Positions 1 through 61,544 of a DNA stretch of 61,544 nt are shown here, one piece after another; within the stretch, counting starts at the first letter, position 1, and each line of letters opens with the position of its first letter. The notes beneath the pieces are model-generated. The model was not told where the DNA came from, made no database searches, and saw nothing but the letters and a program-made list of their open reading frames with translations. The DNA is from Pseudobdellovibrionaceae bacterium (GTDB taxonomy: Bacteria > Bdellovibrionota > Bdellovibrionia > Bdellovibrionales > Bdellovibrionaceae), in NCBI GenBank assembly GCA_046318875.1, contig JBKCTJ010000178.1:1-61544 (forward strand), in the 5' to 3' direction. The position numbers and the translations under genes were made by a program.

Positions 1-1046
1 GCATAAGGAGCATCGTCATAACCATAGTTACGATCTTGGAAAAAAATATGCCCGCTCATTTCACCCCCAAAAGGAGCTTTTTCCACTTTCACTTTTTCTT
101 TAATTAAACTGTGTCCTGTTTTCCACATAATGGGCTCGCCACCATTTTTAGCGATGTCTGCGTACATACGATCAGAGCATTTTACATCGCCGATGATTTT
201 CTGACCTTTGTCTTTAGATAAAATATCCCGGGCATAAATCACCATAAGTTCATCGCCGTAAATCATTTTGCCTGTGTGATCAACGATACCAATTCTATCC
301 GCATCGCCATCAAAACCGATTCCGCAAACAGCGCCTTCTTTCAGAACTTGATCCCTCAAGTGCACAAGATTTTTTTCTACAGTCGGATCTGGATGGTGAT
401 TTGGAAAAGTTCCGTCTGGTTTTTCAAATAAAATAGTTGGCTGCAGCCCCACAACTTCAAAAAGTTTCCGAACAATGGCACCGGCAGCTCCATTTCCACA
501 ATCCAAAACCACTTTGACTGGAGATAATTTTCCAAATTCTTTTTCATACCGCTTTAAATAAGCCGGTTTAATATCATGGTTTTCTTCGGTGTGTTTTGTC
601 GTCGTCGAATTGAATAATTCTGCTGAAGAAATATTTTTCTGAATTAAATGTTTAAGCTTTTGAATTTCTTCCCCAAAGATTGTGTATTTTCCTGCAGAAA
701 TTTTAAAACCGTTGTAGTTAGGCGGATTATGACTTCCCGTCACCATGATTGAGCCGTTGACGCCAGGTGCTTCAAAAGTAGAAAAATAACACATTGGAGT
801 TGTGACCATTCCTAAAAGCATAACATCAGCACCCGCGGTGCGCATTCCTCGAGAAAGTTCTGCGACGAGTGTTGGTGATGAAACCCTAGCGTCATGCCCG
901 ATGGACAAAAGCAATTTTCCCTCCGGTTGGCGGGCCCTCATGTACTGAACAAAAGCGCAGCCAAGGTCGAACGCAAATTTTGCATCGAAGTCTTGATCGT
1001 AAACGCCGCGAATATCGTACTCTCGAAAAATAACATCTTGATGCAT
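1..1046 (-). CDS. phosphomannomutase/phosphoglucomutase (alpha-D-phosphohexomutase family); C-terminus cut by window edge
   Basis: Own minus-strand translation from ATG (comp. 1044-1046, GGGAGA RBS upstream) gives MHQDVIFREYDIRGVY... It has the active-site loop TGSHNPPNYNGFK and the Mg site GIGFDGDADR. The frame stays open to position 1. Confidence 0.9.
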   Translation of the reverse strand, partial: MHQDVIFREYDIRGVYDQDFDAKFAFDLGCAFVQYMRARQPEGKLLLSIGHDARVSSPTLVAELSRGMRTAGADVMLLGMVTTPMCYFSTFEAPGVNGSIMVTGSHNPPNYNGFKISAGKYTIFGEEIQKLKHLIQKNISSAELFNSTTTKHTEENHDIKPAYLKRYEKEFGKLSPVKVVLDCGNGAAGAIVRKLFEVVGLQPTILFEKPDGTFPNHHPDPTVEKNLVHLRDQVLKEGAVCGIGFDGDADRIGIVDHTGKMIYGDELMVIYARDILSKDKGQKIIGDVKCSDRMYADIAKNGGEPIMWKTGHSLIKEKVKVEKAPFGGEMSGHIFFQDRNYGYDDAPY

Positions 1047-1056
1047 AGGATCTCCC

Positions 1057-2133
1057 TCAAACCATAGTTATAGCAGATTTTATTGCAAGCACCATGGACG
1101 ATGAGTCAGCGGAATCTTTTCCAAACAGATCAAAGGCAGTGCCGTGGTCCACGCTTGTGCGGTTAATTGGTAATCCCAAAGTGAAGTGGGCACCATGGGT
1201 TCCATGAATTGCTTTAAATGGAATTAATCCTTGGTCATGATACAGACAGATCAAAAATGAAAAACGATTTCGCTGGTGGGGTAAAAACGCCGCATCAGGC
1301 ACGAGGGGAAGAGATCTGTTTTTCATTCTGCAGAAATCATTCAACCACCGGACCTCTTCATCGCCAATTATTCCACCATCGCCAGCGTGAGGATTGAGCC
1401 CCAAAATTCCGATAGGACGGCTGTCTTTGCATTTTTTATTTAGCTTTTTGATTTCCCGGTACAACAGATCCAATTTTTCAGGAGTCAAAGATTTAGCTAC
1501 GCCAGAAATGGGAATGTGGCCAGTAGCAATGGCCACGTTAAAATATGCTCCAGAAAACGCCATAAAGGGCGAATATTTATTTTGTGTTTTGCGTTCGCAG
1601 ACAGTTTTTAAAATTTCGGTATGCCCTACTTCACCAAAGCCTGACTCTTTGATTAAGGGCTTGGAAAGTGGCGCTGTGATCATTCCGTCAAAAAAATGCT
1701 GAAGACAGCCTTCACAAGCATCCACAACCCATTGAGGGGGTGATGATGAGTTTTTTACGATAATGACCAGCGGCTTTCGTGACGGAGTATTTTTCAAGTT
1801 CTTCAACAAGTTTTCTATTGCTGTCAATTTTCGAGCGTGGGATGCATTCGACACCAATGCGATCTGTTTAAAATCACAAGAAGAGATTTCAATGAGGGAA
1901 AATTTCTTGTTCATTAAACCAAAATAGAACTTAGCAGAACTTAAACATCTTTTATTTAAATTTGAAAACTTAGAACAAAAAACAAAAAATAAATTTTGCT
2001 TAAGAACAGCTGAGTTCTGGTTTTGAAGATCTAAAAGAGCCTTTGCTGTCACTTCTAAGCCGATGCCGTTGGCATCACCCGTTGTGATAGCAAAGAAATT
2101 ATTTTGAGTTAATTTTGATATAGGCTTCATCAC
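1057..2133 (-). CDS. pdxA: 4-hydroxythreonine-4-phosphate dehydrogenase
   Basis: Motifs GHTEIL, LNPHAGDGG and VDHGTAFD. It lies directly downstream of a SurA-like gene, matching the classical surA-pdxA linkage. Confidence 0.9.
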   Translation of the reverse strand: MMKPISKLTQNNFFAITTGDANGIGLEVTAKALLDLQNQNSAVLKQNLFFVFCSKFSNLNKRCLSSAKFYFGLMNKKFSLIEISSCDFKQIALVSNASHARKLTAIENLLKNLKNTPSRKPLVIIVKNSSSPPQWVVDACEGCLQHFFDGMITAPLSKPLIKESGFGEVGHTEILKTVCERKTQNKYSPFMAFSGAYFNVAIATGHIPISGVAKSLTPEKLDLLYREIKKLNKKCKDSRPIGILGLNPHAGDGGIIGDEEVRWLNDFCRMKNRSLPLVPDAAFLPHQRNRFSFLICLYHDQGLIPFKAIHGTHGAHFTLGLPINRTSVDHGTAFDLFGKDSADSSSMVLAIKSAITMV

Positions 2134-3178
2134 GTTTATTCTGAAACCAAATAATGACTTGTCGGCGGAAGGCCGCAGACATCAATCGACTTTTGATGCG
2201 ATCTTTTTCACGTAAGAATCGCGGATCATCAGTTTCTTTTTTGCTGAGCAACTTCACGATGTGATAACCCATACGAGACTTCACTATCTGGGTTGAATCC
2301 CCGATGTTTAAAGGAAGAATGGCTTCTTCGATTTCTTTTAAAAACTCCCCAGATTTGAAACTTCCCAAATAACCACCTGAAGAAAAATTTGGGTCTTCGC
2401 TGGCTTGCTCTGCCAAGGTTTCAAACTTTTCACCTTGTCTTAAGCGAACTAAAGCACCTCGCGCGCGGTCCAGAGCTGCTTGCGGACTGCCCTTTTTTGG
2501 ATTGAAAAAAATGTGAGCCAAGCTGAATTCATCAATCGATGTTTTGGCACGGGGGTTTGTTTTTAAATATTCAGAAAAAGCATCATCATCGCTTATGCGA
2601 AGACGAGAAATAATTTCCGCTTCAATTAAGTTTTGTTTTTCAATTTTTGATTTTAAAAAAGATCTGTATTCAGCTTTAGAAAAGCCCTGAGAACCCACGG
2701 CTTCGTAGACTTCTTTTGGCCCGATTCCAGCTCGTTTCGACATGTCTTCGATTTCACGGTCGACCCGCTCTTCGGTGACTTCTAAATTCAACTTTTTGGC
2801 TTCTGACAGCATGAGTTTATCACGGATCAAATATTCGAGCTGAACGCTACGATCTGTTTTAAGTAAAACTGTGTCTAAGCCTGCCGCAAGAGCTTCATCA
2901 ATAAAGTCTTCATTTTTTAAAAACTTTGAAAGTTCTTTGAAGTCTGACTCCAATAAAATTTCAGAATTCACAATGGCTACGATACGATCGACAAGAGTAA
3001 ATCCAGACAGATTGCCTTGGATTTTTTGTTCCGGGGTTTCGACTTTGATTTTACCCTCCGCCTTATTCAGAGCTCGATGGAGAAGGCTGTCTTGGATGGC
3101 TTCCTGACCCAGGACGGGAGTGTAATTTGAAAAAATTAAAATAGAAAAAATAACTTTAAAAAAAGAGACTTGCTTCAT
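2099..3178 (-). CDS. surA: SurA-like periplasmic chaperone / PpiC-type peptidyl-prolyl isomerase
   Basis: Signal peptide MKQVSFFKVIFSILIFS. Parvulin core SGGYLGSF...SRMGYHIVKL. Positioned upstream of pdxA. Confidence 0.75.
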   Translation of the reverse strand: MKQVSFFKVIFSILIFSNYTPVLGQEAIQDSLLHRALNKAEGKIKVETPEQKIQGNLSGFTLVDRIVAIVNSEILLESDFKELSKFLKNEDFIDEALAAGLDTVLLKTDRSVQLEYLIRDKLMLSEAKKLNLEVTEERVDREIEDMSKRAGIGPKEVYEAVGSQGFSKAEYRSFLKSKIEKQNLIEAEIISRLRISDDDAFSEYLKTNPRAKTSIDEFSLAHIFFNPKKGSPQAALDRARGALVRLRQGEKFETLAEQASEDPNFSSGGYLGSFKSGEFLKEIEEAILPLNIGDSTQIVKSRMGYHIVKLLSKKETDDPRFLREKDRIKSRLMSAAFRRQVIIWFQNKRDEAYIKINSK

Positions 3179-3186
3179 TCAGCACC

Positions 3187-4140
3187 CTACTCTTTTGTAT
3201 CGATGTTGATGGCCTGAATCAACTCATTGTTGCGCATGACTTTGCTTTGGTGGATTTGTTTATCAAGCCAGTCTTTATAAAGAGCTTGTTCTTTGTCCGC
3301 GCGCAGTGCAGCGATGATTCGCTGTCGCACTTTCGACAATGGAACCATTTCAGGGCGCGCTTTTTTCTCTATTTTTGCAATATGGAATCCAAATGGGCTT
3401 TTAAAAACTTCGGATATTTGACCTTCTCGCAGTTTAAATAAGGGATCAAAGTAATCCACCGAACCCTTTTCAATCCAGTCCACCAGGCCCCCGTTTTTTT
3501 CCTCGGGAGTTACAGAATACTTTCGTGCTAGAGAGGAAAATTCTTTTGCCTTAATTTGTGATAGGACAGCATCCATGACCGCTTCATCGGTGACAACGAT
3601 TTGTCGAAATTGAATGCGTTCTTTATATTGGAACTTTTCTTTGTTTTCACTGTAATAGCTTTGAATTTCAGTTTCCGAAGGATCCATATTTTTTTCATTA
3701 ATTTTCACAAAAACTTGACGCTCAAGAAGTCGATATCTCAGCCGCTCTCTCCACTCAGAAAACGACAGCCCTTCTTCAGCCAATATTCTGCGAAAGCTTA
3801 AATCGTCGGGATATAATGATCGATAGTTGTTCACGCTTTCTAAAACACTTTTTTCATCGACAAAAATACCACTAGCCGCAGCAAAATCAGCAGTCAGACT
3901 TTCGACGACAAATTGGCTTAAAATATTTTCTTTGGATCGAACAACATGATTTGGATCTTTGGCAGCGAGGGCGTCTAGCAGCTTTAGCTGCTGAGACAGC
4001 GCTTTGGAAAAGTCCTTTACTGTCAATTTGTGTTCGTTGACGACCATAACAGGTGATCCCGAAACTTGAGAATTTTCCCAGAAGCAAGAACTTAAAGAAA
4101 CAGAAAGTAAACTGAAAAGAAACCCCTGTTTCCAATTCAT
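3187..4140 (-). CDS. PpiC-type peptidyl-prolyl isomerase, probable lipoprotein
   Basis: Parvulin core GGLVDWIEKG...SPFGFHIAKIEKK. I moved the start to the internal ATG (comp. 4138-4140). That gives MNWKQGFLFSLLSVSLSSC (lipobox LSSC) and removes a 65-nt overlap with the upstream gene. Confidence 0.8.
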   Translation of the reverse strand: MNWKQGFLFSLLSVSLSSCFWENSQVSGSPVMVVNEHKLTVKDFSKALSQQLKLLDALAAKDPNHVVRSKENILSQFVVESLTADFAAASGIFVDEKSVLESVNNYRSLYPDDLSFRRILAEEGLSFSEWRERLRYRLLERQVFVKINEKNMDPSETEIQSYYSENKEKFQYKERIQFRQIVVTDEAVMDAVLSQIKAKEFSSLARKYSVTPEEKNGGLVDWIEKGSVDYFDPLFKLREGQISEVFKSPFGFHIAKIEKKARPEMVPLSKVRQRIIAALRADKEQALYKDWLDKQIHQSKVMRNNELIQAINIDTKE

Positions 4141-4144
4141 TTCT

Positions 4145-4966
4145 TTATTGAACAGCGCTTGGATTAAACTTGATGGTATAAGCTTTTTTGAGCTTATCAA
4201 AGTATTCATTATACTGTTTTACCTTTTTCTCTTCGAAGACGGCCAAGCGGATTTGGCGCTTATCAGCATTTTCAAAAGTGCGTCGCCCAGTCAGCTTAAT
4301 CACGTGAAGTCCAAAAGGAGTTTCAATGAGTCCTCGAATTTCGCCATCTCGCATTTTTTGAGCTTCAGAATAAACAGTGGGAACCACATTCACCTTAGTA
4401 ATCCAACCCATGTCGCCACCTAAAGCTTTTGTGATCGGATCATCAGAATAAATTCGAACAAGCTCTTCAAAGGGCCGCTTTGAGCTCTTTACTTCTTGAA
4501 GAATCTCGTTGGCCCTTTTTCGTGCTTCATTCTTTTGTTCTGTAGAGGCTCCAAAGCGAAGTTCAATCAAGATATGGCTCAATCGCAGCTCTGGATTTTT
4601 TTTATACCACTCTTTCATCTCTGGATCTGTGACTTGAATGCTTTGAACTTTTTGCCCCAAATCCTTTTCTAACAGTGCCTTATAAAGCTCTTGTTTGAAA
4701 CGGTCTTGAACAATGGGATCTTTTTGAAGCTGTCTTTTTTCAGCTTCCAAAACACCAACCTCGTAACGAATCAAGTCTTCCAAAAATTGTTCTTTCGTCG
4801 GTGGATTAATCGCACTTCTTTTGACTTCATTCAACTTGTCGTTAAATTCTTTTAATGTGATTTTTCGATCCCCGACTTGAGCAACGACGGTGTCTTGTTT
4901 TTGCGCAAATGAAAAAACACAGAAAAATAAGCCGAAACAAAAAGAACATACGGATTTTGATAACAT
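4145..4966 (-). CDS. PpiC-type peptidyl-prolyl isomerase, secreted
   Basis: Signal peptide MLSKSVCSFCFGLFFCVFSFA. Parvulin core GGDMGWITK...TPFGLHVIKL. Confidence 0.85.
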   Translation of the reverse strand: MLSKSVCSFCFGLFFCVFSFAQKQDTVVAQVGDRKITLKEFNDKLNEVKRSAINPPTKEQFLEDLIRYEVGVLEAEKRQLQKDPIVQDRFKQELYKALLEKDLGQKVQSIQVTDPEMKEWYKKNPELRLSHILIELRFGASTEQKNEARKRANEILQEVKSSKRPFEELVRIYSDDPITKALGGDMGWITKVNVVPTVYSEAQKMRDGEIRGLIETPFGLHVIKLTGRRTFENADKRQIRLAVFEEKKVKQYNEYFDKLKKAYTIKFNPSAVQ

Positions 4967-5021
4967 GCAGACTCCATCCTTAGGTTTGCTTCGGATAGAT
5001 TACACAGGATCAGCTAAGTCA

Positions 5022-5699
5022 TCAAGAACGTAATTGCTTCTCGGCTTGGCTACGCATTTTAAAAAGCAGTTTTTGTAAATCTAAAGCACGACCTTTGTCT
5101 CGGGGATCCTCTTCACGAGATAATGGCGGCACAGATGCACTCCAAGATATTTGAATTTTTGCAAAGGGCTTTGGAAAATAAGTTTGATTCCAAGACTTTT
5201 TAAAAACCCACTTTTGATCACAGGCAACACCTGCGCAAAAAATTGGGGCCTGCATCAGTTTTGATACTTCAAACACTCCAGGCTTTACTTCGTGCAAGGG
5301 ACCCTTTGGCCCATCAACAGCAAAGCTTGAAACCCAGCCGAGCTTCATTAATTTTAACAAACCTTTCAAGGCGGAAACACCACCTCGAGTCGAAGAACCT
5401 CGAGAAGTTCTGCCGCCCAAAAGTCGAATCAGTGTGTTCATGATTGAACCGTCTTTACTGGTTGAAACAATTGTGGCCACAGGATAGCGATGAAAGAGTT
5501 GAATCAAAACAATCTCATCTCCATGAAAGTGGGCAAAAATAAAACTTTGTTTGTTTTTCAGCCGTTCGATTAATTCAGGTGGTTCGTCGATTTCAACCCG
5601 CCAAGTAAAAAGTAGCGCTCTGTAAATTGTCCAAATTAGAAAGCCCAAACAGACCGCTCGAAAGGTTTCTAAAAAAGTTTTCAAAAGCGCCAGGAGCAA
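5022..5699 (-). CDS. DUF374-like lysophospholipid acyltransferase family protein
   Basis: N-terminal TM segment, then FAHFHGDE and a VDGPKGP-type core that I recall as typical of DUF374. Starts 4 nt after the etfA stop. Confidence 0.6.
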   Translation of the reverse strand: MLLALLKTFLETFRAVCLGFLIWTIYRALLFTWRVEIDEPPELIERLKNKQSFIFAHFHGDEIVLIQLFHRYPVATIVSTSKDGSIMNTLIRLLGGRTSRGSSTRGGVSALKGLLKLMKLGWVSSFAVDGPKGPLHEVKPGVFEVSKLMQAPIFCAGVACDQKWVFKKSWNQTYFPKPFAKIQISWSASVPPLSREEDPRDKGRALDLQKLLFKMRSQAEKQLRS

Positions 5700-5702
5700 C
5701 TC

Positions 5703-6677
5703 CTAGTTTTTCAGAGCAGACTGAAAAGCCTCTGTTAATGCCGGAACGATTTGAAATAAGTCTCCAACAAGACCATAAGTCGCTTTTTGAAAAATTGGCG
5801 CACTTGGATCATTGTTTATCGCAACGATCACTTTGCTGCCGCTCATTCCTGCTAAATGCTGAATGGCTCCAGAAATGCCCACAGCAATATAAAGCGTAGG
5901 AGCAACAGTTTTTCCTGTTTGTCCGACTTGCATCGAGTGAGAAACCCATCCCAGATCAACAACAGCTCGCGAAGCGCCGACTGTTGCACCAAGCACCAGG
6001 GCCAACTTTTCTAACATTGCAAAATTTGAAGCGTCTTTTAATCCGCGGCCGCCAGTTACAATAATATTAGCTTCAGTTAAATCGAGTTTTTGACTTGTCG
6101 CTTTGACCACTTCTTGGACTTTTGATTTTAAACTTAAAGTCCCAGCAAGATTATGAATCGTTGCAGCCGGCGCTGCATTACTTGGAGTGGGAATCACCGG
6201 AAGTTGGTTTGGTCTCATCAGCACAAATTGAATTTGATCAAAGGACAAATTGTATTCTGCAAAACATTTTCCAGCAAAAAGTGGCTTAACGACATGAGCA
6301 CCCTTTGCAGATAAATCCAAAGCTGTGCAGTCAGATGTGATTCCGCCATTTGCTACAGCAGCAAGACGAGGGAATAAATCTTTACCCAAAGCAGATGCAG
6401 ACCCTAAAACCAAAGAAGGTTTAATTTTTTCCAAAACCACAACAGCAGCAGCGACATAAGATTCCGGTAAGTAAACGAGGAAGGGTGCTTCTGAAAAACC
6501 ATGAAGGCTTGAGGCGCCAAAACTACCCGCTATAGTCAGAGCGCTGGCTGCATCAGCGCCAAAAGCCATCGCATGAAACGGCAGGCCTGAATTTTTTGCT
6601 GCAGTTAAAAGCTCCAGGGAGCTTCGTTTTAAAGAACCATTTGCTGTTTCAATTAGAACTAAAATTTGTGACATCAT
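5703..6677 (-). CDS. etfA: electron transfer flavoprotein subunit alpha
   Basis: C-terminal FAD-binding signature LYIAVGISGAIQHLAGM. Paired with etfB. Confidence 0.93.
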   Translation of the reverse strand: MMSQILVLIETANGSLKRSSLELLTAAKNSGLPFHAMAFGADAASALTIAGSFGASSLHGFSEAPFLVYLPESYVAAAVVVLEKIKPSLVLGSASALGKDLFPRLAAVANGGITSDCTALDLSAKGAHVVKPLFAGKCFAEYNLSFDQIQFVLMRPNQLPVIPTPSNAAPAATIHNLAGTLSLKSKVQEVVKATSQKLDLTEANIIVTGGRGLKDASNFAMLEKLALVLGATVGASRAVVDLGWVSHSMQVGQTGKTVAPTLYIAVGISGAIQHLAGMSGSKVIVAINNDPSAPIFQKATYGLVGDLFQIVPALTEAFQSALKN

Positions 6678-6700
6678 TGACCTCGATCAAAAAGTTATTT

Positions 6701-7477
6701 TTAAAGGGCTTTGGCTTCGTCTCGCAAAAGTTGAACGAGCTGGGTAACTTGGGCTTGAACTTCTCCGGCAATCATTTTCACTGGCGGCTTTTCCGCAGGC
6801 AAAGTGACTTTGACCATTTTTGTTTTTGAGTCGGCAGGTCCTACACTCAAAGTAGCAATGTCCACTTCTTTGATGACTTTCTTCTTGGCCTTCATGATTC
6901 CTGGCAGACTTGCGTAGCGAGGAGTGTTGAGCCCTTTGTTCGCTGCAATCAAACAAGGCGTTGGGATTTCAACGATTTCTTTTGAGCCCCCCTCGATGTC
7001 TCGCTCAGCAACAAAATTTGTAACTGATAAAGTCAATTTTGAAACCACCGTACAGTGTTGAATATTTAAAAATGAAGCTATCATTTGCGGAACGCTGGAA
7101 GCGTTGTCATCGATGGCAAGTTTTCCAGTGAGAATCAAATCCGCTCCGCCCTCTTGTTGAATCAAACCGCTCAGCGCTTTTGCGGTAGCAAATGAATCCA
7201 AAGCAAAGTCGGAGTGAATCAAAGCGGCTTCATCAATTCCCATGGCTAAAGCGGTACGAAGAGCTTCTTGGGCTCGTTGTTTTGGACCAAGAGTAACGGC
7301 TAAAGTTTGAGATCCAGGATTCGCAGCCTGAAGCTTGATCGCTTCTTCGATAGCGTATTCATCGTAGGGATTGACGACCCACTTGACTCCCGTCGTGTCG
7401 ATATTTGTATTGTCAGGTAACAATTTTATTTTTGTTTCTGTGTCAGGCACTTGTTTCAAACAGACAATAATTTTCAT
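6701..7477 (-). CDS. etfB: electron transfer flavoprotein subunit beta
   Basis: MKIIVCLKQVPDTETKIK N-terminus, typical of EtfB. Immediately upstream of etfA. Confidence 0.93.
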   Translation of the reverse strand: MKIIVCLKQVPDTETKIKLLPDNTNIDTTGVKWVVNPYDEYAIEEAIKLQAANPGSQTLAVTLGPKQRAQEALRTALAMGIDEAALIHSDFALDSFATAKALSGLIQQEGGADLILTGKLAIDDNASSVPQMIASFLNIQHCTVVSKLTLSVTNFVAERDIEGGSKEIVEIPTPCLIAANKGLNTPRYASLPGIMKAKKKVIKEVDIATLSVGPADSKTKMVKVTLPAEKPPVKMIAGEVQAQVTQLVQLLRDEAKAL

Positions 7478-7661
7478 AAGACTCCAATCCTTCGCACAAA
7501 ACTTGAGGAGATGTTAATATCAACCGATTTGCGAGAAATTCCAAAACATCTCGTTAACATAATGCAATAGTACATGGTCCATATCGAGATCAAGCGAGTG
7601 ACAACAGAAAAAGAAAATTATATTTTGAAAGCAAATTGATAAATCTTTGGGGAACGAGTTC

Positions 7662-8318
7662 ATGCTAAAATTTATTGGGTCTACAGTGGGTCGAAAATAT
7701 ATCATGGGTCTTTCGGGTCTAGTCTGGGCAGGATTTGTATTTGCTCATATGGCGGGCAATATGCTTATTTTTGTCAGTGACAATGCTTACAATACCTATG
7801 GGCACCTTCTCACGAGCGGGTACATTATTTACTTCGCTGAAGCGGCTTTGGTCCTGGCTATTTTGGCTCATGTTGTCTGTGCAGTTTCTCTGATGGTCAC
7901 GAATAAAACGGCCAGGCCTCAGCGATATGCTGTGAATCCTGAATCTCAGAAAGCCGCAAGGTTTGCTTCGACAACGATGGCTATTCAAGGATCAGTCATT
8001 TTGGCTTTTATCATTTTGCACTTAATCACTTTTAAATATGGAACAGTCTACATGACCACCGTCAACGGCCAAGAAATGCGTGATCTGGCGCGGTTGATGT
8101 ATGAAGTTTTTAATCAGCCTGCTTATGTGGTTGGATATGCAATTTGTTTGGTTTTGCTTGGATTCCATTTGCGCCACGGAGTCAGCTCAATTTTTCAATC
8201 TTTTGGACTTTTGACAGAAGCTCATGAGCCGAAAATCAGAGCTTTGGGAGCAATCTATGCAGTTGTTGTTGCCGGCGGCTTTTTGTCTCAACCCATTTAT
8301 GCTTTTTTGATCAAGTAA
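7662..8318 (+). CDS. sdhC: succinate dehydrogenase cytochrome b subunit (b558-type, multi-TM)
   Basis: Hydrophobic protein of about 218 aa with His-containing TM helices, directly upstream of sdhA/sdhB. Start set at ATG 7662, preceded by GGGGAA; the ORF-track TTG at 7647 is less likely. Confidence 0.85.
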
Positions 8319-8331
8319 AAAGGAACAAATC

Positions 8332-10248
8332 ATGTCCACAAAATTAGACAGTAAAATTCCGAGCGGAAGCGTTGATACCAAATGGAAAAATCACAAATTC
8401 AACATGAAGCTAGTCAACCCTGCAAACAAGAGAAAACATTCGGTCCTTGTCATTGGGACAGGGCTTGCGGGAGCCAGCGCTGCCGCATCTCTCGGCGAAA
8501 TGGGCTATGTTGTTAAGGCTTTCTGCGTTCACGAATCACCCAGACGTGCACACTCTGTTGCGGCCCAAGGTGGAATCAACGCAGCAAAAAATTATCAAAA
8601 CGACGGCGATTCTGTCTATCGACTTTTTTATGATACAGTTAAGGGTGGCGACTTTCGAGCGCGCGAAGCGAATGTTTATCGACTAGCTGAAGTATCAACT
8701 GCGATTATAGATCAAGCGGTAGCACAAGGTGTTCCTTTGGCGCGAGAATATGGCGGAACTCTAGCAAATCGTTCCTTTGGTGGCGCTCAAGTATCGAGAA
8801 CATTCTATGCTCGGGGACAAACAGGACAACAGTTGTTGTTGGGCGCTTATTCTTCGATGATGAGACAAGTTGAGCTTGGACAAGTTCAGCTGCGTACTCG
8901 CCGAGAAATGTTAGATTTAGTCATTGTGAATGGCCAGGCCCGCGGAGCAATTTTCAGAAACTTGCTCACGGGAGAAATTGAATCCCATGAAGCAGACGCT
9001 GTGGTTATGGCCACGGGTGGATATTCAAACGTATTTTATTTATCGACTAATGCCATGGCTTGCGCCGTAACAGCAGCATGGCGTGCGCACAAGCAGGGTG
9101 CTTACTTTGCGAATCCTTGTTACACTCAGATCCATCCCACTTGCATTCCCGTCCACGGCGAAAACCAATCCAAATTGACCCTAATGTCTGAATCCCTCCG
9201 AAATGATGGGCGAGTTTGGGTATCTAAAATTTCTGGAGATAAGCGTAAGCCGAATGAAATTCCAGAAGCCGATCGAGATTATTTCTTAGAGCGCGTTTAT
9301 CCAAGCTTTGGAAACTTAGCTCCTCGAGACATTGCATCCAGGCAAGCAAAATTTCGAGTGGATGAAGGTCATGGAGTTGGGGGCGTAGAAGCTGTTTGCT
9401 TAGATTTTAAAGATGCGATTCAGCGCCTGGGAGAAGATAAAATTTCCGAAAAATACGGAAACCTGTTTGAAATGTATGAAAAAATCACAGGTGAAAATCC
9501 ATACAAATCACCAATGAAAATTTATCCAGCACCTCACTATACAATGGGGGGTTTATGGGTGGATTATAATTTGGAAAGCACGATTCCTGGACTTTTTGTA
9601 GCCGGGGAAGCTAATTTTTCTGATCACGGAGCAAATAGGCTGGGCGCATCTGCATTGATGCAGGGATTGGCAGATGGATATTTTGTTTTGCCTTATACAA
9701 TCGGAAATTACATTGCCAATAATAAGCTTTCAGCAGTGCAAACAACACACGATGCTTTCAAATCTGCAGTGAATGCGACACAAGCCCAACTACAAAAACT
9801 GATGACGATCAAAGGTGAAAGAACAGTAGAAAGTTTCCATAAACAGCTCGGTCGAATTATGTGGGATAAGTGCGGAATGTCGCGCAATGCAGCTGGCTTA
9901 CAAGAAGCTATTCGGACAATAGGAAAACTCAAACAAGAATTTTGGAGCAATGTTCGAATTCCAGGACAAGCAAACGAAATTAATGGTGAGCTCGAAAAAG
10001 CAGGACGCGTGGCAGACTTTATCGAACTAGGTGAGTTGATGTGCCGAGATGCGCTTGAACGAGAAGAGTCCTGTGGCGGACATTTCCGCGAAGAATTTCA
10101 GACCGCAGAAAACGAAGCGCAAAGAAATGATGATAAGTTTTGTCATGTTGCTGCTTGGGAATGGAATAGCGACAGCAAACCACAAACCAGACATAAAGAA
10201 GAGTTGTCATTTGAAAACGTCCACTTATCGAGCCGATCGTACAAATAA
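8332..10248 (+). CDS. sdhA: succinate dehydrogenase/fumarate reductase flavoprotein subunit
   Basis: FAD fold [12 protein letters not shown]. Also [18 protein letters not shown] and NRLGASALM. Confidence 0.95.
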
Positions 10249-10293
10249 ACGATTAAACAAACTGTCTTAAGGGTAATTAAATTAGAGGAATTT

Positions 10294-11085
10294 ATGAGCG
10301 AAAAAAACACAATGAATTTGAAACTCAAAGTATGGCGCCAAAAAGGACAAAAAGATGTTGGCAGTTTCAAAGAATACGATGCAAAAAATGTTTCCCCTGA
10401 TTCGTCCTTTTTAGAAATGCTTGATAGCGTGAATGAAGATTTGATCAAATCTGGTGGCGAACCAATTACTTTTGACCACGATTGCCGCGAAGGCATTTGT
10501 GGAAGTTGTGGTTTTGTCATCAACGGCATGGCCCATGGTCCAATGAAGGGCACAACTGTATGCCAACTTCACATGAGAAACTTTAAAGATGGAGATGAGC
10601 TAGTCATTGAACCTTGGAGAGCAACAGCATTTCCGATCATCAAAGATTTAATGGTGAACCGCACTGCCTTAGACCGCATTATCAACGCTGGTGGATTTAT
10701 TTCTGTCAACACGGGCAATGCTCCTGAAGCAAATGCTATTCCTGTTCCAAAACCAAATGCAGACGAAGCTTTTGCGGCAGCGACATGTATCGGTTGTGGC
10801 GCTTGCGTTGCTTCATGTAAAAACGCTTCAGCGATGTTATTTACCTCGGCTAAGGTGTCCCATTTGGCGCTGCTTCCACAGGGTCAAGTCGAGCGAGATC
10901 AGCGTGTTTTAAACATGGTTGATCGAATGGATATCGAAGGTTTTGGTGCTTGCACATCCACGGGTTCGTGTTCAGCGGCTTGTCCTAAGGAAATTAGCCT
11001 GATTAATATCGCACGCATGAACCGTGAATATTTACGAGCGTCTTTGAACCAACAGCCGGAAAAACATCATTCAGAAGGTGTTTAG
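10294..11085 (+). CDS. sdhB: succinate dehydrogenase/fumarate reductase iron-sulfur subunit
   Basis: Cys clusters [21 protein letters not shown] and [12 protein letters not shown]. Confidence 0.95.
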
Positions 11086-11283
11086 CTAGCCCGCCCAAGG
11101 CCCCGTATAAACAAAATCTATTCAATTTGAAATAGAATCTTTGATCTAGTTTTGGTCAGGGATCTTTCATTTCCATGCTTCATCGATTTAAAAATGAGTA
11201 CCATAATGGAACCATCACATGACGTGATGATATTGGGGAACCAGACCAAAGTTTGTTTGCGAAGCACCAGCCAAGGAGGGCCA

Positions 11284-12963
11284 GTGAGTTTTTTATCGAG
11301 ATTATCAGGTATCGTCAGTCTGTTTGCGATGTCGGCGCTTGTCGCCGTATCCGCGCACGCACAAGTTTCTCCATCGCTCAACCGAACAGAGCGTGAAAAA
11401 GAAATTGATGCAGAAGCAGTTCCCGGTGAATTTTTAGTCACACTAAAATCTGATGTGTCTGTTCAAGAAAGGAATATGCAAAGTCTGCATTCACTGATTG
11501 GGTCTCATGTGAAATCCACCATTCCTTTTTTAAATATCGCCGTTGTCTCCCGCCCAAGTTTTGAATTACAGCAAACTTCAGTAGATCTTCTCAAAGAAAA
11601 CCCACTTGTTTTGCGAGTGACACCAAATTTTGTTTATCGAGCGAACAAGCTGCCAAACGATGTTTTATTTGAAAAACTGTGGGGCCTGAAAAATACCGGA
11701 CAAACTGATACAAAACAAACCGGCACAGCTGGAATTGATATTGGTGCAGAGCAAGCTTGGGATTTAACAACTGGCTCGAAAGATATCATCATTGCTGTCA
11801 TCGATACGGGAATAAACTATAACCATCCGGATCTTGCGCCAAACATGTGGACGAATTCTGCAGAAAAAAACGGTGCAGTTGGAGTTGATGATGATGGGAA
11901 TGGTTTTGTAGATGATATTCACGGATACAATTTTGTGTCCAATAACGGAAACCCTTTAGATGACCAAGGACACGGATCACACTGCGCAGGAACTATTGGT
12001 GGCCGAGGAAATGACGGCGAAGGTGTTGCTGGAGTGACTTGGGAATCCCAATTGATGGCGGTCAAGTTTTTAGGAGCCGATGGATCTGGAACACTTGAGA
12101 ATGCTGTGAAGTCCATTGCCTATGCAACCCAAATGGGTGCAAAAATTCTCAGTAATTCATGGGGCGGAGGTGGCTTTTCGCAAGAATTGAAAGATGTTAT
12201 TGAAGCCTCCAATCAAGCCGGAACAATCTTTGTTGCCGCAGCAGGAAATAGTTCTTCAAATAACGATAGCTCCCCTGGTTATCCGGCAAGTTATGATGTT
12301 GCAAATATTATCTCCGTCGCAGCAATTGATAATCGTGGAGCTCTTGCAAGCTTTTCAAGTTATGGAAAGAAAAAAGTACACGTTGGTGCTCCGGGCGTGA
12401 ACGTTTTAAGTGTGACGATGAAGGGTTTTGAAGCTTGGTCTGGCACCTCAATGGCGACTCCCCACGTTTCAGGGATTGCCGCATTACTTTGGAGTTTTGA
12501 TAACCAATTGACTAACACAGAAATCAAAAATCGACTTATTTCAACAGCTGTTCCCTTGGCAAGTCTTCGAAACAAAGTTGCCAGTGGCGGTCTTGCTCAT
12601 GCATGGACAGCTTTAAATAACATTCTTCCGCCGCCTGATTTAAATGATCCAGCGTTGTGGCAGACTCAAGCGTTTGAAATTTCAACTGCTCACCCTTATG
12701 CTTCGAACACCGTTCAAACTTGGGAAATTTCGATTCCAGAGGCCAAAGAAATGGCTTTGTATTTTTCCAAATTTGATTTGGAAAACAGATACGACTTCCT
12801 CGAGGTCTATGATGCGTCCGGAAAGCTTCTTACTAAATACTCCGGAGGAATGGATGAATCATTTTCAGATGCGATTCAAGGAAACTATGTGAAAATCGTA
12901 TTTAAGTCGGACAATATTATAAACAATTATGGATTTGATCTAACGAAGGTTGCCTTCAGATAA
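11284..12963 (+). CDS. secreted subtilisin-like serine protease (S8) with I9-like propeptide and C-terminal CUB-like beta-sandwich
   Basis: Catalytic triad contexts VIDTGI (Asp), HGSHCAGTIGG (His) and SGTSMATPHVSG (Ser). Start set at in-frame GTG 11284, behind AAGGAGG, which gives the signal peptide SFLSRLSGIVSLFAMSALVAVSAHA. Confidence 0.9.
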   Translation: MSFLSRLSGIVSLFAMSALVAVSAHAQVSPSLNRTEREKEIDAEAVPGEFLVTLKSDVSVQERNMQSLHSLIGSHVKSTIPFLNIAVVSRPSFELQQTSVDLLKENPLVLRVTPNFVYRANKLPNDVLFEKLWGLKNTGQTDTKQTGTAGIDIGAEQAWDLTTGSKDIIIAVIDTGINYNHPDLAPNMWTNSAEKNGAVGVDDDGNGFVDDIHGYNFVSNNGNPLDDQGHGSHCAGTIGGRGNDGEGVAGVTWESQLMAVKFLGADGSGTLENAVKSIAYATQMGAKILSNSWGGGGFSQELKDVIEASNQAGTIFVAAAGNSSSNNDSSPGYPASYDVANIISVAAIDNRGALASFSSYGKKKVHVGAPGVNVLSVTMKGFEAWSGTSMATPHVSGIAALLWSFDNQLTNTEIKNRLISTAVPLASLRNKVASGGLAHAWTALNNILPPPDLNDPALWQTQAFEISTAHPYASNTVQTWEISIPEAKEMALYFSKFDLENRYDFLEVYDASGKLLTKYSGGMDESFSDAIQGNYVKIVFKSDNIINNYGFDLTKVAFR

Positions 12964-12974
12964 TGTTTTCTAAA

Positions 12975-13006
12975 AAAGGCCGTCGAAACAGAAGGCGGCC
13001 TTTAAG
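12975..13006 (+). terminator. putative intrinsic terminator after the S8 protease gene
   Basis: Stem AAAGGCCG (12975-12982) pairs with CGGCCTTT (12996-13003). The T tail is short. Confidence 0.5.
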
Positions 13007-13116
13007 CAACGCGAAATTAAAGAAAACCCTACACTCCGAAAATGTAAAAACGGGCACAAGATCTCATTTTTTTCGCCTTTACAATAGTTAATCAGTTACT
13101 TAAGATTTTGAAACTT

Positions 13117-13539
13117 ATGTGGGACAAAAAAATTCGATTGCTCATGTTCTTAAGATTGGGTGCTTTAATAGTTTTTGTCACGGGCCTTCTCCCATTATTG
13201 GCTGTCTTTCAGACCACTCAGGAGCCATGGCGGATTTTTTTTGATGTACTAAGCTGGCCGCTTGACAATATACCATCAAATTTTTCAGCTACCGAACGAC
13301 AACTGAGTGCAGTGCTTGGCGGGGTGCTTTGTGGTTGGTCTTGGGTCCTATACAAGTTAGCTCATCCCAAGATTTTCAGTTCAAAAATTCGAAGCTTGAT
13401 GAGCCAATCGGTTTGGGTTTGGTTTTTTCTCGATAGTGCAGGATCTACGATTGCTGGAATTCCGCTGAATGCGATCAGCAATATTGGTTTTCTTCTGATT
13501 TTGATTGTTCCACTCCATGCATTGAAAACACTCGAATGA
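13117..13539 (+). CDS. hypothetical integral membrane protein
   Basis: Four predicted hydrophobic helices. I recognised no family. Start set at ATG 13117; the ORF-track TTG is at 13108. Confidence 0.55.
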   Translation: MWDKKIRLLMFLRLGALIVFVTGLLPLLAVFQTTQEPWRIFFDVLSWPLDNIPSNFSATERQLSAVLGGVLCGWSWVLYKLAHPKIFSSKIRSLMSQSVWVWFFLDSAGSTIAGIPLNAISNIGFLLILIVPLHALKTLE

Positions 13540-13865
13540 TATAAGCTGTTCAAAAAGATAATTCCCATGAAAATGACGTGACGTATTGACTTCACTTCAC
13601 AAAGAGCATATTTCATCTTGTTCAACGCATCTGCATTCACTGGTAATTCGGCAGATCGCCCAAATTATGCCCATCCTGTTGAGTGCAAATCTCTACGAAC
13701 GAACTATCTGGGTGATGCGGGTTTTCTGAAGCAAATTTTTTAGTTTGGAAAAATTCTAGCATTCACTTCAATTTATGATTTATTGCATTATTCATTTTTC
13801 AACCAATATGGCTCGCAAATATTCTTGAGGATGAGTTTAGGTAAAATACCTGCTAGGATTGATCC

Positions 13866-14045
13866 ATGCATCCAGCAGAAAGCCTCACATTTGAAAAAGT
13901 CGAAAGAAAACTGCGCATTGCTGCGGCACTTTTCAAACTTGCATATCAAGTGAAGCGGTTTCAGATTGCTCAAAAACATCCTGAACTCACTCCAATTCAG
14001 GTGAATCATAAAGCTTATGCACTGATTGAAAAAGGGTGCCGTTAA
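13866..14045 (+). CDS. hypothetical 59-aa helical protein, translationally coupled to the downstream nucleotidyltransferase-fold gene
   Basis: Own translation: MHPAESLTFEKVERKLRIAAALFKLAYQVKRFQIAQKHPELTPIQVNHKAYALIEKGCR. It is below the ORF-track cutoff. Its TAA overlaps the next ATG as TAATG (14043-14047). Confidence 0.6.
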   Translation: MHPAESLTFEKVERKLRIAAALFKLAYQVKRFQIAQKHPELTPIQVNHKAYALIEKGCR

Positions 14046-14590
14046 TGCAAGATCTCATCGATGTTTTTCTGTCAGTCATTCAAAAAATTGAATCAGAAAA
14101 TATTCCTTACATGGTTGTTGGATCCATTGCCTCAATGGTTTATGGCGAACCGCGAATGACCCATGATCTTGACCTAGTCATTGATATTTTGCCGAAGGAT
14201 GCCGCAAAGTTTGAAACGCTTTTCCCTCTCGAAGAATTTTACTGTCCGCCCTTAGAAGTTTTAAGTAGTGAAATTATTCATCGCGGACAGTTCAATTTGA
14301 TGCATCATCATTCAGGCCTTAAAATTGATATTATGCTTCGAAAGACGACCAATCATTCTGTCGAGGAATTTAAACGACGCAGACAAGTTCCTTTCTGGAA
14401 AGGCGTTCATGTTTACCTTGCAAGTCCTGAAGATATCATTTTAAAAAAGTTGGTCTATTTCCGCGAAGGCGGTTCCGAAAAACATCTCAAAGATATCCGC
14501 GGCATCATGGCAGAGACCCCGCTCGACGAAAAATACATCCAGCAATGGATCACCGATCTGCGACTTCAAACAGAGTACGAAAAAATTTAG
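14045..14590 (+). CDS. minimal (Pol-beta-like) nucleotidyltransferase-fold protein
   Basis: VVGSIASMVYGEPRMTHDLDLVI fits the hG[GS]-x9-13-Dh[DE]h signature. C-terminal SPEDIILKKLVYFREGGSEKHLKDI block. Start set at ATG 14045. Confidence 0.7.
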   Translation: MQDLIDVFLSVIQKIESENIPYMVVGSIASMVYGEPRMTHDLDLVIDILPKDAAKFETLFPLEEFYCPPLEVLSSEIIHRGQFNLMHHHSGLKIDIMLRKTTNHSVEEFKRRRQVPFWKGVHVYLASPEDIILKKLVYFREGGSEKHLKDIRGIMAETPLDEKYIQQWITDLRLQTEYEKI

Positions 14591-14798
14591 ACCTGCACCT
14601 CTTGCCTGTGCGAAACTGAAGATGACTCTCAAAGATGGACGTTTTTCTGATGCAGCTTACTCGCGCGAAGCAGTTCTGGAATTTTTTGAAATCTCTTGCG
14701 AATCACTGACCGCTTTTACGCTTGAAAAGTTTCTTAGCTCTGTTTTCGCTTTCCTCAATATCCTATGGCAGCGGGCTATCTTGCTCAGCTCTATCGAT

Positions 14799-15686
14799 TC
14801 ACTTGCGGAACATAGATCGTTCAATAAATTCCGCAATTTTTAAATTGATATAGTCTGGGAAGTCCAATTGTGTGCAGTGTGATCCATAAGCTAGCTCGAC
14901 ATATTCTGACCCCGCAATCATCTCACGAAAATGGTGCTGAAAAGCCAGAGGGGTAATGTTATCTTTACCTCCTGCGATCACAAGGCTTGGCACTTGAATT
15001 TCTGCTAAAATATCGGAGCCATCGAACTCCATTAGTGATTCAAATAGCCGAATGAAAACTCCAAGATCCATGTTGGAAACGGATTGGGCATAGATTTCAA
15101 TATCTTTAAAAGCACTTAGTTTTAAATTGAAGCCGCCCAGCAAGCCGGCCACTAACATCGCTGCAGGATTATTCACAGAAGCGCTCCAAAATTGGCGAAA
15201 CAAAGCTGGCTGCGAAGTGTAAAGAGCCTGGATGCCGCGAAAGAGTGGTTCGACCACGTTCACTCCAAACATATTTTTAATTGGATTCTTCGCAAAACCA
15301 TTGATGGATGTGATGGATAAAAAAAGCTCTGGTGCTTGGCGGTACAACTGCAGCATGATGGGAGTGCCAAAGCTGTGACCCAAAAAGTGTGCTTTTTTGA
15401 TTTTCAGTTCTCGCAATAATATTTGGATATCTTGAGCTAAGTCGGGCACAGAAAGGTTCTTTCGGTTCACTGGTTGGCTCAGTTGGTGTCCCCGCAAATC
15501 AAAAGCGACGGTTGTGTAATACTGAGAAAGAAAATCAATTTGCAATTGCCAATGATTAATCAAACACGCAATTCCATAAACAAAAACAATAGGCTCTCCT
15601 TGACCGCGAATTTCGTAATAAATGGGTGTTTCGTCGAAACTTTGAATCACGCCTATTCGTTTCGGTATCAACTGAGGCGCTGCCAT
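14799..15686 (-). CDS. alpha/beta-fold hydrolase
   Basis: Nucleophile elbow GHSFGT, with a late GSHC His context. Length and layout are typical of the fold. Confidence 0.85.
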   Translation of the reverse strand: MAAPQLIPKRIGVIQSFDETPIYYEIRGQGEPIVFVYGIACLINHWQLQIDFLSQYYTTVAFDLRGHQLSQPVNRKNLSVPDLAQDIQILLRELKIKKAHFLGHSFGTPIMLQLYRQAPELFLSITSINGFAKNPIKNMFGVNVVEPLFRGIQALYTSQPALFRQFWSASVNNPAAMLVAGLLGGFNLKLSAFKDIEIYAQSVSNMDLGVFIRLFESLMEFDGSDILAEIQVPSLVIAGGKDNITPLAFQHHFREMIAGSEYVELAYGSHCTQLDFPDYINLKIAEFIERSMFRK

Positions 15687-16447
15687 TAGACTCCACCCAT
15701 CAATGAAATTTGGATCTGGGATCGGCCGAAATCGAGGGTATCACCATCTCGAAGCTGTTTTTTGGAAACAGTCTGGCCATTCACTCTTAAAAAATCCGAA
15801 TCAAAACAAATCAGCTCGACACCCAAGGTGCCAGGGCGCAGTTCGAATAACTCATCCGGGCAATCTGGCTCAAGTAAGGAAATATCAAAGTGGTGAAACC
15901 CTGCACGCCGAGGGCCATAACCAAGAGTGAGCTCTTCATCGGACTGCAAACCAGCAGTAAATCGAAGCCTCAAAGCTTCGACAAATGGCAAAAGCTCCGA
16001 TTTATAAGGACCATTTTTCACAGGAGTGAAAGGCGATCCCGCAGTGATATCCCCAATCTTTTCGGCCTGTTTTTCCAGAAAAATTCGAATTTGACCCCTC
16101 AGCTCATCGCTCCAGTTGGCAAAGCGAAGACCCTCTACAAGTCCGTCGCTCAAAGACTCAAACACACGAACTTTGGTTTTTCCGACGATAAACATCACAT
16201 TTGGAAACATAACGACGCTGCGGACCTTGCGCTCATTGATAACAATTCCATTTGATGAATCTTGATCCACCAAGGTGAGCCGATTGTCTGCTGTGACTTC
16301 AATTTTTGCGTGAAGGCTCGAAAGTTTCTTGTCGCGAATTGTAAAATCCGCGTTGGTGCGACCTATAGTAAAACCATCGTATATTTTGACCTTTGCGCCA
16401 AGGACCGCAGAATCAGGGCTTTCCATGATTTCAAAGTACAAACTCAT
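15686..16447 (-). CDS. FHA domain-containing protein
   Basis: FTIGRTNADFTIRDKKLSSLHAKIEV...LVDQDSSNGIVINERKV. A second, degenerate FHA-like C-terminal half is present. Its stop overlaps the hydrolase start as TAATG. Confidence 0.85.
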   Translation of the reverse strand: MSLYFEIMESPDSAVLGAKVKIYDGFTIGRTNADFTIRDKKLSSLHAKIEVTADNRLTLVDQDSSNGIVINERKVRSVVMFPNVMFIVGKTKVRVFESLSDGLVEGLRFANWSDELRGQIRIFLEKQAEKIGDITAGSPFTPVKNGPYKSELLPFVEALRLRFTAGLQSDEELTLGYGPRRAGFHHFDISLLEPDCPDELFELRPGTLGVELICFDSDFLRVNGQTVSKKQLRDGDTLDFGRSQIQISLMGGV

Positions 16448-16595
16448 TCCGGTCCCTTTATTAACATAATGATTACTCTCACTATTATGCTAAACATAAT
16501 TCAACTCACGAACAACTCATTACAGACTTGCCTTTGGTGGAGTCTTCAAGTAACACCATTCTTCAACCCTTGCTTTTGGACTGATTTCAAAAGCT

Positions 16596-16631
16596 AAAAG
16601 TCTTTGCCTTAAGTTTAAGGCCCAGACTTTT
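16596..16631 (+). promoter_or_regulatory. structured rpsF 5' leader hairpin (possible autoregulatory or attenuator element)
   Basis: AAAAGTCT (16596-16603) pairs with AGACTTTT (16624-16631). An inner stem GCCTT/AAGGC is also present. It ends in a T run about 10 nt before the GGAG RBS of rpsF. Confidence 0.35.
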
Positions 16632-16650
16632 CAACCACAAGGAGCCCAAA

Positions 16651-17091
16651 ATGGCAGAAACTGCTGAAAAAAGAAATTACGAAGGCATCGTTATCCTTCA
16701 CCCAGACTTAACTGTTGAAGCGCAAAAAGATTTTTTGAAAAAGTGCAAAGGAATTATCGAGAGCTTCAGTGGCACAATTCATACTGTTGAAACTTGGGGC
16801 AAGCGGAATTTGGCTAATCCAATTGGAAAAGTAAAGCGGGCAACTTATTTTCACATTTACTTTGAATCAACGACTCAGTGTGTTTCAGAGCTTGAGCGAA
16901 CAATGCGAATTAACGAAAAAGTTTTGCGATTCATGCACTCTCGTTTGGACTCACGAAAAACTTTAGCTCAACATGTTGAAATTTTCAAAAAAGGCTTACT
17001 TGAAACAAGTGGTCGTGAAAAAGAACGTGAAGCAAAGATCGCTGCACGTAAAGCCGCAGCCCAAGCCGCAGCTCAATCTGGTCAGCTTTAA
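16651..17091 (+). CDS. rpsF: 30S ribosomal protein S6
   Basis: RNYEGIVILHPDL...WGKRNLANPI with a charged, Ala-rich C-terminal tail. Confidence 0.95.
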   Translation: MAETAEKRNYEGIVILHPDLTVEAQKDFLKKCKGIIESFSGTIHTVETWGKRNLANPIGKVKRATYFHIYFESTTQCVSELERTMRINEKVLRFMHSRLDSRKTLAQHVEIFKKGLLETSGREKEREAKIAARKAAAQAAAQSGQL

Positions 17092-17114
17092 TTTAAGAAT
17101 TTTTATTCAAGAAT

Positions 17115-18047
17115 ATGACAACACTTCAAATTCGAAGTCCGCTTAAGGCAGCTCTTCTTTACTTATTTGGACTTCTGATGACATTGATCGGTGGGCCTGT
17201 TGCAAGCCCGTTTTTGAAGGTGTTTTTTAAACAATACGGTGCAGTTGTTTATTTGCTTTCTTACTTCGTATTTTGCGTAGCTTTGATATTCATGATGCCA
17301 GCAGTTGGAACCATGATGCTCTCTTTTGTTCTCAGTATTTTTATTCATGGTGTATTGGAAAAAAAGGGGGTTTCTTTTTTTCCAGCGAGCCTATTATCTT
17401 TAGGTGTTCCAATCGCATTTGTTCTGACAGCTGTGCTGATGGCAGCAGGATGGAGCTTTCATGAGCTTCAGGTCATCGTCGCTGCATTGGTCCAGGCTAT
17501 TGTCGATATGATGGTAAAAAGTGGAATGAAAGCAGACCATATCAATGCAGATTTGATTGTCCGCATTTTTCCAAGCGTAGTGGTTTCATTTTTCGTCATC
17601 GGTTTGGGCTCGGCAGTGGCTCTTGAAAGAAAAGCCCATTTCTTTTTCGGTTATCATTACGAAAAATATGCATCTCAAATGAAGCCCTTAGAATTCAAAC
17701 TGCCGGAATGGATGGTTTTTGTAGGATTGATCAGTTTGGCTTTGGCAGTCATTGGACAATTGACTGTTTATCAAGGGAGCGAAAATTCAGAAGCCCTTTT
17801 GCTAGCGGGAACCATTGGACAAAATCTGTGTATAGTCATAGCCACGATTTATTTTTTCCAAGGTTTGGCGATTCTGGAAGTGATGCTTGCGGTTCTGCGC
17901 GCCGGAGCTTTCACTAGATTTTTTGCGTATTTTGCTTTAGTTTTGAATCTTGTTCTGGTACTAAGTGCCATTGGATTTTTAGATTATTGGGTAGATTTTA
18001 GGAAGCGGCTGCGAAAGCAGACAGAAAAACAGCGGAGAATGATATGA
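17115..18047 (+). CDS. polytopic membrane protein (DUF2232/YybS-like by position)
   Basis: About 8 hydrophobic helices. It overlaps the rplI start by 4 nt. The DUF2232 label rests only on the known yybS-rplI linkage in Firmicutes. Confidence 0.6.
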   Translation: MTTLQIRSPLKAALLYLFGLLMTLIGGPVASPFLKVFFKQYGAVVYLLSYFVFCVALIFMMPAVGTMMLSFVLSIFIHGVLEKKGVSFFPASLLSLGVPIAFVLTAVLMAAGWSFHELQVIVAALVQAIVDMMVKSGMKADHINADLIVRIFPSVVVSFFVIGLGSAVALERKAHFFFGYHYEKYASQMKPLEFKLPEWMVFVGLISLALAVIGQLTVYQGSENSEALLLAGTIGQNLCIVIATIYFFQGLAILEVMLAVLRAGAFTRFFAYFALVLNLVLVLSAIGFLDYWVDFRKRLRKQTEKQRRMI

Positions 18048-18487
18048 AAGTAATTTTGCAAAAAGACGTTAAAGACCTGGGAAAAGTTGGTGATCTTGTC
18101 AGTGTTAAGGAAGGTTTTGCGCGAAACTTTTTATTTCCACGCAAATTGGCATCCATGGCAACTGAAGGCCGTATTCACGAATTCGAACATTTAAAACGAG
18201 TCGCTGAAATCAAAAAGAAAAAAGCGACTGCTGAACGCCAGGAACTTTTGGCTAGACTGAATGGCAAGACAGTTCTTTTCAAAATGTCTGCTGGTGAAAC
18301 AGATAAGCTTTTTGGAACAGTAACAACTGCAGATATTTCTCGTGAATTGACAAAAATGGGATTTGAAATCGATCGCCGTGACATTCACTTGGAAGAACCA
18401 ATCAAAATTTTGGGACAACACAAAGCTGTGGTGAAATATGGCGAAGGCGCTGAAGCACAATTGCAGATCAGTGTTGAGCGAACGTAG
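18044..18487 (+). CDS. rplI: 50S ribosomal protein L9
   Basis: MKVILQKDVKDLGKVGDLVSVKEGFARNFLFP. Confidence 0.96.
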   Translation: MKVILQKDVKDLGKVGDLVSVKEGFARNFLFPRKLASMATEGRIHEFEHLKRVAEIKKKKATAERQELLARLNGKTVLFKMSAGETDKLFGTVTTADISRELTKMGFEIDRRDIHLEEPIKILGQHKAVVKYGEGAEAQLQISVERT

Positions 18488-18489
18488 TT

Positions 18490-18717
18490 TTAATTCAGGG
18501 TTTGATCTTGGCCGAACTCTTCAAGATATAATTGCTGTAAATATTCAAGAGCCAGTGTTCGCAGTTCTTCCAAACCAAAAAGTTCCGAAGAACAACTGCT
18601 GGGCACTGCAGTTAAAAGCGTGTCTCTGACATACTTTGGATTCAATTCCGAACTTTGGGTGATTTGCTCCACCACAAGTTCCACTAGATTCATAGCTTGA
18701 TCAACGGACTGGCTCAT
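18490..18717 (-). CDS. hypothetical acidic 75-aa protein downstream of dnaB
   Basis: GGGGAGG RBS 6 nt before the ATG. I recognised no family. Confidence 0.5.
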   Translation of the reverse strand: MSQSVDQAMNLVELVVEQITQSSELNPKYVRDTLLTAVPSSCSSELFGLEELRTLALEYLQQLYLEEFGQDQTLN

Positions 18718-18875
18718 CCTGAACCTCCCCTAAATTGCAAAATGCAAAAACCCCAATAATTGAAGTTTTTGTTCTTCTCTTCCTTGAGAAGCATATTTTC
18801 TACAATGACAGTTTGATCAAATCATAAGGTTAAACATGAATCAAATCGGCTTGGAAAAACCAGCCTAGATCAAGA

Positions 18876-20285
18876 CTACAGACTGGCGCCCGGAGCAAAG
18901 TTTCGTGGTTTACCACCATAGGTTGGCTGCGGCGGCGGTGGAGGAAGCGGTCCCTGGGAATGCTCATCAGCATCCATAAATCGATTTGTTTTAGCTTCAA
19001 ACTTTAAATGAACTACACCGGTCGGTCCGTTCCTTTGTTTACCAACGATAACTTCTGCGTGACCTGCTTTTTCCGGATCTTCTTTATCATAATAATCGTC
19101 TCGGTAAAGCATCATAATAACATCGGCATCCTGCTCAATGGATCCAGACTCACGTAAATCTGAAAGCATTGGCCTGCGATCCGCACGGCCCTCAACACTT
19201 CGATTTAACTGTGCTAGCGCAACAACAGGAACTTGAAGTTCTTTGGCGAGGGCTTTTAAACTTTTTGAAATTTCAGAGACTTCTCGCTCCCGACTCTCAA
19301 CTCGAGTTTTTAACTGCATTAACTGCAAGTAGTCGATCATGATCATATCAAGACCGTATCTTGCTTTTAAGCGTCTTGCGCGGGCCCGAATTTCAAAGGG
19401 ACTTATTCCTGAAGTATCATCAATATACAAAGGTGATTCGCTCAATCGGCCTGCAGCTTGAATCAACTTTGGCCAAGAAGAATCTTGGATTCTGCCATTT
19501 CTGATTTCAGACATTTGAACAGCAGATTCTGATGACAGCATCCTCATCATGACGGCTTCTTTTCCCATCTCTAGAGAAAAATAGGCCACTGTTTTTTTCA
19601 GGCGAGTGGCCATGTGCTGAGTTAAATTTAAACTGAATGCAGTTTTTCCCATAGAAGGTCGGGCTGCGATAATTGAGAGCTCCCCTGCGTGAAAACCCGC
19701 GGTCATTTTATCTAAGTCACGAAACCCAGAAGAAACCCCGGTGACTTCGCCTTTTCGGGCATAAAGATCTTCGATTTTCTGAATACTGGCTTTAACAATT
19801 TCCATCGAGTTAGTTAGGCCAGATTTTTGAGTCTTCCTGTCACCGACTTTAAAAATTTCGGCTTCGGCTTGGTCTAGCAAAACTTCGACGTCAGCGGAAT
19901 CTGGGCTGTAAGCGCGATCGATGATGTCGGCGTTGGTTTGAATCAATCTGCGCAAAAGAGATTTTTCGTAAACAATTTTTACATAGGAAGCAATGTTTGA
20001 TGCCGAGATTGTTTTTTCTAATAATAGAGCCAAATACTCATATCCGCCGGCTTGGCTGAGCTTGCCTTCGCTTTGCAGTAAATTTGTCAGCGTAATCACA
20101 TCCACAGGCTGGTTCTTTGTTTTTAATGCTTTGATGCATTCAAACAAAATTTGATGTTGAGGACTGTAGAAATCTTCAGTGGAAATTTGATCCGCAACTT
20201 GATCGAAGGCTTCCTGATCAAGTAAAAGTCCGCCCATGATGGACTGTTCGGCTTCAATGTTTTGTGGCGGGACTCGATTAGCCAA
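18876..20285 (-). CDS. dnaB: replicative DNA helicase
   Basis: PPQNIEAEQSIMGGLL N-terminus, Walker A ARPSMGKTAF, and IDYLQLM. TTG start behind AGAGGAG. Pro-rich C-terminal tail PLPPPPPQP. Confidence 0.95.
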   Translation of the reverse strand: MANRVPPQNIEAEQSIMGGLLLDQEAFDQVADQISTEDFYSPQHQILFECIKALKTKNQPVDVITLTNLLQSEGKLSQAGGYEYLALLLEKTISASNIASYVKIVYEKSLLRRLIQTNADIIDRAYSPDSADVEVLLDQAEAEIFKVGDRKTQKSGLTNSMEIVKASIQKIEDLYARKGEVTGVSSGFRDLDKMTAGFHAGELSIIAARPSMGKTAFSLNLTQHMATRLKKTVAYFSLEMGKEAVMMRMLSSESAVQMSEIRNGRIQDSSWPKLIQAAGRLSESPLYIDDTSGISPFEIRARARRLKARYGLDMIMIDYLQLMQLKTRVESREREVSEISKSLKALAKELQVPVVALAQLNRSVEGRADRRPMLSDLRESGSIEQDADVIMMLYRDDYYDKEDPEKAGHAEVIVGKQRNGPTGVVHLKFEAKTNRFMDADEHSQGPLPPPPPQPTYGGKPRNFAPGASL

Positions 20286-20314
20286 AAACGCTCCTCTGGT
20301 TGGCGAACACGGGC

Positions 20315-20349
20315 AAAAAAAAGCTACAACATGATTTCACATCGTAGCT
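20315..20349 (-). promoter_or_regulatory. hairpin plus T8 in the dnaB leader (possible attenuator or terminator)
   Basis: Minus strand reads AGCTAC-16 nt-GTAGC followed by TTTTTTTT, about 30 nt upstream of the dnaB RBS. The stem is only 6 bp. Confidence 0.3.
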
Positions 20350-20500
20350 GGTTCTTTACTTATTTTACTGATGCTTTCACAGTTCTCATCATCTTTTTTA
20401 TCATATGCTTATTTTAACAAATGAATTCAATACTATTTTAGATGAATAGCTTAAATATTATTTATATGAAATAAAACTTAAGCTTTAGCTCCACACATTT

Positions 20501-20530
20501 AAAAAAAGGAATAATGATATTCCTTTTTTT
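20501..20530 (-). terminator. intrinsic terminator after the Fis-like gene (A7/T7-flanked, potentially bidirectional)
   Basis: AAAAAAA-GGAATA-atga-TATTCC-TTTTTTT. Confidence 0.65.
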
Positions 20531-20548
20531 AGAGATGGATCATAGAAA

Positions 20549-21022
20549 TTACGAGTTTAGAGGTTTTTTAGCTCGGATTTTGTAAGTGTCCATTTTCTTT
20601 TTCAAAGTATTGCGATTGATTCCAAGCATTTGAGCAGTTTTTACTTGGTTGCCATTGAAAGCTTTCAAAGACAGTTCTAGAAGTGGCTTTTCAACTTGTT
20701 CAAGAACGATATTATAAAGACCGCTCAATTCAACTTGGGCTTCTTTTTGTTGATCAAATAGAACTTCAAGCTTGCTTTTCACAAGTCTTTCTAAACTAAC
20801 AGCTTGTAAATTTGCGACAAACAAATTGTCTGAATTATTGAGATCAGGAGCTTTTATATCGGTTCCTGCAGTTCCATTCAAAATCGGTGTCGTAGCCACA
20901 GCCTGGTGAATTGGATGGCTCTTGTTGTGCGTCATGCTGTTCATTGCATTGCTCATTGGATTGCTCATTCCATTGTTCATTGCATTCCCACCGATGATAT
21001 TTGTTTCAATCGTCTCACTCAT
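20549..21022 (-). CDS. Fis-family DNA-binding protein with Met/Asn-rich N-terminal low-complexity region
   Basis: C-terminal HTH GNQVKTAQMLGINRNTLKKKMDTYKI. N-terminus NAMNNGMSNPMSNAMNSMTHN. GAAGGAGA RBS. Confidence 0.85.
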   Translation of the reverse strand: MSETIETNIIGGNAMNNGMSNPMSNAMNSMTHNKSHPIHQAVATTPILNGTAGTDIKAPDLNNSDNLFVANLQAVSLERLVKSKLEVLFDQQKEAQVELSGLYNIVLEQVEKPLLELSLKAFNGNQVKTAQMLGINRNTLKKKMDTYKIRAKKPLNS

Positions 21023-21111
21023 GATTTCAGTTCTCCTTCAGTTAGCAGTTACTGTTGTGTTGTTTTTGAAAATGAACAAAGTCTTTGGAACTCCAAAAGT
21101 TGGAATATCTT

Positions 21112-21753
21112 TTAAACTCCGCGCATGTCAGGAGACCAGATATACTTATGTAGCTGTAATTGCAATCTTGCTGTTGATTTTTTCTGCAATATTTTTTCTG
21201 CGAGCCATCGCTCCGACACTTGGCCGTATGATGGACTGTATAAAATCAGATATTTTTCAGATAATTCATGTTGACGGGAAAAGGATTCTGACCAATCGAA
21301 GTCTTTTTCCGAACAAATGACGAATTTGATTTCCGTTGAAGGCCCCGCCCACTGCAGGTTCTCCAGCATGAAGCTATCGGCAGCCCCACTGTCGGGGGTC
21401 TTGACATCCAAGATCACTTTGACACGCGCATCCACGTCTTTCGTGGGTTTTGCCCCACTTGTTTCTAAGGAAACCGTATAACCAAGGTCGCAAAGCTGTT
21501 GCATGAGCACAAGAACTTCTTTTTGTAAAAGGGGCTCGCCACCAGTGATGCAAACAAACTTTGTTTTGTAAGATTCGATTTCTTCAATCAAGCTAGAAAT
21601 GGATCGCATTGATCCATGATCATAAGAATACTTGGTATCGCAATAGGTGCATCGCAAGTGACAAGCTGTTGTGCGCACGAACACTGTTGGGTGACCAACA
21701 TAGGAGGATTCACCTTGGATGCTGTAAAAAACCTCGTTGATTTTAAGATCCAA
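21112..21753 (-). CDS. queE: 7-carboxy-7-deazaguanine synthase (radical SAM)
   Basis: FYSIQGES and the CHLRCTYCDT cluster. About 210 aa. TTG start. Confidence 0.88.
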   Translation of the reverse strand: MDLKINEVFYSIQGESSYVGHPTVFVRTTACHLRCTYCDTKYSYDHGSMRSISSLIEEIESYKTKFVCITGGEPLLQKEVLVLMQQLCDLGYTVSLETSGAKPTKDVDARVKVILDVKTPDSGAADSFMLENLQWAGPSTEIKFVICSEKDFDWSESFSRQHELSEKYLILYSPSYGQVSERWLAEKILQKKSTARLQLQLHKYIWSPDMRGV

Positions 21754-21886
21754 AGACTCACCCCGCGAAACTCGACCGACATTGGTCGGCTTGAAATAGC
21801 GTCTTGCCCCAGCTTAAGTCAAGATCTGCTCGAGCAAGACCGCCAAAATTTAGACATCAACTCCAGCATCGGCTTAAAGTTAAGGG

Positions 21887-24292
21887 ATGACTCATCTACT
21901 GAAAAAACTACGACGCGACCTCTGGGCCATTGCCATTTTGACACTTGGGATATTTCTAACTCTGGCTTTATTGACCTACAATCCGAATGATCCTTCGTTT
22001 AATACCATCGGTAAAAGCTTACAGGCTACCAATGCCTGCGGAATTGTCGGTTCCTTTGTTGCAGATTTGTTTTATCAGGGCTTCGGTTTTGGAGCGTGGG
22101 TATTTGTGATCGGGCTTCTTTTTAAATTTTATCAAGTCATCACAGTGCACACATCGGAAATTGTAGGTAAAAGAGCATTTTGGTTTGCTTCGCTGATTTT
22201 CGTATCGACCTCTCTGCTTGCGCTCTATTTTCCAGACGGACGTTTTTTCAAAAACCAAGTCCTGTCCGGTGGCTTACTGGGAGCAGCTTCGGTCAGGGTC
22301 CTTGTTGCAGCTTTTAATCCCTTGGGGGTTCAAGTTCTATTGTGGGCCATGACAGTGACTTTAGGTCTATTTTATTCAGAAAAGAATTTGAAAGAAATAT
22401 TTGATTCCGCAGCAGCACTGGTAAAAAAACCAAAGAATATAAACTTGAACTTTCTTCGGTTAGAAACTTACCCCTCGGCACCTCAAAAAAGGGCACCCTT
22501 GGTGGCGCGGGAGATTCAGCCGTCTCATTTAGACCCGGCAGAAAAAAAATCTAGATTTCCGATATCTGACACGCTCTCTCAATTTTTCCTAAAAAAGAAT
22601 GCCCAAAACAGTCCTTCTGAAAGTAAAAACAATACATACGATGAGTCGAATGACAGCTCCCAAGATTCCGGGAATTCTATGATAGGCGTATTGAGCGCAG
22701 CCAATGAGCACCCAATGCACAAAATTGGACGCCGTCGTGTTTTACCCAAAGTATCGATTCCAAAACGTGTTGAAAATTGGGAAATGCCAAAGCTGGCATT
22801 GATTGAAGATCCGCCAGTGACTCGAATTAAAATTGATGAAAAAGAAATGCGCCGCAAATCCGAAGTTTTAATCGATAAATTGAAACAGTTTGGTGTCCAT
22901 GGACAAATCGTCGCTGTCAAACCAGGACCGGCCGTGACGATGTTTGAATTAAAACCCAATGCCGATGTCAAAATCACAGAAGTCACAAAGCTGACGGATG
23001 ATTTGGCTTTGGCCCTCTCTAGCGAATCCCTTCGAATGATTGCTCCTATTCCGGGGCGAGATGTTATTGGTATCGAGACTTCGAATGCTCAGCGGGAAAC
23101 TGTTTATTTGAAAGACATCCTCAGTGAAGACCAGTTTTGGAGTGAAGAAATTAAATTACCTTTGGCCATGGGGCGCGCAGCCAATGGAGATCCTAAAATC
23201 GTGGATCTTCGAAAGATGCCCCATCTGCTAGTGGCTGGAACAACGGGGTCAGGGAAATCGGTCTTTACTGTATCCTGCATCATCGGTCTTTTATTCAGAC
23301 ACTCTCCGAAAACAATGCGTCTCATTTTAATTGATCCGAAACAAGTGGATTTAGCAGCGTTTTCTGAAATTCCACATTTATTAATGCCGCCAGTGACAGA
23401 GCCTAAAAAAGCTGTTGTCGCATTGAAGTGGGCCGTTCGTGAAATGGAAAAACGATACCGTTCTATGAAAAAATTTGGCGCTCGTGGCATTGAAGGATTC
23501 AATGAAATAGTTTCAGAATTGAAACCTGAACAAATCGCAGAGCACGAAAAAATAAATTTAGCTTATGAAGCTCAAGGCGCTATGAAGCTCGAGCAATATT
23601 ATTGGTCGCCACAACCCTACATTGTCATCGTTGTAGAAGAGTTTGGCGATTTAATGGCCGTCGATAAACAAAATGTCGAACAAAGCGTTGTCCGACTTGC
23701 TCAAATGGCTCGAGCTTGCGGCATTCATTTGATTCTAGCAATGCAGTCTCCACGCAAGGAAGTTGTTACGGGATTGATAAAAACAAATATTCCGGGTCGC
23801 ATCAGCTTTAAAGTTGCCAGCAAAATGGATTCGCGAATTATTTTGGATGAACAAGGTGCCGAGCGGTTGTTGGCTCAAGGGGATATGTTGTTTCTAGCGC
23901 CGGGCTTGGCGAAACCAGCAAGGCATCACGGGCCATTTTTAAAAGAAATCGAAATTAATGGAGTCGCACAGTTTTGGGCCAATCAAGCAGAGCCGGTGTT
24001 TGATGATGTTGCATTGAAAGCTCTTGAGGGCGGCCCTGACGGTGGCGCGGACGGCGATGGCACAGGATCAGACTTTGGTACGGACGAACACGACGAGCGT
24101 TACGATGAAATTTTATCTTGGGCTTCGGAACAAAAAGAAATCAGCGCCTCGCTGATTCAAAGGCGATTTCGCCTTGGCTACCCACGAGCAGCAAGAATGG
24201 TTGAACTATTCGAGAGAGAAGGTGTTGTTGGTCCAGCAAATGGCAGCAAACCCCGTCAAGTCCTTGCACGATCTTTGAAAGAGCTCGACTAA
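21887..24292 (+). CDS. ftsK: DNA translocase FtsK
   Basis: N-terminal TM helices. Walker A GTTGSGKS and Walker B VVEEFGDLM. C-terminal gamma wHTH SASLIQRRFRLGYPRAARMVELFEREGVV. Confidence 0.95.
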   Translation: MTHLLKKLRRDLWAIAILTLGIFLTLALLTYNPNDPSFNTIGKSLQATNACGIVGSFVADLFYQGFGFGAWVFVIGLLFKFYQVITVHTSEIVGKRAFWFASLIFVSTSLLALYFPDGRFFKNQVLSGGLLGAASVRVLVAAFNPLGVQVLLWAMTVTLGLFYSEKNLKEIFDSAAALVKKPKNINLNFLRLETYPSAPQKRAPLVAREIQPSHLDPAEKKSRFPISDTLSQFFLKKNAQNSPSESKNNTYDESNDSSQDSGNSMIGVLSAANEHPMHKIGRRRVLPKVSIPKRVENWEMPKLALIEDPPVTRIKIDEKEMRRKSEVLIDKLKQFGVHGQIVAVKPGPAVTMFELKPNADVKITEVTKLTDDLALALSSESLRMIAPIPGRDVIGIETSNAQRETVYLKDILSEDQFWSEEIKLPLAMGRAANGDPKIVDLRKMPHLLVAGTTGSGKSVFTVSCIIGLLFRHSPKTMRLILIDPKQVDLAAFSEIPHLLMPPVTEPKKAVVALKWAVREMEKRYRSMKKFGARGIEGFNEIVSELKPEQIAEHEKINLAYEAQGAMKLEQYYWSPQPYIVIVVEEFGDLMAVDKQNVEQSVVRLAQMARACGIHLILAMQSPRKEVVTGLIKTNIPGRISFKVASKMDSRIILDEQGAERLLAQGDMLFLAPGLAKPARHHGPFLKEIEINGVAQFWANQAEPVFDDVALKALEGGPDGGADGDGTGSDFGTDEHDERYDEILSWASEQKEISASLIQRRFRLGYPRAARMVELFEREGVVGPANGSKPRQVLARSLKELD

Positions 24293-24403
24293 CATCCTAA
24301 CACAAGCGCTTAAACATCTCACTTTTTACTGATCGGTTTTTGACCGGAGGACTTTGGCATGGTGTGATCATCATACAAAATTTGGTTATACCAAGGAGGT
24401 CTC

Positions 24404-24976
24404 ATGAGAAATTTAATTATCGCAAGTGTATTTTTGATCGGAGCAAATGGTTTTGCTTCAACAGTTGCTTTTAATACAGTATCTGAAATTCAGACACAGA
24501 TGACTGCGGCGCAAATAGCTGAAGGGCGCGCGCTTGATTGGAAAGTAAATGATACGAACAATTATAAAATGAACGTCGGTGGTTTTCTGAGCGGAACAAT
24601 GGTGATGAAAGTCACTTCAAAAACAGAAGAGGGAATTTGGGTGAATCAAGACATCGACCTTTCTGGGAATAAACAAGTTGCAGATACGCTTTTTGACGCA
24701 AACAGCGGGGCTGTTATCAAAACTATCGTTAACGGTAAAGAACAGGCTCCAGCAGAAAACGATCAAGAAATTGAATCAGTAACTCAAGAAAAAATCACAG
24801 TCGCTGCTGGAACTTTTGACTGCTTGCACGCAGTACTGGTCAGCAAAAAAGATCAGTCCAAAACAGATGCATGGGTCAATCCGCAGATTATTCCAATTTC
24901 TGGAGCAATTAAATTGATTGCGCCAAGCCAGTTTGGAAAAGTGACAATGGAGCTTACATCGTTTAAAAAGAACTGA
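24404..24976 (+). CDS. hypothetical secreted protein
   Basis: Signal peptide MRNLIIASVFLIGANGFA. Beta-rich. I recognised no family. Confidence 0.6.
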   Translation: MRNLIIASVFLIGANGFASTVAFNTVSEIQTQMTAAQIAEGRALDWKVNDTNNYKMNVGGFLSGTMVMKVTSKTEEGIWVNQDIDLSGNKQVADTLFDANSGAVIKTIVNGKEQAPAENDQEIESVTQEKITVAAGTFDCLHAVLVSKKDQSKTDAWVNPQIIPISGAIKLIAPSQFGKVTMELTSFKKN

Positions 24977-25944
24977 TGAAGTTAAAACCGTATTTTCGAT
25001 TTTTGAATAGATCAAAATTAAAAAGAGCCAGCTTATCAAAGTTGGCTCTTTTTTTATTGATCTCGACGTTCTTTTGCACTCAAAGAGTGGCTAGTGCACA
25101 AGCTGCTGCTGCGGAAAAGGCATTGGTTGAAAAAGGACCAACGGACATTTCTGTTCGAATAGAAAAACTCCTCGGTGAAAAAAAGAAAAAAGAAGCTATC
25201 AATTTACTTGTGGCCTCGCTGCAGAGTTCAGGAAAAGTGAATCTCAAAACTCAAGCAATTAAAAATTTTTCGTTGCAACAACAAAACAATTATGAACTTT
25301 ATCTGCGGCTCTCGCGAGCTTTTGAAACAGATCGCGCTCAACAAATTTATGAATTGGCCATGGCGAGCAAAAAATCAAATCCCGCCTTGGCCTTACGAAA
25401 AATTGAAGATGCTCTTTTGGTTGAGCCGACTCAGCAACTTTTGATTCTGGAAAAAATACGGATGACCATTGCCAAAAAAGACTGTTTGGCCGCCGAGCCA
25501 CTGCTTGAGCCTTTAAAAGCAAAGTATTTTTTTGATGAAGAAATATTACTTCTGTCTTTGCAACAACAACTCTGTCTGCAAAAACCTATCGAAGGACAGC
25601 TGATTCTTTTAAAAAAACAGGTGCCCTTGATAAAAGCCGAATGGCTTTGGTTGTCTTTAAGCATTCAACAAAAGCTTCAAGCCAAACAATGGGTGACGTC
25701 CTTTGAAGAAATTGAGCGCCTTAAAAAAATAGACGGCGCCTATCCAGAAGTTTTTTATTTCGAGTGGGTCATCGGATATCAAACGAAAAACTATCGAATG
25801 AGCACAGCGCAAAAATATCAAAAAAAATGTGAAGAATTGACGGGGTTTGTTTATCGAAAATACAATCTGGACCCACTTTTGTGTCAGCGGGTTGCAGAAG
25901 TCATTGAAGATTTAAATAATTTAAAGAAAAAGCAAGCTGGCTAA
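24976..25944 (+). CDS. hypothetical secreted helical-repeat protein
   Basis: Signal peptide ending VASAQA. TGATG overlap with the upstream gene. Confidence 0.6.
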   Translation: MKLKPYFRFLNRSKLKRASLSKLALFLLISTFFCTQRVASAQAAAAEKALVEKGPTDISVRIEKLLGEKKKKEAINLLVASLQSSGKVNLKTQAIKNFSLQQQNNYELYLRLSRAFETDRAQQIYELAMASKKSNPALALRKIEDALLVEPTQQLLILEKIRMTIAKKDCLAAEPLLEPLKAKYFFDEEILLLSLQQQLCLQKPIEGQLILLKKQVPLIKAEWLWLSLSIQQKLQAKQWVTSFEEIERLKKIDGAYPEVFYFEWVIGYQTKNYRMSTAQKYQKKCEELTGFVYRKYNLDPLLCQRVAEVIEDLNNLKKKQAG

Positions 25945-25974
25945 TTTTAATCAGCACGCTCACAAGCGGAGTTC

Positions 25975-26217
25975 ATGGTGAAAAATCTAATTGTAGTTTT
26001 GTCTATAGGCGCTTTTTTTGGAATTTTTGGGTGCGGCGTTAAAGGCAAACCGCTCCCCCCGGAAGAACCGGCATCTATTGGTCGCGGCCAAGAAATTAAG
26101 TCTACGGAATCTGTTCAAGCACCCAAGGCTTGGCCCATGGTTGAAGGAAAGCCTCTTGTTTTACCAAAGAAAATAAAAACAAAGGACGCGCCAAAGAAAA
26201 AACCTGCAAAAAAATAA
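25975..26217 (+). CDS. small lipoprotein, LptM(YifL)-like
   Basis: Lipobox plus GCGVKGKPLPPEEP resembles E. coli LptM GCGLKGPLYFP. It lies immediately upstream of dapF, as in E. coli. Confidence 0.6.
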   Translation: MVKNLIVVLSIGAFFGIFGCGVKGKPLPPEEPASIGRGQEIKSTESVQAPKAWPMVEGKPLVLPKKIKTKDAPKKKPAKK

Positions 26218-26239
26218 TTTCAGCAGTAGGTTAAGTCTC

Positions 26240-27124
26240 ATGCAAAAGTCACCTGTGATTTATAAACTTTCTGGCGCTGGAAATACCTTTGCTTTTGTTG
26301 ATGCGCAGAGGGGGCATCATTATGATTTGTGGGAAAAAAGTAGGCTCAGTCGCCAGTCCTCACAAAACCCAAAGAATTCTTCCTTAACTCAAACTGGTTT
26401 AAGAAAAAAAATCGTTCGTCGGGTTTGTTCCTCAGTGGAAGGTCTTTCCTGCGACGGATTTGTATTTATAGATTTGAAAAATTCTGGGTGGATTTGGGAT
26501 TTTTATAATAACGATAGTTCTGAAGCTGAAATGTGTGGAAACGCGGCTAGGTGTGCCATGCTTTTTATTCGAGATATTTTGGGCCATGAAATTAAAAATC
26601 TGGAGTTACAAACTACTTCTGGAAAAATCTATGGAGCTGACCGCAGTAAGAACAAAATAAATCAGTTCGAAATCACAATGACAAACCCCTTCCGGATCCT
26701 GAAAGAAATTTCAAAAACAGTGATTACGAATCAAATTCAGTTCAGCTTGATTGATACAGGTGTTCCTCACTTGGTTTTTGAAGGCCTTCGATTGTCTAAG
26801 GTGGATTCATTTCAATTACGCATGGATTTTGATATTTCTGCAATTGGCACTAACGTGACAAGCTTTCAAGAAACGGCAACCGATCACATTTCGGCTGTGA
26901 CTTACGAACGAGGAGTTGAAGATTTTACTTTAGCTTGCGGAACAGGAGCAGTTGCTGCTGCCCTTGATTATTGGCGCAAATCAAGCTCCCAAGAACCAAG
27001 GTGGATTCAAGTGGATATGCCGGGCGGAACGCTTCAAGTATTTTGTTCATCCAGAGAAAAACCCAAGATGCGGGGACCCGCAGAAATTTTATTGAAAGCA
27101 AAAATAAACAAGGACTATTTATGA
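26240..27124 (+). CDS. dapF: diaminopimelate epimerase
   Basis: SGAGNTFAFVD, with catalytic Cys contexts MCGNAARC and ACGTGAVAAA. Confidence 0.9.
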   Translation: MQKSPVIYKLSGAGNTFAFVDAQRGHHYDLWEKSRLSRQSSQNPKNSSLTQTGLRKKIVRRVCSSVEGLSCDGFVFIDLKNSGWIWDFYNNDSSEAEMCGNAARCAMLFIRDILGHEIKNLELQTTSGKIYGADRSKNKINQFEITMTNPFRILKEISKTVITNQIQFSLIDTGVPHLVFEGLRLSKVDSFQLRMDFDISAIGTNVTSFQETATDHISAVTYERGVEDFTLACGTGAVAAALDYWRKSSSQEPRWIQVDMPGGTLQVFCSSREKPKMRGPAEILLKAKINKDYL

Positions 27125-28002
27125 GCCAAAAATTTCAAACAACATTGACCGCCCTGGTAACCCCATTTTTTGATGGAAAAGTTGACTTTCAATCTTTAGA
27201 AAAACTTGTTCAATTTCAAATGCAAAACGGAGTAAAAGATTTTGTTATCAATGGCACAACCGGCGAGAGCCCGACGGTCAATATTGAAGAAATGAAAGAA
27301 ATATTTGCACTCGTCAAAAGCAAAACGCCACAAGGTACTTTGTTTTTTGGCACCGGATCCAATAGCACAGAAAAAACAAAAGAAGATTCAGTGAAAGCAC
27401 AAAAACTTGGCGCAGACGCAGTTTTAGTGGTTGTCCCTTATTACAACAAGCCAACTCAGCATGGTTTGTATTTGCACTTTAAGGCCGTCGCTTCATCCAT
27501 AGAAATCCCAGTTATTTTGTACAATGTTCCGGGGCGAACCATTACGGCATTATCTGTTGATACGATTAAAAAGCTATCTGCGATTCAAAATATCAAAGGG
27601 ATCAAAGAAGCGAGCGGGAATATTCAAATGGCGAAAGAAATTTCCACAGGCTGCGGGGATCAGTTTGCATTGCTGTCCGGTGATGATGGGACGTATGCTC
27701 AATTTTTGGAAGCAGGTGGGCATGGAGTGATATCTGTCGCAAGTCATATTTTGCCAAAGGATTTTGTAGATATCAAAAAAATCGCTTTGGAAAAAAAGTT
27801 TGATCAAGCCGCAAGCTTGATTCAAAAAAACGCTGCGCTGATTGATGCGCTTTTCTTAGAAGCAAATCCAATTCCGGTGAAGATGGCTTTGCATTGGATG
27901 GGGATTTTAAAATCACCAGAATGCAGACTACCTCTGACCACCTTCAGCGAACAACATCATTCACTGCTGAAGACAGAAATGAAAAAACAGGGGCTTTTGT
28001 AA
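27121..28002 (+). CDS. dapA: 4-hydroxy-tetrahydrodipicolinate synthase
   Basis: ALVTPF, NGTTGES, YNVPGRT and IKEASG. Start set at ATG 27121, which overlaps the dapF stop as ATGA. The longer ORF-track N-terminus lies inside dapF. Confidence 0.93.
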   Translation: MSQKFQTTLTALVTPFFDGKVDFQSLEKLVQFQMQNGVKDFVINGTTGESPTVNIEEMKEIFALVKSKTPQGTLFFGTGSNSTEKTKEDSVKAQKLGADAVLVVVPYYNKPTQHGLYLHFKAVASSIEIPVILYNVPGRTITALSVDTIKKLSAIQNIKGIKEASGNIQMAKEISTGCGDQFALLSGDDGTYAQFLEAGGHGVISVASHILPKDFVDIKKIALEKKFDQAASLIQKNAALIDALFLEANPIPVKMALHWMGILKSPECRLPLTTFSEQHHSLLKTEMKKQGLL

Positions 28003-28003
28003 A

Positions 28004-28711
28004 ATGAAAAAAATGAAACTAGGGATCTACGGGGCGACTGGGCGAGTAGGTAAGGAATTGCTAACACTCGTCACGAATGGAAAAACATTTTTGCCTAGCG
28101 TAGGAATTGGAAATCAAAAGGCGCCCGTGGGGTTTCAGTGCAATCTAAAAAAAACTGAAAAGAAAGCAGCGGCTGTTGATGTTTTCATCGATTTTTCTTT
28201 GCCGGAAGCTTTTTCCAATATTGTTTCATTTTGTGTGACTCATAAAATTCCCTTGGTCAGCGGCACAACGGGTTTAACAAGTGCACATAAAAGCGAAATG
28301 CAAAAAGCTTCTAAAAAAATTCCTTTGTTGTGGTCTTCAAATATGAGTGTTGGAATTGCGACTCTTCGCAAGGCATTGCATTCTTTGGGTCAGCTGGATG
28401 GGTTTGATTTTCAAATCGAAGAATTTCACCACAATCGAAAAAAAGACAAACCAAGCGGTACCGCCATTACTTTGCAGCAGGATTTAGAAGCCGTGGTGCA
28501 GAAAAAATTACCAGAAGTGTTATCCATTCGAGGAGGTGGCATCTTTGGAGTCCACAAAGTCTATGCCATGTCCGATGAAGAAGTGATTGTCTTTGAACAC
28601 CAAGCGTTGAACCGAACGGTGTTTGCAAAAGGCGCGCTTCACGCAGCACAATGGCTTGTCAAGCAAAAGCCAGGTTTGTATCAAATGACAGACGTTTTGA
28701 ATCAGAAATAA
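28004..28711 (+). CDS. dapB: 4-hydroxy-tetrahydrodipicolinate reductase
   Basis: GATGRVG and EEFHHNRKKDKPSGTA. Confidence 0.92.
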   Translation: MKKMKLGIYGATGRVGKELLTLVTNGKTFLPSVGIGNQKAPVGFQCNLKKTEKKAAAVDVFIDFSLPEAFSNIVSFCVTHKIPLVSGTTGLTSAHKSEMQKASKKIPLLWSSNMSVGIATLRKALHSLGQLDGFDFQIEEFHHNRKKDKPSGTAITLQQDLEAVVQKKLPEVLSIRGGGIFGVHKVYAMSDEEVIVFEHQALNRTVFAKGALHAAQWLVKQKPGLYQMTDVLNQK

Positions 28712-28726
28712 CATCGGAGAACCAAA

Positions 28727-29377
28727 GTGAAATTTTTTATTGATACTGCAGACATTCAAGAAATCAAAACAGCTCAAGCTCGTGGATGGGTTGATGGAGT
28801 CACAACAAATCCGAGTTTAGTTGCTAAAACGGGCAAGCCTTTTAAAAAATTGATTGAAGAAATTTGTCACTTGGTGCCGGGTCCCGTTTCAGCAGAAGTG
28901 GTCAGCCTTGAAGCTGAGGGTATGTTCAAAGAAGGTTTAGAACTCTCTAAAATTGCAAAAAATGTCGTTGTTAAAGTTCCCATGACAGAAGACGGAATGG
29001 TCGCAGTCAAAAGACTAACTGCTGAAAAAATTCAAACCAATGTGACACTGGTCTTTAATCCAATGCAAGCATTGCTGGCTGCCAAAGCTGGAGCAACGAT
29101 GGTTTCTCCGTTCGTTGGAAGACTTGATGACATCGGCATTGATGGTTTAGCTATGGTTGAGGAAATCGTCGCTATGTATCAAGCTTATGATTTCAGGACT
29201 GAAGTCCTGGTTGCAAGCGTGAGGTCTCCGCTTCATATTCAAAAAGCGGCTTTGATGGGTGCAGACATTGCGACCATTCCTTACAAAGTGATGCAACAAA
29301 TGACCCAACACCCACTGACAGATCGCGGAATTAAACAATTTATGGATGATTGGAATAAAGCAAACATCACTTTCTGA
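28727..29377 (+). CDS. tal: transaldolase type 3B / fructose-6-phosphate aldolase family
   Basis: [18 protein letters not shown] and SPFVGRLDD. 216 aa. Confidence 0.9.
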
Positions 29378-29379
29378 CG

Positions 29380-29826
29380 ATGAAGTTGCGATTGTTTAAA
29401 AATATTTTTATTTTTCACTTTATTTTTTTCATGATGGGCTGTGCGCATTACGATGAAGGCACAGTGCTACGAGAAACGCCTTTGGGTATTAGCGAAACAC
29501 GCAAGGTCATGACCACCATTTTTGGTGAGCCCAGATATATCAGCCAAAATGGTCGAGAAATGACATCTCAGTTTTACGACACCAAGGGCCGGTTTGGAAC
29601 CTTCGAAAAGGAACGAAGTCGGCTCTACACGCATATCGTGATTTTAGGTGAACGCAGACCCTATGATATCCAAGTGATGGTCAAGGTCCAGGCTCGGGAT
29701 GGTGGCAAGTTTCAAGACGTTGCCATCGACGAACGTCGGTCTCGAGAAGCAGCTGAAAAAATTCAACAGGCCTTGAACGAAAGTCGCGATAAGCGCAACT
29801 TCATTGACGACTTCAAACCCTTCTAA
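29380..29826 (+). CDS. hypothetical lipoprotein
   Basis: Lipobox-like signal FIFFMMGC. I recognised no family. Confidence 0.6.
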   Translation: MKLRLFKNIFIFHFIFFMMGCAHYDEGTVLRETPLGISETRKVMTTIFGEPRYISQNGREMTSQFYDTKGRFGTFEKERSRLYTHIVILGERRPYDIQVMVKVQARDGGKFQDVAIDERRSREAAEKIQQALNESRDKRNFIDDFKPF

Positions 29827-29840
29827 ATACACTGTTATGA

Positions 29841-31904
29841 GTGAGTATTCATTTTTGGCAAGCTTCATTTATAGCTTTTGTTTTGGCTACTCTGAACGTT
29901 GTTCAGATTGGGAATATTCAACAAGTTTCTTTGAAACAAAAAATACGTGTTCAAACAAATAAAAAGTCACCCGCCTATTTAGCATTTCAACTTCTTCAAA
30001 AAAACGAAGAACACACAAAATCAGTAGACCCTGTTTGTACGGATCCGTGCGAATCCACAAATCTAGAAGCAACAGCCGGCATTCTCACTTTGGAAACTGA
30101 GCAAGCTTATCGCATTGGAAAAATGGTGTGGTTATCCAAAGTGAGTATTCAGCGTGAAGTGAGTGATCAGCCTGATCAATCAAGTGGATTCACAGCATCT
30201 TTATCCACACGGGAAGCCTTGAATCCCCAAGGCGGAAGCCGCTTTCAGCAGGACGGTAGCCGCTTTCAGCAGGATGGTAGCCGATTTAAAATGGGTGATT
30301 TGCAGGTATCGCAATACGACCAACCTCCACAGTTTTCCAAAGAACAATTTCAAGAAACAGCCGGAGCTCAAGCTTTGATGAGTCCCTTACATCTTCAAGG
30401 TACCATTGAGCTTGCCGGTGGACTCGCTGTGACTGACAGAATGAGTATTATTGTCGGCCGACACGAAGAAGGCCAAATTCAAGATTATGGAACAGTTGAT
30501 ATCGGTGCAGGCTTCTATGAAGTCAAAGTTCAGCGTCGAGCAGGAATGATCGTAGCGAAACTGGTGGATGATAAGGATCAACTTGTTGGAGAAGGTTTTT
30601 ATACGATCAATGCAGGAGATGTCGCTAACCAAAAAATAGTTATTCACCCTGTCAAATCATTGGCTGGTATTGGAGCTTATCAACAGCCACCCTCAAATGA
30701 TTCACTCACTCGTGGTGGCAGTAAGCCACCCGTTTTTGCACAAAACAACCTGGGAAGTGGATACTTCCAGGAGAGAAGTCCTCTGCCAAATGAAGAAAAA
30801 TCCTATACGCGCTCCACGGGGCTTGGCAAAAGCGATGGTCAGACTCACCCAAACTCTTTTGCGTTGTTAAGATCTGCTGCGAAAGACTATTTTCAAACGA
30901 ACCAAATTGTTCGCATTAAAGATAAAATTGAAAATACCCTCTACCCGCAATCAATGATCGATGCACTTCGAAAAATTGTGGCTGAGCAAAGAACCAGCGA
31001 ACTACAGTTTCAGAACTTGGGCGAAATGAATCTTGATGAAATGACCGTGATTTATGGAAAAGTCATGGACGAAGGAAAGCCTTCATCCGGCGTCAATGTT
31101 TCCATTGAAAGATTTCCAGACATGGTGCCTATTTATTTTAACGCTCTGATGATTCCAGACAAGGAATTAAAATCCACTTCAGCCAATGGATATTTTGCGT
31201 TTTTAGGACCGCCGGAAGGTATGCAGTCTTTGGTGGCACGAAGAGGAACTGCCTACATTTCCCACGTGAATGTCTACGCAGAAACTGGAGCAGTTTCCCA
31301 AGCGGATATTCAAATGACGCTCGCAATATCAGAAACCAATATCGTGGCTTTTGATGCCTTCACTGGGATCGTTCAACAGATGAAAGTGTCCTTGCAAAGC
31401 TTAAGTCAGGATGTTGAAACGAGTGAAGAAAATAATAACGTTTTGCTTCCTTCAGTAAACAGATTAAGTTTTGCTCACACCGAAAGAACCCCTATTTATT
31501 TTCCTAGTACTTTTGTTTATAATGATAAACAGGCTTTGATTCATTTGCCGCTGTTGCAAACCGAATGGCTAAATTCAATGAATATTAAAGTCTATGAAAA
31601 ATCGGGTCAGCAAGTGAGTCCGTTGTTTGGATTTATCGTAGGTTTTGTTCAAGATGATGATTTTATTGTTGAAGTGATGGGATATAAGTCCGAGCAAAAA
31701 ACCCAAGTGATTTATTTTGATTCAACCGGTGAGATTCTGGAACAGCAGTATGGAATTGCCGGTGGCGGATTTTTAATTCCTAATTTTGAAGACAACTCTG
31801 CTCAGGTGAAAATCACTGGTAGAAATTCAAGAATGTCATTCTTGCAAATGGTTCCTGTGGATTCACAAACAGCATCAGTCCTGACTTTTAAATTTAAAGA
31901 TTGA
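29841..31904 (+). CDS. hypothetical large secreted protein with CarboxypepD_reg-like beta-sandwich segments
   Basis: N-terminal hydrophobic segment. Segments such as VIYGKVMDEGKPSSGVNVSIE...SANGYFAFLGPPEGMQSLVA resemble carboxypeptidase-regulatory folds. GTG start. Confidence 0.6.
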   Translation: MSIHFWQASFIAFVLATLNVVQIGNIQQVSLKQKIRVQTNKKSPAYLAFQLLQKNEEHTKSVDPVCTDPCESTNLEATAGILTLETEQAYRIGKMVWLSKVSIQREVSDQPDQSSGFTASLSTREALNPQGGSRFQQDGSRFQQDGSRFKMGDLQVSQYDQPPQFSKEQFQETAGAQALMSPLHLQGTIELAGGLAVTDRMSIIVGRHEEGQIQDYGTVDIGAGFYEVKVQRRAGMIVAKLVDDKDQLVGEGFYTINAGDVANQKIVIHPVKSLAGIGAYQQPPSNDSLTRGGSKPPVFAQNNLGSGYFQERSPLPNEEKSYTRSTGLGKSDGQTHPNSFALLRSAAKDYFQTNQIVRIKDKIENTLYPQSMIDALRKIVAEQRTSELQFQNLGEMNLDEMTVIYGKVMDEGKPSSGVNVSIERFPDMVPIYFNALMIPDKELKSTSANGYFAFLGPPEGMQSLVARRGTAYISHVNVYAETGAVSQADIQMTLAISETNIVAFDAFTGIVQQMKVSLQSLSQDVETSEENNNVLLPSVNRLSFAHTERTPIYFPSTFVYNDKQALIHLPLLQTEWLNSMNIKVYEKSGQQVSPLFGFIVGFVQDDDFIVEVMGYKSEQKTQVIYFDSTGEILEQQYGIAGGGFLIPNFEDNSAQVKITGRNSRMSFLQMVPVDSQTASVLTFKFKD
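30234..30287 (+). repeat. in-frame 21-bp tandem repeat (2.6 copies) encoding GSRFQQD
   Basis: GGAAGCCGCTTTCAGCAGGAC / GGTAGCCGCTTTCAGCAGGAT / GGTAGCCGATTT. Confidence 0.9.
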
Positions 31905-33348
31905 ATTGATTGACCCAGGATTTGAAAAAAAGTCCGCGATCTTCAAAATTTTTGAACTCATCTAAACTTGTTCCACCGGGAGATAATAAAACGACGTCTC
32001 CGACTTTCAATAAGGTCTTTAAATCATTGAGCCCAGTGGCTAAAGTTGGGGTAAGATGACCCTTCAGCTGGCTCTTTTCCCTCGCCAAGGCGCCACACGC
32101 ACCAAAGAAAATAAAATTTAGCTCAAGCGTCTTTCGAAGCTGACCCAGTTCGTGCCAAGGAAGATTTTTATCTTTCCCACCAACAAGCAAAAAGGCCCTC
32201 CGTTTCGGATAAAATTGTTCCAGGGTGTGGGCCGCAGTGATCACGCTTTCAAGTGTGGTGGCTTTGCTGTCATTTATAAAAGTGACTCCACTTTTTTCTC
32301 CTAGGTTTTCCAAACGATGGGGTAACCCACCATAGTTTTTTAAATAAGTATCGGCTGTATCTTTAAACCCAAGGGATCTGAAAAGAGCCATGCACAGCAA
32401 AATATTCATTTTGTTATGATGTCCGATCAAACGATGCTGTTTCGCTTCGGGTAAATTCAGTTGAAAGGATCTCTCTAAATCAAAATAGCATGAATTGTCC
32501 GAAGAATATTTTTTCTCAAGATTTACAAGGTGCTCGGAACTACCGGCAATTCGAATGTGTTTTAAAAAATTGAGATTGCTGTATCCGAATTCCTTAAACA
32601 CATCTTGATGTTTGCCTTGGGCAAGTTCTTCAAAAAAAGAAAAAAGACCAGCACTCTCACAAGCACAAAATTTTTCACCAGATGTGATATTAAAAATTTG
32701 AAGCTTTGTCGTATAATAATGAAACTGCGTTTTATATCTTTCAAGATGATTCGGGGTAAGGGAAACTAAAGCACTGCAATTCAGCTTAAGACCATCGCAA
32801 TTTTCCAGCTGGTAACTGGACAATTCAATCACCAAATATCTCTTTCGCTGAAGAGTTTTTTTTTCAAGAATATCCGCAGCATAGTCTGCAAGGGGAATTC
32901 CAAAATTTCCGCAGACAAGGGCTTGTTCTTGAAGTCCCTCAAAAGCAAATCCCATCAAAGCAGAAACTGTGCTTTTTCCAACGGATCCAGTGACGCCAAT
33001 CAAAAATTCCGTAGTCAAAAAAAACGTCGCTAAAGAAAGTTCACTAGTTATTTGAAGACCGCTTTTTTTCGCTTTCTGGATCCACTCCGTTGTAAGCGGA
33101 TATCCTGGCGACACAATGAGTGTGCCGGGTTTTGCTGACTGCAAAGCATCCGTTCCATTTTGGAAATCTGCAGTGGCTTTGTCATCAAAAGTAAAAATAT
33201 CTTCTTTTGGAACACCAGCAAGCAGTAAGAGTCGCTGAGCAGCAAGTCCACTTTTTCCCATGCCGACAATCAGAAATGGTCCAGGAAATGGAATTAATAA
33301 ATTAGAATCAATTTTTGCAGTCACAAGCATTCTCCATTGCCCTAGCAA
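31894..33348 (-). CDS. murD: UDP-N-acetylmuramoylalanine--D-glutamate ligase
   Basis: IVGMGKSGLA, GVTGSVGKST, NDSKATT, PHRLE, VGGKDK and LLSPGGTSLDEFKNFEDRG. The start is uncertain: TTG at 33348 or ATG at 33330. Confidence 0.88.
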   Translation of the reverse strand: MLGQWRMLVTAKIDSNLLIPFPGPFLIVGMGKSGLAAQRLLLLAGVPKEDIFTFDDKATADFQNGTDALQSAKPGTLIVSPGYPLTTEWIQKAKKSGLQITSELSLATFFLTTEFLIGVTGSVGKSTVSALMGFAFEGLQEQALVCGNFGIPLADYAADILEKKTLQRKRYLVIELSSYQLENCDGLKLNCSALVSLTPNHLERYKTQFHYYTTKLQIFNITSGEKFCACESAGLFSFFEELAQGKHQDVFKEFGYSNLNFLKHIRIAGSSEHLVNLEKKYSSDNSCYFDLERSFQLNLPEAKQHRLIGHHNKMNILLCMALFRSLGFKDTADTYLKNYGGLPHRLENLGEKSGVTFINDSKATTLESVITAAHTLEQFYPKRRAFLLVGGKDKNLPWHELGQLRKTLELNFIFFGACGALAREKSQLKGHLTPTLATGLNDLKTLLKVGDVVLLSPGGTSLDEFKNFEDRGLFFKSWVNQFNL

Positions 33349-33374
33349 GACTTCATCCTTAAGCTAATGGAATT

Positions 33375-34889
33375 ATGTCTGACTTGGAAACAAAATCCAC
33401 GCCAAATTTTAAGACAGCAAAACACACAACGATCATTAGTGATTTGCATTTGTGCGAGGCCGAGCCGGTTCACCCGAAGTACCCCCTGTGGAAGAAGTTT
33501 AAAACCAAAGAATTTTTCTTTGATCATATCTTTGCAGACTTTCTGATCAAGATCGAAAAAAAAGCCGCTGGGGATTCTGTGGAGTTAATATTAAACGGGG
33601 ATATTTTTGATTTTGATTCAGTGACAAAGCAGCCGGAATATCCTCTTTTTTCCAGCAGTTGGACCGAAAAGAGACATGGTCTGCTTCCACGCGCGGATAA
33701 GTCAGCTTTTAAAATCAAAGTCATTTTAGACGATCATGAGGAGTTTATAACAGCTCTGCGAGAATTCGTGATCCGTGGACATCGGGTTGTCTTCATTACT
33801 GGAAATCATGATTTAGAACTTCATTTTCCAGAAGTTCAAAAAACAATTCGAGATCGTTTGCAGCTTTCTTCCGAACAACAGGAGCATATTCGCTTTGTCG
33901 AATGGTTTTATATCAGTAACAGTGACACATTGATCGAGCATGGAAATCAGTACGATCCCTATTGCGTTTGTGAAGATCCGCTGACGCCATTTATTCGTGG
34001 ATATAATTTTACTTCGATGAAGCTTCCTTTTGGAAATCAGGCGTGCCGGTACATCACGAATGCTATGGGGTTTTTCAATCCCCATGTGGACACAAACTAT
34101 ATTATGACGCTGGATCAATACGTAACCGTATTCCTGAGGTATATGGTGCGTGCCCAACCCCTGATCGTGTTTACATGGTTTTTTGGTGCATTAAATACGC
34201 TTTGGTTTACTTTCAAAGATCGCTTTGCTGTGACGATTAAAAACCCCTACCGCATTGAAGATAAAACTGAAGAAGTTGCAAAAAAATCGAACTCAACACC
34301 ACGCATGGTTCGCGAATTGAAAGAGCTTTTTGCGGAACCCGCTTCATCCAGGCCCTTTCTTGTGTTGCAGGAGCTGTGGCTTGATCGCGCGTTTTTGATT
34401 ATGATCGGATTCTTTGTTGCATACCAGTTGATGGGAATTATTCGAACGATTTATTCTGTTTCTTTTTTTTGGATGCTGATTCCAATGTTTTTATTTTTTC
34501 CGTTCTTTTTGTTTTATTCTAAATCCGTATCTTCTTTGGTGTCCGGGTATAAAGAACCCGATGATCGCATTTTGGCGACAGCCAGTTCAATTACCAATGT
34601 TCAAAGAATTGTCTTTGGCCATACCCACATTGTTCGTCACGAAATGATTGGCTTTGTAGAACACTTAAACTCGGGCTGTTGGTCTCCTGCCTTTTTAGAT
34701 ATTGAGTGCACAAAACCCATCGATCAAAAAACCTTTGTATGGATCTCTGAAACTCAAGAGTACTCGGACGATGTGTCAAAAAAACAGGCAACAAGCCACG
34801 GACCCAGAAAAGCCGAGGTCTTTCGCTTCGAAAATGGTCAGATTAAGCCCGTTTTTGCAATCAGTGCTCGCCAAAGACAAAAAATTTAG
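33375..34889 (+). CDS. calcineurin-like metallophosphoesterase with C-terminal membrane segments
   Basis: ISDLHL, NGDIFDF, ITGNHD and GHTH motifs. Hydrophobic helices occur around residues 260-380. Confidence 0.8.
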   Translation: MSDLETKSTPNFKTAKHTTIISDLHLCEAEPVHPKYPLWKKFKTKEFFFDHIFADFLIKIEKKAAGDSVELILNGDIFDFDSVTKQPEYPLFSSSWTEKRHGLLPRADKSAFKIKVILDDHEEFITALREFVIRGHRVVFITGNHDLELHFPEVQKTIRDRLQLSSEQQEHIRFVEWFYISNSDTLIEHGNQYDPYCVCEDPLTPFIRGYNFTSMKLPFGNQACRYITNAMGFFNPHVDTNYIMTLDQYVTVFLRYMVRAQPLIVFTWFFGALNTLWFTFKDRFAVTIKNPYRIEDKTEEVAKKSNSTPRMVRELKELFAEPASSRPFLVLQELWLDRAFLIMIGFFVAYQLMGIIRTIYSVSFFWMLIPMFLFFPFFLFYSKSVSSLVSGYKEPDDRILATASSITNVQRIVFGHTHIVRHEMIGFVEHLNSGCWSPAFLDIECTKPIDQKTFVWISETQEYSDDVSKKQATSHGPRKAEVFRFENGQIKPVFAISARQRQKI

Positions 34890-34973
34890 GTTGTCAGAAA
34901 AGCGCAGAGTATGTGACGCTAAAACAGCGTTTAATTCGATTTAAAGTCTTTTATATTAAAGTAAGGAGCTTTT

Positions 34974-35168
34974 ATGGCAGAAGTTTTAGTTGTGACAAGC
35001 AAAGTAAAAAAGCTAATCAAAGAAAAAGGCGGCATGAACACTTCATCCGAGACGATTGCAGTGTTAAGCCAAGCCATTGAACAACTCTGCCTTAAAGGTG
35101 TAGAGAGCGCAAAGTCAGACGGTCGCAAAACTGTTATGGCTCGAGATATCGTGATCGATCACTTGTAA
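34974..35168 (+). CDS. histone-fold DNA-binding protein (bacterial histone, Bd0055/HBb-like)
   Basis: 64 aa, MAEVLVVTSKVKKLIKEKGG...SAKSDGRKTVMARDIVIDHL. The helix-loop-long helix-loop-helix layout and the GRKTV..DI block align with archaeal HMfB AGRKTIKAEDIE. AAGGAG RBS 5 nt upstream. It has its own terminator. Confidence 0.85.
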   Translation: MAEVLVVTSKVKKLIKEKGGMNTSSETIAVLSQAIEQLCLKGVESAKSDGRKTVMARDIVIDHL

Positions 35169-35199
35169 TTTCAAATTTATTCAAATTTGTTTTCAATTC

Positions 35200-35231
35200 C
35201 GGACCTGATGGAAAATCAGGTCCGTTTCTTT
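35200..35231 (+). terminator. intrinsic terminator of the histone gene
   Basis: 10-bp stem CGGACCTGAT/ATCAGGTCCG, loop GGAAA, then TTTCTTT. Confidence 0.8.
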
Positions 35232-35272
35232 ATGTCATAAAACGTCTATTTTTCCTTAGAGATGGTTTGAGC

Positions 35273-37294
<2,022 letters not shown>

Positions 37295-37487
37295 TTACAA
37301 ATTTGCATTTTAAGAGTTCTTGGTCTGTTTGACTCCTCGCTACCTTACTTCTGAATTTTCAGAAAACCAACCCCTTCGAGTAGAATTTCTGCTTCTTGTA
37401 TTGTGGATCAACAACTTTGCTTTCATTCAGAAGACTTTTTGGATATGTTCGGAAGACGCCTTAGTTATAAATCATTGGAGAATCAAA

Positions 37488-37769
37488 GTGATTGATCAAA
37501 AGAATATCGAGCATATTGCCAAACTAGCAAAACTTAGAATTTCTGAAGATGAAGCCAAACAATATGCGGCTCAACTTTCGAAATCTTTGGAATATTTTGA
37601 CCAAATTTCTCAAGTCGATGTGACTGGTGTTGAGCCCATGGTGACACCTTCTGATATCGAAGTTTTTTTGCGAGATGATCAAGTCGTGAAAACGGTATCT
37701 TCTGAAGACCTTGTCGCCAATGCACCAGAGCGCCTAGGACATTTGTTTAAAGTTCCACCAGTAGTTTAA
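37488..37769 (+). CDS. gatC: Asp/Glu-tRNA amidotransferase subunit C
   Basis: In-frame GTG 37488 behind GGAGAA gives a 93-aa protein, IDQKNIEHIAKLAKLRISEDEA... The longer ORF-track N-terminus looks non-coding. Confidence 0.88.
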   Translation: MIDQKNIEHIAKLAKLRISEDEAKQYAAQLSKSLEYFDQISQVDVTGVEPMVTPSDIEVFLRDDQVVKTVSSEDLVANAPERLGHLFKVPPVV

Positions 37770-37805
37770 AACCTTCATCTAAAAGCCAGTTCAAAGGGAT
37801 AATCC

Positions 37806-39284
37806 ATGGATTTATTAAATGCGAGCATGAAACAAATTGGACAAGCTGTTCAAGATAAAAAAATCAAAGCAACAGAAGTCGCCAGTTTTTTTCAGCAAAG
37901 AATTTCTCAGTACGATCAACAGTTAAATAGTTACATCACACAAAACAATCGGCTTTTAGAAGATGCCAAAGGAATCGATGATCGTATCGCTAAGGGCGAA
38001 ACCCTTGGTGTTTTTGCAGGTGTTCCCATGGGCATCAAAGATATGTTTTGCACCAAGGGAATTCGGACGACGGCAGCTTCTAAGATTTTAGAAAACTTTG
38101 TTCCGCCCTATGATTCAACAGTGGTTGCTCGCTTAAAAAACTCAGGCGTCACTATCTTGGGAAAATTGAATCAAGACGAATTTGCCATGGGTTCAAGCAA
38201 CGAGAGTTCGTATTTTGGTGCAGTGAAAAATCCATGGAATTTGGCTCACAGTCCTGGGGGATCCAGTGGTGGTTCTGCTGCGGCTCAAGCGGCCGGGCTT
38301 GCTTGTGGAACTGTGGGCACGGATACGGGTGGATCTATTAGACAACCTGCAAGTTTTTGTGGAATTGTCGGAGTGAAGCCAACCTACGGCCGCGTAAGTA
38401 GATATGGAATCATTGCTTTTGCTTCAAGTCTTGATCAAGCCGGTCCAATGGTGAACACAGTCGATGATGCAGCAGCGATGTTGGAAGTTATCAGTGGCCA
38501 TGACGAGATGGACGCCACAACGTCTCAACGACCAGTGCCAGCCTTTTCAAAAAATTTAAAAGAAGACATCAAGGGAATGAAAATTGGTTTATTGAAAGAA
38601 TATCAAACAGACAAATTGAATTCAGATGTTCAAAAAGCGGTTTCAGAAGCCATTGAGATTTTGAAAAAAAGGGGAGCCGAAATTGTCGAAGTTTCTGCGC
38701 CGCTAACGAAATATGCTATTCCGATTTATTATTTGATCGCGACCAGCGAAGCGTCTTCCAATTTGGCAAGATATGACGGGGTCAAGTATGGCTTCCGCGC
38801 ACCAGAGCTTAAGTTAAATAAATATGATTTAGATGATTTTTATTCCATCACACGGGGGCTTGGTTTTGGGAAAGAAGTAAAAAGACGAATCATGTTAGGG
38901 ACCTACTGCTTATCCAGTGGCTATTTCGATGCTTACTATAAAAAAGCATGCCAGGTGCGCCGTTTGTTGCGTGATCAATATGTTGCCGCTTTTCAAAAAT
39001 GCGATGTGATTTTGAGTCCAATGACCACGCAGCCTGCTTTTAAGTTGGGTGAAAATTCCAATGACCCACTTGCAATGTATTTAAATGACATTTTTACTGT
39101 TTCGACAAATATGGCAGGCTTACCTGGCATGAGCCTTCCTTTTGCGATGTCGGGAACAGGTTTACCTATTGGAATTCAACTGACAGCTTGTCACTTTGAA
39201 GAACAAAAAATGTTGAATGTTGGTTTTGCATTGGAAAAATCCACCAAAATGTCTGAAATGAAGCCGAAAGGATTTGCATCATGA
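37806..39284 (+). CDS. gatA: Asp/Glu-tRNA amidotransferase subunit A
   Basis: Amidase signature GGSSGGSAAA...GTDTGGSIRQPA. Confidence 0.96.
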   Translation: MDLLNASMKQIGQAVQDKKIKATEVASFFQQRISQYDQQLNSYITQNNRLLEDAKGIDDRIAKGETLGVFAGVPMGIKDMFCTKGIRTTAASKILENFVPPYDSTVVARLKNSGVTILGKLNQDEFAMGSSNESSYFGAVKNPWNLAHSPGGSSGGSAAAQAAGLACGTVGTDTGGSIRQPASFCGIVGVKPTYGRVSRYGIIAFASSLDQAGPMVNTVDDAAAMLEVISGHDEMDATTSQRPVPAFSKNLKEDIKGMKIGLLKEYQTDKLNSDVQKAVSEAIEILKKRGAEIVEVSAPLTKYAIPIYYLIATSEASSNLARYDGVKYGFRAPELKLNKYDLDDFYSITRGLGFGKEVKRRIMLGTYCLSSGYFDAYYKKACQVRRLLRDQYVAAFQKCDVILSPMTTQPAFKLGENSNDPLAMYLNDIFTVSTNMAGLPGMSLPFAMSGTGLPIGIQLTACHFEEQKMLNVGFALEKSTKMSEMKPKGFAS

Positions 39285-40714
39285 ATCTTCGAGGATATGA
39301 ATCTGTCATTGGACTTGAAGTCCATGTTCAATTGAAAACAAAAAGCAAAGTTTTTTGTGGAGATTCCACGGTCTTTGATGCCGGTGATAACGAAAATGCA
39401 TCGCCGATTTCTTGTGGAATGCCGGGGACTCTCCCCGTTTTAAATAAAACAGCAGTTGAAATGTCTATTAAGACGGGCCTTGCCTTGGGCTGTGATATCC
39501 GTCGCAAATCCGTATTTTCAAGAAAAAATTATTTTTATCCCGATCTGCCAAAGGGCTACCAAATTTCTCAGTATGATTTGCCACTGTGTGAAAATGGCAG
39601 CTTAACTATTTTACTCGACGGTGTAGAGAAAACGATTCGCATTGAGCGAGCCCACATGGAAGAAGATGCTGGGAAATCAAATCACCATGGCGACTACACT
39701 TTGGTGAACTATAACCGAGCGGGTATTCCACTTTTAGAAATCGTTTCTGGTCCGGATATGCGATCTGCCCAAGAAGCCGCTCAGTACGCCCGAACCATGA
39801 GACAAGTGGTGAGATATTTAGATGTTTGCGATGGCAATCTTGAAGAAGGATCTTTGCGTTGTGATTGCAATGTCAGCGTGCGTAAAATAGGTGCGCCAAA
39901 ATTTGGAACCAAAGTTGAGTTGAAAAATATCAACTCGTTTCGATTTATAGAAAAAGCCATTGAGTATGAAATTGAACGACAAATCGATGCCATCGAAAGA
40001 GGCGAAAAAATCGTTCAAGAAACCAGACTTTACGATCCAGATAAAAATCGTACTTTCTCAATGAGAACCAAAGAAGACGCTCAGGACTATCGATACTTTC
40101 CAGATCCAGACTTGTTGCCTTTGCAAATCGCGGAAGCCCAAATTGAACAAATTCGCAAGACCTTACCGGAATTGCCATCAGCTCGCATCAAGCGTTTTCA
40201 AACAGCTTTTGGTCTTCCCCTTTACGATGCTGATGTTCTGACAAGTGAAAAAGAATTTTCAGATTATTTTGAAAAAACGGCTCTGGTTACAAAAAATCAC
40301 AAAGCAGATTCGAATTGTATCATGTCGGATTTGATGCGAGAACTGAATGAGAATAAATTAGATGTGACGAGATCACCGATTTCTCCACAAATGTTGGGCG
40401 AAATGATTTTGCTCATTGACCAGGGCACAATCTCGGGAAAAATGGCAAAAACAGTTTTTGTTGAGATGTGGAAATCAGGAAAAGACCCAGCAACCATCGT
40501 CAAAGAAAAAGGCCTCGTCCAAATTACAGACACTTCTGCTATTGAAAAAATCATTGATGAAGTGCTCGTAGCAAATCCAACAGAAGTAGCAGCTTTCCGC
40601 GGTGGCAAAACGAAATTGATGGGATTTTTTGTCGGTGCAGCCATGAAAGCCACCAAAGGACAAGCCAGCCCAGAAATGGTCAATAAAATCTTGGCTCAGA
40701 AACTTCAAGGATAA
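39281..40714 (+). CDS. gatB: Asp/Glu-tRNA amidotransferase subunit B
   Basis: YESVIGLEVHVQL and the C-terminal GatB/YqeY tail. ATGA overlap with gatA. Confidence 0.96.
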   Translation: MNLRGYESVIGLEVHVQLKTKSKVFCGDSTVFDAGDNENASPISCGMPGTLPVLNKTAVEMSIKTGLALGCDIRRKSVFSRKNYFYPDLPKGYQISQYDLPLCENGSLTILLDGVEKTIRIERAHMEEDAGKSNHHGDYTLVNYNRAGIPLLEIVSGPDMRSAQEAAQYARTMRQVVRYLDVCDGNLEEGSLRCDCNVSVRKIGAPKFGTKVELKNINSFRFIEKAIEYEIERQIDAIERGEKIVQETRLYDPDKNRTFSMRTKEDAQDYRYFPDPDLLPLQIAEAQIEQIRKTLPELPSARIKRFQTAFGLPLYDADVLTSEKEFSDYFEKTALVTKNHKADSNCIMSDLMRELNENKLDVTRSPISPQMLGEMILLIDQGTISGKMAKTVFVEMWKSGKDPATIVKEKGLVQITDTSAIEKIIDEVLVANPTEVAAFRGGKTKLMGFFVGAAMKATKGQASPEMVNKILAQKLQG

Positions 40715-40718
40715 AAAT

Positions 40719-41684
40719 TTGAAGCTAGCAGCGCTGGATTTGGGATCAAATTCGTTTTTGTGTTTGATCGCAGATATTGATCAGCAGAGAAAAATTGTTG
40801 TTGAACAAGATCTTTTGCACATGGTGCGTTTAGGCGAAGGACTGCAAGGCTCGAGACGTTTTAGCGAAGCAGCTTTGCAAAGAGCCGATGCAGCCTTAAA
40901 ATTATTTAAAGAAAATATCAAAAAAGCCAACTGTGATCATGTCTTGGCTTTTGCGACGGCCGCTGCTCGGGATGCTATAAATAAAGAAGATCTTTTTCAA
41001 ATATGTAAAAACCATCAGATACCAATTGAAATTGTCAGTGGGCCCCAAGAAGCTGAAGTTACTTTTTTTGGAGCAACTTGCGAGGTGGCAGATATGCCTT
41101 CTTTGAAGTTGCAACCGGATTCATATCAACTCGTGATTGATATCGGCGGCAGATCTACGGAAATGATTTTGGGCTATGAAGAAAAAATCAAATTTGCCAG
41201 AAGTTTGAATATTGGTTGTGTGGGATTTACAGAAGAATTCAAGCCTTTATTCCCTCTTGAAAGCGAAGCCATTCTAAAAATTCAACAGCAAATCAAACAT
41301 GTCATCCACGACACAGTCTTAGAAATTTTAAACTTGGTTCAAGATAAACAAATGATTGTGATTGCTGTGGCAGGAACTCCGACCACCCTAGCTGCAATGG
41401 AAGTGGGTAAATATTCCGTTGCAGCAGTTGAAGGATTTGAATTTACAGCCCAGCGGCTGGAGAATTGGAGCGCTCTTCTTGCCAATCGAACTCCACTAGA
41501 AATTCAAAGATCCTACGGAATTGAATTCAAACGTGCCGATGTGATTTATGTCGGCGCAGAGATTCTGAATCAAATTTTAAAAAAAATTTCAGAAACTAGA
41601 CCATCAGACCAAAGCATTCATGTTTCGACTAAGGGCATTCGTTATGGCGTCATGAAAGAAATGATGAAACGATTAAAGCTATAA
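40719..41684 (+). CDS. Ppx/GppA family phosphatase
   Basis: ALDLGSNSF and DIGGRSTE motifs of the ASKHA fold. TTG start. Confidence 0.85.
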   Translation: MKLAALDLGSNSFLCLIADIDQQRKIVVEQDLLHMVRLGEGLQGSRRFSEAALQRADAALKLFKENIKKANCDHVLAFATAAARDAINKEDLFQICKNHQIPIEIVSGPQEAEVTFFGATCEVADMPSLKLQPDSYQLVIDIGGRSTEMILGYEEKIKFARSLNIGCVGFTEEFKPLFPLESEAILKIQQQIKHVIHDTVLEILNLVQDKQMIVIAVAGTPTTLAAMEVGKYSVAAVEGFEFTAQRLENWSALLANRTPLEIQRSYGIEFKRADVIYVGAEILNQILKKISETRPSDQSIHVSTKGIRYGVMKEMMKRLKL

Positions 41685-41688
41685 AGCG

Positions 41689-42240
41689 ATGGCGGTTGCG
41701 GTGGGCGAAAAAAAGTTGATTCAAAAAACACAAAATATTTTCTATATTGTATTTCTGCTCTTTTTTGGTTTGCAGGCGCAGGGTCAATCTTCGCCTGAAG
41801 TCGGAGACCCATCTGTTGAATCCACAATAATTGAGTTTGAAAAACAAATGATTCAAATTGGTTCAAAAAAAATTCAAGTTGAAATTGCACGAACCCAAAG
41901 ACAACATGAACGCGGATTGATGTTTCGCACAACTATGCCAGAAAACGAAGGAATGATTTTCATCTTCGAACGCCCTCAAATTTTAAACTTTTGGATGAAA
42001 AATACTTTTATAGACTTAGATATTGGATATTTTAACGAAAAAAAAAGGCTGGTAGATGTTTTTGCGATGAAAGCCTCGTCTATGATGACCAAAAACCCAG
42101 AAACCTATCCGAGCAGTGGTCCTTCGATGTATGCGCTTGAAATGAATCAAGGATGGTTTGCAAAAAATAAGATAAAAAGAGGTGATCGATTCGAATGGAT
42201 CAAGGACCAGAGAAAACAGAATCAAAAAAATAAAAAATAA
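41689..42240 (+). CDS. DUF192 domain-containing secreted protein
   Basis: ERGLMFR and EGMIF motifs that I recall for DUF192. N-terminal signal-like segment. Confidence 0.7.
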   Translation: MAVAVGEKKLIQKTQNIFYIVFLLFFGLQAQGQSSPEVGDPSVESTIIEFEKQMIQIGSKKIQVEIARTQRQHERGLMFRTTMPENEGMIFIFERPQILNFWMKNTFIDLDIGYFNEKKRLVDVFAMKASSMMTKNPETYPSSGPSMYALEMNQGWFAKNKIKRGDRFEWIKDQRKQNQKNKK

Positions 42241-42426
42241 ATTAAGGTCTTGCGAACGAGCCTTAGGTAAAGGATTTGTTAGTATTAAGTCTAGATTTTA
42301 ATTTATAACTGGCCCTTGAGTATCTTCAAAGCTTGGACGATACGATTTAAGCATGTTGTAATGAAAGCAAGGTGTGAAAGCCTTGCTTGAAACGGAAAGT
42401 TTTCATTCATCATCAAGGATGAGGGT

Positions 42427-43842
42427 ATGGTAAAAAAAATATTGGTGTTACTAGTCACAACGATTTTTTCAATGCACATGATTTCATGTACCTCTTCGGG
42501 CGGGTCTGAAGACTCTGACGAAATTGTTACTGAGGGTGCAGAGGAAACTGAACTTTCTGAAGATGGGTTGGAAGAAGTAGAGGCTGCTAATACAGCTGTT
42601 GACGAAGCTGCCCCAGCGGATGGAGTTTCAGAACAAGCATCAGATCAGGCGGCCACCGCCGAAACTTTGCCAGACGATGCCTTATCAAGCGCGCCAGTGA
42701 CAGATGAACTCAGTGCGGAAGAGCCGATGCCAACGACAGATGCTTCGACAGAAGTCGCTGCGTCGCCAGATACGTTAGCTCCGGCAGATGGAACTTTGAC
42801 TCCAGAGCAAGCTCCACTTCCCGACTCTTTCGCTTCGAGCACTCCGTCTGAAACACCAGCAGTGACTGACTCTACAACAGATATTTCTTCAGATAGCGTT
42901 TCACCTGACACAGGCTCAGAAAAATCCATAGCAACAGCTGGAACGACAGCAAGTACTTATTCGAGCGGAAGCTCTGGTGGATCACTGCAAAAAGTTGCTT
43001 TGACACCTTGGAGAGTCAATGGCGTTTTATACAACGCCGTTTATTTCGCGAAACCCGGAGATACATTAAAAGGAATCAGCAAAATTGTTTATGGATCTGA
43101 CAAAACAAGGGAGCTCAAAAAAGGGAACCCAATGTTTAAGTCAAGATCAGTAAAGCCTGGAGATAAAATTTATTACACATCATCAAGCAGACCGCAAGAT
43201 GACACTCGAGTTCTCAGTTATTATGAAGATCAAGGAATGCAGCCTGAAGTCTACGTTGCCAAAGATGGTGATACTGTCAAATCCGTATCAAAAGACCTGT
43301 TTGGATATCGAGACGGTTGGAAAGAGCTCTATTCAATGAACAGCTTTGAATCAAAAGGGTCTTTGCCAGCAGGGACAGAGATCAGATATTTCCCTATGAC
43401 GAAAGGATCTCCAGTTGTTGCTCAAAACAACGTGGCTCCTCCGGCAGAAATACAAACGCCACCGGTTCAAATAGTACCTCCAGAAACGGATGTGGCGATG
43501 ACTCCACCTCCTCAAGAGATGGTGCCACCAGCGGAAATGGCATCGCCTCCACCAAGCGAAGCCATGGCTGAACTGCCGCCCCCGCCCCCACCTCCACCAA
43601 TCGAAACTCCACAAGAAATGGCACCACCCCCACCTCCGCCATCTGTAGCAGAGACTCCGAAGCGCCCTGTGGTTGCGGAAGAATCAATGGAAGCCCCACC
43701 AGTTTGGGAAGATACCACAGTCATGTTAGGAGCTGGTGCAATTGCATTGATCGCAATTGGCGGAATATTTGTGGTTCGAAGCCGAAAGAAGCGTCAACAA
43801 GAAGAGCTTGATGCAGCTTTGAATCAGCAAGTTGGATCTTAA
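42427..43842 (+). CDS. LysM-like repeat protein with acidic N-terminal region, Pro-rich linker and C-terminal membrane anchor
   Basis: Lipoprotein-like signal MHMISC. Two LysM-like segments (YFAKPGDTLKGISKIVYG, YVAKDGDTVKSVSKDLFG). PPPPPPP tracts. C-terminal TM followed by RSRKKRQ. Confidence 0.75.
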   Translation: MVKKILVLLVTTIFSMHMISCTSSGGSEDSDEIVTEGAEETELSEDGLEEVEAANTAVDEAAPADGVSEQASDQAATAETLPDDALSSAPVTDELSAEEPMPTTDASTEVAASPDTLAPADGTLTPEQAPLPDSFASSTPSETPAVTDSTTDISSDSVSPDTGSEKSIATAGTTASTYSSGSSGGSLQKVALTPWRVNGVLYNAVYFAKPGDTLKGISKIVYGSDKTRELKKGNPMFKSRSVKPGDKIYYTSSSRPQDDTRVLSYYEDQGMQPEVYVAKDGDTVKSVSKDLFGYRDGWKELYSMNSFESKGSLPAGTEIRYFPMTKGSPVVAQNNVAPPAEIQTPPVQIVPPETDVAMTPPPQEMVPPAEMASPPPSEAMAELPPPPPPPPIETPQEMAPPPPPPSVAETPKRPVVAEESMEAPPVWEDTTVMLGAGAIALIAIGGIFVVRSRKKRQQEELDAALNQQVGS

Positions 43843-43866
43843 ATAAATATTGTTTTAAAAATGGTG

Positions 43867-43897
43867 AAGCCGAGTCATTGAATGACTTGGCTTTTTT
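43867..43897 (+). terminator. intrinsic terminator after the LysM protein gene
   Basis: AAGCCGAGTCATT / AATGACTTGGCTT stem followed by a T-rich tail (TTTTT). Confidence 0.8.
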
Positions 43898-43938
43898 AAT
43901 TCAGCTTGCTCACAGTTTTTTCCGAAAAAGAGGGCAAT

Positions 43939-43964
43939 AAAAAAACCCTGACTTCTCAGGGTTT
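43939..43964 (-). terminator. intrinsic terminator of the PilZ gene
   Basis: Minus strand reads AAACCCTGA-gaag-TCAGGGTTT followed by a T run. Confidence 0.7.
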
Positions 43965-44001
43965 ATGGTGAATCAAAAATTTAATATAACTGAATTTTTA
44001 G

Positions 44002-44367
44002 CTAACTCACTTTCTTCAAAATATCATCATAAACATTTCGTCGACCAGAGCGGTCTTCTTCAACAAAATAAATCAAGTCATCGATAATTTGAATATCTCG
44101 ATTGTTTGTTGGTAAAAACTTTATCCCGCAACCAGTTTGGCTAGTCCAAACAACTTCCGCAGCAAGCTTTCTGCTTCGTCCACTGACATTTAAAACCAAA
44201 TGAATTTTTTCGGATGAACGAAAATTAGAACTCTCCACATTTAAAAATGCACCCGTCAGAGAAATATTCCGCAGTATCCCCAGTGAGTCCTCACGAGCAT
44301 AGCTCTTTTTAAAATGGACTTCCATACTCAATGGAGTCCTCGGCGCTGAAACAATTCCTTGATCCAA
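44002..44367 (-). CDS. PilZ domain-containing protein
   Basis: The RTPLSMEV region and NISLTGAFL resemble the RxxxR and D/NxSxxG c-di-GMP motifs. The N-terminal arginine motif looks degenerate. Confidence 0.7.
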   Translation of the reverse strand: MDQGIVSAPRTPLSMEVHFKKSYAREDSLGILRNISLTGAFLNVESSNFRSSEKIHLVLNVSGRSRKLAAEVVWTSQTGCGIKFLPTNNRDIQIIDDLIYFVEEDRSGRRNVYDDILKKVS

Positions 44368-44736
44368 GCGAACCTCCTTATACTACATAGTCCTATCGGA
44401 GAGGTTTTTAGAGGACTTAACTTATGCGAAAAGATTTTTGTGCTGGCGACCATAAAATGCACAAAAAAAACCAAAATTCGCGAAAATATGACATAAATGA
44501 TGACGAAAAACCGACTTGTTTTGAGATTTCCCTTGCAAACACTGCGAGCACAAATATATGTTTGTTGTAAATCGGCCGAAGCGCCGCTCCCAATGTTCGT
44601 AGTATAAAAGTATTTTAAAAAAACAACCAAAAACAAATCAACTTAAACTCATCAACATATTAATTCGAAGAATGAATCAAACTAAAAAAATAAACAAATA
44701 ATTTGATAATTAAAATGGAATTCAAAGGAGCTCTGT
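44368..44736 (+). promoter_or_regulatory. long rho leader with candidate sigma70 promoter and a G-free A/C tract
   Basis: TTGCAA (44533-44538), 16 nt, TATATG (44555-44560). A 56-nt stretch with no G and 11 C spans 44611-44666. AAAGGAG RBS at 44724-44730. Confidence 0.4.
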
Positions 44737-46623
44737 TTGTCTGAACAAAAAGATCCACCAACAAAAACCACTAGCCGCCGAACTACTGCAGCACCAGCAG
44801 AAACCTTTAAAAAGCGCGGTCGCCAACCCAAAAACACTTCTGAAAACGAACAGCAGCCAGCTGAAAACAAGACCGAACAAGTGATGGACGCTCAGCAAGA
44901 CAGGCCACAGCAAAGTCACCAAGATTCTGCCCATGACGATCAACGCTCGCACCAAATGAAGTCTCAAAATACGACTCATCATGAGACACACAATTTGGCT
45001 CAAACAGAACCGAAAAATCAGGCACAGCCAACTGCAGTTCCCGCGAGCCAAGAGGGCAGCCCTCAAGAAGAAGGCCCAAGGCCACAACAGCCACAACAGC
45101 AACATCAAAGGCCGATGAACCCACAAAACAACCAGGGTTTTAGTCATAGCAACCGAAATCGTTTCGATAACAACAAACGAAACAATCACAGCAACAACAG
45201 GAATAATAACAACAATAATCAAAACCAACGACGTGATTTTCGAAACAATAATCACAATTCCAATCGCTTTCAGCAACCTCAAGATGAAATGTCTGCTTAT
45301 GAAGATCAAAAGCTTCAAGACACTGAAGTGGATTTGGCAGACATTAACTTAACTGAAGAAGAAAAAAGCTGGCTGAATTCAAAAGATTTAAAATCTAAAA
45401 ATATTCAACAGTTAACTGACCTTGCATTAAAATTGAAAATTGAAAATGCAGCGGGAATGCGAAGACAAGATATGGTCTTTGAGATCCTGAAGCGCGCAGC
45501 CAGACTGGGAGACATTTTCGGTTCTGGAGTTTTAGAGATATTACCAGATGGGTACGGTTTCCTAAGATCACCAGATTACAATTATTTGCCAGGACCAGAT
45601 GATATTTATGTCAGTCCTTCACAAATTCGTCGTTTTGGTTTGCGCACGGGAGACACCATTACAGGAACTGTTCGACCACCGAAAGACGGCGAACGTTACT
45701 TTGCACTTTTGAAAGTTGATTCTTTAAATTTTGAAACCACAGAAAAAGGGAAAGATAAAATCCTTTTTGATAACTTAACGCCACTTTATCCGAATGAAAG
45801 ATTAAAGCTCGAACATAATCCTGCAGATTACACCACGCGAGTTGTTGATTTGATGGCACCTTTAGGCAAGGGACAAAGGGGATTGATTGTTGCGCCACCG
45901 AGAACTGGAAAAACAGTTCTCATGCAAAATATTGCAAATGCGATTTCAGTGAATCATCCTGAAGTAAAATTAATTGTTTTATTGATTGATGAACGACCGG
46001 AAGAAGTCACGGACATGCTTCGTTCAGTCAAAGGCGAAGTTGTTAGCTCCACATTCGACGAACCACCAACACGACACGTTCAAGTTGCAGAAATGGTATT
46101 AGAAAAAGCAAAGCGTTTAGTTGAACACAAACATGACGTTGTTATCTTACTGGATTCTATCACTCGTCTGGCTCGTGCTTATAATACTGTGGTTCCACCA
46201 TCTGGAAAAATCTTGTCCGGCGGTGTTGATTCAAACGCGCTTCATAAACCAAAGCGATTCTTCGGAGCGGCCAGAAATATTGAAGAAGGCGGAAGTCTGA
46301 CGATTATTGCAACTGCCCTGATCGATACGGGTTCGCGGATGGACGAAGTTATCTTCGAAGAATTCAAAGGAACGGGTAATGCGGAAATTCACTTGGACCG
46401 AAAACTCATGGATAAACGAATTTTCCCTTGTATGGATATCAATAAGTCGGGAACTCGAAAAGAAGATTTGCTGATTGATAAAAATGATTTAAATCGCCTT
46501 TGGATTTTAAGAAAAGTTCTTGCGCCAATGAATGTCGTTGATGCCATGGAATTTTTAATTGGAAAAATCGAAGCGACGAAATCAAATACTCAATTTCTTC
46601 AAGCCATGAGCGGAGGAGGCTAA
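44737..46623 (+). CDS. rho: transcription termination factor Rho with an N-terminal low-complexity extension of about 210 aa
   Basis: [12 protein letters not shown] matches E. coli residues 29-40 but sits at 241-252. Also RRFGLRTGD, Walker A APPRTGKT and [16 protein letters not shown] start. Confidence 0.95.
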
Positions 46624-46962
46624 ATGAAAAAGCTTATTTTTTCTTTTATAGCAGTTTTTTTATTGGGATCAGCAAGTATCGCGTGCGAACATCATGAAAA
46701 ACAGTCCAAGCACAAAGACCTAAACGAAGTTTTGCAGAAAGCTGGAAAAGAATTGGATTTGGATCAAGTGTTAAATGATTTAAAAATGGTCCCATTGCCA
46801 AATTCAGCTTCTGAAGAAAAACTTTGGAAAATCGAATCAGTACAAAAAGGCTCAGTGTTTTCCAAAGCAGGTATCAAAGCCGGGGACATCGTGTCTATGA
46901 AAACCGCCGATGCTTCAGTAACAGTAAAAGTAACAGTCGAAGAAGAGTCTGAGCTCGAGTAG
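46624..46962 (+). CDS. hypothetical small secreted protein
   Basis: Signal peptide MKKLIFSFIAVFLLGSASIA. ATG immediately follows the rho stop. Confidence 0.6.
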   Translation: MKKLIFSFIAVFLLGSASIACEHHEKQSKHKDLNEVLQKAGKELDLDQVLNDLKMVPLPNSASEEKLWKIESVQKGSVFSKAGIKAGDIVSMKTADASVTVKVTVEEESELE

Positions 46963-47017
46963 TGCAGACTGTTTCATTGTTTGTTTAATTGAAATTCGAA
47001 TTATCCTAAAAACGCTC

Positions 47018-48028
47018 TTAAAACGGGAGCTCGATCAGTTTGTACCAAGGTTTGTATTCCTGCCTTATTTTTACAGAGTTTTTATCTAATTCTAGCTGTT
47101 GACTGTTTGGGTTGATCGAAGCTTTGAATGAAATAATCGCTTTGAAAGAATTATCAAAGACAAACAAACTTTCGTTTTCACAAAACTTCGTCAAATTTCC
47201 TGTCAACTGATAGCTTCCACCACTTTCATCACCGAAACTGTCCCAGTGGACATTGTGATAAACAGCCCCAAGCGGACGAGTATTGCCTAAGGAAATATCT
47301 GGTACAGGTAAAATAGGAATAGGAATATTCACAGAAGAGCAATAAACGGAATTTAAAAATTCCTGAGAAATATCTAAAACGTCATTACCAACGTTTAACA
47401 AAATCTGAGGAAAAGTATTTTTCTGTTTAAATGAAATCACAGAAGCTGACACTGAAGGATTCCATGGAAGGGCCGGAGAATGTTGAGTTTGATTTTGAAT
47501 GAAAGCTGCTACTTTAACTCCAAGCAAATCCAACTGTTCATGGCTAGTTTGTGTAACGTGATGTCCGAACTCATGAATCAGAATAGCCAAGGCCTCTGAA
47601 ATTGAAACAGCTTCATAAGCGCCAAAACTGTTTTGGCTATAAATGAGATCGGTATTAATAAAAATAGGTGATCCAATGGTGGAACCAGTCTTTGCGACTT
47701 TAATTTCATTATCCAACAAAAATGTTCCGGGAGCTTTCTTTTCTGATATGAAAATCAAAACTTGTTCTTGTTTTTTTTCTTGGGGCATTGCTTCAATCAT
47801 AAGGGCCAACAAATTTTGTTGAGCATAATCCAAACGGCAGGCTTTGAGTTCCAGACAAAGCTGCATGTATTTTTCAATATTTCCCAAAGCGAACAAAAAA
47901 TTCTTTTCAGCGATTCCACCCCCGTTACCTACAAAATCACCACCAGCAAAGATTTTACCAGCTAAAGTGATTTGTAATGATAGCGTAAGACATAAAAGCC
48001 GGATCCAGATTTTCAATGAGTAGATCAC
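47018..48028 (-). CDS. hypothetical secreted protein with HExxH zinc-metallopeptidase-like motif
   Basis: Signal peptide followed by LAILIHEFGHHV. 4-nt overlap with the upstream HTH gene. Confidence 0.6.
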   Translation of the reverse strand: MIYSLKIWIRLLCLTLSLQITLAGKIFAGGDFVGNGGGIAEKNFLFALGNIEKYMQLCLELKACRLDYAQQNLLALMIEAMPQEKKQEQVLIFISEKKAPGTFLLDNEIKVAKTGSTIGSPIFINTDLIYSQNSFGAYEAVSISEALAILIHEFGHHVTQTSHEQLDLLGVKVAAFIQNQTQHSPALPWNPSVSASVISFKQKNTFPQILLNVGNDVLDISQEFLNSVYCSSVNIPIPILPVPDISLGNTRPLGAVYHNVHWDSFGDESGGSYQLTGNLTKFCENESLFVFDNSFKAIISFKASINPNSQQLELDKNSVKIRQEYKPWYKLIELPF

Positions 48029-48792
48029 TTCGATTCTCCTTTGCGTAGAGGATGAGTTTGTAAAGTTAGGGGAAAGTACTGCATCGAAATCACAAACACG
48101 TCGTCTGAGTCTCCTGTTTGCGCCAGTTTTGCAATCCTATTTTGTGTGGTTCTTAGAATTTTTTTTATTTGTTGAACATTTTTTAAAGAAGCAGGAAAAG
48201 TCATTGCACTAAAATCTCTGCGATCAATAGGCTCTCGCTGAAGTGCAGATTGTGCTTTTTGCAAAATAGATAAATGATATTTACGTATAGCTTCTGACGG
48301 AACATCATCGGAAGTCGACAAAGATTGCTGAGTGCGTTTTAGCTTGCCATTCTTAATCAGGATCAATTTAAAGCGCTGTAGACGATCAAGGGAACTGGTA
48401 ATCTCTTCTGGCGTGACTCCCAGTTTTTTGGCAATCACTTTTGCATCGGCAGTTTGGTTTTTGATTTTAGAAAGACTAAGCAGTGCAAAAGATACCCAAT
48501 CGCCGATTAAATTAAATAAATCTTCTGAAACAATTGCCTGATTCTGTTCAATTTTGTCCACGGGCCCTTGTTCTAAAAAAATTTCTTTCTCCAGTGGAGA
48601 AAATTGCAGGCGACTGATGACGCTGAGCTTACTTGTTTTCGATAAGTCCCGCAGCCGTGAGAAATATTGTGACAGTGAAGTCACGCTGACATCCAAGTCT
48701 CTTGCAAAAGCCCTCAAGGAATAGGCAGGATTGCGATTTTTTCGCTCTAGAAATTGTTGTCTTAATAAAAGCCTTCCGTCCATGTCTGCCAT
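48025..48792 (-). CDS. TIGR02147/DUF4423-like HTH protein
   Basis: N-terminus LLLRQQFLERKNRNPAYSLRAFARDLDVSVTSLSQYFS. From memory this matches the Bdellovibrio/Fibrobacter TIGR02147 paralog family. Confidence 0.65.
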   Translation of the reverse strand: MADMDGRLLLRQQFLERKNRNPAYSLRAFARDLDVSVTSLSQYFSRLRDLSKTSKLSVISRLQFSPLEKEIFLEQGPVDKIEQNQAIVSEDLFNLIGDWVSFALLSLSKIKNQTADAKVIAKKLGVTPEEITSSLDRLQRFKLILIKNGKLKRTQQSLSTSDDVPSEAIRKYHLSILQKAQSALQREPIDRRDFSAMTFPASLKNVQQIKKILRTTQNRIAKLAQTGDSDDVFVISMQYFPLTLQTHPLRKGESK

Positions 48793-48823
48793 AACCTATG
48801 GTGAACGCTGCCCGCTGTCAAAT

Positions 48824-48869
48824 CGAAACGAAGTGTTTCGATTTTGAAACTTAGAAACACTTCGTTTCG
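48824..48869. promoter_or_regulatory. perfect 16-bp inverted repeat with nested GAAAC/GTTTC half-sites in a divergent promoter region
   Basis: CGAAACGAAGTGTTTC (48824-48839), a 14-nt spacer, then GAAACACTTCGTTTCG (48854-48869). Each arm is itself GAAAC-N5-GTTTC. Confidence 0.5.
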
Positions 48870-48986
48870 CCGGCCCATTGTAAAAACAAAAGCCCAAGCA
48901 TACAAAATCGCTGTCTTTCACTGGCAAGACGGCCAATGAAGGCACTCAACCAATTGGATTTATGAATCCAGAAAGAAAAGGTTTTT

Positions 48987-49490
48987 ATGAAATCAATGTT
49001 CTTGACAGCGATCGTCGTGCTTTCTTCGAGTTTAGGTTTGGCATCACAACCACACGCTCAAGGAGAAACTGGATTGGGTTGGCTTTGTGGAATGACTTTC
49101 GAAGGAACTTCAAAAGGCGTTCAGTTTATCATCGGTAACTTCAAGACCGAAGCGACTGGTACCCTTGAGTGTTTGGATTCTTCAGGTGCACGTTTCGAAA
49201 GACCGGTACGAATCAGCATGATCAATCGCTCGTTTGCACCAGCGATGGGCCTTGGATATTTTGAATTCAAAGGCGTGACTGCACAAATCAGTTTGATGAA
49301 CGCAAGCCCAGATATGCTGTTAGGTGAGTACTACCTTGCCCAAGGCCAAATTGCCGTTGTCGGCGGTGTATCGCTCATGACAGCGACCAAACTGGGAACT
49401 CCGCAACTTGCTTTCCAACTGTCATTGCAAGCCAACGAAGGAATTGGTTTTCATGTTGGTCTAAATAAAATGACTATTTCAGCGTTATAA
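48987..49490 (+). CDS. hypothetical secreted protein
   Basis: Signal peptide MKSMFLTAIVVLSSSLGLA. I recognised no family. Confidence 0.6.
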   Translation: MKSMFLTAIVVLSSSLGLASQPHAQGETGLGWLCGMTFEGTSKGVQFIIGNFKTEATGTLECLDSSGARFERPVRISMINRSFAPAMGLGYFEFKGVTAQISLMNASPDMLLGEYYLAQGQIAVVGGVSLMTATKLGTPQLAFQLSLQANEGIGFHVGLNKMTISAL

Positions 49491-49504
49491 ATTTAAAGTC
49501 AATT

Positions 49505-49531
49505 TCGAGGTTGGGCTGAGTCTGACCTCGA
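49505..49531 (+). terminator. weak hairpin after the 48987-49490 gene
   Basis: TCGAGGT / ACCTCGA stem with a 13-nt loop. The T tail is poor. Confidence 0.3.
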
Positions 49532-49572
49532 GTCTTTATGAATAGAGGAGACTAGAATCTTCGATGTTCAAT

Positions 49573-50286
49573 TCACAAAGAAGCTGGCCGGGTTAAATCG
49601 ACAAAAGATTTCATCATTATCGATTTCCCACAAATGCCCGTATGCAAAGGCTCAAAGTCTCGCGAATGATGGCTTCGTAAAATAGCGGAGAAAATGGATT
49701 CTCCGAAGGGCTTTTGAAAAGCGATGTGCCCCCAACAAAGCCCTGTACCCCGTACAAGGTTCTTTGAAAATTGATCTTTATTTGCTGGGGTTTTCGGTGG
49801 TTTATCACAAATCGCCCAGCTGTCTGAAATAGCTTCAATTCGAAAAACACCCCATGTTTCCGCCTGCTCCGAAGCAAAACTGGAAAAGGCAAAATTATGA
49901 TTTTGAAGCACATCCAAGACCTCAAAAACAACCTTGGGCGGGTCCCACCGGGTATCAGGCAAAACCAAGATATTTCTGTCCTGCCAAGACCCCTGGCTTT
50001 GTAGCACAGTGTCCGCCCATTCCTTGGAGTTTTCGATAAATAGGATTTCGACTTTGGGATAATTTTCCTGTAAAAAAGAAATCAAATTTCGTTTTTCCCT
50101 CCGAGTCGGGACAACAATGCGGCAATTTTCACGTTTAAAAAGATCCAAAGCGTATTGGATCATTGGGCCTTGCTCGCCTAAAACAGGGAGCATTTCTTTG
50201 GATTCTGGCTGCCCCATGCGTTTTCCAAAGCCAGCGGCTGGGATAATCACACAATAGGGATTGGTTATTTTAGCTTTTGTGTCCAA
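49573..50286 (-). CDS. NTP-transferase (GT-A-like nucleotidyltransferase) family protein
   Basis: N-terminal VIIPAAGFGKRMG signature. TTG start. Confidence 0.7.
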   Translation of the reverse strand: MDTKAKITNPYCVIIPAAGFGKRMGQPESKEMLPVLGEQGPMIQYALDLFKRENCRIVVPTRREKRNLISFLQENYPKVEILFIENSKEWADTVLQSQGSWQDRNILVLPDTRWDPPKVVFEVLDVLQNHNFAFSSFASEQAETWGVFRIEAISDSWAICDKPPKTPANKDQFSKNLVRGTGLCWGHIAFQKPFGESIFSAILRSHHSRDFEPLHTGICGKSIMMKSFVDLTRPASL

Positions 50287-50449
50287 ATGGCCTCAAAAAC
50301 CGTGGTCATAACATGTCTGCAATGCTAAAACGAGATGAAAGTGATTTCAAAACGCGCAAAGTTTGACAGTCCACGGAACTGCGTGATAGCTAATCTCGTT
50401 TCAAGTCAAAATTAATAAAAACAGTGGCACAAAAGTAGAGGCGAATGCG

Positions 50450-50698
50450 ATGAAAAAAGATATACACCCAACGGTTAGAACAGTGGTTTTCAAAGACATG
50501 TCTTGTGATTTCCAATTTTTGGGCACAACAACTCTTGATTCGAAAGAAAAAATTAAATGGGAAGATGGTAAAGAATACCCTTTGATCAAAACCGAGATTT
50601 CATCTGCATCTCACCCTTTTTATACTGGTAAGCAACGTGTGATGGATACAGAAGGCCGTATTGATCGATTTAAGAAAAAATACGGAACTAAAAAGTAA
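50450..50698 (+). CDS. rpmE: 50S ribosomal protein L31, type B (no CxxC zinc motif)
   Basis: MKKDIHP...[10 protein letters not shown]. It has a single Cys rather than two CxxC pairs. Confidence 0.92.
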
Positions 50699-50716
50699 TT
50701 TCGCGAAAAGCCATCA

Positions 50717-51790
50717 ATGTTTACAAAACTGGATGAAGTTGAATCTCGCTACGAGCAAGTGAACCTTGCTCTTCAACGACCAGACATAGCGAATAATCAA
50801 AAAGAATACCGCGCCTACATGAAGGAACTGTCCGACCTAGAAAAGGTTGTGACAGTTTATCGTGAATTTAAAAAAAAAACCGCAAGTCTTAAAGAAAACA
50901 AATTTCTTCTGACTTCAGAATCAGACCAAGAAATGAAGGAACTGATTCGTGAAGAATTAAAAATGCTAGAAACAGATCTTCCTGTCCTGGAAGACAAATT
51001 AAAAATCCTGTTACTTCCTAAAGATGCTAACGACGATAAAAATATTATTTTAGAAATTCGCGCCGGTGCTGGTGGCGATGAAGCTTCGCTCTTCGCAGAT
51101 GAATTGTTTCGCGGCTATCAATATTACGCTCAGGCCCTGGGATGGAAAACTGAAATGATTTCCTATTCGCCAGGCAATGTCGGTGGAGCCAAGGAAATCA
51201 TCGCAAGTATTTCCGGCGAAAGCGTTTACAGTAAATTAAAATTTGAATCTGGTGTTCATCGCGTTCAGCGAGTCCCTAAAACGGAAGCTCAAGGTCGTGT
51301 TCATACTTCCACAATCACAGTGGCTGTCATCCCAGAAGTGGACGATGTGGAAGTTAAAATTAATATGAATGACGTTCGTATTGACGTGATGAGATCCAGC
51401 GGTGCTGGCGGACAGTCAGTCAATCGAACAGAATCTGCGGTTCGCGTGACTCATATTCCTTCAGGTATCGAAGTGAAATGCCAAGAGGGAAAATCGCAAA
51501 CCTCGAATAAAGAAAAAGCATTTAAGATTTTATATTCTAAGCTTTTACAAATTGCTGAAGATAAAGCTGAAAAAATTGCATCGGACATTCGATTAGATCA
51601 AATCGGCACAGGCGACAGGTCAGAAAGAATTCGCACTTACAATTTTCCGCAAACTCGAATCACAGATCACCGCATTGGTTTGACAACTCATCAGCTGACG
51701 GAAGTCATGAGTGGGAAATTTGAAGTGTTGGTTGATCCGATTTTAGCTCATTTCCAAGCCGAAGCATTGAAGAAGCAAGTCTCGCAATGA
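50717..51790 (+). CDS. prfA: peptide chain release factor 1
   Basis: [17 protein letters not shown] (PxT-type) and the [12 protein letters not shown] motif. Confidence 0.96.
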
Positions 51791-52785
51791 TTTTAAAAGA
51801 AGTTTTAGAAAAATCTATTTTATTTCTAAAAACCAAAAATATTGAAGCTGCAAAAATAGATTCCGAACTGTTGATTTCAGATACTTTGAATTTAAAGCGC
51901 TTGGATTTGTACCTTCAACAAGAACGCCCAATGACTGAAGCCGAAGTTATCCAGTGTCGCGAGCGAGTTGTGCGCCGGGGAAAAGGAGAACCCGTGTCCC
52001 TGATTTTGGGGCGAAGAGATTTCTGCGGATTTACTTTTCGAGTGAACAATCACGTTTTAACACCACGATTTGAAACCGAAGAACTGGTGGAAAAAGCTGT
52101 GGATTTATTCCAAAGTTTGAAGCCTCCACAAAATTCAGTCGTCTTAGATTTAGGTGCGGGCTCTGGCTGCATTGGAATCAGTTTTTTGCTCATGTTGCAA
52201 AAGAAACAAATTAAGAAAAAAATTCTCCCCCTAGGCCATGGCGAAAAAGAAGTTTCGTTGAAAAATGAAAAATCGGTGGGACAAATTCAAAAGCCAACAG
52301 ATTCAGTACTAGCACTTCCAAAAATTTTCGCAGTGGAAAAATCAACAAAGGCATTTGAAGTACTTAAACTAAATGAGGAGCAATTGATTTCTCCAGAATT
52401 AAAAAATTTCTATTTTCCTGTTTTGGGTGATTGCACAGAGCCACAAAAAAATATTGCCCAGCTTTCAGACCAAGATAAAAAATCTATTTTTGCGATCCTG
52501 GGAAATCCTCCTTACATTGCTGAGGGTAGCAAAGATGTTGCAACAGACGTCGTAGAGCATGAACCAAAGGAAGCCCTGTTCGGTGGCCCCAAGGGGACCG
52601 AAGCAGCGCAAGCTTGGATTCAAAATTACATTCCACTCTTGCAAAAAAATGGATTTTTCTTGTTCGAAATGGGATTTGACCAAGGCCCCTCTATGACGAG
52701 AATATTTCAAGAATCAGGTCTGCATGACGTTCAAGTTTTCAAAGATCTTTCGGGACAAGACCGAATCATCTACGGAAGGAAATAA
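51787..52785 (+). CDS. prmC: release-factor glutamine N5-methyltransferase
   Basis: [13 protein letters not shown] motif and GNPPY. ATGA overlap with prfA. Contains a Lys-rich insertion of about 40 aa. Confidence 0.9.
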
Positions 52786-52790
52786 ATTTT

Positions 52791-54044
52791 ATGGATAAAA
52801 TGATCATTCGCGGAGGCAAGAGGCTTTCTGGTGAAGTGCATGCCAGTGGCGCGAAAAATTCGGCCCTGCCTATTTTGTTTTCCACTTTGCTTGCCGAGGG
52901 AACTCATACTTTTACCAACGTTCCGCTTTTAAAAGATATTGATTCAACAGCCGAGCTTTTGGCGAGCTTGGGTTGCAAAACCGAACGCCGCGGATCTGAG
53001 TTTCTAGTTCATGTTCAAAAATTAACTTCTTTCGAAGCACATTACGATCTGGTTCGAAAAATGCGAGCCAGCATTCTATGTTTAGGTCCAATGCTTGCAA
53101 AATATGGAGAAGCCGTTGTCAGTTTGCCGGGCGGTTGCGCTATCGGGACTCGCCCTATTGATTTGCATTTAGATGGAATGAAAACTTTGGGAGCGGAAAT
53201 TGAACTGAAAGAAGGCTATGTTCACGCTCGAACAAAAAAGCTCAAGGGCGCATCTTTGCTTTTTGAAAATGTAACAGTCGGGGGCACGGAAAACTTGATG
53301 ATGGCAGCAACCCTTGCTGACGGTTTAACGACGATCGAAAATGCGGCGAAGGAACCTGAAATTGTCGATTTGGCTGAATATCTTATTAAGATGGGTGCAA
53401 AAATCGAAGGTCATGGAACAAGCACAATTCGCATTACTGGTGTTTCAAAGCTGACACCTTCCAAACATGCCATTATTCCAGATCGAATCGAAGTGGGAAC
53501 TCTATTGATTGCAGCAGCTATCACCAAAGGTGAAGTGACGGTGAAATCCTGTGTTCCCCAGCACCTTGAAGCGTTATTAATTAAGCTGCAAGAATCTGGT
53601 TTTGAAATTCGAACCAAAACAAATGAAATTTATTTAAAATCACCCGAGTCATGGAAAGCAGTAGATATTACAACTGCCCCACATCCACTTTTCCCAACAG
53701 ATTTACAAGCGCAGTTTATGGCTTTGATGTGTGTTGCAAAAGGGGCCAGTGTCATCACCGAAACAGTTTTTGAAAATCGCTTTATGCACGTTCAGGAACT
53801 GATGCGACTTGGTGCAGATATTACTCCCAAGGCTAGGGTCGCCGTAGTCAGAGGTAAGTCAGTTTTAACTGGTGCTACCGTAATGGCTACAGATTTAAGA
53901 GCATCGGCATCTTTGGTCCTTGCAGGCTTATTTGCTCATGGCGAAACTCAGGTCAGTCGCATTTATCATCTAGACCGAGGTTATGAAAATTTAGAAGGAA
54001 AACTGACCTCCTTAGGCGCAGATATTCATCGCGCCAAAGAATAA
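52791..54044 (+). CDS. murA: UDP-N-acetylglucosamine 1-carboxyvinyltransferase
   Basis: [10 protein letters not shown] and the catalytic Cys loop [15 protein letters not shown]. Confidence 0.96.
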
Positions 54045-54133
54045 ATGCCTTCCGTCAGCAAACGAATACATTTTCTTCCATAATCGGAGGATGTTAGAAA
54101 ATCAAAATGGTGAGAAACTCGGTTTAAAAAACA

Positions 54134-54173
54134 AAAGCCCCAATCACGAGGGGGGATGGATCGGGGCTTTTTC
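54134..54173 (+). terminator. intrinsic terminator downstream of murA
   Basis: AAAGCCCCAATC ... GATCGGGGCTTT stem with one mismatch, followed by TTT. Confidence 0.6.
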
Positions 54174-54240
54174 GACTAAATTTCAAGCTCAATGTGGGGA
54201 GGGGGGAAGTCCACAGAGAGCCTGTTAAACTAATTCAATT

Positions 54241-54477
54241 TTAAAAACTAAAACTTGTGAGCAGGAAATGAGCTGAATTGATTGGTTCAGAAACTTTCTT
54301 AAAAGACGGAATAATTTTTTGCGCTTCTTGAGCAAATTCAAATTCGGACTTTGCTGTCAGCTGAATTGAAATTGCTATCACACCCAAAACATAAACCACT
54401 AGTAACAACTTTTTTAACCAACTCAATTTCACTAAAAAAGCCATAGCAATGAGGATGCCAAACTTTTGGTGCCTCAA
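54241..54477 (-). CDS. hypothetical small membrane protein
   Basis: Two hydrophobic segments. No clear RBS checked. Confidence 0.35.
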   Translation of the reverse strand: MRHQKFGILIAMAFLVKLSWLKKLLLVVYVLGVIAISIQLTAKSEFEFAQEAQKIIPSFKKVSEPINSAHFLLTSFSF

Positions 54478-54658
54478 TCTTCATTTAAATTGGACCTACG
54501 GCAGATAGGTTTCGAAATATGAATTTAAATCAGTCCTATAATGAGTCGCGCTGGTTCCACGGTGGAACTGAAGCGCGCTTCAGGTACAGACCTTGGGCTG
54601 GAAACATAGGAATCAATTTACGGGAACGCTGCACTGTCTAGTCGCCACCAGCTACAAT

Positions 54659-57658
54659 ATGGAGATGGTTTCAAAGAATCAATCTGACGCTCAAAAATGG
54701 ATTATCCGTATTGGCAATTCGCCAACACAAGGTCCATTTTCCACAGCAGAAGTCATTGAAAGAATCAATGATGGAGATTTATTTGGCGAAGAAATGGTGG
54801 CACTCTTTCCAGATGGCCAGTGGAAGCGGCTTTCCCAGGAACCGACTTTTTTCTCGTTGATTCTCGATGTGTTAGAAAAAGGCAGTCAGGATTTTGCGGA
54901 TAAAAAAAGGCAAACAGCGACCGAGCCCAATACTGAAGCAGATCAAGATCTCACTGTGGCTGATGATGGAACTCACAGTCGGAAAACATCTGCCACCAGT
55001 CCCACCAAAACAAGCGACAGCATTTTGAAAAGTGAAGATAACAATTGGCAAGTGCGCGTGGATGAATACAACGCTAAAATTCAACTGCAAAAGGAAAATA
55101 AAAAAAAACTTTCAGAACTGGCAAAAGAAACGAGCTCGTATCAATCGACAATCATTGAAGCACAAAATCTAAGAAACAATGGACTACCTGAACACTTCAA
55201 TCCAGAGTCACAAAAATTACAGAACTGGATGTATCTCGTCGGAGCTGTCGTAGCAGTTGTCGCTGCTTATTTGATTTTTTTCGAAGTAGGGCCAAATGCC
55301 GATTCCCATGGTTTTTCCAGAATCAGTTTAAAGGCGCCACAGTTTGGAAATAAAAAATTATCTGACAAAGAAGTTCAGCAACTACTTAAATCCTCGCTTC
55401 AAAATATTCAGGCCGATACCTTGGAAGGATATTTATCAGCCCAATCGAAATTAGTAGAAGCAGTCGAAGGCGCGCCAGAACACATTCAATCAAGAGCAAT
55501 TTTATGCATGATCTACCGAGAGCTTTGGCCTTTTGCAAAACAAGATTCAAATGATATCAAGACGATAGCGATGCTCACGCAAAATATAAAAAAAATAAAT
55601 GTTGTGAGCCCTTATGCAAATTTCTGTGAAGTCGTTCAACTCTTGACCCAAGATAAATACAAAGAAGCTCGAAATACCGTTGATTCTATTTTTGAAAAAA
55701 CCTTGACCTTTGATTTAACGCCCGTTCTGTTTTTGTACCGTGCAGAAATTTTAGAATTTGAAAAAGATTATTTAAACGCAGTTCCCTATTATGAGCGTGC
55801 TGATACAATATGGAAAAGCACCACTGGATTGACTTGGTTAAAGCCGAATTTTGAGTTGGCCGAACTATTCTACAATAAACAAGAATACACAAAATCAAAC
55901 GAGCTTTTAAGAAATATTCTTCAATTAAAGCCCGATCAAAAAGGCGCAAAAATTTTGATGGGGTTAAATCAGTTATATGGGTTTCGGCAACCAGAAAATG
56001 CCCTTGAAACACTAACCGTTGCCATCAACTTAAAATCAGCGGTAAAGCCACAACTGGAAGCCGAGGGGCTGTTTGCTTTGGCTGAAATGACCCAAAAACG
56101 GGGCGACAGAAAAAAGGCCCTCGAGTTTGCACAAAGGGCTTTGAAGTTAAGACCAGACTTAGGAAAAGCAAAAAAATTAATTTCCACCCTAGGCGGCAAA
56201 CCCATCAATGCTCTTGAGCGGGCCGGCGCAGAGATGATGTTCATTGCAGATCAGTATGCCAGGTCCGGAGATTGTCTTTCGGCACAAGCTGAATACAAAG
56301 CAATTTTTGAGGCAAATCCCAAGCTTGCAACAGCTGCGATGAAAGCCGCACAATGTTTGTGGAAATTAAATCAAAGCTTTGAATCGGTGGATTATTTAAC
56401 AAAAGCAATTAAAGCCGATCCCAACCTAGTTTCTGCCTACGTCTTACAAGCAGATTATTTGTCGCAGACTTTCCAGTTTTCAAAAGCCTTGTCAGTGTTG
56501 GGAAATGCCCGCAGAGTTGCGGTCAACAATTACGAAGTTTTTCGCGGACTGGCTTTGGTAGAGCTACGTAGAAATAATTTTTTGATGGCTGTTCGATACG
56601 GGGAACAAGCGAATAAATTGTTTGATTCGGATATTCAGACTCACGTGATTATGTCCCAAGCCTATTCAAAAATATATTTTACCTCCTCTGCGACAACGAC
56701 GGAACAAGCAGATCAGAAAGCTTTAGCTGCTCGAAGTGCGATGAGCTTTGCTGCAAAGGCCATTGAAATTGACGGCACCAATGAAGAAGCTCAAGTGAAT
56801 TATGCCCGCACCTTAGCTTCGATTAAATCCGTGGATTCCGGTCAACAATATTTGTTGGATTTGATTTCCAAATATGGATCGAATTTGGACTATCGATTAG
56901 GTATGGGCGATTTGCTGAAAGATTTTGAAAGATGCAATGAAGCCATACGGTATTATCAACAAGTGGTGGATATTGATACCAAAAACAAACGGGCTTATTT
57001 AGGTTTAGGAGACTGCTACAGGATGACTGGCCAACCAGATAAAGCCATGAAACCCTATTTAAATGCAGCTTTGTTGGACCCGGTTGATCCCGAAGCAATG
57101 TTTCAAATGGGCAAATTGTATTTAGAAAAAAATCAACTCCCATTGGCGAAAGAAAGATTTGAATCTGTACTGCGATCAAATCCCAATTATCCTAAAACAT
57201 ATTTTAATTTAGCCATGACAGCGTTTTTGTCTCAGAGGTACGATGATGCGATGATTTATTTGCGAGAAGAAAAAAAGCTCTATCCTCAATTGGCAGATTC
57301 TTATGTCCTGGCCGCAGAAATTTTTGCTACTCAGAAAATGTTTTCAGAATGTGCTGGGGAATATTCATCTGCTCTGAAGTTAAAACCACAGGGAGCGGAA
57401 ATATATGTCAAAGCAGCGGAATGCTACCGAAAAGCGGGTTCGGTGGATGTTGCCGAAGATATGTTGTCTTTGGCTCAAGAGAGAGAAAGCGGATACGCAG
57501 AATTGTGGCGAGAGCTGGGTCAGATCTATGAAATTAAGGGTGACCTCAGAGCAGCAATTGTTTCCTATAGAAAATATCTTGGACTTTCGCCAAATGCGAA
57601 GGATTATCGTGAAGTGGATGACAGGATCAAATTGCTTCTGCGCAAAGGGGCATTTTAA
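54659..57658 (+). CDS. GYF_2-like N-terminal domain plus TM segment plus multi-TPR repeat protein
   Basis: WIIRIGNSPTQGPFSTAEVIERINDGDL...GQWKRL is DUF4339/GYF_2-like. One TM (YLVGAVVAVVAAYLIFF). Many 34-residue TPR-like repeats follow. Start set at ATG 54659. Confidence 0.8.
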   Translation: MEMVSKNQSDAQKWIIRIGNSPTQGPFSTAEVIERINDGDLFGEEMVALFPDGQWKRLSQEPTFFSLILDVLEKGSQDFADKKRQTATEPNTEADQDLTVADDGTHSRKTSATSPTKTSDSILKSEDNNWQVRVDEYNAKIQLQKENKKKLSELAKETSSYQSTIIEAQNLRNNGLPEHFNPESQKLQNWMYLVGAVVAVVAAYLIFFEVGPNADSHGFSRISLKAPQFGNKKLSDKEVQQLLKSSLQNIQADTLEGYLSAQSKLVEAVEGAPEHIQSRAILCMIYRELWPFAKQDSNDIKTIAMLTQNIKKINVVSPYANFCEVVQLLTQDKYKEARNTVDSIFEKTLTFDLTPVLFLYRAEILEFEKDYLNAVPYYERADTIWKSTTGLTWLKPNFELAELFYNKQEYTKSNELLRNILQLKPDQKGAKILMGLNQLYGFRQPENALETLTVAINLKSAVKPQLEAEGLFALAEMTQKRGDRKKALEFAQRALKLRPDLGKAKKLISTLGGKPINALERAGAEMMFIADQYARSGDCLSAQAEYKAIFEANPKLATAAMKAAQCLWKLNQSFESVDYLTKAIKADPNLVSAYVLQADYLSQTFQFSKALSVLGNARRVAVNNYEVFRGLALVELRRNNFLMAVRYGEQANKLFDSDIQTHVIMSQAYSKIYFTSSATTTEQADQKALAARSAMSFAAKAIEIDGTNEEAQVNYARTLASIKSVDSGQQYLLDLISKYGSNLDYRLGMGDLLKDFERCNEAIRYYQQVVDIDTKNKRAYLGLGDCYRMTGQPDKAMKPYLNAALLDPVDPEAMFQMGKLYLEKNQLPLAKERFESVLRSNPNYPKTYFNLAMTAFLSQRYDDAMIYLREEKKLYPQLADSYVLAAEIFATQKMFSECAGEYSSALKLKPQGAEIYVKAAECYRKAGSVDVAEDMLSLAQERESGYAELWRELGQIYEIKGDLRAAIVSYRKYLGLSPNAKDYREVDDRIKLLLRKGAF

Positions 57659-57982
57659 ATGAAAGGGGCAAGTATGGGTTTTTCTGACAGAGTAGATTCG
57701 ATGGGGCAAAGTCTGAAGAGCGGGACAAAAAACGCAACAGTTTCATTTGTTGCCTTAAGCTTAAGACTGTTGACTGGATTGGTTTTGGGATTGGTGCTGT
57801 CTTTGATTTGCCAAGTTTTAATGAATCTTGGCCAGTTTTCCGTAGTCTTTTTGGTCTTTTTGTTTGGTGGAATATTTTTTCGTCTATCCAGCACTTGGTC
57901 CATTCCTAAAATTCTTGTCTTTGATTTGATTGCAACACTTGTCGCAGTCATTCTGAGAATGTATATCTATTTAGCACCTTAA
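57659..57982 (+). CDS. hypothetical small membrane protein
   Basis: Three hydrophobic helices. ATG immediately follows the upstream TAA. Confidence 0.5.
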   Translation: MKGASMGFSDRVDSMGQSLKSGTKNATVSFVALSLRLLTGLVLGLVLSLICQVLMNLGQFSVVFLVFLFGGIFFRLSSTWSIPKILVFDLIATLVAVILRMYIYLAP

Positions 57983-58016
57983 TCTGAATCATTTATGTTA
58001 AACGCAGGAGCTCTTT

Positions 58017-59315
58017 GTGATCGATCTTAAACTTCTGGAAAAAAAACCAGAATCTGGAACAAGCTATTACGATGAATATAAACAGTGCCTGTTGAACAGG
58101 GGTGCCGACGTTTCTGGCTTGGAAAAAGTTTTAGAACTGAATCGCAAACGCAAAGAACTGATGACATTGGCAGAAAACAATAAATCTAAACTGAATAAGT
58201 TCAGCGAAGAAATTGCCAAAATGAAGCGAACGGGCCAAGATGCTTCGAGCTTGATTGAAGATATGGGAAAGCTGTCTGCCGAAGTGAAGACGCTTGAAGC
58301 AAATGCAGCAGATGCAGACGAAGTCGTTAAACAGCAACTATCAACTTTACCAAACAAAACACACTCTTCGACTCCTGTTGGAGCCGATGCATCTGGCAAT
58401 ATTGAAATTAAAAAAATCGGAAATCCAAAAACATTTTCCTTTGCTGTGAAAGATCATGTTGATCTGGGCGACAAGCTAGGGGTTTTAGATTTTGAAAGAG
58501 GGACGAAAGTCACTGGTGCAAGATTTACTTTCCTAAAGGGACTCGGCGCGCGCCTAGAGAGAGCCCTTATTCAGTTTATGATGGACACTCATTCAACTAA
58601 AAATGGCTATACAGAAATGATTCCGCCATTTATGGCAAATACGCAAAGTTTTTTTGGCGTAGGTCAGTTTCCTAAATTCAAAGAAGATGTTTTTCAGTTA
58701 GCCGGTACAGATTATTATTTGATTCCAACAGCCGAAGTTCCAACAACAAACTATTATGCTGGAGAAATTTTAAAAGAAGAAGACTTGCCCATTTCTTTTT
58801 GCGCTTATTCGCCTTGTTTTCGTTCTGAGGCTGGCAGTCATGGCCGAGACACTCGTGGACTGATTCGCCAACATCAGTTTAATAAAGTTGAATTGATGAC
58901 TTTCTGTCATCCCGAAAAATCTTACGAACAGCTAGAAAAATTGACCGAACATGCAGAAATGATTCTTTCTGATTTGGAACTTCCCTATAAGAGAATGGCT
59001 TTGTGTACCGGGGATATTGGATTTGGCTCGTCAAAAACTTATGATCTGGAAGTGTGGTTGCCAGCGCAGAAAACATACCGAGAAATTTCGTCTTGTTCAA
59101 ATTTTGAAGATTTTCAAGCAAGACGTGCAAACATTCGTTTTAAGTCTCAGACCGGAAAACCTAGCTTCGTGCATACACTGAACGGAAGCGGTTTAGCAGT
59201 AGGTCGAACTGTGGTTGCAATACTTGAAAACTATCAACAAGAAGACGGGTCTGTGCAAATACCAAAAGCTTTAGTTAATTACATGGCAGGAGCGAAAGAG
59301 ATTCGATTGTCTTAA
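58017..59315 (+). CDS. serS: serine--tRNA ligase
   Basis: N-terminal coiled-coil arm. Class II motifs TGARF, FRSEAGS and [12 protein letters not shown] start behind GGAG. Confidence 0.96.
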
Positions 59316-60058
59316 GTCGATTTTGGCTTTGAAGTTGGTGATATCATTACTAACCCCACAAGATAATGAAGTGTGATGAGAACAAAACAAATTTTATGTG
59401 TACGAACTAAAATTGCGGGAAGGGTTTTTCCCGTCCAGTAGCCCGAATCAAGCAGTTTTTCTGTGTCACTTTGTTCAGTTTCACTCATGATCGTTCCACC
59501 CATAGGCAAATGACCCGGAGATTTTTGGGCTCGGGTCCAAATATGATTACTTTTAAATAAGACGAAAAAAGAAATGAGAACAAAAAAATATCGAAAAAAA
59601 TCCCAACGAAATTTGTTTGGGAAGTGGAAATAAAAACCACAAATTAAAGTCGTGCTGATAATGATTTCCCCCAAAAATCCACCCAAAGAAAAAATCATCA
59701 AATGAACAGAGTGGCTTGTGAAAACTCGCAAGATAAGTGAAATGAGAATTAAGGATCTAGAAATACCAGCCAGATAATAGGAGTTTTCTTTAAGAAAATA
59801 ATATGCAGCAAAGGAAAGACCGAATAAAAAAGCAGCATAAAAAACCTCTGAGGGTCCAAAGGTCACAGTATATGCATAGGTGGGAATAGCGATTTGTCCC
59901 GTCATCCAAGCCGCAATGGCATGGCCAAGCTCGTGAAATCCCATTTGAAAATGCCACAAAATGAAATTGACGAACATATTTTGGCTTTTGGACAGCAGAT
60001 ATGCAACCGCTGCAAGAACGGGCAAAGAGAATGGAATGAGACGATTTTCATCTATCAT
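59312..60058 (-). CDS. polytopic membrane protein with HExxH (M50/site-2-protease-like) motif
   Basis: [11 protein letters not shown] lies within a TM helix. About 6 TM segments. Its stop overlaps the serS stop as TTAA. Confidence 0.6.
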
Positions 60059-60184
60059 GTTTTGATTTTGCTCGATGTTCAGCGACCGAGTCTCTGAAAA
60101 GTCATTGGGCCTCTAAAATTAAACAAAGCAGCAATTTCAAAATATCAATTGAGTTCAATACTTTAAAACCATAAAACCATCGAC

Positions 60185-60274
60185 GGAGAGTTGGTAGAGC
60201 GGTTGAATACACCAGTCTTGAAAACTGGCAGCCCTTCGCGGGGCTCGAGGGTTCGAATCCCTCACTCTCCGCCA
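60185..60274 (+). tRNA. tRNA-Ser (anticodon UGA), CCA encoded
   Basis: Acceptor GGAGAGT/ACTCTCC. D loop GAGCGGTTGAA. Anticodon arm CCAGT-CTTGAAA-ACTGG. Long variable arm. T arm GAGGG-TTCGAAT-CCCTC. Very similar to E. coli tRNA-Ser(UGA). Confidence 0.95.
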
Positions 60275-60504
60275 ATTTCCGGCATCGGTGGATAAACCGC
60301 GTTAATTTCCCACGATTTTAGGTTTTCAAGAAAATTTCATCCAAATACCCTTCGGAAGTTTCCCAAAATTCTAAAGACACTTCAAACATTGGCTTGATCT
60401 CTGGACCAATGGCTAATTCAGTTTCAACTTGAAGCTTGAATGACCGTGAGTTTGAACCTCAGCTATCTGAATTTTAATCTTTTCCCTTTTCTAAAAATCA
60501 ACTA

Positions 60505-60533
60505 TTGACACATTGAATAATAGTGTAATATAG
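60505..60533 (+). promoter_or_regulatory. candidate promoter with direct repeat operator for brnTA
   Basis: TTGACA (60505-60510) and TAATAT (60526-60531) with 15-nt spacing. The ATAGTGT direct repeat overlaps the -10. The ATG is only about 13 nt downstream and has no SD. Confidence 0.4.
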
Positions 60534-60544
60534 TGTGATTCACT

Positions 60545-60889
60545 ATGGCGGCTTTTAAGTTCATACAGTGGCTGGTCGATTGGATTGAGAGTCAGTCCGA
60601 TTTTGCTTTTGAGTGGGACCTTGGAAACCGTACCAAGAACTATATCAAACACGGAATCACCATCGAAGAAGCGGAGTCAGTTTTCAATCAGCCCGAAGCA
60701 ATTAGGGCGCTTGGTGAGCAGGTAAGCCCCAAGGCTGCTGAGCCAAGATTTGGAATTCTTGGTCTGACTGATACCCTTGAACATGTATTTGTCTGCTTTA
60801 CGATTCGTGGGTCAGGAATCCGAATAATCCATATACGCAAGATGAACAAAAAAGAGAGGAGCCTTTATGCCGAACTATGCAAAGAATGA
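60545..60889 (+). CDS. brnT: BrnT-family (DUF497) toxin
   Basis: FEWDLGNRTKNYIKHGITIEEAESVF...IRIIHIRKMNKKERSLY matches the DUF497 pattern. Confidence 0.85.
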   Translation: MAAFKFIQWLVDWIESQSDFAFEWDLGNRTKNYIKHGITIEEAESVFNQPEAIRALGEQVSPKAAEPRFGILGLTDTLEHVFVCFTIRGSGIRIIHIRKMNKKERSLYAELCKE

Positions 60890-61103
60890 AAAAGGATATG
60901 CGAACGTCACTTTTAACGCCAAGGCCGTCAAGGATGCCTATGCCAAGTCAAAGACGAAACGAAAGCACCCAACGAGCGTTAACCTACCCGAAGAGGTCAT
61001 CACGGGGCTGAAGGCCTTGGCTTTGGAGAGGGAGGTTCCTTACCAGACCCTTATGCGTAAGTTCATCACGGAAGGCCTTGCCAAGAGCAAGAAGGGCGCA
61101 TAG
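60867..61103 (+). CDS. brnA: BrnA-like (RHH/CopG-type) antitoxin
   Basis: Overlaps brnT by 23 nt. GAGAGGAG RBS. C-terminal VNLPEEVITGLKALALEREVPYQTLMRKFITEGL. Confidence 0.75.
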   Translation: MPNYAKNEKGYANVTFNAKAVKDAYAKSKTKRKHPTSVNLPEEVITGLKALALEREVPYQTLMRKFITEGLAKSKKGA

Positions 61104-61116
61104 CAGGAGGGTTGCT

Positions 61117-61449
61117 ATGATTGAGTTTACCAAATTAGAAAAACGAGAGTTGCGCCGTCTGGCTGGCGACGCTTATAAAGCCGAGATGGAAAGGGAAGTC
61201 TCTAAACTCGAAGCTGCATTTCAGACCTGGCGTAGTGGAAAAATAGACGTCATTGAGTTGGACGATCAGATCCACACCTATTATTCTGGGCCGCGAAAGC
61301 AACTCTATGGGTTCTACCAGTTGCGGAACCAACCCGAAGCTGCGGTGGCTCGTGGCATAACCATGGGTTTGATTGATGCTGCCCAAGTGCCTGGCAAAAT
61401 TAAAATCAAGATCGAGCACATGATTGCATTTTTTAAAGAGAACTCTTGA
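61117..61449 (+). CDS. hypothetical protein (110 aa)
   Basis: AGGAGGG RBS 6 nt before ATG 61117. I recognised no family. Shares the G+C-richer composition of brnTA. Confidence 0.55.
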   Translation: MIEFTKLEKRELRRLAGDAYKAEMEREVSKLEAAFQTWRSGKIDVIELDDQIHTYYSGPRKQLYGFYQLRNQPEAAVARGITMGLIDAAQVPGKIKIKIEHMIAFFKENS

Positions 61450-61544
61450 TTTGCGGTTCCCACTCAAAAAATACAGTTCAAAAGGAACCAGAATCACATC
61501 ATCATGGAACCAGAAATGTGAAAACCTCAAGCTGACCATAAAAC

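Follow-up and report, generated by a model that had tools for sequence, protein, structure and literature searches.

Genomic context of the histone-fold gene

The stretch of DNA analysed here, referred to as the window, comprises 61,544 nucleotides of contig JBKCTJ010000178.1 (assembly GCA_046318875.1) from a Pseudobdellovibrionaceae bacterium. Our interest centres on a short gene on its forward strand and on the genes and signals that surround it:

33375–34889, forward strand: metallophosphoesterase, calcineurin-like, 504 aa (PF00149; Metallophos match at residues 19–191)
34963–34968, forward strand: ribosome-binding site AAGGAG, as read from the sequence, followed by a 5-nt spacer (CTTTT) and the ATG
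34974–35168, forward strand: histone-fold coding sequence, 64 aa, ATG start and TAA stop, very probably the ortholog of Bd0055/HBb
35200–35234, forward strand: intrinsic terminator with a 10-bp stem, a 5-nt loop and a T-rich tail
35273–37288, reverse strand: LigA, NAD-dependent DNA ligase, with seven Pfam LigA domains, convergent to the histone gene
37488–40714, forward strand: gatC-gatA-gatB operon (Pfam GatC, Amidase, GatB_N/GatB_Yqey)

The 64-residue product of 34974–35168 (+) is MAEVLVVTSKVKKLIKEKGGMNTSSETIAVLSQAIEQLCLKGVESAKSDGRKTVMARDIVIDHL. Its stop-to-stop frame begins at 34965, and therefore the ATG at 34974 is the sole possible start. GGAG or GGAGG is found at the site equivalent to the ribosome-binding site in the histone orthologs. 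The terminator hairpin itself (35200–35224) has 6 G-C pairs in its 10-bp stem, a 5-nt loop and the tail TTTCTTTATG. The 86 nt around it have a folding energy of -20.4 kcal/mol (z = -4.1), which was equalled by none of 200 shuffles, and a G+C-rich hairpin followed by a T tract, of a different sequence, occupies the equivalent place in most of the 24 orthologous loci inspected. As the stem is not preceded by A-rich sequence, the terminator looks one-directional, serving the histone gene and not the convergent ligA. The initial annotation, which was made from the sequence by a model without database searches, had described a 64-aa open reading frame with AAGGAG 5 nt upstream and a 10-bp-stem terminator, and every one of these details is correct. 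It is plausible that the histone gene is a stand-alone transcription unit; read-through into it from the upstream metallophosphoesterase gene may occur.

In the window, the gene order is as follows: a 687-aa protein, a Mur ligase (-), the metallophosphoesterase (+), the histone (+), ligA (-) and gatC-gatA-gatB (+). The 687-aa protein (29841–31904, +) is without a Pfam match and contains the short tandem repeat GGSRFQQDGSRFQQDGSRF. The C-terminal half of the metallophosphoesterase contains hydrophobic, membrane-like stretches.

Several other genes of the window deserve a brief mention. Transcription termination factor Rho (44737–46623, +), in which the Rho_N, Rho_RNA_bind and ATPase domains are recognized, carries an N-terminal extension of ~215 aa before Rho_N (~44737–45380) that is rich in Q, N, R and H and is encoded by the region with the highest AT skew of the window (0.215). 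This extension recalls the Q/N-rich insertion domains known from some Rho proteins. A subtilase (Peptidase_S8; 11152–12963, +) has a C-terminal CUB domain (E = 4e-9); CUB domains are mostly found in animal extracellular proteins. Seryl-tRNA synthetase (58017–59315, +) is encoded ~0.9 kb from tRNA-Ser(TGA) (60185–60274, +), with an opposite-strand 248-aa open reading frame in between. Apart from this one tRNA, no Rfam families were found in the window.

Conservation of the locus and selection on the histone gene

A scan of one genome per GTDB species identified 237 stretches with relatives, and the best 80 of these 237 loci were fetched. In these best 80 loci, the histone is 77–94% identical to the window protein, and 79 of the 80 histones could be aligned across all 64 residues. 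An identical histone is encoded by none of the GTDB representatives; the exact protein is recorded only on a handful of metagenome contigs, of which the three compared at the DNA level are 100% identical to the window. Almost all of the loci are labelled Bdellovibrio, Bdellovibrionaceae, Pseudobdellovibrionaceae or Bdellovibrionales. For two loci (L041 and L045), the taxonomic label is outdated or broad (Deltaproteobacteria, Pseudomonadota). In addition, a 3406-bp contig of a 'Bacillota bacterium' MAG (L005, JBLMWG010000244.1) bears metallophosphoesterase, histone, ligA, gatC and gatA of the Bdellovibrio type; since several Bdellovibrio sp. isolates have exactly this histone, the contig is probably mis-binned. 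At least 784 close homologs are present in the public protein collection.

The gene order of the window is the same in the B. bacteriovorus strains (L010, L011 and L013) and in most other loci, so that comparison of the ligA-gatCAB neighbourhood with B. bacteriovorus, proposed earlier as a check, shows the neighbourhood to be conserved. Among the 80 loci, ligA is convergent and immediately downstream of the histone gene in 72, and the metallophosphoesterase is directly upstream of it in 50, with an identity of 49–65%. The gatC-gatA-gatB genes are syntenic in 52–58 of the 80 loci (the start of gatC was taken from the gene called in locus L081, which is 100% identical to the window). The 687-aa protein is found in synteny 5' of the Mur ligase in 51/80 loci, with an identity of just 22–37%. 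The identity of flanking proteins to those of the fetched loci spans 34–82% (LigA 50–67%, Mur ligase 34–48%, GatB 60–82%). The GC content of the window is 41.5%, compared to 48–51% in the 12-kb B. bacteriovorus loci, which agrees with the earlier assignment of this DNA to a lower-GC lineage.

At the DNA level, the histone gene is 75–82% identical to the 30 closest orthologs listed (mean of 76% over all 79). With respect to these 30, there are 20–34 synonymous and 4–8 non-synonymous codon differences. Substitutions in the histone frame are thus overwhelmingly synonymous, and therefore this is a real coding gene under very strong purifying selection.

Sequence identity and fold

The window protein and Bd0055/HBb of B. 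bacteriovorus (PDB 8FVX/8FW7, 8CMP/9EZZ/9F0E) share 59 of 64 residues (92% identity, E = 7e-32), in line with the near-identity to Bd0055 stated in the initial annotation. The Pfam family PF00808 (CBFD_NFYB_HMF) was matched with 22.4 bits, just over its gathering score of 21.4. We used a family profile built from 68 members for both the PDB search and hhalign. The PDB search returned HBb (1.6e-42), T. kodakarensis HTkC (2e-8), HmvA (2e-6) and Leptospira HLp (5e-5), followed by Asgard/archaeal histones (2e-4 to 3e-3). A histone-fold match had been named in advance as a test of the assignment, and both searches provide one: PF00808 scores over the gathering threshold, and the profile retrieves HBb as well as archaeal and Asgard histones (2e-6 to 3e-3).

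In the hhalign comparison with archaeal HMfB, SDGRKTVMARDIVI is aligned with HAGRKTIKAEDIEL, there is a 4-residue gap in α2, and Ser48 lies opposite His49. The C-terminal alignment to HMfB made earlier by eye is thereby reproduced. HMMER alignments to HPhA and HmvA likewise have the 4-residue α2 gap, so that the two methods agree with the previous estimate of a central helix about 4 residues shorter than in HMfB. A pairwise BLASTP comparison with HMfB produced only an off-register spurious match (E = 0.068); the correct alignment was recovered by the profile comparison.

The AlphaFold2 monomer model (mean pLDDT 79.6) has helices at residues 2–19 and 25–48 and a single turn at 56–58, reproducing the layout of short helix, loop, long helix, loop and short helix suggested from the sequence. 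According to DSSP, the α3 region of the model is helical at 56–58 only, in agreement with the published description of 8FVX. The top five Foldseek matches in the PDB are all HBb structures, onto which the predicted monomer superposes with TM 0.77–0.84 and rmsd of 1.8–2.2 Å (E = 2e-7 to 2e-6), whereas other short histones and nucleosomal histones rank after HBb with much weaker E-values. The protein is thus a singlet histone fold of ~64 aa without tails or extra domains, in which α2 is about one turn shorter than in the HMf type and α3, in the AlphaFold2 model, is reduced to one turn with an extended C-terminus.

DNA-contact residues and lineage-specific substitutions

For HBb, the residues ranked highest for DNA contacts in molecular dynamics were N22, R57, S9, T53, T8, S24, K10, K12, K52 and K16 (Hu et al. 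2024, PMC11317129). In the HBb crystal, K12, T23, S24, A25, K52, T53 and R57 contact backbone phosphates, A25 doing so via its own backbone in PDB 9EZZ, and T8, S9 and K10 form a second DNA interface (PMC11317129). The window protein has all ten top-ranked contact residues, none of which varies among 79 orthologs; T23 and the bacteria-specific S9-K10 motif are also present and invariant across the orthologs. The same holds for the RKT(V) motif in L2 (R51, K52, T53, V54), the RD clamp (R51-D58) and D49, again invariant in 79 orthologs. An ortholog from a lower-GC lineage had been expected to be informative about conservation of the DNA-contact residues; all side-chain contacts turn out to be kept, and A25 is replaced by Ser.

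Five substitutions lead from Bd0055 to the window protein: Q20G, A25S, D29A, K33Q and A48S. The net charge is the same (pI 8.89 vs 8.85 for Bd0055). G20, S25 and S48 are frequently seen in the family, Ser25 occurring in 17 of the 79 orthologs. The remaining two positions are encoded by codons at 35058–35060 (29) and 35070–35072 (33) and are residues i and i+4 on α2. All 79 GTDB orthologs have an acidic residue at position 29 (64 Asp, 15 Glu) and none has Ala29, and Gln33 is present in 2 of the 79. Among the 128 closest 64-residue database proteins, 12 combine A29 with Q33, 95 have D/E29 with K33, 10 have D29 with Q33 and 3 have A29 with K33. D29 and K33 are an acid-base pair on the exposed flank of α2. 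The combined replacement, as it appears in these sequences, suggests that both partners of a surface salt bridge were lost together within one sub-lineage. Neither of the two HBb structural papers discusses residues 29 and 33 (PMC10627809, PMC11317129), and this lineage-specific D29A/K33Q pair may be new.

A conserved element upstream of the histone gene

A consensus sigma-70 scan of positions 34600–35500 returned zero promoters. When upstream regions were compared, a conserved element, TTGTCA-N12/13-TATG, became apparent, located in the window at 34891–34913. It occurs once in the window compared to 0.09 occurrences expected by chance. In 33 of 79 orthologous loci (e.g. L001–L024), it is situated 58–69 nt 5' of the histone ATG, and it is nearly exclusive to the histone upstream region, which accounts for 33 of its 37 occurrences in 1.62 Mb of locus sequence searched on both strands. 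The following elements may be assigned to it in the window:

34891–34896, forward strand: putative -35 element TTGTCA, just past the metallophosphoesterase stop codon
34912–34920, forward strand: putative extended -10 element, consisting of TG, one base and the weak hexamer GACGCT

In the alignment anchored on TATG, the next bases are Y, R, A, N, N, C and T. The TG as well as positions 2 (A), 5 (C) and 6 (T) of the hexamer are invariant in 34 of 34 sequences of this alignment, and the spacing between TTGTCA and the -10 hexamer is 17–18 nt. The hexamer is AAACCT in the genus Bdellovibrio and GACGCT in the window; both retain the A (position 2) and the T (position 6) that are critical. It matches TATAAT at 2 of 6 positions only, which is why the consensus scan missed this candidate -10. 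The best-fitting reading of the conserved bases is a promoter, which we infer to be composed of TTGTCA, a 17–18-nt spacer and a weak -10 extended by TG. Under this putative promoter, transcription would start near 34927. The reading of the conserved upstream element as an extended -10 promoter may be new.

Other interpretations of the element were considered by eye and rejected. As a -35/-10 pair with a 13-nt spacer it would have too short a spacer. The GG-N10-GC spacing of a sigma-54 site is unmatched, with no GG in the window sequence of the element. For a sigma-32 site, there is no CCC before TAT in the window and the spacing is ~3 nt short. Finally, for an inverted-repeat operator the half-sites are only weakly similar.

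The histone as a probable non-wrapping dimer

Taken together, the sequence and structural comparisons make us highly confident that 34974–35168 encodes an ortholog of Bd0055/HBb belonging to the 'bacterial dimer' (α3-truncated) class, that is, a nucleoid protein that would form a non-wrapping handshake dimer. Every testable sequence and structural hallmark of this class is found in the window protein, and those of archaeal nucleosomal histones are missing. Two chains would associate into a handshake homodimer, as judged by the 92% identity to a crystallographic dimer. Binding of this dimer to DNA is expected to be independent of sequence and to take place at the backbone, across the minor groove, through the L1-L2 loops (N22, T23 and S24; K52, T53 and R57) together with the first turn of α1 (T8, S9, K10, K12 and K16). 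Transcription would proceed on its own from the conserved putative promoter with its near-consensus -35 and extended -10, and the strong ribosome-binding site and the gene's own terminator would complete the unit. The window histone is most likely an abundant nucleoid protein, to judge from its close relationship to HBb. Non-specific DNA binding, high abundance and association with the nucleoid are documented for Bd0055; for the window protein, the strong ribosome-binding site, the terminator and the extreme purifying selection lend them indirect support. In this architectural role, isolated dimers would bend DNA, and at high occupancy they might also coat it; we consider this the most likely mode of action.

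The DNA-binding modes published for HBb conflict: a filament on straight DNA was described in one case (PMC10627809) and bending in the other (PMC11317129, PMC11390915), and the in vivo role of HBb was still called unknown in a 2025 preprint (10.1101/2025.09.24.678257). It is possible, although we find it clearly less likely than bending, that the same ortholog forms a nucleohistone filament in the cell, in which each dimer contacts DNA end-on via a single L1-L2 site and straight DNA is encased at approximately one dimer per 2.5 bp. In the filament, dimers exchange their N-terminal AEVL segment, and the window protein has the identical sequence there; the very high abundance of the histone in B. 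bacteriovorus would permit coating. However, the second crystal form, solution data and molecular dynamics favour bending by a single dimer (PMC11317129; summarised in PMC11390915). Moreover, Ala29 removes one acidic side chain, and it is the acidic underside that serves dimer-dimer contacts in the filament model, assuming that residue 29 is part of it.

A rather doubtful further reading would be that D29A/K33Q together with A48S define a sub-lineage with altered dimer-dimer packing, and hence an altered balance between coating and bending, and that, separately, TTGTCA-N17/18-(TGn)RANNCT is not a plain promoter but a dedicated regulatory site timing histone expression to the late growth phase.

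Very unlikely, in our estimate, is a nucleosomal histone of the archaeal HMf type, which would assemble into tetramers through a four-helix bundle and wrap DNA in a hypernucleosome-like manner. The common histone fold, the RKT motif and the RD clamp, as well as the weak matches to HMfA, HMfB, HPhA and Asgard histones, are what such a protein would have. Nonetheless, the window protein scores 31.2 bits with the NCBIfam model NF043032 (archaea_histone), under the cut-off of 50. Furthermore, the tetramerisation histidine is absent: Ser48 takes the position of His49 of HMfB, and Ser45 and Ile61, as in wild-type Bd0055, are non-tetramerising residues. Helix α2 is 4 residues shorter, and α3 is a single turn in the model. 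Experiments on Bd0055, which is 92% identical, point in the same direction. The wild-type protein gave neither a FRET wrapping signal nor an MNase ladder (PMC10627809); it does not wrap DNA since it is unable to tetramerise, and the A48H/S45F/I61L triple mutant alone gave a FRET wrapping signal (PMC10627809). Given Ser48 in place of His49, Ser45, Ile61, an α2 one turn shorter and a one-turn α3, neither tetramers nor nucleosome-like wrapping would be expected of the window protein.

Even less probable is a sequence-specific transcription factor subunit of the NF-Y/CBF type, although PF00808 also spans NF-YB/NF-YC and one NCBI record names a member of the cluster 'NFYB/HAP3 family transcription factor subunit'. 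This name is an automatic annotation transferred from the Pfam title. A profile search of the 904 open reading frames of at least 35 aa in the window finds this histone fold only and thus no partner gene, the protein is without additional domains, and HBb contacts the DNA backbone exclusively (PMC11317129). Lastly, the idea that this is a chance open reading frame, or that an overlapping frame from the mechanical list of open reading frames (34913–35080, +, or 34931–35128, -) is the true gene, is refuted by the overwhelmingly synonymous substitutions of the histone frame relative to 79 orthologs, by a ribosome-binding site and a terminator that suit this frame, and by a product that matches solved structures.

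Significance

As a probable non-wrapping dimer of the Bd0055/HBb type, the window histone is an ordinary member of a described family, whose structures and spread across Bdellovibrionota have already been published. Hocher et al. (2023, PMC10627809) reported a highly conserved Bd0055 homolog for 67% of the Bdellovibrionota genomes. The initial annotation had itself remarked that the family is already described, which is borne out by this distribution, published in 2023 (PMC10627809), and by the at least 784 close homologs. In the lineage of the window, other proteins have diverged to 34–82% identity, yet neither the DNA-contact surface nor the non-tetramerising residues have changed; this is what the window adds. 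Such constraint fits the published view of an essential protein under very strong constraint. Since bacterial histones were discovered only recently and are still debated, the correct identification of one from raw sequence represents a useful sanity check. In addition, the natural variant D29A/K33Q and the conserved promoter-like upstream element provide modest leads for work on HBb.

Comparison with known systems

The closest known system is Bd0055/HBb of B. bacteriovorus HD100 (PMC10627809, PMC11317129). The two proteins have in common the length of 64 aa, the fold, the short α2 and the one-turn α3, as well as S9-K10, RKT, the RD clamp with D49, all side-chain DNA contacts, the lack of the tetramerisation histidine and the flanking genes. 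They differ by the five substitutions, and the host of the window protein is uncultured, with ~41.5% GC. Within the broader classification, the window protein is a typical member of the 'bacterial dimer' histones, a minor α3-truncated class (Schwab et al. 2024, PMC11390915), with which it shares the RKTxxxD motif and conserved α1 lysines. For this class, which occurs in Bdellovibrionia, no assembly beyond the dimer is predicted (PMC11390915).

Leptospira HLp (PDB 9QT0–9QT2) and T. kodakarensis HTkC (PDB 9F2C) resemble the window protein in being short singlets with a truncated architecture (Foldseek TM 0.70–0.81). Unlike it, both HLp (profile E of 5e-5) and HTkC (2e-8) come from other clades, at ~35% identity and with no shared synteny. 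The archaeal histones HMfA/HMfB (PDB 1A7W, 1B67, 5T5K) have in common with the window protein the histone fold, the L2 RKT motif, the RD clamp and the principle of the handshake dimer. However, four additional residues in α2, a three-turn α3, His49, the sprocket arginine, tetramers and DNA wrapping are all features of HMfA/HMfB only, and the window protein is without them. Finally, with HU/IHF there is a functional analogy only. These are likewise small, abundant, dimeric and non-specific DNA benders, and similar DNA bending has been reported for HBb (PMC11317129, PMC11390915); their fold is nevertheless unrelated, and the window protein has no β-arms of the kind that HU/IHF insert into the minor groove.
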